A DNA stretch of 64,000 bases from Bigelowiella natans CCMP2755 (Eukaryota; Protista; Cercozoa): NCBI GenBank assembly GCA_000320545.1, contig ADNK01001573.1, positions 38,118 to 102,117 of the forward strand. The letters run 5' to 3'. Every line of letters begins with the position of its first letter. Position 1 is the first letter of the stretch. Under the pieces are notes generated by a model. It was not told the DNA's origin, did not search any database, and saw only the letters and a list, made by a program, of their open reading frames with translations. Shown one piece after another: positions 1-64,000 of the stretch. The position numbers were made by a program, and so were the translations under genes.

Positions 1-76
1 TAAGTAGTAGTAGTAATAGTATTATTAGCAGCAGGTATAGAAGTACCATCAGCATGCATGTTCTATACTGACTCAT

Positions 77-109
<33 letters not shown>

Positions 110-197
110 CAGTAGTAATAGTAGCTCTAAGTAACACAAAACCGCCATCAGCACTACTTCCTTCCACAATGCCTTCACGCAAGCAAGCAAGCACACG

Positions 198-234
<37 letters not shown>

Positions 235-643
235 CCTACGATGACATTTAGATCAATAGCGGTGCTAGTAGGGAGATCCCACTAAGATGATAGAAAATAG
301 ATCATTTGCCGCCGTTACAACCAACATATCAACCAAACAACAAGAATTGCCGATAATATCAAACTGCTGCATGCACACAAAATTAAAGAAATTTTTAGAG
401 TATTGTATCAGTGACGTAATGTGTGTGCGCGCGCGCACGCGCGTGTGTGTGTGAAATCGTTAAATGTCATTATGATGCATTAAAACCAGCGGTGTGTTAT
501 AATAAAGATTATGTTGTCCTTCTCCTCTTGCCCTAATTGATGAATGAACACACCAACCACCTTTTGGCAGAGGATAGGCTTGCGCCATTTCATGATGATT
601 GGCCATGCCAACTATCAACAATCAACAATCAAGGAGGGAGGAG

Positions 644-695
<52 letters not shown>

Positions 696-909
696 AGGGA
701 AAATTTGACCATAGGTAAACCACTTTTGTTCTCAAAGGATGCGCGAAGAAACATAGAAATTCAAAACGACAAAAGCATGATCTCTGATGTTATCATTACA
801 ATGTTAACTGCGAGACCTCCACCCAGTACAAATGCAAGGGATGGATCCCAGTGTCTGATGATATTATAGTTTTTCTTTTGATTAGAATTGATGATTCGTC
901 TCTATACTG

Positions 910-946
<37 letters not shown>

Positions 947-1294
947 CACTGCTGCTACTACTACCATTACTACAAAGTACCACCTAATTATAAGATATAA
1001 TACGACATATGTACTATAGGATGGCCCTCACTATCATTTGTGTTACACTTGAAGAAGAAGAAGAAGAAGAAGAAGAAGAAGAAGAAGAAGCAGCTTTTGG
1101 TAGTAATTATACTGTTAATTTGATTCTTGTTATCTTTATTCTTACATGAATCTTCTTACTATTATTTTTCAGACGTGTGACTTTGTTTACTTATTAAGTG
1201 CCAAGAAGGAGTGCACTTTTGTAGGTCTAACCTATAGTAGTAGCAGCAGCAGCAGCAGCAAGTTAATAGTAGTAAATAATGTTAGGAAGGTGGT

Positions 1295-1328
<34 letters not shown>

Positions 1329-1373
1329 AATCTTCTGCCTCTTCTTTCAACAACCACCAATATGACAATTATA

Positions 1374-1408
<35 letters not shown>

Positions 1409-1670
1409 ACTGCTGTAACTCTCTTCCAAGTATGATAAGTTACATCGCTACGACTAATTCTATTCCCAACATCAATACTACTTCCACCACTCCTTTTTTC
1501 CACTTCATCATCATCATCATCATCATCACAATCATCATAATGTCCGTATTATTACCATTCCTGAAATGCACAATCCGCACGCAAATCCGATGGAGCAGGC
1601 AAGAGCAACACACCCAGCTAAGACTGATTGCTACAAATAACAGTGCAATCAGCATCGTTAGCAGCAGCAC

Positions 1671-1740
<70 letters not shown>

Positions 1741-2227
1741 TGTGTGCGTGTGTGTGTATTATGTATATAAAATCACTAATTATTGACAACCCTATGCTAG
1801 AACGCTACTTCTGTGGTGTTATATGGTGCTTTAAATAATACAAGCAGCTTTTGTGTAAGACAAGGATGATCGCGTGGACGATGATAACACCTTCTCCTCC
1901 TTTGCCATCTTCAACAAGCCAAAGACTGTGCATGTGCATCCCAAACCAATTGAGAGATAGTGGAGATCTGTACAATGAAGAACATAATACTGTAAGGTGT
2001 CACACCAGAACAACAATACAAAGAGGAGATGGCATAGAATCTGATGGAAAATAACAAATAAGCTTCTTCTATATGTCGTTGAGTTATATGCAATCATTTC
2101 TATTTTATCATCATTATTTTGACTAGAACTCTTCCGGAATAACTACAAGATTATATTACCAAATATCAGTTTTTAAAAATCTTTCTATTCCTTCTAACAC
2201 TATTCTATTCTCTCACCAGCTACTACT

Positions 2228-2258
<31 letters not shown>

Positions 2259-3119
2259 CAGTAGTACCTCTTACATTAGAGATAGAATCAACAGGATGCT
2301 CAGAAGGTTGCCATGCACTACGCATTATCGGCCATAAACTCGAGGCAATGAATACAGCTAATTGATTGTCACAACCACCAACGATCAAGTAACACCGATC
2401 ATAATTAATAGATGAATCCATCCAACAAGAACATATATTGCTATCTCAGCACTGATAAGAACAGTAGTTGTAGTTGTAGGAGTAGTAGTAGCAGTAGTAA
2501 CTGCCCTTTCTCTCTCTTGTATAATATCTCTTCTCAATTCCCTGGAGGCTCATCGTATAACTAAGCAAAGTTTGACAAAAGGGGAGAGGCAGCAATGGAG
2601 ATACCCGTGGAAAAAAACGTGCAAACAGCTGCAAGAGAGCGTTTCGAGCTGGATTAAAAAAAAAACCAGGTGATAATGCTGCTGCTTGTAATGATGATGA
2701 TATAATGATGAAATAACAATGATAAGATGATTTTTTAATGATGTGCTTATGGTAGCAATGGTAATATCGAAAGAGTGAATTCGAGCAATCAGTCTTTACC
2801 GGCTGCTAAAGTAGTAGTGTTAGTAGTTGTAGTTGTTTCTTACGAATAAATGCATTTATTAAGCTGGTTTATTGTCTGATGAATGTCGTCTCACAATCTT
2901 GCAAGGCCACATAGACCATGGCCAGATGTGCATCCACTTCCCAAAGTTGTGCCAAACCCTACTAGAAGACCTGGCAGCATCGTTACCATTCTTATTTATT
3001 TTTCTTATAATTAATAATAATGAAAACAATTTCCTATTTCATAATCTCTTTTCATATCTTAGAACCTCTCACCATCAGCAACACCTTCACCAATATCATC
3101 GTCATCATCATCATCATCG

Positions 3120-3153
<34 letters not shown>

Positions 3154-4117
3154 TATCAAAACAACTACTACTCACCAGAGACCACCATCAATCCAGTGTT
3201 GTATCCTCCTGTTTGTTGTTGCATAAGCAACCATTTACTAGTAAGCAACCATTTTATCATAGGGGAGGGAAATGTCATATGCAAGATGCCAATCATTCAG
3301 AATGACCGTCATCATCATCAGATTCTACCTTGTTCGAACCAGCCAGCTTCTGTGAAGCGCATAATGGCCCCTTTTGAATACAAAATCCTATATTAATATT
3401 CGCTTTGACTGCATGGAAATTTGTTCATTGAGATGTATTAGATACTCTTGTACTGAAACAACGATTGGAAGCAGCATTAATGTTTTCACTATAAGTACTA
3501 CTATCATTTCTGCTGTACTTCCACAAACACTACTAGCGCTGATAAAATATCTAAAGGCAGCACTATTCGTAGTATCAAGCAATAAACGATGTGCTTGCAG
3601 CACCTACCTCCACACAAAAGACCGCCGAAGAAGATCAGGTGCAAAGGGTCAGGTGAAGCCTAAACGAAGAGGGAAGGGAGGGGTGATTAAGGTGATATTT
3701 CATGTGCTCTTTCTTATTCTGATGATCGATTCACCATCTTCCAAAGAAGTGATCATAATACAAGAGGTAGTACCTGGAAGGTAGACTGCAACCATGCTTT
3801 TTTAAATGTCCCTGAAATGCCCGTCACTAAAAATAGCAACATTTATTGGGCTAAATTGACGAGATCGAGATCCAAGGCTAAACAGAAGTTTTTGTTCTTA
3901 CCTCTTCCAATCATCGCAAGGTAGAACGTGGTACTCAGTCCTGGAAATTATACATCTGGTTATAAAGTATGCAAATAGCCCCATGTTAACGACACACCTA
4001 GGATTACTCCTCCAGCGGCCGCAAAGCCTAAAGCACGTTCATAATCGAGTCCCATGATGTGATGATAATGATTTTCGTGCGTCCCGAGGAGCAGCTACCA
4101 ATGGGCGGTATGTGGAT
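1..4117 (-). CDS. YeeE/YedE-family (thiosulfate/sulfur-compound transporter-like) membrane protein, two-module fused form; multi-exon, 3' end runs off the window, start codon not resolved
   Basis: Manually spliced GT-AG exons read [11 protein letters not shown]|[12 protein letters not shown]|VTGISG (~4030-3790), [25 protein letters not shown] (~2895-2970, GCTSGH hallmark), [15 protein letters not shown] (~2600), [10 protein letters not shown]|[13 protein letters not shown]|[18 protein letters not shown] (~1620-800) and KPILCQK|[16 protein letters not shown] (~610-232). Confidence 0.88.
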
Positions 4118-4532
4118 CTGACAACACTACGATTTAGGCCTGCGACAACACATCACAGTTGTCTTTCCATGGATTTGTACTGCCTAAATACAGGAATAAT
4201 CGATTTACCGACCATTTCAGGACGTTACTGCACGCTACGAATCTCGTGTAGATCTAGGACTACTGTTTGCGGTTCTCTGCCGATGTAATAATTTTATTAG
4301 GTAAATCTTCCACATTTAGCTTCTTTGGACAGATGTAGGACATTTTCAGTGTTTGAATCCGTTACATGCTTGTCGTACTATACTACCTCGGACATCGCAT
4401 GTTGTTGAGAAGAAGGAAGTAGTCGGAAAGAAGTCTCGGGAAGTGCGATGCGATAACAACATCGCGATCTTCCCTCCAAAATCCATACATCTACCCTACC
4501 CCACCCACCCCCTCTAGGACCAAGAACCTACG

Positions 4533-5228
4533 ATGAGATTAGACTTGGATCAACTGCAGCATCTTATTACCATTATAACTATGTCATCAAAAAAATTAGC
4601 AGAGCGCAGCTGCAGCAGTAGAGATTTAACAAGACGTCGACGTGCCATAAGAAGAAGGCTAGGTAGGGGTGATTGGAGTCCGAGCTACAAGCCAAAAAGA
4701 CGGCCACTCCATCGCGAGCTCGATATTATGAATATGGATGAACAGCCAAGTTGTTCCAGGTGGAGTAAAGCGAGAAAGTGCTCATTGAGGTTTTCAGTTG
4801 GCGACACTGTCTGGTGTAGATTTGAAGATGAATGGTGTAAGGCAGAGGTTGTTGCCTACGATTGGCGAGGTAAAGATTGGGAAGAAGGAAAGGTTGCAGC
4901 ATATCAGCTGCGGATGTTAGAAGTGAGTCTGGAAGAGTGTCTGATATATGCGCCTGAAGACAACGACAACTATGTAAGAGCTGAACCTCCTAGCAAGTAC
5001 ACACCTAAAGAGAAAATAAGATTCGAGATTGGAGCTCGAGTTCAATGTAAAGTTGGGGAGAATTGGGTTAATGGGATTGTTCTAGAACATAACTACAGGG
5101 AGGTAGACTGGGATCCTGATGAATATTCTCCATACCAAGTACAGATTATCGACAAGAACGATCGCAGAAAGATTTATGTGCCTGTAGACTCTGATATTCT
5201 GATTCGAAGAAGCAAATACACGAAATAA
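4533..5228 (+). CDS. Intronless protein with two tandem ~65-aa SH3/Tudor-like beta-barrel repeats (LRFxVGDxVxC...W..G.V....R...W......YQ......IY.P.D.D...R)
   Basis: Uninterrupted 231-aa ORF of high complexity with an internal repeat: LRFSVGDTVWCRFEDEWCKAEVV...YQLRML...IYAPEDNDNYVR vs IRFEIGARVQCKVGENWVNGIVL...YQVQII...IYVPVDSDILIR. The true start may be the second Met (MSSKK, ~4581). Confidence 0.75.
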   Translation: MRLDLDQLQHLITIITMSSKKLAERSCSSRDLTRRRRAIRRRLGRGDWSPSYKPKRRPLHRELDIMNMDEQPSCSRWSKARKCSLRFSVGDTVWCRFEDEWCKAEVVAYDWRGKDWEEGKVAAYQLRMLEVSLEECLIYAPEDNDNYVRAEPPSKYTPKEKIRFEIGARVQCKVGENWVNGIVLEHNYREVDWDPDEYSPYQVQIIDKNDRRKIYVPVDSDILIRRSKYTK

Positions 5229-5329
5229 TTTAAGGCCAATTCTGTCATCGTCCGAATCTAATTTTATAAACGTTATTCTTCATTATAGCATCACGTCGGC
5301 ATTTTGTGCAGGAGCATGTAATAGCACTT

Positions 5330-5770
5330 ATCATTGTCACTACCATTGCATAACTGCATGGGCATCTTTTTGATGATGCAACGTTACTTTTGCTTTAAAT
5401 GAATCCATGCAACTGTAGCATGCGCACAGCGCTGCGATGCTTTCAACGTGGTGCATGTCTAGATGTGCTTACACAGCATGTGCGCTACATTCACAACTAG
5501 CTAGCTAGATGATGTGGGTACACGACGCACAAGTACACTTCAATGTAATCGTATGTCGATCCCTCTAGCCTTATACTCTGCGATGCATGCTGTAGCTCAA
5601 TTAGAGGTCGACGAAGTACGTCCTACTAAATGGGCTGCCATGATGGTGCCTGCTAGCCTGCTCACATGCTAATTACTATGTCTATTATGCTAGCATGCTA
5701 GCATGTCTAGATGTGTCAAATTGTCATTCAACGAATAAAATTTACTTATTTCGAATGCTAATGCTACTGC
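5330..5770. repeat. CTAG/GCATGC palindrome-rich island 1 (convergent gene junction)
   Basis: Dense ctagctagctag, tgctagcatgctagcatgtctaga, gcatgc and tgca words between the 3' ends of the 4533(+) gene and P5CS(-). Confidence 0.75.
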
Positions 5771-5891
5771 TACATGTTACTTGAGGATGACCATTGAACA
5801 AATTTAATTTGATTCTTTACATCCGTCTTACATGTTACTTATGATTGCTCTGTCCAAAACCAATGAACTGCTTATTTATTAGTTATTATTG

Positions 5892-16271
<10,380 letters not shown>

Positions 16272-16619
16272 GGTAGGTATAAGCGGGATACCGAAGTTTA
16301 TTGCAGGTTTTATGACACAGGGGGGGTTAGGAGACAAGGAGACTATTGTTGTTCTTGTCGTTGTTTCTGAACGCCAATCATATAGTTGTCGTAAGGATAA
16401 AATCCCAAGATATTTTGCCAAAAATGACAAACTTAAAAAATGTCAGGACACGTGGCACCTTTGCATTTTACGAGAACTGGTTCGCTTGACAACATGGTTA
16501 CGAGGGAGCATCCACATGCATCATTGTGCATGGAGTAGAGAATGATGATGGTTTTGAGGAGGACAAAAACACATCCATATAGGAAAACACCAAGCAAAAA
16601 ATCCAAAAAGTTAAAAATT

Positions 16620-16738
16620 GGATACAACAACGCCGTGTTCCCGCGTGGTCCCCCACCGCAGTACTAACGAGTCCCAACGACGCTTAATTTCCGAGTTCGG
16701 CAGGGATCGGGTGTATTAGTCGTGGTATGGTCGTATCC
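16620..16738 (-). rRNA. 5S rRNA gene, single dispersed copy
   Basis: The reverse complement GGATACGACCATACCACGACTAATACACCCGATCCCTGCCGAACTCGGAAATTAAGCGTCGTTGGGACTCGTTAGTACTGCGGTGGGGGACCACGCGGGAACACGGCGTTGTTGTATCC is ~119 nt. It has pairing ends (GGATAC/GTATCC), the conserved CCATACC, CCGATCCC, TTAAGC and TTAGTACT motifs, and a downstream TTTTT Pol III terminator (~16613-16617). Confidence 0.95.
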
Positions 16739-17103
16739 ACACATAAAGGCTCTCATTTGCTACCTGAATTGTCCAAAATTTTTATCAGACTTTGTTGTCT
16801 TAACTTGTCTTAACTTTGAAAAAAGGGCAACAACAACAACAACAATAACAACAACAACAATAACAACAACAACAACAATAATAACAACGACGACGACGAC
16901 GTCGACTTCCTCCCCACACCCAACCCTTTACCACCTTGGCCATTAGGCTGTAGATGGAATGGCATCACGTTTTGTTACTTTGAGGATTCCTCGTAGAGTT
17001 TTCCATAGTATTCTGATGCTCCTCTCTGGTTAGTTCACCCCTTCTACTACTACTCCGCCTTTCCCATCTGTACATTCTGCATTCGTGGTGACTGTTTTGA
17101 GCA

Positions 17104-18362
17104 ATGTTTGTAGGCACATCCGTGATAACCATGGCATCAATTCTTCTTCTAACGTTCATTTCTCTCGGAAGTATTTCTACTTTAAGATCAATCCAGACTA
17201 TGGGGAGGATAGAGTCTAATGTACGTCATCACAAGCTACAGGCTGGAATTGTCTCTTCACGGAGAGCTGCGATCTACGGCGGTGGAACAGCAGCTGCACT
17301 TTCTCTTCTCGGAGCAAAGCCTGTAACAAAATATCAAAAATTATGACAATAAGTTGCATAGTTATTGTGAATCTAACTTGATAGGGTTCGGCAGCTGTTA
17401 ATGGCATAGCTGAAGCCAGATTAGAAAAAGCACTTTTTCAATTACGCAGACTTGAAAATCCGATCTCCAATAGGCGCTATCGGTAATGACACTCTTTCAT
17501 TCGTTGGTATGGTATACATGCGTGATAAAGAAATAAAGTACTTCTTAACATTACACGGCAAACCTATGGTCTTAAATTGAGTACACCATCAACAGAAAGA
17601 TTAAATTTTCTAGAATAGCGAATAAAATGCTAATTTAAAACAGGGAAGCGAGAGAAGAGCTACGTGAAGGATCGCTTTCACATCTTCGAGAGGATGTTAG
17701 GGAGGCTATGGTTGACTAGAATACTATTAGACTACTTAAATATGGAAGCATCATCCATCCCAAAAATCTCTAACAAAGGCGAAACATAAACAACGATACC
17801 GTCGACGCTGAAGACAACAATTAACAAAATTGTCATGCTGATTTGTAGAGAGTAGTTCTATACTGCAATACAACGCTGAACAAATTTCTTGTTCGATCAA
17901 ACAAAGTACAATATCAGACACTATATTCCCTAGAATTGCAAGAAAATGAATAATAGCTTTATACCAAAGATGGTGTGTACTTAATGTGCCTGGTGGCTAT
18001 CAGGCTCGACATCCCGTCCGACAAGAAGACGCCAAGGCTGCCATAAATTCGCTTTTATTGTTAGATAATGCTCTACGAAAGGCAGAGGTAAGGATAAAAA
18101 AAACAATTCCATTTTCCGAGTGATGAGAATTCATGATAGGAACTGTCGAACTACTTGTCTAGTGGCAACAAAGCCTTTAATTTGACTGTCTTTGTCATCT
18201 TGCGTGTGGTGTTAGAGAGGTAATAACGTAGCGCTCTTTCCTTCTCTGATTGAGGCTATAGACCAGCTTTCGGTCGTCGTTAGTACACTCGAAAAGGAGG
18301 GCAGTCTCTATGGTGGAGATTTTACGAACCCCCCACCTTTTAAGAAAAGGTATACCTTTTGA
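17104..18362 (+). CDS. Nucleus-encoded plastid thylakoid-lumen protein, PsbQ-like helical bundle, with signal peptide + transit + twin-arginine presequence
   Basis: The N-terminus has a hydrophobic signal (ASILLLTFISLG), then SRRAAIYGGGTAAALSLLGAKP (Tat-like). Spliced mature part: ARLEKALFQLRRLENPISNRRY|EAREELREGSLSHLREDVREAM|ARHPVRQEDAKAAINSLLLLDNALRKAE|RGNNVALFPSLIEAIDQLSVVVSTLEKEG...KKRYTF*. The PsbQ assignment is by pattern only. Confidence 0.62.
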
Positions 18363-18399
18363 GGCGTAGTACCTCCCAAACGTCAGTAAGCGTGTTTAC

Positions 18400-19470
18400 C
18401 GTCACACGCTACGCATGCCATATTAATGTTGCCACACTTTAATCTATATACGTTGCGTGGCCAAGCTACGCTAGTCCAGAAACTGAATAGAGCGGCACGC
18501 GTTAGGTTATTATTGCATTATTATGGCGCAGCATCGCATTCTGCATTGGCTGCGCTTGTGTACAACGTGAGCTTCTCCTGTAGTTCTGAGTCAATCATCC
18601 CGCTAAGGTGATATAGCTATGCATACACCACAGCACATAGTCAGCCGTCAGGCATTGCATTAGCATGGACGTGGCGACGGCATGTCTAGACACGTGAAAT
18701 GCAAATATCCGCAGCAGTATGTACGCGCGGCAGTGATTGTGCAGCGCTAGACGGGTGTATGCAATAATGAGCGAAATGATACGATTAATAAATATTTTCA
18801 CCTACGTACATGCTGCTCAATCCTGGCTGCTACTAGCTAGGCTGCGCTAAACTAGCTAGCTAGCGTAAGGCATAGCCATGCATGCAACACATAAAATTTG
18901 CTTATATGCTCTACATAGTGCTGCGGCTGCGCCAGGGATATAATTCCAAGTAAGGGTGCAAATGGGTGTACAAGCTTGCACTGCTGATCGAAGCGCTAAT
19001 AACACTTGCACCCTCGCGCGCGCGAATGATGATGACACTTGGATGCACCCTGCTCGCGCGAACTATAGCGCACAGCGAACAATATACACTGCATTTTGCT
19101 TTGCATGGTTTTGTTTGCTCTTGCACCCCGCCCCTGCGAGTCTCTAATTTTTATATTTTTACAATCTCAAATCTCCGCTAGAACAATCCCTGGACTGGGC
19201 AGTCCTTGCGGTGTCTTTTGTGACACTTAGCTTTGCAAACATGTGTTTTCTGCAGCAATGTCTGCTAACTCGGTCGATCATGGCGCAGGCACAATAATAG
19301 ACATAGGCCACTCTAGCACTGCGCCGTGCGCATTGATTGTCGATCAATATGTCTTTAGGGGGATAGTAAGTGCTATGTGCGCATTTCGCATACAAGAGAT
19401 TCTTAACGGCAATCATAACTTTTTCAGCATACTTTCAGAATTTTGCGGTACTCGTTCAGTGTCATGATCC
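18400..19470. repeat. Palindrome/alternating purine-pyrimidine island 2 (convergent gene junction)
   Basis: ctagctagctagc, gcatgcatgc, gcgcgcgcg and tacgta words between the PsbQ-like(+) and small membrane protein(-) 3' ends. Confidence 0.65.
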
Positions 19471-19643
19471 ATTTAATTTCAGTGGTTGTCACTGCAAAAT
19501 GCAAATTTGGGGCACACTACTTGAAGTACATCAAGACGCGTAGGATACACATTACGAGTCATCGGTTGCTCGGATATATGTGATCCTTCACTTTCTTCGG
19601 ACCAATCAGAACGACATAACTACTATTTGAAGGAACTGCAAGC

Positions 19644-20235
19644 TTAAACCTTTTCATCTGCATCAAACTGTCTCCTCTCAGCCCTGATGGTTTCCTCTCG
19701 AATGAGGTGTTTTTGGTGACCGAGATAGATGACCACTCCCATAGCGATGACGAAGACCATGAATACAGCGAAGTATCTGTGAAAATTATGTTAATTTTAA
19801 TTGACGAATACGGAGAAAATATATTCAGGCAAGATATAAGATGTGGTTATTACCCCCACAGGACCCCGGTTCCAAAGTTAACAGCGAAGTTGAGGAGAAT
19901 TGCGAAAAAAACCGTGTCGAAAGAGTATAGCACGAAAAAGAAAAGTAATAGCCATCCTACATTGACAAAAGAAATAGAGTTTAAGTCTTTGGCTATGAAA
20001 GGTGGGCAGAAGTAAAGAAAAAATGCCTTGTAGGTTTAGGGGGGAAATTGTACGTACCCCATGCGGTGCAATTCATTCCACAGTAAAGATCTTCTTCGCC
20101 TTCCTTGTGGTAGCAAAAGACTTGAGTATCAGCCCAACAGATAGCAGTTTTCTCTGAGCAGGACAGTTGCTCTTCCTCCTCCTCGTGAGCCTCAGCAAGA
20201 GTCTTTTGTTTCTTCCCTTCTTTTACATCACTCAT
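19644..20235 (-). CDS. Small (~135 aa) two-TM membrane protein; N-terminal half resembles the cytoplasmic/TM segment of Na,K-ATPase beta subunits
   Basis: Three phase-compatible exons (20235-20058, 19956-19854, 19776-19644): MSDVKEGKKQKT...FCYHKEGEEDLYCGMNCTAWG|WLLLFFFVLYSFDTVFFAILLNFAVNFGTGVLWG|YFAVFMVFVIAMGVVIYLGHQKHLIREETIRAERRQFDADEKV*. Confidence 0.75.
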
Positions 20236-21231
20236 TTTTAATCTAAAAATAACACAGTTTGATGAGTAATTCTACCATTTTATTAAAGTTCTGAGTTTAG
20301 AAAAGAATATATATGGGAAAAAATGTACATGTATATATTTTCAAGTTCTGAGTTTAGAAAAGAATATAGACTAATATATAAATACATATAATATATATAT
20401 ATATTTATATATATATGGGAGATTTCATTTTACTCTTCAAAATGAATGTTCGCCATAGTTAAAGATGCCACATCTGACCCTCAGAAAGTGGATAACTATT
20501 TTATTACGAATTCTATGTCCTCTATATCCCTTAGGATTTCACCAGAAATAGGATTTTGTTTTATTTTATTGCAAGCAAGGGGGGGAAAGCAACCTGGGTA
20601 AGGGTGTACGCTTACTACGTTTTCAGTTGCGCCTAGATTTCAGACTTACGCTAAGATTGACAAATTTTCGATTTTCTCTAATTTCATCAATGCGACAACT
20701 ATTTATAATGGTCGCTATGACATAATCTCATGAAATTGAACTGAGATTGTAGCTTGTCGTCTATGGATGCAAACGGGATCTGATTGACCTTGTTTCTGGA
20801 ATTGGGTAGAGATGAGGGAGATATGTTGAAAAGAGGGCCAAATTGGCCTGTTTTTCTCTTCTGTTACAAAATTCTCTTTCTCGGGGCGAAATAAGTACAA
20901 ATGTACATTTACCGGGGAAAACGGCTTGTCAGAGAGATATTTGATGCGTTTCTCCCTCTCCTGATATATTGTGCGTTCCTTTAACATACTACGACATAGA
21001 AGTATTACTGTCGTATCTAAGTATCATTCTTACAAATCATGTGCCCGGAGAATTTGAAAATGATTGTCGCAAGAGCTGTACAGAGGGGGTTTAAATGTGA
21101 AATAGTGATGATGGTACATGTGAACACAGACCACGTGTCCTCTGTTACTACATCACGTACTTCATTATATTCATTGCCACCACCAACCAGCTACTACTCC
21201 TACTGCTACTACTACTCGTAGTAGGGACACA

Positions 21232-21583
21232 ATGCAGGACCATACGATGTCAACTACGAAGTTGTCCTTCCTTGAGAACCTCGTTGTGGTAGATCGATAC
21301 AGATACCATCCAAGAATTGATAAATGATACTAACAATCACTATGTGCTGCTGGTATATCAGTTTGTCTTCTTCGGAAGTCATATCTTCTTCAACTGGATT
21401 TTTGTTGCTATAGCACTATACGCTTTGCTTCCAACGTGGATCTTTATTCTTCTTGGCATCTCCTACTTTGTCAATATGTTGATGAGTAAGGCACACCTGA
21501 AAGGTCTGCTGTGTTCCCTTTCCCTCCCTTCCCCTCCCCCTTCCCCCTTCTCTTTCTTTCTTTCTTTCTTTCTTTCTCTTTCT

Positions 21584-21650
<67 letters not shown>

Positions 21651-22115
21651 CGTCATTCCCTTACAATATTATCACTACACACTAAAAGGAAATCCTACCA
21701 GATGGAAGGCAATCTGTGACTCAATCTTAACAAATGCCCCTCTGAAATATTTTGATACGGTGCTGTCATCACAGAAATCATCACCATCCTTCATCTTTGT
21801 TATGTAATCAACACAATACGCTATTAACCAACTTACTGGTAATAATAAGAATACATGTGTGTGATAGTTGCCTTGCTTTCTTCCCTTTTTTCCTTCTCTT
21901 ATGAGTGTAACAATGATGATGTTTACCATGATGTTGTTTTCAGAAAGTACTCTTTAGCAATGGTATGAACTTGGATAGAAAGAAGCATTATATCTTTGGT
22001 ATACATCCGCATGGAATCTTTGGGTAAGTAGTAGTAGCAAGGGAATGCTGTTGTAGTGGGGGAAAGAAAAAGCTACCAACCAATCTTGGTGATGCTAATA
22101 CTGAATAAAAAGACA

Positions 22116-22149
<34 letters not shown>

Positions 22150-22231
22150 GGATGATGGTGATGCTCTTACAACAATGAGAAAAGAAAGATATTCTATATT
22201 TTCGTTCTGATTTTCTGATATACTTCTACTG

Positions 22232-22265
<34 letters not shown>

Positions 22266-22865
22266 CACTACCACTACCACTACCACAGTTTTGGAGGACT
22301 TTCAATCTATGCATCAACATCTGAGCTGCTCCGTCGTTTTCCTTGGCTTGACATTTATATTTGTGTCGCGACAGTAATGTTCAGGATCCCTATTTTGAGA
22401 GAGTAAGGAAGTGTTATTCATTCATGACAACAACAACAACAACAACCGTAACTACTACTTCTACTACCTTTTATGAGAATCACACTAAAATACACTCCTC
22501 CTCCTCCTCCTCCTCCTCCTCCTCCTCCTCCTCTTCGCAGAACTCGAAGACCCTAATGTAACGATCTTCTTCCATCAGATATTTTCTCTTGACCGGCCAT
22601 GTTGATGCTTCCCGGAAAAATGTATGATGACAAGGAAGAAAAAAAAGAAGGAGGAGGAGAGGGGGGCTTACGAAACAGAATAAAAGGGGAAGAATATTAA
22701 TATTTAAAGGAAAATTAAATTGATCTAGTAATTGTCTCGAGCAAAAACAATAAGATAAGGAGTAAGCTAATTATGTGCTGCTCAACAATGTGCATGGATA
22801 TATTCGCATGGAAGTACATGTCATTGCACACAAACGACTTTTAATTGCATGCTGTATGTAATACT

Positions 22866-22898
<33 letters not shown>

Positions 22899-23629
22899 GA
22901 GTTATTTTACATAGGTCTATTGTATGATATGCAGGTAAACAGGCTATTAGCTAACCGGAGAACAATTGCCATCGTCATTGGAGGGGAGGCTGAAGGTGGT
23001 CCAGTTATGATATTATAATGATCCTTTATCATCTCAGTGAGTCAGTCAACAACTCACACAGTTTACACCCCTCAGACGCATTTTGAGGGGAGGAATATCT
23101 ATGCGAAATATAACACTGCAAATGTATAAGTTGTTTATTTGTGTATTCTGTTCCTAAACTGCCAGTGTTGCAAACTGAGAATTCGAAAGAAAAAGTGGTG
23201 ATACTTGGGCGATATGGGTAGAGCATATTCATCTACACTTGCTGCTGCTGCTGCTGCTGTTGTTGACACATCAACATCATCATCATCATCATCATCATCA
23301 TCACGATAATGGCGAACAATGATAATGATGAAGCTTCATGAAAGACAAGAATGTTGAACAATATATCAAAGATTATTAGCTCTTAAAGAAGATATTATAT
23401 GTGGTTAGAAGACAATTGTGCCTTGATTGTACGTGTTCCCCTTCCTCCTAATAATAATCTGTGTCTGCGCCAACACCAACAATAACCATAACAACGACAA
23501 CAACAACAACAATAATGACAACCTTTGCTGGTCCTCCCCCCCTCCCTCCTTCCCTCCCTCATCAGCTTTGTAGAAATGGCATTCAAGCATGGGGCTAGCT
23601 TAGGTTTGTTCACCACTCAACCATATCTA

Positions 23630-23675
<46 letters not shown>

Positions 23676-24952
23676 ATCGAGCTGTTGTCTCTTCCTGTGA
23701 GCTTATAAACTAAATAGCAACGTACTTATGTACTTACGCTACAATCATCACCACAGTGCCTACATACTCATTTGGTGTAAACGACACTTTCACCATCGAT
23801 AAGACATCCGGTAATATGTTTGTGAGTGTGTGTTTTTGTTTGCGTTTAATCTCTCAATTATAATATTGTTTGGGTGTGAATAAATTGGTGCTAATGATGT
23901 CGTTTACGTCTCTCACACACCACTAAACAATCATATAGAAAGACAATTTTCATCTCGTGGCCTCCATTTGCTTCTTTGTCTCAATGATCACAACATTTCA
24001 CTGATCGTTGTAGCGTGCCTTGAAACATTTAGCCAAATCCACATCGCAAATAACAAGAATTAGTTTTTCATCTCGTATCTTCTTAAATCATTCATTGCAT
24101 AATACGATCACATCATATTCCAGTCGTCACTAATAATATGCGACGTATCATCATGCACACATCAAACGACAATCGTGTCACAGGTTTTTGGATTCGAAAC
24201 AAAATCCAAAGGATGTTTAAGTTAGCCATTCCAATATTCTGGGGGCGGTGGGGTACTTCCATGCCGCATAAGAAACAAGTTTACTTCGCAGTTGGCAAAC
24301 CAATTGATGTACGATTGATGACTAACACCGCCATCACCAATAACTTCTAATCAAATCAAGCTCTAGTTTTTATGCTAGTATCACTATGATCTGAATGGGG
24401 TTTTTAGTCAATCTTCCTCGTCTGCTAACAAAATAACAATAATGATGATGTTTGATAGTAATAACTCGAATTTATGTCCGTTTGTTGTTCTTCGTTTGAT
24501 GTTGTACACTGTTGTTTCTGTCTATCTTGGTTGCAAAGATCCCACCTGGAAAAGGTTTGGACGGAGATGGTAATCCGGACCCTCAGTTTGTTGCTGAAAT
24601 TCACAAAAAGTACGTGAGTGAGAGAAGCAAGGGAGAGTTGAGGAGTAGATGTTCTAAGAATTGATGCAGTAAGTAGTTGTCAGTGGGTAGAAGAAGGAGT
24701 GGTAACATGTATGTGAAAGAAACTATCATCCACAAAGACCGTTTTTATCCTCCTTCTTCTTCTCTTTCCTCCTTCTTCTTCTCTTTCTTCCTCATCTTCA
24801 TACACACTTTTACTATTCATCATCATCATCATCATAAAAACTCTACCGGTATCTGTAGGTATATTGAGGCGCTGAAGGACCTTTTTGAAGAGCACAAAGC
24901 AGCTGCAGGCTATCCTGATAGGTCGATCATCCTTGTTTGTTTTGGCTACTAA
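21232..24952 (+). CDS. DGAT2: Diacylglycerol/monoacylglycerol O-acyltransferase, DGAT2 (DAGAT) family, multi-exon
   Basis: N-terminal TM segment, then KHYIFGIHPHGIFG (HPHG motif, ~22000), GHVDASRKN|VNRLL..IAIVIGGEAE, ILGRYG|FVEMAFKHGASL|VPTYSFGVND, PIFWGRWGTSMPHKKQVYFAVGKPID and YIEALKDLFEEHKAAAGYPD. Confidence 0.9.
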
Positions 24953-25299
24953 TTAGCCGTGAAAGAGACTCGTTCATACACGATTTTGAACCATTAAAAT
25001 GAGCATTGTGGGCAAGGAGCAAAGCAGTCCGAATGCGTGTAATATTGAAACGTCTTCCCTTTTTTGCCTCATAATTCGTCAGGCAACTTGAATTCCTAGA
25101 GGCTCCAAAGAGGAAAAAGAGAAGAAAATTCATCTCTGAAATAAAGAAAGCAGCATAGTGATAACTTATTTGTGCAATAACGTTACAGCACAAGCTAGAC
25201 AAGCTATATTTATAATATTGAATCCAAGAGATCAGAACAGGGTGACAGCCGCATAAGTTCTACTGCTTGCTGTTTCTGACTTTATTTCTATGATACCTG

Positions 25300-25620
25300 C
25301 TAGAATATAGAACGCTACGTACGAAGTCCTGTGTGTAGGGGTGTATCGGTGCTGCTGCTGCTATATCGGCTATGCACACGTGCTTGTCTATCGTTTAACA
25401 CCACGGGTAGCGACCGTTCTGCTTCGCATCGGTGTGCTGCTGGCACTTACTAGCTTACATTGTATTATGCCTTGATTGTTAACTATAACTTCAAGTCTAG
25501 CTACAGCGGCGGTTGAATACATGCGTGTAGCATGCATGTACAACGCGAACAACGCATCCACTACTTTGAATGCACGGTTAGCTTGTAGCTAGAGTTGAAG
25601 GGCCACAACAGTGTGTCGCA
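25300..25620. repeat. Palindrome-rich island 3 (convergent gene junction)
   Basis: tctagctac, tagcatgcatgtac, gcacacgtgc and tagctagag between the DGAT2(+) and histidine phosphatase(-) 3' ends; weaker than the other islands. Confidence 0.55.
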
Positions 25621-25704
25621 ATGATGTAATGGCTGATTTCAAAATCATAGCGCAGCGTATAAGTATTTTACTAATGACTTCTACTGCATGGATTATGAGC
25701 GTCA

Positions 25705-27244
<1,540 letters not shown>

Positions 27245-27441
27245 TGACGTGCTCAATACATCGAAGTCGTACAATTGTAAAAATTATCAACATAATTATT
27301 TTCCCTCTGCATTGGACATCCTGCGACAAGGTCTATCTTGATGTCGTAGATGAATAATCGCCTTGGATCTCAACACATCGCCGCTTGCAAACCCCTTCGC
27401 GGCAAATTCGCCACTGCCTCTTCGGAACCCCTCGATTCACA

Positions 27442-28221
27442 ATGTTCATGAAAAGATGGCTAGCCTCCTCAAAGTCTAAGAGGAGGCGGGAGCGTAGGTA
27501 GGAAGTTAAGACAATGATTTTAGCATGTTGCGAGCGAACTGTTTGTTTATTTAAATACCTGCTGTGTTGCTCAACAGACTCGTCCTTGATGACGACGATG
27601 AATCACAATCTGATTCAGAGGATGATATCCCGTTGGCCCAGCGAATCAAAAGACTTCGTTCTAGAGACGGAAGCAGGATTATTCAATGTAGAGAGAGTGA
27701 ATACTTTCTCCAAAAAAAAAGAGAGTTTGATTTCCACTTTTCACATCATCTTGTTTAACGAGCAAAGGGAGAACTCATCACTCGATCTTTTTATTTGCTC
27801 CAAAGCCCGCAAACCAGTAGAGCGGGCTGCATCTATCTCGTCGCTACCGCTTCCTGTGTTAGAAGAAATACTCTCGTATCTTGAAGCAAGGGATTTAGGA
27901 AGAACAACAGCTGCCTCACGCTTGGTAGTAAATCATTTACTGAAACACCCTGGAAACATAGCTGTCATTATTTTCGAGATATTGAGCTTTATTAAAACGA
28001 TGCAATGATATATTTCAACATTTCAAAGAGTGTCGTGTATTATACATTATTTAGATGCGGACTGTCTCCGGAAGGGATAACCTTTGGCGAGACATCTGCA
28101 ACAGGGAGTGGCCTTCATCTCGAAATCTTCCTGTATATTTTTGCGGTAAATACGAAACGCAATATTCTTGACAACCCAGCCGCAGCCATTTGACAATAAA
28201 ATTCTATGATGGATGACAGTA

Positions 28222-28265
<44 letters not shown>

Positions 28266-29463
28266 AAAGAGAGAGAGGGGGGGGGGGGGGGGGGGCTGTT
28301 TGGCACAATTAAAGCAGTATCCTATGTATTTGCAGGCAAATTGCGAATGTATTATACTAGAAGAAAGAATACTGTGGCGATTGGTAATGAAATAGTTTTC
28401 TGTAGATAAGCTTTCCTGTTGACAAGATGATAACATTCCATAGCAAACGCACGAAAGGAAAATTTAGGAGAGTTGCCCTCGCGTTCAAGAATGAGGGACA
28501 GTGTGCACATAATGGTCGATCTGGTGGTAAATAATGTCAAACGGCGATCATCCAAACCAGTGAGTTTGAATGTAATTTCCGAGGTGATCCATTCTATTGG
28601 CTATATCTTCAGGTTTTTTTTTAAGCAATTTATGTACAAACAGTGTTTTTCTACCCAATGGCCATCATCGTCCCACGTCATATTCCAGAAGGAATTCGAA
28701 AATAAACCGGAATTGTGCAAAGTGAATATGTTGGATATGTGGAAAGCCCCTATACTTTCAAGTTAAGTATCATTTGTTAAATTTTACTGTAGCAACAGTC
28801 TAAATATTTTGGCCTTTAGTGCGTCTTGAGTGTACTGCAATGCGAGAGGGTGACGGAAGGGCCAGCTTGATACTATTGGCGAATGAGGTACAACAATCAT
28901 CTTATTGAAGAGCTGAAAATAACAAGATGTATATATTCTAGGCAAAATGGGCATTTCATGGCAACAATTCTTTCTGTCTAGTATTCGAACAACAGAAGCA
29001 GGTTAACAATGGTTCTTTCAGTTGCCTTTTTGCACGAATGAAACTCAGAAATATATGTAGGTACGAAGAGGGACTAGGAAGGCCTTCACACTGCGTATCA
29101 GAGCCTCCTACGGGGGATTGGATCATAGACGACGTCGAAGCGTTCTCATTCATCATATCTCTTTAAGTATTGCGGAGGGGACAACCTCTGGTCGGAGTAT
29201 TTCTTGGGAAGCTGGAGCTATTGAGTTTGACGATCTTCGGTGGACATGAATTGGTTTACAAAAGAGTAGTAGCGACCAACTTCGCTCACATTGAAATCCA
29301 TTTGTCGATGAAGCTTGGCGATAACAAAGCATTTAGAGGGATTGTTAACATTAGACTTGAGGCGGATGGAGCATGCACAGTCGACGCAGGGTGTTGTTTT
29401 GAATCGAAGATCCGATACCCGCTACCCGCTAGCCCCGTGCGACTGCGCATGCAGGGTATCTAG
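27442..29463 (+). CDS. F-box protein, multi-exon
   Basis: ASISSLPLPVLEEILSYLEARDLGRTTAASR|MRTVSGRDNLWRDICNREWP is a typical F-box. It has an acidic N-terminal exon (DDDDESQSDSEDDIPLAQR) and a C-terminal exon ending RLRMQGI*. Confidence 0.78.
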
Positions 29464-29682
29464 CCCACACATTTGGCGCTCGTACGCTAGTACGCTAGCT
29501 AGTTAGTGCGGTACTGCTACTCCAAATGCCGCGATATCCGTGCGCTCTAGCACTAGAGCACCTTGCGGTGCATGCATGCATGCGCGTTTTGCATGCATCG
29601 CGCAATTGAATTGTCTAGACAAAAGACATGGTGTACACTGTGCATATATATACAACATATGTATTACACCGTGACTGTCTAG

Positions 29683-29718
<36 letters not shown>

Positions 29719-30508
29719 CTATGTATAACATACACGTTGCATGCTAGCATGTGCATTCTAGCATTGTGCACCGTGCCATACGTGTAGCGTGTCTAGTGAC
29801 AGTCTGTGCGTAATGGCTTAGTCTAGCATTGCCAAAATCAAATCTAGCAATGTGGGATAATAGACATAGTAATAACATATATATTATATATATGATATTG
29901 TCTATAATTGGGTGGGCACACATGCATGCGCTAGACCGCATGCAGTGAAACTATACATGTGCATGTGCATGTGTGTGTGTTTGTGTGTGTGTGTGCTTTG
30001 CATTGTGCATCACATGCTGCACATTTTGCACAGCAGCACACACCTAAATGCATGCGTTCGCATCATCACTGTTGAAGGCGACACACTCACACTAGTGTAG
30101 CAACAATATGCCTAGACGCTAGCACGTGTGATGCGATTGTCATACACTGGCACATGCGATGCACGAGGCATGCATGCAACCTTCTAGTCTTCTCTGCTAC
30201 TATGGACTAGTCTAGATCTAGAGATCTAGCTAGTTCCAAGCTGGTAGGTCTAGAGGTGGCACTGCCCAGCGAGCAAATGGCTTCCTAGCTTTGTAGTCGC
30301 TAGCTAGCTCTATACTAGTAGAGCTAGCACGTAGCATGACACAACAGACATAGTAATAGCATGCACAATTGACGCATCGCAGATCGTTTGTACATGTGCT
30401 AGCTAGCTAGTCTAGTAGTGTGCTAGTGTGGTCGACAGCGCTGCTGCCTGCTGCTAGCCTGTGTAGCTGTCTGCTGGACGGATCGAGAGTCTTACACGTA
30501 CACGTTCT

Positions 30509-30544
<36 letters not shown>

Positions 30545-30558
30545 ATCTATCCATGTGT

Positions 30559-30596
<38 letters not shown>

Positions 30597-31700
30597 GAAA
30601 CACACCACACACAAAGAAACACACCACACACAAACATGCACACAAATGTCTAGACACATCATGCATCTACCACAACTGTGTCAATCCCGGTAACGAGTGG
30701 GTTTTGAACAAACTGTGCTTTGCGCGTGCGGCCTGGCGCGCAATTGGACATTGGAAGCACACTGGAGCCTGCTTGAGGTTCAAATTTGATTTTTTTTTCG
30801 AATTTCAGCTTGAAAACCTCATTTTTCAACGCCTGCCAGCGGGCGAAAATTGAAAATTTCTTGCCACTTTTGAACACGCTAGCGCATTTGCATTTGCGTG
30901 CCACAAGTTTTGCAAGCTCATGAGGGTGTGTGCACACTAGCTTCATTGTGGACGTGCGAAGTTTCAGCACACGCACGCAAAAAGCATGCATCTGCTAGCC
31001 TGGGCGCACATGAACGCGCAAATGTGCACTCAATGACTCTCAATTAAAAATTCATGCCATTCGTTACACATTTGATGCAGTTGTCACAGTCGTAGACATG
31101 CATGCATGTGCATGCTAGCACATGTACATCTCTAGGTGTCTACATAGTCTAGCTATATAGCTAGCTAGATCCAAATGTCTAGAATGTGTGAAATCGCGCA
31201 ACATTGTTTTTCTAGACGTTTGCATGGTGAGCTGCTAGACTGCGTGCCCTAGTGCCGTAATTGCAAGGATTTGGGCCATGCTAGCATGGTGCACATCTGA
31301 TGCACTGCACTAGTGTAGTAGCACTTGATGATCGCTAGATCGAATGCCTATTTTTCGATTCTAGCACTAGCTAGCTAGAGCACGTCACTACTCTAGATGT
31401 GACAATGGCCTTTGAACAGAATAAGGCATCGGATTACAGCACACATGGCCATGGGAATCGCATCGCACTAGTTTGTTGACTACAAGTGTGAACTTATCTA
31501 GTTATCCCCACCACGAAGCTTGCGCTGCCGCAACATCTAGCTAGCTAGGCATGGCTGATCATCATTGTATCTATTTTTTTACTGCAGTGGCCTCTATGTA
31601 CTATTACACGCTACGAACACAGCATCGTTCTTCAATCAATGCAGTGTGTCTTGACTGGGCATTGATCTATAATTTTGGAATTCATCACGCCTAATGCGCA
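29460..31700. repeat. Palindrome-rich island 4, the largest (~2.2 kb; convergent gene junction)
   Basis: Very dense ctagctag, tctagatctaga, gcatgcatgc and gtgcac words, starting at the F-box stop codon. Confidence 0.8.
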
Positions 31701-31709
31701 TGCAGACGT

Positions 31710-33119
31710 CATATCTTATTCCACTCTGGCAAGATCAGGTAGCAAGTAAGCGTCAAGGGGAAACCCAGCTGCAAGCTGTAACTAAACAAAGTCGTGGATT
31801 ACTTGAACATAATACACAAACCAAATCGGAAAAAATTCCATACCCTTTCCCTGTGTGACGTATCAATCATGCTGATGTCTTTCCCCATGATCGCCTGCAA
31901 CCTGCAAACATCGAGAACTCGCGTTGGCAACGAGCTGTGTGTTCTTTCTGGAGTTCCTGGTTGAAATGAGAGGTAGATCACGGAAGTTTCATTCTGTAAT
32001 CCCGGTGAAGCAATATGGGCTTGCGGAAGACCGGTGTATCTGTGAGCAAAGGCATGTTTTCGTTGAGTCTATTTTCTTACTTTTGCCCTACCTCAAACAT
32101 AAAATTTGCAGTTGTACTACATATTCTGATAATATATCGACGATAATCCCGGTTGATCCTCATTTCTACAGTAGAATGCATCCTGTTCGAATACCAAATT
32201 CATCAATTACAGAGTATAATACAGAGATTGATAGAACCCTTACCGATAGATGTTTCCGCACAAATCTAACTCCCAAATATTGAAGAACGCACGAAGACTT
32301 TACTTTTCTTCCAATTTTCTTTGTGCAATTTAGCTCACCGCTCTCGGTTTCACCGAAGGTATATATGAAGCTGATGTATGGTTTTAACGAGAACGACATG
32401 AGAAGTTTGATGAAGCTTCTATTCTAAGATATTTCTACCCGTTGGTGTTAAAATTTGAGAATGATGTCGAAGGGATAGTGATGCTCCCACCCGCATACTT
32501 ATAAGTGATCATACCCTCAGAGAGACTTGCATTATTGTATCTGTCAAGCATTGTGATAAGTCAATATGTATTAACAAGCATTCGCTCCTCATTGCGACCT
32601 AACCTATATAGCGTGGCTCTTGCTTCCATGGTAGTTGCGCTATCATTGGCACTATTTTTTTCAACAAGGATCTCCGCCGTGAACCTTCAAGTTTAATCGT
32701 TGAATCAATTGTCTGCTTTGGCATTATCCAAGGACCTTTCCGTCCGTGTATTTTAAGAGAATTTAACAAAGATCTCACTCTGATGGAATCGGATTTGGAA
32801 CAATATCCTTAGAAGGCTGCTCGCTCCCGCAAATAAAGCCATACTTTCGAAAAAACAAATATAAGTTGAAAATATTAAAATGGTTGGGCAGGGAGGAGAG
32901 AAAAAGTAAATTGCTTTATGTAACGTGTGTAACGAAAACTTCGGCACGAGGACACGAAATGCGAACTAGATTGATGTTTTCTACCTTTCTGCAGAGTAGA
33001 GGAGGAAAAGCTGGAGGCGGTGGTAGCTCATTCTCACCGTCATCGTTGATGGCGCAGGTATCTAGCACTTTATATGCTAGTAAGAGCAGTGTGGCGGTCG
33101 AGACCGGTGAAGGAACCAT
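31710..33119 (-). CDS. Hypothetical multi-exon protein with possible N-terminal signal peptide
   Basis: MVPSPVSTATLLLLAYKVLDTCA... followed by a GT donor, then further complex ORF segments bounded by splice sites (e.g. 31981-31799). No recognisable domain; exon structure uncertain. Confidence 0.45.
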
Positions 33120-33889
33120 TCGATCAGTTGGTGGCTTGTTCTCGTGAAGTCCTTTCGGAATTTACGTGTGAAGGGACATAGAAACTTCCATAACAGAGGC
33201 TATTTTATTCATAAGACAACTAATTTCTCAGAAGATAAAAAAAATCGTTCTGAACTCGGTATCACATGCGTCGAAAGGTACGGTAGTGAATGTTGGACAC
33301 ACTAAACCTAAGGCAGTATGATGATACGACAATATTCTAGTCTAAGGCTTTGTAAACAAAAAAGGGCAATAAATCCACCCTGATTAGTTCGTACGACTTA
33401 GAATGTTTATTGTTGCTACTAAGTTTTTGATTTTAAATTTAAGAGGGTACGAAAAATTAAATTTGATTTGTGTTGTCGGTCAAGATTAACGGCTCTTGGT
33501 GGAAAGTTTGAATACTAAATTTGGCTACGATTTTGGCAAGTAAATGTGGCGATATTTCTCGGCGAAAACAGATGAATTCATGTCGCTTGATTATAAATGG
33601 ACAAATTTCGCTTGTCTACTATTCAGCTCGACGCTATCAATAAATCGCTCTACTCTTTCGCAAATAGTCTGATGTTACATATTTGCGACAAGGATATCTG
33701 AGATTATTTATCGGAACTAGCATTAGTTCTTGGAAGCTGAAGCCAAAAACCTCTGAAACTAGTTCTGAAGCTGCTCAGTCCTTCTGGGAAGCCCTGTATA
33801 TACTCAAAGAGACGGAGGGATAGAAAGATAGAGTGAGTGAGAGAGAGAAAGAGAGACAGAGAGAGAGGCCGGCAGAGCAAAAAGACATT

Positions 33890-34204
33890 ATGGATACCAA
33901 GGCTTCTGTTAAGGTACTTTAAATAAGAATACATCGACTTGCTTGTTTCTTTTTCAGAACATGCATGAATTTAATTCCAACTTGCACATGAATGAATGAG
34001 CTCACTTCGCATATTATTGCAGCATAGACATTATAGTTTTCTTACTACATCAACTGAATCGTGCATCATTTTGATTATGATTCCTAGGTTTGTGTTCGTA
34101 TTCGACCCCTGGTTGCCCGAGAGGAGGCAGAAGGATGTCAGGTTGTTGTTGTTTAGGAGCGATTTATCAATGGAAATATAAGTTTGCACAATCAAACCCA
34201 TAAC

Positions 34205-34257
<53 letters not shown>

Positions 34258-34763
34258 AATTAGGAACGACTCGATGCCTTGAAGGAAGAAAAACAGGTAA
34301 TTCAATTATAATAATAAGAGACATTGGTAATGAGGATTTTACGCAGATGATGAAAATACATGGAAACGTGGTATGTTTACATATTGATCAGATCACAGTC
34401 CGAGACACAAGCAAGAGATTTGCTTTTGATTACGTATTGGGAACAAAGTAATGATAGATCTTGCGAAAACATTTGCGACTTCACATTTTAATCATTTTAA
34501 TCGATGCTTACAATCGTCTTAATCTGAAAGCGATGGGTTTTGTGTCTCATCAGCTCGAGTCAGAGTGAAGTTTATAGCTCATGCGTTGTTCCCCTGCTGC
34601 AGAGCGCACTTAAGGTTATTCATCTAAATAATCGATATCGTTATCGAATACTATCCTCGTATTTTAGAACTACTATTATTTTGAATAAAGCTTTAACGCC
34701 TACTATGATATCTAATTATCCAGGGGTACAACTCTACGGTACTAGCTTATGGCCAGACAGGGT

Positions 34764-34795
<32 letters not shown>

Positions 34796-34955
34796 CCTAT
34801 CCTATGCCCCTTCTTTAACACCAGCATTCTTGTATTTGCTATCCGTTGAATGTATACGCTCTTTCCATGTCCCCGCATCTTGATTTTTAGCTCTGGGAAG
34901 ACCTTCACTATGGGATCCGAGGTATATTACACACACACACACACACACACAAACA

Positions 34956-35003
<48 letters not shown>

Positions 35004-35611
35004 CTTGTATGTATGTATTTATGTATGTATGTATAGCATTTAAAAAAAATAAATATAAAATTAAGAGTTGATGTGTGCAAAATGAATAAAAAAAGACATG
35101 TTTGTACTGATGCATGTGTGTGTAACGTTATGACCTTTAATCTTTGGTTTTCTTGTATTGTCTTTTCCAATTCTCGCATGAATGAGATTGATGATGATGA
35201 TGATGATGATGATGATACGTAAGGTCAAAGACTGTGTGGAAGGTCATCCTAGTGCGGGTGTGCTTCCTCGACTAGCATCAGACCTCTTTAAGTCCTTAAA
35301 CAGTAAGGCCAAGTCAAACAAAGCATTCAAGTATCGTGTGCAGGCATCATACCTCGAGGTGAATAATCATATTGTACAGAGCACTAAGATTGAAAGTGAT
35401 TATAAATTTAGTCGTCATTAGTATTAAGTGAAGTGAGTTGACATGACTGCCAACCTACTCTACCAGATATACCGAGAACGAATCAATGACCTTTTGAAGC
35501 CCTCCGACGATAAACTCGCTATTAGGTGATATATAGATGCCCATCCCCAATAGATAAATACGATAGTGTCATATGGGGACAGACATCCCACTCAATTTTA
35601 TCATTTGCTAA

Positions 35612-35643
<32 letters not shown>

Positions 35644-37189
35644 CATTTATTTACTTATACACATATTTGTATGTGTGTGCGTGTGTGTGGCGTGTTTTAG
35701 GGAAGACTCTGGGCGCGTGTACGTGGCTGGATTGCATCAACAAGTGAGTAAGGATGAAAAACATACAACGCCTCATCGAACTTTTCTTCCAGCTCATTTG
35801 ATCCTTGTTATTATCATTCATTATTATTAAAATTGTCATTATTTAAAAATCTATCATTAAATATACGAATGTAAATGCTCTTTCTGCGTTGTTGCAGCCT
35901 ATTGAATCCGTAAAGGAGCTTGTTGATTGTCTTCAGAAAGGAGCTCTTTCCAGGTGAAAGGAGAGAGATTATATGATGACGATGATGGTGTTGATGATAA
36001 CCGGATGCACAGTTGGTTTTATTATTGATGTTGCTTATACTGTGTTGCTGTTTTGGAACATGCTAATAATAAGTTTAAAAGCGATGTTCTTTGAAAATCG
36101 AATAGAAGCTTATTCAGTTTTCTGAAATCAACATTTTCCACTACATGATGTGATGATTTTCCTCCTAATATTCTTATTACTTGTGTATTTTTTTGATTTG
36201 TTTCTCCTCATCCTATTCTCTGTATTATAGGTCTACTGGCGCTACTAAAATGAACTCCAGGTAATAACTACTATTTCTATTGTTGTCTTATTTACTGTGA
36301 TTGATTAAAATATGATACCCCCCCCGCCCTCTCCCTTTGTTGTTGTCGTTGTCTTCCAGGTCCTCTAGATCCCACGCCATTTTCACCTTGCAGCTAAAGC
36401 AATGGGTTGAGGGAAGCAGCGACGGAGAAGAAGGGCAAGGGCACTATTCTCACGAAAAGGAGAACAAACCAAAAGAAAACAACGATACCAATGGAAAAGT
36501 AGGACAAGACGGCGATGAAAATATTTTGAAGGCAGGAATGTCAATGTGTTCTCAGCTGTTTCTTGTGGATCTTGCTGGCAGCGAGGTAGGTATATATATG
36601 ATGGAAAAGGAGGAGGAGGAGGAGGAGCACTAATAATACACCAACGTGTTGATGGTTGATGACAATGATGGCTTGTTTGTTGATTCTAAATTTAGATCTA
36701 TCTACTGCTACTATTGTGACTACTACTGTTATGGCTGCTGTTTTTGTGACGATAACCAAACAAACGATATGTATCTTCAGAGAGCAAAGAAGACAGGGGC
36801 AAGTGGAGCTCGGTTGAAGGAAGGAATAAAGATCAATGCAGGACTTCTTGCTCTGGGAAATGTCATTAGGTAGAACTTTAGGAAGTAGTAGCAGTAGTAG
36901 TAGTGTGCTTTATTGCTTGGTGTCAGAAGAGTATTATCAATGAAGATATAGATTATGATACATCGGCCTTAATTTATTCCTTTATGCTTCACTGCCATGG
37001 ACAATCCAATCATTGATGATTTCTTTACATTAAAGCGGTTGATTGATTGAAAGACAAGTACGTGAACAACTTATGCTGATTACAACAATCATTAGCATCT
37101 TGGGAGATACGAAGAGGCGAGGCAATGTTCATATTCCCTACAGGGATTCTAAGCTAACTCGCCTCCTGCAGCATGCGCTGGTAGTAACA

Positions 37190-37250
<61 letters not shown>

Positions 37251-39107
37251 TGAATTTGGTGAAGTTGAGGGATTGAGTAGGTTCTAGATGGAGGGAGTCG
37301 AAATATGGTTATGATCTTACCTCACAGACATCGTAATCATGATAATTGTCATTAATCAGGGTGGCAATAGCCAGACATTGATGATCGCTTGCGTCTCTCC
37401 AGCTGATTCTAGTTTTGATGAAACTATCAACACGTTGAGGTAGTAGTAGTTAATCCTGATGATAGCCACGTAGTCCATTCCTTGGTTATCGAGCACTACC
37501 TGATTCAAAAATGCCCTCTTCTCATCTTCCTCCTCCTCCTCCTCCTCCTCCTTCTTCTTCCAGATATGCTTCCCGTGCACGCAACATCCAAAACACACTC
37601 ACACAGAACGTGGACAATGAAGCTGAAGAAGTTGCTAGTTTGAAGAGAGAGGTATACGATGACCTTTTGCTCGTTATCTTGATCATTATAACCGCTACCT
37701 ATTATCAATAGAACAGGCGTCAATTCCTACTGCATACACAAACACACGTTTCTTTTTCTTCTTATTCTTCTTCTTCTTTCTTCTCATACCTTCTTCATAT
37801 TTTTCTGCCTCCTCATCGTTCACCCGCTCATTATTATTATTCTGGCTGATTTCCTTATTATTAATTATTATTATTATTATATTTATTCGTAGGTTCAAAG
37901 CTTACGACGAGCTTTGTCGGATGCGCTCTCAGGTAGAGGCATGTATGGCATGGAGTCTTCTTCCTCTTCAAAGTCAGGCGGCTTGTTAGCCGCTGCTTCC
38001 TACGTATCGAATATGGATAAGGCAGCAGAGCAAAAATTGAGGCAACAGATCACCAAAGTAATCAATCATTCCATCGATCGATAAATCAATCAATACTTCT
38101 TTCTTAACCCAACAACTATTTTGACAATTGAGTATATGCGTTTTTCTTACTCTATTATCGTCATCACTATCTTTGCACATACTTCATTTCTTGAGGAGTG
38201 CTAATGGCTCCTGACTAAGGAGTGGATAAATCACAATATATTGATGCATTTGTTTACGAATGCTCTTTCATTGAATTAGCTTACCATCGAGAGAGATCAA
38301 TGGAGGCATCATGCTGAGAAAGCGACAGGTTGCAGTAGTAGTAGTAGCAATGATGGCAAAAAGGAGGAGGAGGTTGGAAATGATGATGAAGGTGGAGATT
38401 TCAAGATAGGAGTGGGTGTTGTTGCCGAGCAAGCTGCCAAGATATCAACATTGGAACAAGAAAACGAGAAACTTCGCCATCAAGTAGAGCTCCTTGTTAC
38501 CAACGCGGGCTTGGATATCGAGGCAGAGCAGCAAGGAGTGACGTCATGGGATTTCGAGACGGCTAATGATGATCAACCTGACGAAGCCAGCAGCACTTCC
38601 AGTAGTCCTCAGGCTCCTGATGCTACTACTACTGCTGCTGCTACTAATGAGTGCCCTGAGAAAAAGAAACTTCAGGTCAAAACGAATTACATCACATTAC
38701 TGACTAACAAGAGCTACGGCAGATACTGCGCTGCTGCTGCTTTTGGTAGATAAATTATCAATGGTTTGTGGTGTGAGTGCTCCGACAGAGTTGTCGCAAA
38801 CATAAGCATGTTTACTTATCTCTTCCACTCGTCAAAATATCAACAAATCGTTGATTCTTAGCTGAATGATACGTGACGTCACAGCTGTACGATGCCCTTA
38901 TTTTACTGAGATTTGCTGTAAATCTACCTCTATTATGTTTGTTCAAAACATTGTAGGCAGAAATGGAAGAATTGGCAATGCTCGTAACCAAGAAAGCTGA
39001 GCAATTGAGGTGTATACTATCACTGTATCTCGTTGATAATTTATCTCTCACTTATTTTCCGTGAGTAGAACAACTACAGCACACACACACACGCACTCAT
39101 TCACTCG

Positions 39108-39145
<38 letters not shown>

Positions 39146-39149
39146 TAAT

Positions 39150-39184
<35 letters not shown>

Positions 39185-39668
39185 ACTACATTTGTATATT
39201 AGGGCCGCCCAAGATCCAGCTAAAATGGAAGCTTTGCGTGTAAAGTATCATCTTGCTGTGAAGGATCTAGAGGTAGTAATAACAGCATTAAAACGAGTAC
39301 TCATACTGTTTTTCCAATATGATGAAGAAATGATGCTGATCTATTGTTTAAAAAACCCTTTTAGAACAAGCTGGAAAGAGCGCTACACGAGAGGAATAGA
39401 ATGAAGAACATCCTGCAAAAACACCATAAAAATGGAACAACTTCAAAATCGTAATAAGAATAATAACAACAATAATAATAATAGTAATTATGAATAATAC
39501 CTGAAAATGATCATCATCATCGTAACGTCTGTTTCTATAGAAACACAGAAAAAGGAATATGTGTTTGGTAATAATAAGGCTCATTATTATTTATTGACAT
39601 GTCAGATCTTCAGTGCTGCATATGAAGAAGTTGGAAGACAAACTCAAGACTGTCAATGCAAAGGTAGC

Positions 39669-39705
<37 letters not shown>

Positions 39706-40908
39706 GTGACTGCTATTGTCTTCATAATGAGGCACTATACCTACCATATTACCAGGTCAAATCATTGACAGATAGCATCAGCGATCAACGTCGCAAGCTA
39801 AATCACGCTGAGAAACAACGCAAAGTCAGTATTACTGCCACTGCAGACGAAGAAGAAGAAGAAAGCTGAGAAGGAGAAGATAGCGATAGTAGTGTTAGTA
39901 TTCCAAAGTGGTAATATTGTCCACATTCTCTGTTTATTTCTCTCTCTGTTGTTAGCTTGCGGAGAGGCTGAAGAAGGAACTTGCAGATGCAAAACGCAAC
40001 AAAGTTTCTCTTGCACACAAGTAATGATAAGATAATAATAATCATCATTATATTGAGCAGTAGTGGTAGTGATATCAAAGGTGTCATCATCTCATGCATC
40101 TATCCTTCCATCCATCCATCACTCATTCAATCGATTTGGGAGAAACTATTCAAATTGCTTGTTGATGACTGTCGTCTTCGTGCTATAATGTTAATGGTGA
40201 CCACGGTGCTATGCCTAATCGTCGTTTGATACGTTAGAATGCGCTCAGCGGAGGAGCGTTGGCGCATTGAGAGGAAAAATGCGAAGCGACAGCTCTCAGT
40301 GTTGCAGAAGCAGGTGATGGTGGCCAATTCACATGATCTGTGGAACATATATATATATATATATTTATTTATTTATTTATATTTATATATTATTATCAAT
40401 ATTCTCTTAGAAAAATAAACAAGGAAAGCAATTGTCCAAAGTGCAGGCTGAGAAGAACCGCAAGGTATTAATGTTGCTGCTGCTGCTACTCTGTAAATAA
40501 ATTAGAATAATATGATCCAATAGTTGATCGAGGCGCATTTAGAGAGATATAAGCGCAGTAGTCTTTATCGACTGCAGTTGTCTTATGGCTATAAAATTGT
40601 TCCTTCTCAGGAGAATATGTTATTGAGGAAGAATGAGAAACTATCAGCACTTCAGAAACGTATGAGGTTGCTTCTTTTGATCGATAGATATATAGATGTT
40701 GTATGTAGTAGTAGATATTGCACAGGATGCAAGAAGACGCATTGTCATTACATATAACATGTAATTAGTCACCCTATTATTGGGTATTGCTAATACATTA
40801 GGTTGATGATGAAGAAGCAAAAAAATGCTGATAATATGCGTAACGAATCTATCAAGGTCAAGCACCGCAGTGTGTATGTCAGGATGATACGATTAGTAGT
40901 CGTGTACT

Positions 40909-40948
<40 letters not shown>

Positions 40949-41281
40949 TGTGTGTGTACAAATGGAAGAGTGGGAAAGCCCTGTCAAAGTGTGTTCGCAC
41001 TCGCCAGTGCTAACGATATTATTGCATTTTACAATCACCAGCGACAACGGCGAAGAATGCTACATGGGAGGTCAGTTGAGGAGTGGCTTCAGCATGAGAC
41101 AACGGTATGATGGTGTCCAATGTGATGTGTTGGTGCACATATGTGTGTGTGTGTGTGTGTGTGTGTGTATTAACAACGAGTCGTATTATAACTGTCTTCT
41201 GCTGCTTGTATTAGGCATATCTTGTTCATAAGAAAGAGAGGGAGAACAGACTCGGAAGGCTCTTCGAGAAGCGCAAGGTAG

Positions 41282-41318
<37 letters not shown>

Positions 41319-42366
41319 AAGTGCAATCTTATAATCGTATTAATATTGTTATGATTATTATTTAAGCCATGATGTTACTTCAAGAACATGGTGGTTTTCT
41401 CACATACGTGCTTACTAAGTATGCCCTGTAATTTTATGATGATGCTCAGGAGTATAGCTTGGAGGCGAAGAAGCTCTCACAAACAGACCCGCAACGCAGG
41501 TAACAATGATAATGATGATTATGAAGTGGGGCTGTCGGTGCTGTTGTTCGGAATGCTCGCAATGCAGAGGTGTAGGTAGGCGATGTGATTCATCAAGTCT
41601 TTGAATTGAGGATGTTGTTGTTGTGTGTTTGTTATCATTGGCCTACCACTACTACTACTACCACTTTCGAAGGAGGTTGGAGCAGCGTATTCGTAATCTG
41701 AGCAGGCGTATCAGTGAACTGCAAACTTCTAACCTCAATGATCATTCAAGAGCACTTGGAGGAGGAGGAGGAGGAGCAGGGGGAGGACCAATTGCAGACC
41801 CGGTTGATGTTACTGTTATTGTTGTTGTTGTTGTTGTTTCCAAAGCTTGTATTCCTTTGAACCCCCCCCTCTTTATTTGTGTTAGTGTGTGATTATTTGA
41901 TAGAAAAGACATAGTTTTTCACCCGTTGTCTTCTGTGCTATTGTTGATACCCTCCTCCCAACCCCTCTTCCCCCCCTTCCTCTTGTCATTAGATCCATAA
42001 CTTCTTGCCCAACGACACGGAGGAGGACGTCAAACGTGCATTCTTCTGGATGTTTGATCAAATGACGTCAGCGCTAACCGATCTGCAAGCACGGAAATCA
42101 AAGTCATCGAAGAAGAAGAAGAATTGGACAAACGCTACAAGTAGTAAGAACGAAACCAAAGCTGCCAAATCAGAAGCAGATAGGAGAAAAAGGAGGCGTG
42201 GGCAATACCATCACCAACAAGGCGGCGAAGATGGTGATGAGTCAGATTCCGACTCTGCCAGCGAGGAAGAGGACGATGAGCAAAGTCGTGGAAGAATCAT
42301 CACCACTATTTTAGATAATATCTTCAGCAAAAATAATTGGATTTTAATGAGAATGAACAAAAACTG

Positions 42367-42411
<45 letters not shown>

Positions 42412-43297
42412 GTACATGTATGTATACAGTACACTGATTTTGTATTCTCTTGTAGTTTGGGAGGAAGAATCTGACAACGACAGCGAGATTGAAGAAAGGG
42501 AAAGAGAGGTAGTAGTAGTAGTAGCAGTAGTAGCAGTAGTAGTAGTGCATTACGTTTTATCTTGCAGATGATAGCAATATATACTTATGTGTGTGTGTGT
42601 GTGTGTATGTGCTGCTATGCTATCTTTTTCGCGTTTCTAAATGAAAAAGTAGTCCAAAAACAACAACAAATAACTTGACTTTGTTCGTGCTTAGAGAGAC
42701 CCAGACTGGAGGGAGACTCCTGTCGCTAAAGTTAGAAGGAGATCCAAAACATCAGCAACGTCATCTTCTGTCAAAAACTCTGCCAAGAGCGTCAAGGTAT
42801 TCTTCTTGTTCAACTACTACTTACTGTTGTGTAAGGAGAGGAGGATATTATGATGACACTTTGTTTGAGAGCAATGATGCTACTGTTATTGCCTCACTCT
42901 TATGAGCTTGATTATAGCACGATATGATGAATCGTACGACGGCCTTTAATCATTTAATGCTTCTATGTATGATGTTTGTTCTTGTATGTTTAGCCTTTAC
43001 GTGCTGTGGTAGATCTAACTGCCTCGGTTTCATCGGCATCATCAAGAAGACGAAGATCTTCAGTCAGTAGCGCCTCCTCAGCGGTAACAAATAGCAGTCG
43101 TTCATCTACTAGCGGGACAACAACAACCAACGCTACTACTCAAAGTGATGATGCAATTCCCCTCTCGCCTCAAGTATTGCTGGAAGCTCTGATGAAAGCG
43201 AAGGTGAAGCTAACCGTGAAAGACCTCAAACGTGAATTGGAGTTTCGTTCTCTGCCCAAGAAGGGGCGGAAGAGCGATCTTGTCGAGCGGTAATGAG

Positions 43298-43334
<37 letters not shown>

Positions 43335-44557
43335 CGAGTAATAGAGAGGAGGGGGGAAGGCAGCCAATACCTGATAATCGCACTAGTGGTCAGATAATAG
43401 TATAAATAAATTCCCCCCCCCCCCCCCTCCCCCACCATCTCCTCAGTAAATAGTTACTTTCATTCAGTTTGTCGACGCTGTTGTCTCTGATTGCGTGTTG
43501 TTCGTTTCTGTTTGCTTTGATGGCTCTCTTGGTATCTTGATTCTATAATATCCAGTCTCTTGCAAAGCGTACGCACAGAGTTGGGCATTTACCCTGTCCG
43601 GGAGAGTGATGAAGATAAACAGCAAGATGCTTCTGAGAAGAAGGAAGGATCGGAAGATGTAGCAGCACCAACGTCATCGCTCGAAAAGCTATCATCTGGA
43701 GCAAGGAAGGAGAATGTTAATGGCGTTGTAGAAAAAACGAGTAATTCTTCCGAAACAGCAGTGGTAGCAGCAGCCCAGAAATCGACGACTACTCCCAATT
43801 GGCACGCTTATAACTGGGTAATAGTAGTAGTACTGCTGCTTGCTCATTAATTTGTTGTCGCAAGAATGATGAATTGAAATTGTAATTATCTTGTTTATCG
43901 CTTCCTCTTCGTTGTTTAGAACACTGCCTCAAAGACTCCGCACATTCCCTCGTTTGGCCCAGCATCAACTCCCTTGTCTTCTCAATCCCAGCAGCAGGAT
44001 CATGATAACAGCGTTAAGAACGACAAAGCAGCTGATGCGGCAGCAGCAACAACAACATCAGCTACTGCTAATGTAACTCCCAATGACACCGTTCTGGAGT
44101 TGGAATGGCAGCGTATCAATGCTTCGCTCTCTGCAAACTCCCTTGAAAGGAAAGCACAGAAGAAGAAGGTGGAAACAGGAGGAGGAGCAAAGAAACAGTC
44201 AAAGAACAATGCTGGTAAGAAGAGACGAAAGGAGAAGAATAGGAAGAAGAGGGAGGAGGAGGAGGAGGACATAAATGGCCAGCACAGAGTTTGCATACTA
44301 CCTAATTTTTTTGTGAAACTATGACTTTTGTACGCCTGATGATGTTGTTGTCGTCGTTGTGTTTGTTAACAGGAGAAGAGCCGTTTCGATTCCATCATCA
44401 ACAACAACATCGCAAACTCGGGAAACCATTGCGAGTTGGAGCACGAGGAGGGAAGAATAGCGGTGATTCAGGGCTGGTAAATAAGCTCGGAAAGCCAAAA
44501 CGTAGGGCATTATTCAACATCAGCAATGAATTTCGACAGAATAAGGCTTCTAGCTAG
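33890..44557 (+). CDS. Kinesin-4-like (KIF4/KIF21/KIF27-type chromokinesin) with coiled coil, C-terminal SAP domain and D-box; highly multi-exon
   Basis: MDTKASVK|[27 protein letters not shown]|SGKTFTMG (P-loop), SYLE|[19 protein letters not shown]|[18 protein letters not shown]|[46 protein letters not shown]|[18 protein letters not shown] domain [27 protein letters not shown] (~43210-43290). Ends [18 protein letters not shown]. Confidence 0.93.
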
Positions 44558-45230
44558 CTGCTCAGTAGTCAGTTGCTATGAATGATGACATAGCAAGTAT
44601 ATAACAGGATTTGCAAAGTATTCTTACATGAATTCATACAAAAATAAGAAGAAGGTTTATAACTCCTCGAACGGTGTTTCACGTCTGCGCCATGCATGCA
44701 TGCACACATCGACTTCATAATGGTCATGCTAGCATGGCAAGGGGTCAACGAGATGTGCTACACGTACCGAGTCAAGACTGACAAATATGCACGCAAAGCT
44801 TTCATGCATGCTCTAGCTAGCTAGCTAGCTCTAGAGCATTCTCTAGTTCTGGCAGCGCGTGCTAGCGTGATCTAGCTAGCTAGTGATGGAAGCGCTCTGG
44901 CTAGCTAGCCTAGCTAAACGAACTGACTAGCTAGTAGATAGAGATGTGCGGATTATTCATTTGCGTAGTTACATCTAACATGCAACACGTGCTAGTTTGG
45001 CCTAGTAGCTAGCTAGCAGCTACCTCCGATAACTATAGATAAATTAGTAATAATAACAATTTCTTTCATCTTCAGATTTTCATCAATGAACACTAGATCA
45101 CTACAAGCTAGCAAGCTAGCGAGAGCTAATACAAATATACTAGTCTAGTAGTAAACTAGCTAGCTAGCTCTAGAGCTAGATAGACGCATGCTAGCTAGTA
45201 CGCTAGCTACAGCTAGCTAGTACATACGTG
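44550..45230. repeat. Palindrome-rich island 5 (convergent gene junction)
   Basis: ctctagctagctagctagctctagagc and many ctagctag words; the island abuts the stop codons of both flanking genes. Confidence 0.8.
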
Positions 45231-46176
45231 TTGATGACGGTCGTTTTGTAATTGTGCTATATCATTGTAGAGTACAGCCATTGCCTTTGTTTCTGCTGCT
45301 TTGGGGTCGTCGACGAGTGTCTGTACCTTCAGCAATGCCGCTAGCCTTCGCCCCTGCCTTCGTTGAAGTGCGAAATCCATGACCTGTAAATACAGAAGCA
45401 TACATGTACAGTAGGGAATATGCATGTGCAGTTACACGAACTATACTCATCAGATGATGAAATCATTCAGTCATTAAGGATTTATGATAGAGCTAGAGAA
45501 GGGTACAGAGTGCCGCAGTAGCTTACAGTATATCCTCTACTAGTCTATTAAGTAAACACTGCTCTTTCATGCCACCTTCCACGCACACTTGCTCCACAGC
45601 ATCTCTAGTTTCGCTAACAACCCGCCGATTTGCATTCTCAGCCTCCTTTAATAGTTTTTTAACCTGTGAGAAACAAAGGCATCATATTGTGTGTTCCTTA
45701 TATATACATCATCATTGACACTTAATGGGGAAGATGTTGACGCTCATTATGATATTCTTTAGGGAGCACACCTCATTATCCATGCGCTTCTCATCTTCCT
45801 TCATAGCGACATCATTAGTGTGATCATCCATAGCTTGCTCCAAACGAGCTAGATCCAAAGCTTGAGCCACCTGAAGAAGAAGAAGAAGAAGAAAAAGAAG
45901 AAGAGGGAGGAGGTGCGAAGTATTATAATACGACTCATCAATCGCTACGACAGGTACTTGAGCATTTTGTATGGCTTTGCAGTCACGTTAGGACGGCCCA
46001 GAGTAATAAGAGTGGTTAGGAAGAAGAAGGTAACTAAATAGCAAAATTACAATATTATCCGCTGCTTCCTCACTGTCGTCAGAAATCTCGTCTTCCAGAT
46101 AGTGGTTTGCTGCTGCTCCCCTAGCGATAGAGGAATGTCCATCAGCGCTTGCTTGTGCGCTTGGTGGGTCGGACAT
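45213..46176 (-). CDS. Hypothetical helical protein (4 exons)
   Basis: Exons bounded by GT/AG: MSDPPSAQ...EEAADNI|VAQALDLARLEQAMDD...MDNE|VKKLLKEAENANRR...LVEDIL|VMDFALQRRQGRRLAALLK...HVCTS*. Confidence 0.7.
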
Positions 46177-46178
46177 AC

Positions 46179-46222
<44 letters not shown>

Positions 46223-46640
46223 GCATATAGAGAGTGAGAAATAGGGAGAGAGAGAGAGAGGGGGGGAGAGAGAGGGGAGGAGTGTGCGTTCAAATGTATT
46301 TTCTCGCATCCGAATAATAGCGTCCTTATAGCTTAGACGCCACGGGCGGTGTTAATGTTTTTACCTTCTCTCTATATTGACAGCGTCTTGTGCTACTTGT
46401 AGCATACGCTCTACTGCCTGATAAACAGAAAGATATGTGCTCATATCACGCAGCTTTGGAGACATAAAGTTTACATAAAATCAATGGAGGTTGTCGATAC
46501 TATAGCTTATTGAGCTAATACGACTACTACTACTGCTACTACCTCTCTATCCGTAAGCGGCTTGTGAGGTTGGCCATTATCAGCATTATTATCGAATTGG
46601 TTAGCTGTTACGTACACAGCAGCAGTAGTGGTAGCAGTTG

Positions 46641-46851
46641 TTGTTGTAGCAGTAGCATTAGTGTGCAAGATCTTTCAACAGGGAATAGTAGTTATTGTTG
46701 TAGCAGTAGCATTAGTGTGCAAGATCTCTCAACAGGGAATAGTAGTTATTGTTGTAGCAGTAGCATTAGTGTGCAAGATCTCTCAACAGGGAATAGTAGT
46801 TATTGTTGTAGCAGTAGCATTAGTGTGCAAGATCTTTCAACAGGGAATAGT
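46641..46851. repeat. Minisatellite, 54-bp unit x ~4
   Basis: Unit tgttgtagcagtagcattagtgtgcaagatct(t/c)tcaacagggaatagtagttat repeated head-to-tail with no spacers. Confidence 0.9.
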
Positions 46852-47782
46852 AGAGGAGGGCAGATACTGAAATTACATTTTTTATCTTTTACACCGCTCC
46901 GACCCATGAGAGCCTTGTACCTTTCTTCTAGGGTTCCCTAAAATAAGTAGCAATTGCAGCTTGTTTGTTATGTGCTAATGGAGAGAATATTGATATTTCG
47001 CCTTACTATGTTCTTGGTCTCCACGTTCTTCTTTTTGTTGTTCCCCGAGCTATGCTCATCTAGCCTTTGAAGTCTCTTTAATAGATCACTCTGCAATGAC
47101 GTATACGAGGCGATAAGAAACCTCATCAACTTTCATAACATCATACAGTAGCATTTTTGAATAGGAGAAGGAGGCACATACTTCCTCCGTAAGATGATCC
47201 CGACCTAGTATGATGATGATACTGATGACGATGACGATGATGATGATAGAATGTGATTACAAAATAACCATAAAGTTGCACAGGAAACTACCACTCCTCC
47301 CTCTTTCTCTGTCCCCACCACCATCGTTTTCGGCTGCTTCCATTCCGAGCACAGCGAGCTGTCTTCGTATGAGGATGAAAGAATCCGCACAATACAAGCT
47401 TGTCGCACCATAAAAATCGCATAGAAAATATTGCTTTATATCCCGATTCCAGGAGAACTTAGGTTCATCTGCAAAAGATTATCACAGAGCATACCATTGG
47501 GACGACAATAGTTTTTCATTATAAATTGTGGAGATCGTGAGCCTGGATCGCGAATTTTCGTCTGCGACAACACCAAGGAATTGCGTTTTCGCAGAAATAG
47601 GATCCCCCCCTCCCAGGCCGAAACGATGGCTACGTCCAATACCCTGGGTAAGAAGCGAGTGGTTTGAGAAGGAGAGAAATCGACCCTGCAAATCATGCAT
47701 TGCGCTTTAGCATGGAAATTTACAACGATGATAAGAGTGAGTGAGGGGGATTGGTGTGGTGGTGATGATTGATACAGGGACG

Positions 47783-50700
47783 ATGCTACGTAGCCTGCCT
47801 CGTTTCTCATCAAGGCTTCGAAGAAGGGCTGACATGTTTATGCCCCTGAGTTCCAACTTCCGCACCCGCCCTTTTTCGTCTGAGGCGGCAGATGCCACTG
47901 AAGATGAGTACGGCAAGTAAGTAGAATCATCGCATTTGATGACGACTGATGGGTCATATCATCACTCCCAAGAAGTCCAAGCAGTTAGATCGCACACATC
48001 ATGCTAATTGACCAATCAATGAATAAATTACAGGATGGATTCAGACGGCAAATCGTATATCTTTGACGAATTCACGTACGACCAAAAACTAGTGGGCGCA
48101 TAGGATAGTGCAAGAAGACTTTTTGTAACTGAATAAGGCTGAGAATTTTCACACTGATCGCCTCCCCTCGCCTCCCCACATGTACGTAACTATATAGACT
48201 TGAATCAGGGACTGTTCTAAAACAGGCAGAAATTCGATACAAGGTGTAGAGGATGATAACAGAGAAAAATATATAAGTTATTATTAAGATGTGTTGCGAT
48301 TATTCACTCCTCCTCGCTACTGAACCATCAGACATTCGGAGAACTTAACGAGAAGGGGGACAACTGTGTACTAGTATTTCATGCTCTTACGGGGAATGCA
48401 GCGGTAGTAAAATCACAAACTTCTTGTAGTGTTAGGCTCTTCTGCCTTTTATGTAAGAAGAGGAAAAGATGGGGGAGGATTTGTGGCGATGATGATGATG
48501 ATGATGATGATGATGATAATGATGATGATGATATAGAATCGACATGTGCTTATGGTATATGAAACTAATGAATAACAATGAAAAGGAAACGCTGTTCACC
48601 ATCATCGTAATGTCTCATTTCTTATAGTAATCATAATTATTATCCTTGTCATTGGACCCACACCCTATCATTACTCTACTTGACTACGAAGTAACAACAA
48701 CAACAACAACAACAACAACAACCACCAGGTGGATGAATGGTGGGCGCCGCTCCTTGGAGAAGGGAAGCTGTTCGACACATCTAAATATATGGTAATGTCA
48801 ATCATTACCTGATGGATGAGGCTGCCGATGGTGATAACGAATGGTGATGGTATGATGATGATGGTGATGATGATGTACTATCCAGGTGTTCTGTGCGAAT
48901 ATCCTCGGCTCATGTTACGGATCAACAGGTAGTGCTACTAGTAGTATATAACAGCGATATACAGCAACAGCAGCAGCAGCAGCAGCAGTAGTGTCTATTT
49001 GCTGGGAACAACCTCATGCTCACATTCACACCTATCAGATGCTACCTAGACGACACCATTGCGTTGTATGTGGGGCTACTTATTGCACTCTACAAACTCT
49101 GTTCTTCGATAACACAACACTTGAATTATTACTCCCCCACCTACTTGCAGGACCGAATGATATCAATCCAGGGACGCAGGTGGAGGGAAGAGAAAAAGAG
49201 GAAGAGAAAGAGGATGATGATAATAATGATGATGATGATGATCATGAGGAGGGGGGGATAGGGGATATGCGTGAGGAACTCCAAATCTGCTGCACAAGTT
49301 TGATCATTCACAGCGATACGACATTCATTGGAAGAGGGAAGATAACGATTATTGATGAGGATGACTACATTTGTTGCGTTTTATCGTCCATCATGATATT
49401 GAACAACAGTATACCTAGATAAACTAACTTATATCACTGCAATCCAACAGACTGAGAACCCCTCCCCTCCTTATTCTTTCCTCCTCTTTGTACTCACAAA
49501 AAAGGAGCGATACGGCATGGAATTCCCCCCTGTCACTGTCAGAGATTCAGTCAGGTTTGCTTTTTATAACATGGAGGAGGAGGAGGAGGAGGAGGAGGAG
49601 GAGGAGTAAAGAAGAAGAAAGAAGAAGAAAGCAATGAGCAACAACATGATGCCTCTCTTTTCTTCATGATATAATAGTCCTTCCTTACCCAACTATTGCC
49701 CCCCCCTCGCTTACACAATGGTTAGATCTCAAAAGGCCATATTGGATTCTCTAGGTGTCAATCATATCAGGTAGTAGTGGTAGTAGTATTCCAAGCAACA
49801 TCTACTACGCGTCAGCAAAAGAGCATATTTATTTAATACTCCTAATTGCATTGCATGCAGCACCAACAACAAAAACTACTACCACTATTACTATTACTAC
49901 TACCACTACTACTACTATGCACAACATCATCATGATCATCATCAAAAACTACAACAACAACAAGCAACAAGAAGAAAAGCAAAAGTAACTATTTACTCTC
50001 AACGATGCTGCAAGAACACGCCGAACCTAAACACATTTAACATCTATGAACATGGTCTCCCATTATTATCGTGTTATTTGCCGTATTCTTCGTCTCCCAT
50101 TGCCCTTCTCACACTTTCTCTGCTACCCCCTCCTGCGATTGAATCTACAATTCAGATTCGCTATGGGAGGCAGCTTGGGGGGTAGGTTCTTGAAATATCT
50201 CAACAACATTGATAATCATACATATCCGCACGCATGCTAAGTATGTGTATAATAATCGTTTCTAATGATCTCGGTCAAAAAGGAATGAATTCCGTGAAGG
50301 CTTTAAGATAGGAACAATAATTTATTTAGTAATGTCATTGATAGCTCATCTTGTTTGGCCGCCTCCTCTTGTGCTCTTTCCCCTTTCTTATGTTAAAGCG
50401 CTCTATTGACACTGCGTGTGTGGTTTTTCTTGTTATTATTCTTCTTGTTCTCTTCTTCAGGCATGCTGACGTTAGAATGGGGATTGGAATGTGAGTTGGA
50501 GAATGAATAGATCTAGCAACATGATGATGATAATAATGATGATAATGGTGCTAGTGATGATGATGATAATAACGACGATGAGAATGATTTCATGGATGGA
50601 AAAAGAAGAAGAAGAAGAAGAAGAAGATTAAGAAGGATAAGTAGTTTATAAAAAAATAAAAAAGAGAGAAAGCAAAGTTGCACAAAGGCATAGACGCACA

Positions 50701-51951
50701 ATTACTATCTATCTATGATTCATATGGATGATCCACCTTTTGGCCTCTTCATCGATTCATCGTGATTTTATGTGTGAATTAGACGGCGACACCGTTGATA
50801 GCCTTGTCGTGATGGCCTGTGGTGCAAGAGAGACTGCATGGCAAATTGCCATTAACGAAACACAGCGCCAGGCTATTTTTAGAGATCCTAATTGGGAGGA
50901 CGGAAAGGGCAAGGTGAGGAATAATATGATAAAGTTAACGAAGACAGCAGCAGAAATACCATCAATGTTTTTATGTTGGAACATCACAGCTTTACTCTTT
51001 ATTATTATGATGATATCATTATTATTATCATTATCACCATCGTTATGTTTGTATCATAACAACTTAGGCTTACGGAGGACTTGGATTGGCACGTCAAATA
51101 GCGATGGTTTCTTACCGCAGCCATGCGGTAGTAAAGCAACAGCAAATGGATGATAATATATCAAAAGAAGAAGAGGAAGATGAAGAAAACGAAGGAAGAG
51201 AAAAGAAGGAAGAGAAAAAAGCCAAAACACATATTATAAGCAATATGATTTGCCAATTCCTTCGCTAATAAGTGTATGGGTGTTGTTGCATAATTACGGC
51301 TACATAGAGAAACTGATATAGTAACCATACTACTCTTTCAATTACACCGCACACGTGAGATGTCGTCGTCATCATCATCGTCATCATCATCATCATCATC
51401 ACTATCATTATCATCAACATCATCAGTTATTGACGGTCATTATGATTAGGCGTACAATAAGAAATTCGGCAGGAAACTCACAAAGGAAATGGTTGGTTCA
51501 GCCTTTTGATATACCAGCCAATTCAACTTATCCTCCTCTTTCCACCAATCGCCCTTCTTCACATACATTTTTTTCTTCTCTGTATCTCGTCGCTATCATC
51601 ACTAGAGATCGAGTTTATGTTCCACATCCTCCTCCTCCTCCTCCATGAAAATTATCCATCATCATCATCATCATCATCGAAATCATCATCACCATCATCA
51701 TCAACGATACTCTTCATCATTGTCATTATCATAAAAAATGATCTCATATACCAATTTCGTACATCATAGGAGGCCGAATATGGCGATGCAGACTCAGCCA
51801 TACTGAATGGAAAAGTGCCTCATTACAACGTGGAAGGCTATTTGGCTTATCAGGTGAGCAGTAGAAGTTATAGTAGTAGCAGCAGCAGCAGCAGCGGGTA
51901 ATACCCGCTATTTACTTCTTCCATTCTTCGTGTTATTTAGCAGATGCAAAA

Positions 51952-52005
<54 letters not shown>

Positions 52006-52088
52006 GTGTGTGTGTGCGTGTGTGTGTGTGTGTGTTTTGCTCCCCTCTTCCCCCCTCCCTTTGTCCAGGATCTCTGTGCGCTACTATT

Positions 52089-52130
<42 letters not shown>

Positions 52131-52304
52131 TTCTCGCTCACTCTCTTTCCTTTCTCTATCCCCTTCTCTTGTCATTGTTCTGATTCTCTCTGCTTCTTCT
52201 TCTTCTTCTTCTTCTTTTTCTTCTTCTTCTTCTTCTTCACCTACTACTAATCGGTAGGATCATAAGTTTCTCTCAAGATTTGACGCAGCGTCTTATGTTC
52301 GATG

Positions 52305-52337
<33 letters not shown>

Positions 52338-53463
52338 CGCTACTACTTTGTGCTGTTGTTTGTCATTGCTACTGCTGCTACGAAGAGAAGCAGCTAAGAC
52401 CGACAAGGATGACGGAGGAATAGTCTCCTTGATTAGTTTATCAAATACGATAAGTTGTATGACTGCTGTTTGTTCTTCTTCTTCCTCTTCTTCCTCTTCA
52501 TCGTCATCATTAGGTATGGGAACTCTCGATTCTCACGATGTGGTAGTTAAGCATGGTTTGCAGTAGAAATAGAGCACACCGCTCTACTGTAACAACCGTT
52601 ATAGATCAGAAGCTGCATATTGCACACATTATCTCTACTAGAACACACACACACACACACACATCTCACAAAAGTTAATAATACCCTCGAAGTCACGACT
52701 CATCTTGATCGGAGAAGGTACCGTCATAAATCTCTCTTTTACCTCATTTTCTCTCATCACTAGGGACGCTCACGAGGAGGGATCGAAAGTGCGCTGAAAT
52801 CGCTAAAAATGCCAACTCTTGTTATCGGTAGTAAAACAAACTTTCTAATAAAATACAAACGATTATATATCTGTAAAAAGCGTTCTTCATATTTCATGAA
52901 GAAATTGCGCTTGCGAAATTCAATGATAACTGCGAAAGACAGGCTATTTGATGCTGAGCGTCTTTTCTCATCTAGGTTTCGATAGTGACAACCTGTATCC
53001 GGTGTCGGAGCAGAAAGAATTGGCTGCGCTTATTCCTGATTCTGAGGTTGCTGATGTGCAATTACATCCATATGTGAGAATACCCTATCGCTGTTTGCTA
53101 GTTAGCAGCAAATAGCTCATTATTATGCATATTTTGGTAAAGGGTTGCAAACATCACAACAAGTAATAATTTGTGTGCTGCTTATTGGCTGTTGGGCAAT
53201 TTAGCTTGCAATACTCTCCTCGGATGCTGGGCATGACGCATTTCTCCTAGAATATGAGGTTAACGAAAACCAGAGATGATTGATCTATAGCCTCATTAGC
53301 ATTATTGTTGATGTCTCCGCGTGCACCTTCGTTGTTGATGATGATGATGAAAAATATCGTCTGGCTATATTCCACCCCTCCTTCACCATGTAAATGATGT
53401 TCATAGGCAACACAGAAGGCGTGCTGGGAATTCTTCGACAAACATCATCCAAACCAAATATAG
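47783..53463 (+). CDS. MET2: Homoserine O-acetyltransferase (MetX/MET2 family, alpha/beta hydrolase) with N-terminal organellar (mitochondrial-like) presequence, multi-exon
   Basis: MLRSLPRFSSRLRRR..., FTLESG..., TFGELNEKGDNCVLVFHALTGNA, WWAPLLGEGKLFDTSKY|VFCANILGSCYGSTG, FPPVTVRDSVR, GGSLGG|M (nucleophile Ser), GLGLARQIAMVSYRS, RFDAASY, DSDNLYP (Asp) and GHDAFLLE (His); stop 53461-53463. Confidence 0.92.
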
Positions 53464-53579
53464 CAACAAGAACTTAGTTTGCTGAACGACAAACGCAAAT
53501 TGTTCGAAGTAGGTAACTTGTCGTTGATTCCCGACGTTGCAAAACAGAGCATAAAGTGTTAATATTGAGCCTGCTGGCC

Positions 53580-53795
53580 GCCACCATGCTAGAATGTACC
53601 ATCGGTCTGCGTTGTCCGTACGTTTCATTGCTTCATGTTGCTACACCGTTCAGCATGGAGCTATCATCTAGATTTTTGGTCCTCTATGACCACTAAGCAT
53701 GTACGACATGTAGCGCTAGAGCGCAGCTAGCGTGGCACTGAAAACCGCACGCTTGCACCTAGCTAGCAAGCTAGTGTTGGATGGCCAACACTAGA
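53580..53795. repeat. Palindrome-rich island 6, left half (interrupted by the copia element; right half 60890-61070)
   Basis: ctagctagcaagctagtgttggatggccaacactag; the same composition resumes right after the 3' LTR (tctagctagccatgctagc, gctagctagt). Confidence 0.75.
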
Positions 53796-54163
53796 TGTCA
53801 GCGGTCTGGCCGCGCCACCCACGATCAAGGAGCTGTCGCAGCATGCGCACGTCCACTCGTGCTGCACGCTGCGCTGCGCACATGCGCATGGAAGTTCTCA
53901 GAACTTCGGGAATCTTCCAGAATCTTCGAGAACATTCCGGAAGCTTCGAGAACCTTCCAGAAACACTCGAGAGAATTCGAGAGAATTCTGGAAGATTCGA
54001 GAATCTTCGCGAATGCGCCGGAACCCAATGCGCACATGCATGCAGCGCAAGTCACAAGTCATCATCAGAATCCAAAAGCACACGAGACCGCGTGTTGACT
54101 TTCCAACATCAACAGCACAGTCCCGCGCACAAAAGCCAAACAGCTACCGCTAGTCCGCTAAAA
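53796..54163 (+). repeat. 5' LTR of copia element (TG...AA)
   Basis: Begins tgtcagcggtctgg and ends ccgctaaaa; matches 60522-60889. Confidence 0.95.
53905..54013. promoter_or_regulatory. Heat-shock-element (nGAAn inverted repeat) array in the LTR; second copy at 60631-60739
   Basis: TTCggGAAtcTTCcaGAAtcTTCgaGAAcaTTCcgGAAgcTTCgaGAAccTTCcaGAA (12 phased units, 53905-53962) and TTCtgGAAgaTTCgaGAAtcTTCgcGAA (6 units, 53986-54013). Confidence 0.8.
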
Positions 54164-54174
54164 GGTTATGAGCC
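54164..54174 (+). other. Primer-binding site GGTTATGAGCC, complementary to the anticodon stem-loop of initiator tRNA-Met (half-tRNA priming)
   Basis: The reverse complement GGCTCATAACC matches the tRNA-iMet anticodon arm; this is the PBS type of Drosophila copia and Ty5 (hemiviruses). Confidence 0.85.
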
Positions 54175-54333
54175 TCAAGAGGACTTGCAAAAGAACCAAG
54201 CAAACCCCCCACCCCCCCCCTTCAGCTACATCCTTCCAGAAGAAGGAACTGAAAGCGACAACAGCATTCCCTCAGCCAATCTTCGGTCAAGCCTCCAAAG
54301 CACTGAAAACAAAGAAAACAGGAACGAAACAAC

Positions 54334-57300
54334 ATGTCAGAAAAGCAGATAGACTCCCTGCTGAAAAACTTCACCCTCAAGTACGATGGTAGCAACTACA
54401 AGCCCTACATGTACAAGCTAATGTCCGCCTTTGAAGCAGCGGATTTGGAATCATGCTTCAATGTCAACATAGAAACAGAAGGAAAGGTGACAGAAGTCAA
54501 TGTACGCACCGACCCCGCTCACCGACGAGAAGTACTCAAGCTCTCTCAGGAGCAATTCGACATCCTCAACCCTAAACCCGAAGGAAGAGGATCACAAGAA
54601 AAGATAAACAAAAGAAAGAGAGGAAGATTCTTCCTCACTGCTACCCTTCCTGATAAATTCTTCGATCTACTCGAAGGAAAACCCAAAGACGTAGCAGTTA
54701 CCTTAGCAGCCTTGCTGGAGAAGTACGAGCCTACCAATCCTGTAGCCGTCAGGAAACTTTATTCGAAGCTAAGTGATATAAACATGGGTCAGTACAATGG
54801 AGACTTCACGAAGTATCATTCTGACCTTGACTCGACGATCAGAAGACTTCGAGCACAGCACGAAGGATACTCCGACAATCAAGCTCTTACCACTCTACTT
54901 CGAGGACTTGTACCTAGAGAAAAATACGAGACTATAGTAACAGTCATTAACAACAAGAAAGATGTTACCTTCGACTCTGCAGTGGACATGATCCGCTCCC
55001 ACATGAACTCCCGATCGTTAGATGACGGGCAGAAACCTTCAAAGAAACATGCAGGACACACCAGTGCAGAACACAAATACGTGAAGATGTACGATGGCTT
55101 GGAGAAAAGGCTAAATGAACTTACGGGTCAGCTGAAGACCTACAAGAGGAAATTCAACAAAGGAAAGAACAGATACAACAGCGAAGCATATCAAGACAAT
55201 TCCAAGAAGCAAAAGAGAGAAGACTATTTCTTGAACTTAAAGAAAAGAACAAAATGCCATTACTGTGGCAAGAAAGGACATTGGGAAAAGGAATGCAGAA
55301 ACAAGATGAGAGACGAAGGCAAGCAGAACAAAGGAAAACACTATTCTTTTATAGATCATGGCTCCCCTTCCCAAAGACCCTCTTACATTAATAAGATGGC
55401 ACGCGACAATTCTTACCTGCACACGCTGAAGTACAACCATAAGCCTTTGATCCTTCTCGACAGCGGAGCCAACAACCACTTCTTCTGCGACCGCGACTTC
55501 TTCAACGAGTTGAAACCTATTCAACCACGATACATAGAAGTTGGCAAAGATGGGACAGGATTCTTTGTGGATTATGCAGGCGACGTCGAACTAACTACGA
55601 AAAACAAGCAAGGAAAGATGCATAAAATTGTTCTACAAGGAGCTTTGTACTCTGAAGAAGCTGCAGGCAATGTGATTTCTCTAAACAGACTAGTTAAGAG
55701 TGGCAGCGAGTACAAAGGAACAAAACAAGGAATAAGCATTACCGCCAACGGAGAGGAATACGCGTTCGGGGACTTTCAAGACGACGGCCTATTTTATTTG
55801 AGATATAAACAAATAAACAAAAGTACAAAAACACAAAGATTTAAATCCTACCCAATGAAACAGCCATCTTCAATCAAGCACGCACATAACATCCTAGGGC
55901 ACATCGCAGCGGATAAGATAAGAGACACCTATGCAGTTACAGAAGGTTTACCTTATTCCAAGACGATAAAAATACCAAAGAAGATCTTTTGCAAGGCCTG
56001 TGATGTAGCCAAAACAAAAAGATCTCCGATCTTTGATCCAAGCGCCCAAGAAAGGATGAAACAGCATCGGAATAAAGCAAAGATTGAGGACGATGCTGTC
56101 AAAAAGAAGCAAAAATGTGTACCTGTTATCCACAAGAAAAACCGGATGTGGAATAGAATTCACTCTGATGTAAAGACCATGCCTAACAGCATGGATGGTT
56201 ACAAGTATTTCGTAATATTCGTACATGAAGGAACAAGGTGGGTTACCTTGGAGCTCATGAGAAAGAAAAGCGAAGTTACGCAGAAAACCATACAGTTCCT
56301 AAAGCACATCAGAAAGCTTCCAGGTTGTGGAAGCATAGACGAATTCAGATCGGATGGTGGAGGTGAATATATGAGCGCAAAGCTACATAGCTGGCTCACC
56401 TCCGAAGGAATAAAATGGGTTCCTAGCACCGCCCGAACACCTGAGCAAAATGGAATGTCCGAGCGTCACATACAGACTATCATGGCGAAAACAAGAGCTA
56501 TGTTAGAACATGCACGCTTACCGGTCGGATACTGGTCCTACGCAGCTCAGACTGCAGCATATCTCCACAACGTCACCTCACATCGCAGCACACCTGGTAG
56601 AAAAACGCCTAAAGAACTACTGCACCATGAGCAACCAAATCTAAAGAATCTAACTACCTGGGGATGCATCGGAGTAAACCACATCGACAAGGAACTCCGA
56701 CCTGCAGGTGGTATGGGTGCTAGAGGTGAATACGTACGTATGTTGGGATATGACGATAGATTTGGTACTTTTCTCGTCGCCACGAAGACGCTGAAAATTA
56801 GAAGAGTCCGTGTAACTAAATGGTACCACACAGTGTTTAAGTTTCCTTCGCTGAAGAGAAACAAAGTTAGTGATTCGGCTTTGGCGTACCTTTATCCAGA
56901 AGGTCCTGCCGACGCGGACGCCCCCGAACCATCCAGTGCAACTGACGAGTTGCCAGAGGATGGTGGGCCTGAAACAAAAGCAAAAAGTAAACCTCGAAGG
57001 TCGAATAGAGAAAATAGGGGAGTACCTGGTATTCGTTACGGAATACTTGGTAGCTATTACGACCGCCTGATGAACATAAAAGCTCCATCAGTACAAGAGA
57101 TCGAGGACCTTCCTAAGACGTATGACGATGCAATCACAGGAGATGATAAGAAGCATTGGATACCTTCTACGGAAGAGGAACTGCACCAGCTTCGAAAACT
57201 TGGAACGTTTACGCTGGTAGTGCGACCTAAGGATACAAATTTAGTTACATCTAAATGGGTATTCAAGAAGAAAATAAATGTAGACTATACCATTCGGTAT

Positions 57301-58779
57301 AAGTCAAGGCTGGTCGCGCGAGGGTTCACGCAGATCCCGGGAGAAGACTTCTTCTTCTCTTATTCCCCGACGTTGTCCCTAAATAGTTTTCGGATAATGT
57401 TAGCCATAGCATCTATCCTCAAGCTAAAACTACACGGGATAGATATACTTACAGCTTTCCTAACTGGAAAGATGGACTGTAAAGTACACATGGAAATACC
57501 TAAAGGGTGGAAGCCGAAGACACCTGAGGAAATCCGGCTATACAACAGTGGCCTTCCACTAGCCCTACTGGTAAACAAAAGCATTTATGGGCTGACACAA
57601 GCAAGTGCAATATTCAGCCTTACCTTGCTCGAGCATCTCAACGCCATTGGCTTCGTCCAGCTTTATTCCGATCCTTGCCTAATGATAATGCACAGACAAG
57701 GAAGAATCATCATATTGTCATGTTTCGTGGATGACATATGCATAGCATATCAAGATAAGAGAGACCTGGACTTTGTCATGAAGCGAATAGGCGACAAGTT
57801 TGAGTTTCGCGATGAAGGCGAGCTAAAGAAAACACTGGGCATAAGAGTTGGTAGCGACAATGAGGGAAACTATTGGATATCGCAGGAAGACTACCTCACC
57901 AGACTCGCCCAGAAGTATGATATCACGCCTACGAAAAGAGCAAAAACACCAATGATAACAGGATCGAAGTTAGACGAATACGAGGAGCATGATAAGGTGG
58001 ATCAAAAGGCATACAGATCCGTCATAGGAGCTGCAATGTATGCAGCTGTGGCTACTAGACCAGACATATGCTACACTCTATCTCGTCTAGCTTCCTACAG
58101 TCAAGATCCTAGAACTATACACTACATCGCTGCAGTACGCTTACTGCAGTATCTGGTCAATACAAAGGATAAAAGAATTACCTTTAAAGCAGCGTCCAAA
58201 CCTGAGCTTAAAGCTTACGTCGATGCCTCCTGGAAAACCTGCAAGAAAACGGGTAAATCATACTCAGGATATTTCATATCGCTAAGCAACGCACCTGTTG
58301 TCTGGAAGAGCAACAAGCAAAAGGTCGTTGCTATGTCCAGTGGCGAGGCTGAGTACATAGCACTATCAGATATATGCAGAGAGTTAGTGTATGTCACTCA
58401 GTTACTACAGGAGTTAAAGATGAAGATACCGAAACCTGTACCTGTGTATTGTGACTCTCAAGCAGCTATCTCCATTGCAGCCAAGCCTGGATTCACACAA
58501 AAAGGCAAGAACATAAGGATAGAATATCACAATGTTCGTGATAACTATCAAACTAAGCAGATCTGCATAAACAAAATACCTGGGGAGGACAATCCCGCTG
58601 ATATACTTACTAAGGCTCTACCAGGACCTAGCAACAAGAAACACTGTGATTTCTTGTTCCCTATATCATACAGAGAAAAACTAACCATCATGCTACAAGG
58701 CACCAGAAAAAGAAAAATAACTACAAAGACTCTACCTTACAAGCTCCCTCGCCTTGTCGGCCCCACGTCCGCTCTATGA
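54334..58779 (+). CDS. Copia Gag-Pol polyprotein (1481 aa)
   Basis: Zinc knuckle CHYCGKKGHWEKEC, protease LLDSGA, integrase HHCC (HNILGH...CKAC) and DDE (HSD...RSDGGGEY...QNGMSER), RT (YKSRLVARGF...FVDD) and RNase H (YVDASW...EAEY...YCDS...NPADILTK); no stops or frameshifts. Confidence 0.97.
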   Translation: MSEKQIDSLLKNFTLKYDGSNYKPYMYKLMSAFEAADLESCFNVNIETEGKVTEVNVRTDPAHRREVLKLSQEQFDILNPKPEGRGSQEKINKRKRGRFFLTATLPDKFFDLLEGKPKDVAVTLAALLEKYEPTNPVAVRKLYSKLSDINMGQYNGDFTKYHSDLDSTIRRLRAQHEGYSDNQALTTLLRGLVPREKYETIVTVINNKKDVTFDSAVDMIRSHMNSRSLDDGQKPSKKHAGHTSAEHKYVKMYDGLEKRLNELTGQLKTYKRKFNKGKNRYNSEAYQDNSKKQKREDYFLNLKKRTKCHYCGKKGHWEKECRNKMRDEGKQNKGKHYSFIDHGSPSQRPSYINKMARDNSYLHTLKYNHKPLILLDSGANNHFFCDRDFFNELKPIQPRYIEVGKDGTGFFVDYAGDVELTTKNKQGKMHKIVLQGALYSEEAAGNVISLNRLVKSGSEYKGTKQGISITANGEEYAFGDFQDDGLFYLRYKQINKSTKTQRFKSYPMKQPSSIKHAHNILGHIAADKIRDTYAVTEGLPYSKTIKIPKKIFCKACDVAKTKRSPIFDPSAQERMKQHRNKAKIEDDAVKKKQKCVPVIHKKNRMWNRIHSDVKTMPNSMDGYKYFVIFVHEGTRWVTLELMRKKSEVTQKTIQFLKHIRKLPGCGSIDEFRSDGGGEYMSAKLHSWLTSEGIKWVPSTARTPEQNGMSERHIQTIMAKTRAMLEHARLPVGYWSYAAQTAAYLHNVTSHRSTPGRKTPKELLHHEQPNLKNLTTWGCIGVNHIDKELRPAGGMGARGEYVRMLGYDDRFGTFLVATKTLKIRRVRVTKWYHTVFKFPSLKRNKVSDSALAYLYPEGPADADAPEPSSATDELPEDGGPETKAKSKPRRSNRENRGVPGIRYGILGSYYDRLMNIKAPSVQEIEDLPKTYDDAITGDDKKHWIPSTEEELHQLRKLGTFTLVVRPKDTNLVTSKWVFKKKINVDYTIRYKSRLVARGFTQIPGEDFFFSYSPTLSLNSFRIMLAIASILKLKLHGIDILTAFLTGKMDCKVHMEIPKGWKPKTPEEIRLYNSGLPLALLVNKSIYGLTQASAIFSLTLLEHLNAIGFVQLYSDPCLMIMHRQGRIIILSCFVDDICIAYQDKRDLDFVMKRIGDKFEFRDEGELKKTLGIRVGSDNEGNYWISQEDYLTRLAQKYDITPTKRAKTPMITGSKLDEYEEHDKVDQKAYRSVIGAAMYAAVATRPDICYTLSRLASYSQDPRTIHYIAAVRLLQYLVNTKDKRITFKAASKPELKAYVDASWKTCKKTGKSYSGYFISLSNAPVVWKSNKQKVVAMSSGEAEYIALSDICRELVYVTQLLQELKMKIPKPVPVYCDSQAAISIAAKPGFTQKGKNIRIEYHNVRDNYQTKQICINKIPGEDNPADILTKALPGPSNKKHCDFLFPISYREKLTIMLQGTRKRKITTKTLPYKLPRLVGPTSAL

Positions 58780-60521
58780 AAGCCCCACGTCCATTTAGAA
58801 ACCTACAACATATAAACATATAGGCTGCAAGGTTTTAATGGCACACATCTTTGTATGTGTGTACCTTTCCTTGCGTATCTTGCTATGGACTATATGCACA
58901 GTGTCTTCCAGACACTCTCGCTATCATGGGGGCGAATGTAGAATACGCTATAGATTTCTATATGATTGCACAGTGTCTTCCAGACACTGCACAATCATGG
59001 GGGCGGATATAATAATGAAGACGAGATACCTAGTGTATAACAAATACGAAGTCAAATATAAGGAGAGAACATGCAAAAGCTGTATACTACAAGATACCTA
59101 CGAAGTTAACAAAAGGAAAAACGATCGCCTGGAGATCCACACAATTATCGGTATTATATTGGAAGTGGCGAGGCATCTGCTGTGGCTCCTATGTACAATG
59201 GCCACAATAAAGAAATGCAGAGACCGCAACAAAGCAGCATGGGTAATATAGCGATTTCTAAGGCACGTGAACTTGAGTCTCCATACAGGGTTAACGGATC
59301 GTCCACAGCATGACTACCAAGGAGGGCCTATTCACAAAGACAACCAAATAGTTACGCAGAGAAATGGCTATCACAGATCCAGGCCGGTCGAAGCGGTGAA
59401 TATTCATTATGAGGAAGTTAGCGCCCCTTATGGTGCTCAGTGATGACTCATTATTATATAAATAATTCAATAACCGTCGTTATAGCTTTCCGGTAAGAGA
59501 ATCCTCGCTCCCCCCTTCATGGAAGCAGGCAGAAGGGGAATCTATCACAATGAGGGTTCTGGCACAAAAGGTTATCATGGCAAGGACACCGATAGATCGA
59601 AATTGGCCGCACCTTATGAGACAAAATCGCGCCTACAGGGCGAAGCATACTTGGGGTCGAACGTTCGGGACCAGGCAAGAGCAGCGGTCCCTCAACAAAG
59701 CTTTGAGGGGGCTCCTCCACCCCCCCTTCCTCGTCATATCACTAACGAAACAGCTAGTATTAGCTTAGTCTCACAAAAACGCAGCAACAATCTGGAATCT
59801 TTCTGGAACTTTCATGGGCATCAGAAACAACCCTTCAAAGTAGACCGCCGTAGCCATCACAACGCAAACAGCAGCAGCAGTAGTGACAGTGTAAGTGACA
59901 GAGATGGCATCAAACAGCAACGATCAAACCAGAAGGGTCGTGCTGCTCGTGCTGCTGATGACGAAAAACAGAAGAAGAAGAAGGAGGAAAGGACTACTTG
60001 CACTACCCACCTGTCTACCTACCTACCGAGCCTTGGTCAACACCGCATGTGGGTGCAGGTGACGAACGTAGGGCATTCCGGAATTTTTCTGGAATCTTTC
60101 TGGAAGTGCCCAGGGGATTCCAGAATTTTTTCTGGAAGTGCACCAGTGTCGCAGAAAAATTCTTTTCTGAAAGCACACTGGTGTCGTTCAAAAAAAAATT
60201 AATTTTTTGGACAAGTCCCAGTTCGTACCGAAATGGTGGCACCTTGCCCAGTCAGGCAAGAATTTTTCCTGCCGATTTCGGAGTGCACCATGCCCATGGC
60301 ACCTTGCCCAGTTGCAAGCCTGGGAATTTTGTGCCTCTGCACAGAGTTTTTGGGCGTCTGGTGGTGCGATGTTTGGTCGGCAAAACATTGCCAACCATTC
60401 GGACTCCGAAACCTTTGGGAATGGCGTCCATGTGCAGCACCGTGCAAAAGTTCTGTCACCATGGCAGAAATGGCACGTGCACATCAGCACTCTGATCGTG
60501 GTCACCACGTCCATGGGGGCG

Positions 60522-60889
60522 TGTCAGCGGTCTGGCCGCGCCACCCACGATCAAGGAGCTGTCGCAGCATGCGCACGTCCACTCGTGCTGCACGCTGCGC
60601 TGCGCACATGCGCATGGAAGTTCTCAGAACTTCGGGAATCTTCCAGAATCTTCGAGAACATTCCGGAAGCTTCGAGAACCTTCCAGAAACACTCGAGAGA
60701 ATTCGAGAGAATTCTGGAAGATTCGAGAATCTTCGCGAATGCGCCGGAACCCAATGCGCACATGCATGCAGCGCAAGTCACAAGTCATCATCAGAATCCA
60801 AAAGCACACGAGACCGCGTGTTGACTTTCCAACATCAACAGCACAGTCCCGCGCACAAAAGCCAAACAGCTACCGCTAGTCCGCTAAAA
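60522..60889 (+). repeat. 3' LTR of copia element
   Basis: Direct repeat of 53796-54163, followed by TSD ctaga. Confidence 0.95.
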
Positions 60890-61077
60890 CTAGAACATGA
60901 CATCATCAGTTCAGCGACTCTAGCTAGCCATGCTAGCAAGAGGCTAGCAAGAGCAAAAAGCCACCAGGCAACAGGCTACCTAGCTACATCAGTTGAGCCG
61001 TGCTAGCGTGCGCTGGCTAGCTAGTGCGTTTTTGATGATCATCATCGTGCTAGTCTTAGCTAGCAACAACAACAATG

Positions 61078-62230
61078 TCATGATGGCTGGATTTGCATCC
61101 AACGTTGCACCAGATCGATGATGAGGCTAAAGGCTCTGTGTGTTCGCTGTTGACGTTTGATTGAATCGTGGACGCGGAGGTGCAGCTGGTGAGTGCCGTT
61201 TGAAACGGAAAAACCGCAAGGACGTTTTCGATGGCTCGTGCCGTGTTTCGTGAAAACGCAGCAAGCTGGCAAGTGTCACAGCACGTCGTTCAGTGGTTCG
61301 GGTGATCACACAATTTCAACGTCAAACGATTTTTCTGGAGGGAATCTGGCTGCTTTTGGGTTCCGCCTTTTGTTGTTTCACTTGACGCGAAAGAAAGCTT
61401 CTCTTCAAAAAACTGACAATGAGCTCATCGTGAAGTTCGGAACGTGTCGTTCCGCCCACATTGGGAAATTTTCCCCAGATCAATTGACGGCACACTCCAG
61501 AGACAAGAGCGTGCTCATGCACTCTCGCGTGACAAACTCAGGGAAACAACTTCTGTGATGTGGTTCAAGAGGAAAGATTTTTGTGCTGCACGTCAAACCG
61601 TCATGCTTCCTGCAAAAGAAAGCTGTCGCCTACCAGAAATAGAATGGAAATCTGTCCGAAATGGTCTGCCTGACAAAACCATTCCATTGCCTTCGTGTCG
61701 TCAAAATAAGTCCAGATACTTCGGTGAGAGAAAAAGGTCTACAATTAGACCAAAAACAAAAGTGGATCATATTGGTATGTCTCAGATGAACTGTACAAGG
61801 AGATTTCAATTGGACGGGCATTGAAGAGGTCAATGCTATCTCTATTTTGAACATTATTGACAGCGAATATTCGCATTGTTACTTCGCACATATGTTGTCG
61901 TTTGTAGAAGACGCAGTGTGTTGATGAACAAAAAGATATTGGAAGAAAAATCTGAATAATGTCGAATGAGAATCCATAGCTTACCCAGCCCCTACCATTG
62001 CTTCCAATCGTTTACCTATGGAGCGTACGAGTACCCCCGGGTCAGATACGTGGGGATCAGCCCGACATTTGGGTGGGGAAGCCACGCCATTATTTAGGGG
62101 TCCTGGAAGTGGTGGGAACATCGGAAATAGGGATGCAAAACAAGGTCTTCCTTCTACAATCCTGCTTCATCAACCGTCGGGTAGGCGGTTTCCAGTTCCC
62201 CTGGTTGGTTCTAATCGGTCGCATCTGCCA
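61078..62230 (-). CDS. Probable spliced host gene of unknown function (3' part); its 5' region may be displaced by the second LTR element
   Basis: Complex sequence with phase-compatible GT-AG exons (GPLNNGVASPPKC...MVGAG|FFFQYLFVHQH...|NIDLFNARPIEIS...) and an ORF stop at 61078 abutting the palindrome island. No domain recognised. Confidence 0.4.
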
Positions 62231-62268
62231 AGGCAGTGCAAGGTCTCCTATGTTTATATATTGCGATT

Positions 62269-64000
62269 TGTAGCGCGTACCACTACGCGGGCACAAGTCA
62301 CGTGCGACAACAAAGGGGTTGTCGCGGATATAGAATATAGATAACGTAGATATTAATACAGCATAGGCACGTGGGTTCCGGCGGGACTCATGGCAGCACA
62401 CCGGAAGTGTGCTGCCCCACGTGCGGCGGCATTCGCGAAAGCTTCGCGAATGATTACGCAGTGCACGATTTAATAAAAATATAATCTTTAATAAAAATAA
62501 ACACAACTCTTCAAAAGGAAGCAAACGTGCCTTTCCCCCCCCCTGCCTACTTGTGCACGTAGCGCCTCGGCCTGTGAACACCTTACGCGCAACAACCTTT
62601 GGCTTCCACACACGGGAAACGATTTGACTAACAATGTCACAGCAGCTAGAAGAACAGCAGGACTTTGGCTCGCAGGCCGTGCAAGGGCACGAGCAGAAAC
62701 AGGAAAGGAAGGGCGATACGGACGCTAAGGAAGGAGGAGGAACACCTCCACAGGCACCGCCGGGACCAGCACCCGGGATTAAGAAAGCAGATGCAGCAGC
62801 AGAGGCACTGGAGAACTTCTACGAGGCGGACGACGAGGACGTGGCCGCCGAAAGCAAGAAGGTCGTAATGGCATTACGAGCCTTGCGACCCAGGGCGAGC
62901 AACTACGCCAAACTGAAAGTATCGATAGAATACAAGTATCAGACACATGATGTTTGGGCAGCTATCATGCAGGACATCATGGATTACGAAGCAGACTTAC
63001 CTCCAGAGTGGGCAGCTTTGTTTAGGAACGACGGGGGTCTGGGCGCCTCGCGGGGGACGACCCAGAGCACCGTCAAGCAGCAGCAGCCGGTACAGCGGAA
63101 CACCCAGTTCATGTCTGTTAAAACAGCACCGGTTATGATAACGAAATACAACGGGAAAAGAGGTGAGGCAAGGAGGTGGTGGAAGAACGCTAGGAGTATA
63201 CTCTGCGACTTTACCCCTAACCCCACCGAAAACGACAAGCTCAAATGGCTAGCTATAATAAAGCAAGCCATGGACCTTTACGAGACAGGCAGGACCCGGA
63301 TCAGGCAGCTAGAGAAAATACACACTACAGTTAGTGGGCTACGAGACGTTGAGGCGATAATGAAGGCTTTTGTAAATGAACAGGATGCTAACTCCCTACC
63401 CCAGGCTATTAGAAAATACAGAGCAATGATGCAGCATGAGAGAGAACCTGTTAGAGACTTTGCCACGCGCTTCCAGGATATGATCGACGAACTACATGAT
63501 TTTAATTACAACACAGGTGATGATCAGGCAAGGTTTGAAGAGTTCAAGTTAAAGATAAAGGAATCCACTTACGTTACGGAGAAAGGCTACACCACGATGG
63601 AGGCAGCAGTGCAGGCTATATCCCTACGCGAGCAGGAGCAGGACCGCAAGTTTACCAGCCCTAAGGTACCTGGCATAGGAAACATTAACGCTATTAAGCC
63701 GCAGCGAGACTGGTACAAGGACAGGGAAGGTAACCGACGTTGCGGATACTGCTCACGTAAAGGGAAACACACCGCTAAAGACTGCAGAGACAGGAAAGAA
63801 GGACGACCCAGGATGACGATCAGGCAGCTCAACGAACACTACGAGAAGTTAAAGAGAAAGAAAGGCAGAGGACAAGGATATAACAACAGCAAATGGCAAG
63901 GCAGCAACAACGGGAAGAACAATAAATATAAGAACAAAAAGCAGAACAGTATCAATGCTATACAGCAGCAGATAAACGGAATATTAGATCACCTTTAAGC
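62269..64000 (+). mobile_element. Second LTR retrotransposon (probably Ty3/gypsy-like), 5' LTR + PBS + gag; truncated by window edge
   Basis: Putative LTR 62269-62594 bounded by TGTAGCGCGTA...TACGCGCAACA (11-bp inverted ends, 1 mismatch) with AATAAA signals. PBS TGGCTTCCACACACGGG (62600-62616) is complementary to a tRNA 3'-CCA end, and a gag ORF follows. Confidence 0.82.
62634..63998 (+). CDS. Retrotransposon Gag protein (454 aa)
   Basis: Capsid-like segments (KYNGKRGEARRWW; major-homology-like MQHEREPVRDFATRF) and a zinc knuckle variant CGYCSRKGKHTAKDC; intronless. Confidence 0.85.
   Translation: MSQQLEEQQDFGSQAVQGHEQKQERKGDTDAKEGGGTPPQAPPGPAPGIKKADAAAEALENFYEADDEDVAAESKKVVMALRALRPRASNYAKLKVSIEYKYQTHDVWAAIMQDIMDYEADLPPEWAALFRNDGGLGASRGTTQSTVKQQQPVQRNTQFMSVKTAPVMITKYNGKRGEARRWWKNARSILCDFTPNPTENDKLKWLAIIKQAMDLYETGRTRIRQLEKIHTTVSGLRDVEAIMKAFVNEQDANSLPQAIRKYRAMMQHEREPVRDFATRFQDMIDELHDFNYNTGDDQARFEEFKLKIKESTYVTEKGYTTMEAAVQAISLREQEQDRKFTSPKVPGIGNINAIKPQRDWYKDREGNRRCGYCSRKGKHTAKDCRDRKEGRPRMTIRQLNEHYEKLKRKKGRGQGYNNSKWQGSNNGKNNKYKNKKQNSINAIQQQINGILDHL

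Follow-up and report, generated by a model that had tools for sequence, protein, structure and literature searches.

The locus examined here lies in a 64,000-nucleotide stretch of the genome of Bigelowiella natans (hereafter the window) and raises the question of whether a long row of alternating GAA and TTC triplets in the long terminal repeats (LTRs) of a retrotransposon is a regulatory array of heat-shock elements (HSEs), read by the heat-shock factor (HSF) of the host, or a tandem repeat that only resembles one. The question is a genuine one, because TRF also describes the array as a repeat with periods of 10 and 20 bp and 69–70% matches between the copies. We therefore consider in turn the element and its array, the variation of the array across the family, the heat-shock factors and chaperone promoters of the host, and the RNA that derives from the element.

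The retrotransposon and its LTR array

The element that carries the array is an intact Ty1/copia LTR retrotransposon, which bears out the copia identity given in the original prediction. Its two direct LTRs (positions 53796–54163 and 60522–60889, both on the plus strand) are 368 bp long and 100% identical, the 5′ LTR starts with TG, and the element is enclosed by a 5-bp target-site duplication, CTAGA, at positions 53791–53795 and 60890–60894. An uninterrupted gag-pol open reading frame (ORF) of 1481 amino acids occupies positions 54334–58779 of the plus strand. Pfam matches within it comprise Retrotran_gag_2 (residues 104–227), Pol_BBD (residues 374–457), rve (residues 608–703) and RVT_2 (residues 958–1208), and the resulting order of gag, protease, integrase and reverse transcriptase (RVT_2) is that of Ty1/copia elements. 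The paired LTRs with their short duplication, and the combination of a tRNA-pairing primer site with a purine-rich tract at the 3′ LTR, are likewise features of this group.

The primer-binding site directly follows the 5′ LTR (54164–54177, plus strand) and shows 14 nt of complementarity to a tRNA-Met gene of the same genome (L083, positions 57–128). Its pairing partner is the anticodon stem-loop of this initiator-type tRNA-Met, not the tRNA 3′ end. Drosophila copia is said, in work by Kikuchi and colleagues from 1986, to be primed by a fragment of initiator tRNA-Met (half-tRNA priming), and the two elements are alike in that the primer site pairs with the region of the anticodon stem-loop and not with the 3′ end. 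This likeness is confined to replication and has no bearing on the HSE array. At the opposite end of the element, the polypurine-type tract CCATGGGGGCG (60511–60521, plus strand) abuts the 3′ LTR, and such a tract precedes every 3′ LTR of the family.

Within the 5′ LTR, block A of the array (53905–53962) comprises 12 perfect TTC/GAA units that alternate at exactly 5-bp steps, and block B (53986–54013) comprises six perfect units at the same spacing. Both blocks recur in the 3′ LTR at 60631–60688 and 60712–60739. The unit counts and coordinates of the original prediction were reproduced exactly in both LTRs, including the duplication of the array in the 3′ LTR, and the in-phase array proved to be slightly larger. 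When positions 53904–54014 are framed as in-phase nGAAn/nTTCn pentamers, there are 22 slots, 19 of which are perfect. The three imperfect slots read CTC, GAG and GAG; the G is kept in all of them, and the sole miss is the outermost core base, which is the A farthest from the G when the unit is read as nGAAn. Blocks A and B are separated by a phase slip of 1 bp (one extra base at 53964) and a linker (53965–53985) of four in-phase units, one a perfect TTC and the others the three one-mismatch units. The distal edge of the array, upstream of block A (53891–53907), is formed by two out-of-phase GAAnTTC dyads with 4/6/4 spacing. A canonical perfect-type HSE consists of at least three contiguous inverted nGAAn units at 5-bp spacing, and the two blocks extend this arrangement to 12 and 6 units. 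Downstream of the array, a CCAAT motif of putative promoter function (54025–54029, plus strand) lies between the array and the candidate transcription start site described below, and no TATA-like motif was found in the 368-bp LTR. Two other kinds of signal were considered for the array and ruled out: a STAT-type site, because the dyad spacing is N2 and not N3, and a nucleosome-positioning or curved-DNA signal, because AA and TT lie half a helical turn apart.

The 1.7 kb that separate pol from the 3′ LTR are treated here as non-coding, with no recognisable coding content. Pfam gave no match for any of the three ORFs in this region, and an ESM Atlas search with the 227-aa ORF (59519–60202) had a best score of 0.75 and provided no lead. 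The same region contains an internal cluster of five TTCnnGAA dyads (60076–60137, with dyad starts at 60076, 60087, 60098, 60118 and 60130), about 390–450 bp upstream of the 3′ LTR. In a sister subfamily (L056, 517–560) the same internal place is occupied by a perfect 8-unit array that is made of four copies of the 10-bp unit TTCCAGAATG. Just past the pol stop, at 58885–59005, there are two copies of a repeat of ~70 bp, each of which contains a CAGTGTCTTCCAGACACTG-like stretch able to form a hairpin, together with a PPT-like ATCATGGGGGCG (starts at 58926 and 58997); the PPT-like sites may be extra sites of plus-strand priming.

Variation across the family and the origin of the array

A search of the genome with the LTR returned at least 42 matches from 83 first-look candidates. 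Among the 40 LTRs that were fetched, 25 are identical copies of 358 bp with 10 + 6 units, and the 12 + 6 arrangement occurs only in the window copy, which retains a 10-bp unit that is absent from the dominant form and present in sister subfamilies. These sister subfamilies (80–90% identity) carry 13 + 6, 17 + 5 + 6 and 17 + 6 + 6 units, up to a total of 29 units. Across the family, which includes at least 40 near-identical LTRs, the longest uninterrupted run varies from 10 to 17 units, and the differences in array length between subfamilies are almost always multiples of 10 bp, with the phase kept. At least nine distinct insertions are flanked by matching 5-bp target duplications. The near-identity of the LTRs at distinct insertion sites establishes that the family is very young and recently active.

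Some regularities were also observed at the insertion sites. The window copy is inserted in palindromic spacer DNA rich in CTAG and GCTAGC (53700–53795 and 60890–61080), and four of the nine target duplications contain CTAG; the family may thus prefer this CTAG-rich class of spacers. Among contigs C3477, C1239, C3730, C319, C176 and C418, some combine a 5′ flank and a 3′ flank whose target duplications differ, or have a flank in common with another contig, which suggests haplotigs or assembly misjoins across the identical repeat.

A chance origin of the array is excluded by two counts. No run longer than 4 units arose when the window was shuffled 200 times, and runs of at least three units were expected 0.7 times; across the 91.4-Mb genome, a 6-unit pattern gave 383 matches per strand versus 0 for the same pattern reversed. 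A more demanding alternative is that the array is a neutral minisatellite of 10 or 20 bp, produced by replication slippage in the LTR, and therefore a look-alike of HSEs with no regulatory role. The periodicity reported by TRF is what such a minisatellite would give, unit number does differ between copies, and pure TTCnnGAAnn satellites of up to 24 units occur in many metagenome contigs, which indicates that slippage alone can build long arrays. A neutral minisatellite would, however, spread the differences between its units evenly over all unit positions. The deviations from the consensus among the 22 units instead fall on 3 core versus 27 spacer bases (binomial P = 1.7e-8), and the imbalance persists when the repeat is taken to be the 10-bp unit (3 core versus 20 spacer deviations, P = 4.6e-6) or the 20-bp unit (3 versus 16, P = 1e-4). 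The view that only the GAA/TTC cores are conserved between variable spacers, and that the array is not a simple satellite, thus stands for all three choices of unit.

Two further comparisons concern the mutations themselves. In six long-form LTRs, the private changes of single older copies affect 4 core and 4 spacer columns, approximately the neutral share. Since private changes strike the cores as freely as the spacers, the sparing of the cores among units is not a mutational bias; the unit-to-unit variation avoids the six core positions of the putative minisatellite, yet private mutations in dead copies reach them without hindrance. Between subfamilies, no part of the LTR varies less than the array, which is again at odds with neutral slippage. 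None of its 135 columns carries a subfamily-defining substitution, versus 16 of the 255 columns elsewhere in the LTR (P = 0.002), and its overall variability is about a third of that outside (5.9% versus 17.6%, P = 0.001). The second cluster of TTCnnGAA dyads inside the element also argues against a neutral minisatellite.

The last point against a neutral minisatellite comes from metagenomes. A scan of metagenome contigs for at least 10 perfect in-phase HSE units identified at least 120 contigs (L085–L204) with 10–24 units; among the contigs listed, approximately one in four is a pure 10-bp satellite in which one unit is repeated, and others have variable spacers. When HSP70, sHSP and two copia pol proteins were compared with the 120 contigs listed using tblastn, pol was matched in one contig only, L111 (Ga0157371_10030395; 18–2528 and 3391–3480). 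This contig contains a copia element with a chromodomain ahead of RVT_2, and its pol is 27% identical to the pol of the window element over the RT–RNase H region. Its LTR bears 6 + 12 perfect HSE units, and the primer-binding site after this LTR is of the GGTTATGAGC type, as in the window element. Long HSE arrays in copia LTRs are therefore not unique to Bigelowiella natans, and a distant copia bears the same kind of array. In view of these observations, we regard the neutral minisatellite as improbable. The array is neither a product of chance nor a plain satellite, and its pattern of variation points to a row of predicted HSF-binding motifs that is kept by selection in both LTRs.

Host heat-shock factors and transcription of the element

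Whether the host encodes an HSF DNA-binding domain, a point that the original prediction left to be checked and on which it could have foundered, was addressed by a search of the genome with the Pfam HSF_DNA-bind profile. Two canonical loci were found (97.7 bits; 54.8 and 32.7 bits), and the objection does not apply. The gene on C1696 encodes a protein of 289 amino acids with the recognition helix SFVRNLNMYGFR and a coiled coil, and its matches in the PDB are the DNA-binding domains of human HSF4, HSF2 and HSF1 (E = 2e-21 to 1e-19, the best being the HSF4 domain at E = 2e-21). The gene on C2910 is split by introns and encodes SFVRQ/LNFYGFRK and a coiled coil. Both genes thus share a recognition helix of the form SFVR(N/Q)LN(M/F)YGFR, followed by a coiled coil.

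Perfect 3-unit HSEs are almost absent upstream of the chaperone genes of the host. The possibility that the host does not use HSEs at these genes was considered on this ground and dropped, because a scan that allowed one mismatch gave an enrichment specific to promoters. In the 1-kb upstream regions of 17 HSP70/HSP20 matches, the density of HSE-like triplets with at most one core mismatch is 2.47 per kb, versus 0.28 per kb in the coding and downstream parts of these loci and 0.26 per kb in the window background, which corresponds to an approximately 9-fold enrichment in the promoters of HSP70 and small-HSP loci. At least one such triplet is located upstream at 15 of the 17 loci (P = 3e-8), and 4-unit elements are present at 5 of the 17, versus one in 56.7 kb of background. 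This promoter-specific enrichment indicates that the heat-shock regulon of the host uses the canonical motif. The HSP promoters contain only 3–6 units, and these are imperfect, whereas the array of the transposon is several times longer than any host array observed. That host promoters manage with 3–6 mismatched units, compared with 18–29 in the transposon, counts against reading the array as a heat switch.

We nevertheless consider it fairly likely that the array is an HSF enhancer of the LTR promoter that responds to heat or proteotoxic stress, with both HSF binding and heat inducibility as predictions from the sequence. The element would probably be switched on through the stress response of the cell, as ONSEN is in plants. 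In the mechanism that we propose, the array in U3 would form a landing platform for several trimers of the host HSF and act as an upstream enhancer of the LTR promoter in an active Ty1/copia family. Heat or proteotoxic stress would activate HSF, several trimers (there is room for 6–7) would bind the contiguous nGAAn units cooperatively and, once bound, would drive the synthesis of genomic RNA from a start site some 65–70 bp downstream. Growth and shrinkage of the array in 10-bp steps would make copies differ in dose, and the lineages that retain the GAA/TTC cores would be those that still transpose.

The family is transcribed in the sense direction. Logan contigs from runs of about six studies labelled as the same organism contain 57–80% of the words of the element, and those of three studies (X1, X3 and X7) carry many spliced joints with CT..AC ends, which identifies them as RNA-derived. 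Raw reads were analysed for one RNA run, X24 (conditions coded), and mapped to positions 53600–59599. The sense depth was 1157 and 1991 in the two LTR bins, compared with 7 in the upstream flank and 4–330 in the interior; the LTR depth is a sum over some 40–80 copies, and expression per copy is modest. The strand of these reads follows from the spliced joints. The CT..AC joints, which are GT..AG on the minus strand, were read only by minus-strand first mates, so the first mate reads in the sense of the RNA, and most of the LTR reads are sense.

About 1770 sense read fits in X24 begin at positions 54078, 54081 and 54083 (456, 698 and 620, respectively), 65–70 bp downstream of the last HSE unit. 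This pile-up (54078–54083, plus strand) is consistent with the 5′ end of the transcript and provides a candidate for the U3/R boundary, although the exact start site is an inferred one. The read fits are preceded by ~9 loose letters with a weak C-rich consensus that ends in ATG (agreement 0.44), and this prefix could be a remnant of an adapter or UMI or the product of a jump.

A multiply spliced antisense RNA was also observed, which covers nearly the whole element on the minus strand (54302–59286). Its 75 joints, 15 of which are listed, were seen in contigs of three studies and in minus-strand X24 reads. The listed joints each skip 56–257 nt, and 14 of the 15 have CT..AC ends on the plus strand, corresponding to GT..AG on the minus strand. 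Its two longest ORFs reach only 105 and 108 aa, and the RNA is therefore probably non-coding. It could be a trigger of silencing or plain read-in transcription.

The RNA data bear on a second alternative, in which the array binds HSF or another factor that recognises TTCnnGAA dyads, and serves as a strong constitutive or general-stress enhancer and not as a heat-specific switch. On this view, expression would occur in ordinary culture, and the element would be restrained post-transcriptionally, by the spliced antisense RNA for instance. Assemblies from about six studies with no heat shock on record, some of them RNA-derived, contain most of the words of the element, and transcription may accordingly be constitutive and not heat-specific. 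The abundant sense LTR reads in X24 and the antisense RNA that covers the element fit this picture, and yeast HSF is bound and active without stress. These observations are tempered by the coding of the culture conditions of the runs, and the N2 spacing of the dyads is of the HSE type, while the host chaperone promoters use the same motif. We therefore judge a constitutive enhancer to be rather unlikely. A literature search found no paper on transposons or heat-stress transcriptomes of Bigelowiella natans.

A third alternative assigns the array mainly to the service of the host, with solo or flanking LTRs recruited as promoters or enhancers that make nearby genes heat-inducible, in the manner of the HSEs of Caenorhabditis Helitrons. 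HSEs work in either orientation, and at one copy 198 X24 reads extend past the end of the LTR into the flanking DNA (3′ LTR of the C3735 copy). The copies are, however, near-identical, very young and inserted at varied sites, several of them in CTAG-rich spacers between genes. No identifiable gene adjoins the window copy, where the depth of the flank is low (7x); Pfam searches with seven flanking ORFs and an Rfam search of positions 49000–64000 gave no match. Co-option by the host as the main role of the LTRs thus appears very improbable, and the stress-inducible HSF enhancer of the element's own promoter remains the reading that we carry forward.

Comparison with stress-wired transposons

If the element is heat-activated, it would be the third experimentally approachable LTR retrotransposon that hijacks the heat-shock response and the first in Rhizaria, after the plant element ONSEN and the flatworm elements of Macrostomum, the two cases validated so far. 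Its family offers a natural allelic series, in which the longest run measures 10, 12, 13 or 17 units and which could reveal how the number of HSF sites relates to promoter strength. The LTR is also a strong candidate for a stress-inducible promoter in a genetically poorly equipped organism, and heat activation would have a bearing on the genome stability of marine algae under warming. A wider reading, which we put forward tentatively and think somewhat doubtful, is that copia elements of protists repeatedly build very long HSF landing pads whose length, adjusted in 10-bp steps, provides tunable control over the dose of stress-triggered transposition. The series from 10 to 29 units in the family of the alga and the 18-unit array of L111 fit such repeated pads and dose control. 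Were this true, Bigelowiella natans would provide the first stress-wired retrotransposon of a rhizarian, and no LTR element would have longer natural HSE arrays than those in its LTRs.

One of the closest counterparts is ONSEN (ATCOPIA78), which has one 4-unit HRE and a gap-type HRE, is bound by HSFA2 and is induced roughly 900-fold (Cavrak et al. 2014, PMC3907296; Pietzenuk et al. 2016, PMC5059998). The HRE of ONSEN originated in the Brassicaceae and grew by duplication of a TTCnnGAA proto-unit (PMC5059998). Both elements belong to Ty1/copia and have LTRs in which contiguous nGAAn units precede the start site, a candidate one in the case of the alga, and in both the HSF pathway of the host is the proposed activator. 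They differ in the 18 perfect units (22 in phase) of the window element, and up to 29 in its sisters, versus a 4-unit HRE in ONSEN, and in the host, a rhizarian alga versus a plant. The proposed likeness is functional only, with no homology of the LTRs claimed, and HSFA2 binding and induction, which were demonstrated for ONSEN, are predicted for the alga. Other Brassicaceae copia elements (TERESTRA, COPIA37 and ROMANIAT5) represent independent, species-specific gains of HSE clusters in LTRs, a process to which the present family is similar. TERESTRA has 5–6 units, and unit number correlates with the strength of the response among these elements; their clusters have at most 5–6 units, and variation in 10-bp steps is not reported for them (PMC5059998).

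In the flatworm Macrostomum lignano, four Ty3 families have 1–4 HSEs per LTR and show heat induction of more than 250-fold, which is lost when the HSEs are mutated, and the authors predict further cases across the tree of life (PMC12801592). In these Ty3/Mdg4 elements, as in the element of the alga, canonical HSEs were captured convergently a short way upstream of the start site in the LTR (a candidate site in the alga), and the families are young, with tens of copies. The flatworm elements belong to another superfamily and have only 1–4 HSEs, and their heat induction is demonstrated whereas that of the alga's element is predicted. ONSEN and the Macrostomum LTR elements together provide the precedent that perfect arrays of 3–4 units suffice for HSF-dependent heat activation (PMC3907296, PMC5059998, PMC12801592).

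The densest clusters for comparison are those of Caenorhabditis Helitrons, in which tandem overlapping HSEs number more than 10, and in some cases more than 50, per kb, with binding of HSF-1 detected by ChIP (Garrigues et al. 2019, PMC6927752). As in the alga, dense tandem HSEs are spread by a transposon, and Helitrons account for most of the long HSE arrays in their genome. In contrast to the present element, Helitrons are DNA transposons and their HSEs do not form part of an LTR promoter. The Helitron clusters are as dense or denser, which makes it unsafe to claim the longest array in any transposon, although the claim can be made for the LTR retrotransposons reported so far. The description of the array as extreme in the original prediction consequently stands among reported LTR retrotransposons (4 units in ONSEN, 6 in TERESTRA and 1–4 HSEs in Macrostomum) and falls when it is extended to transposons in general; perfect arrays of at least 10 units are present in at least 120 metagenome contigs as well. 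The interpretation given in the original prediction is supported in part: the copia identity, the conservation of the cores and the presence of a host HSF stand, and heat induction, HSF binding and an effect on neighbouring genes keep the status of predictions. In summary, the analysis yields a well-supported prediction, made from sequence, of a known kind of mechanism, with ONSEN, the Macrostomum LTR elements and the Caenorhabditis Helitrons as convergent analogues of the element of the alga.
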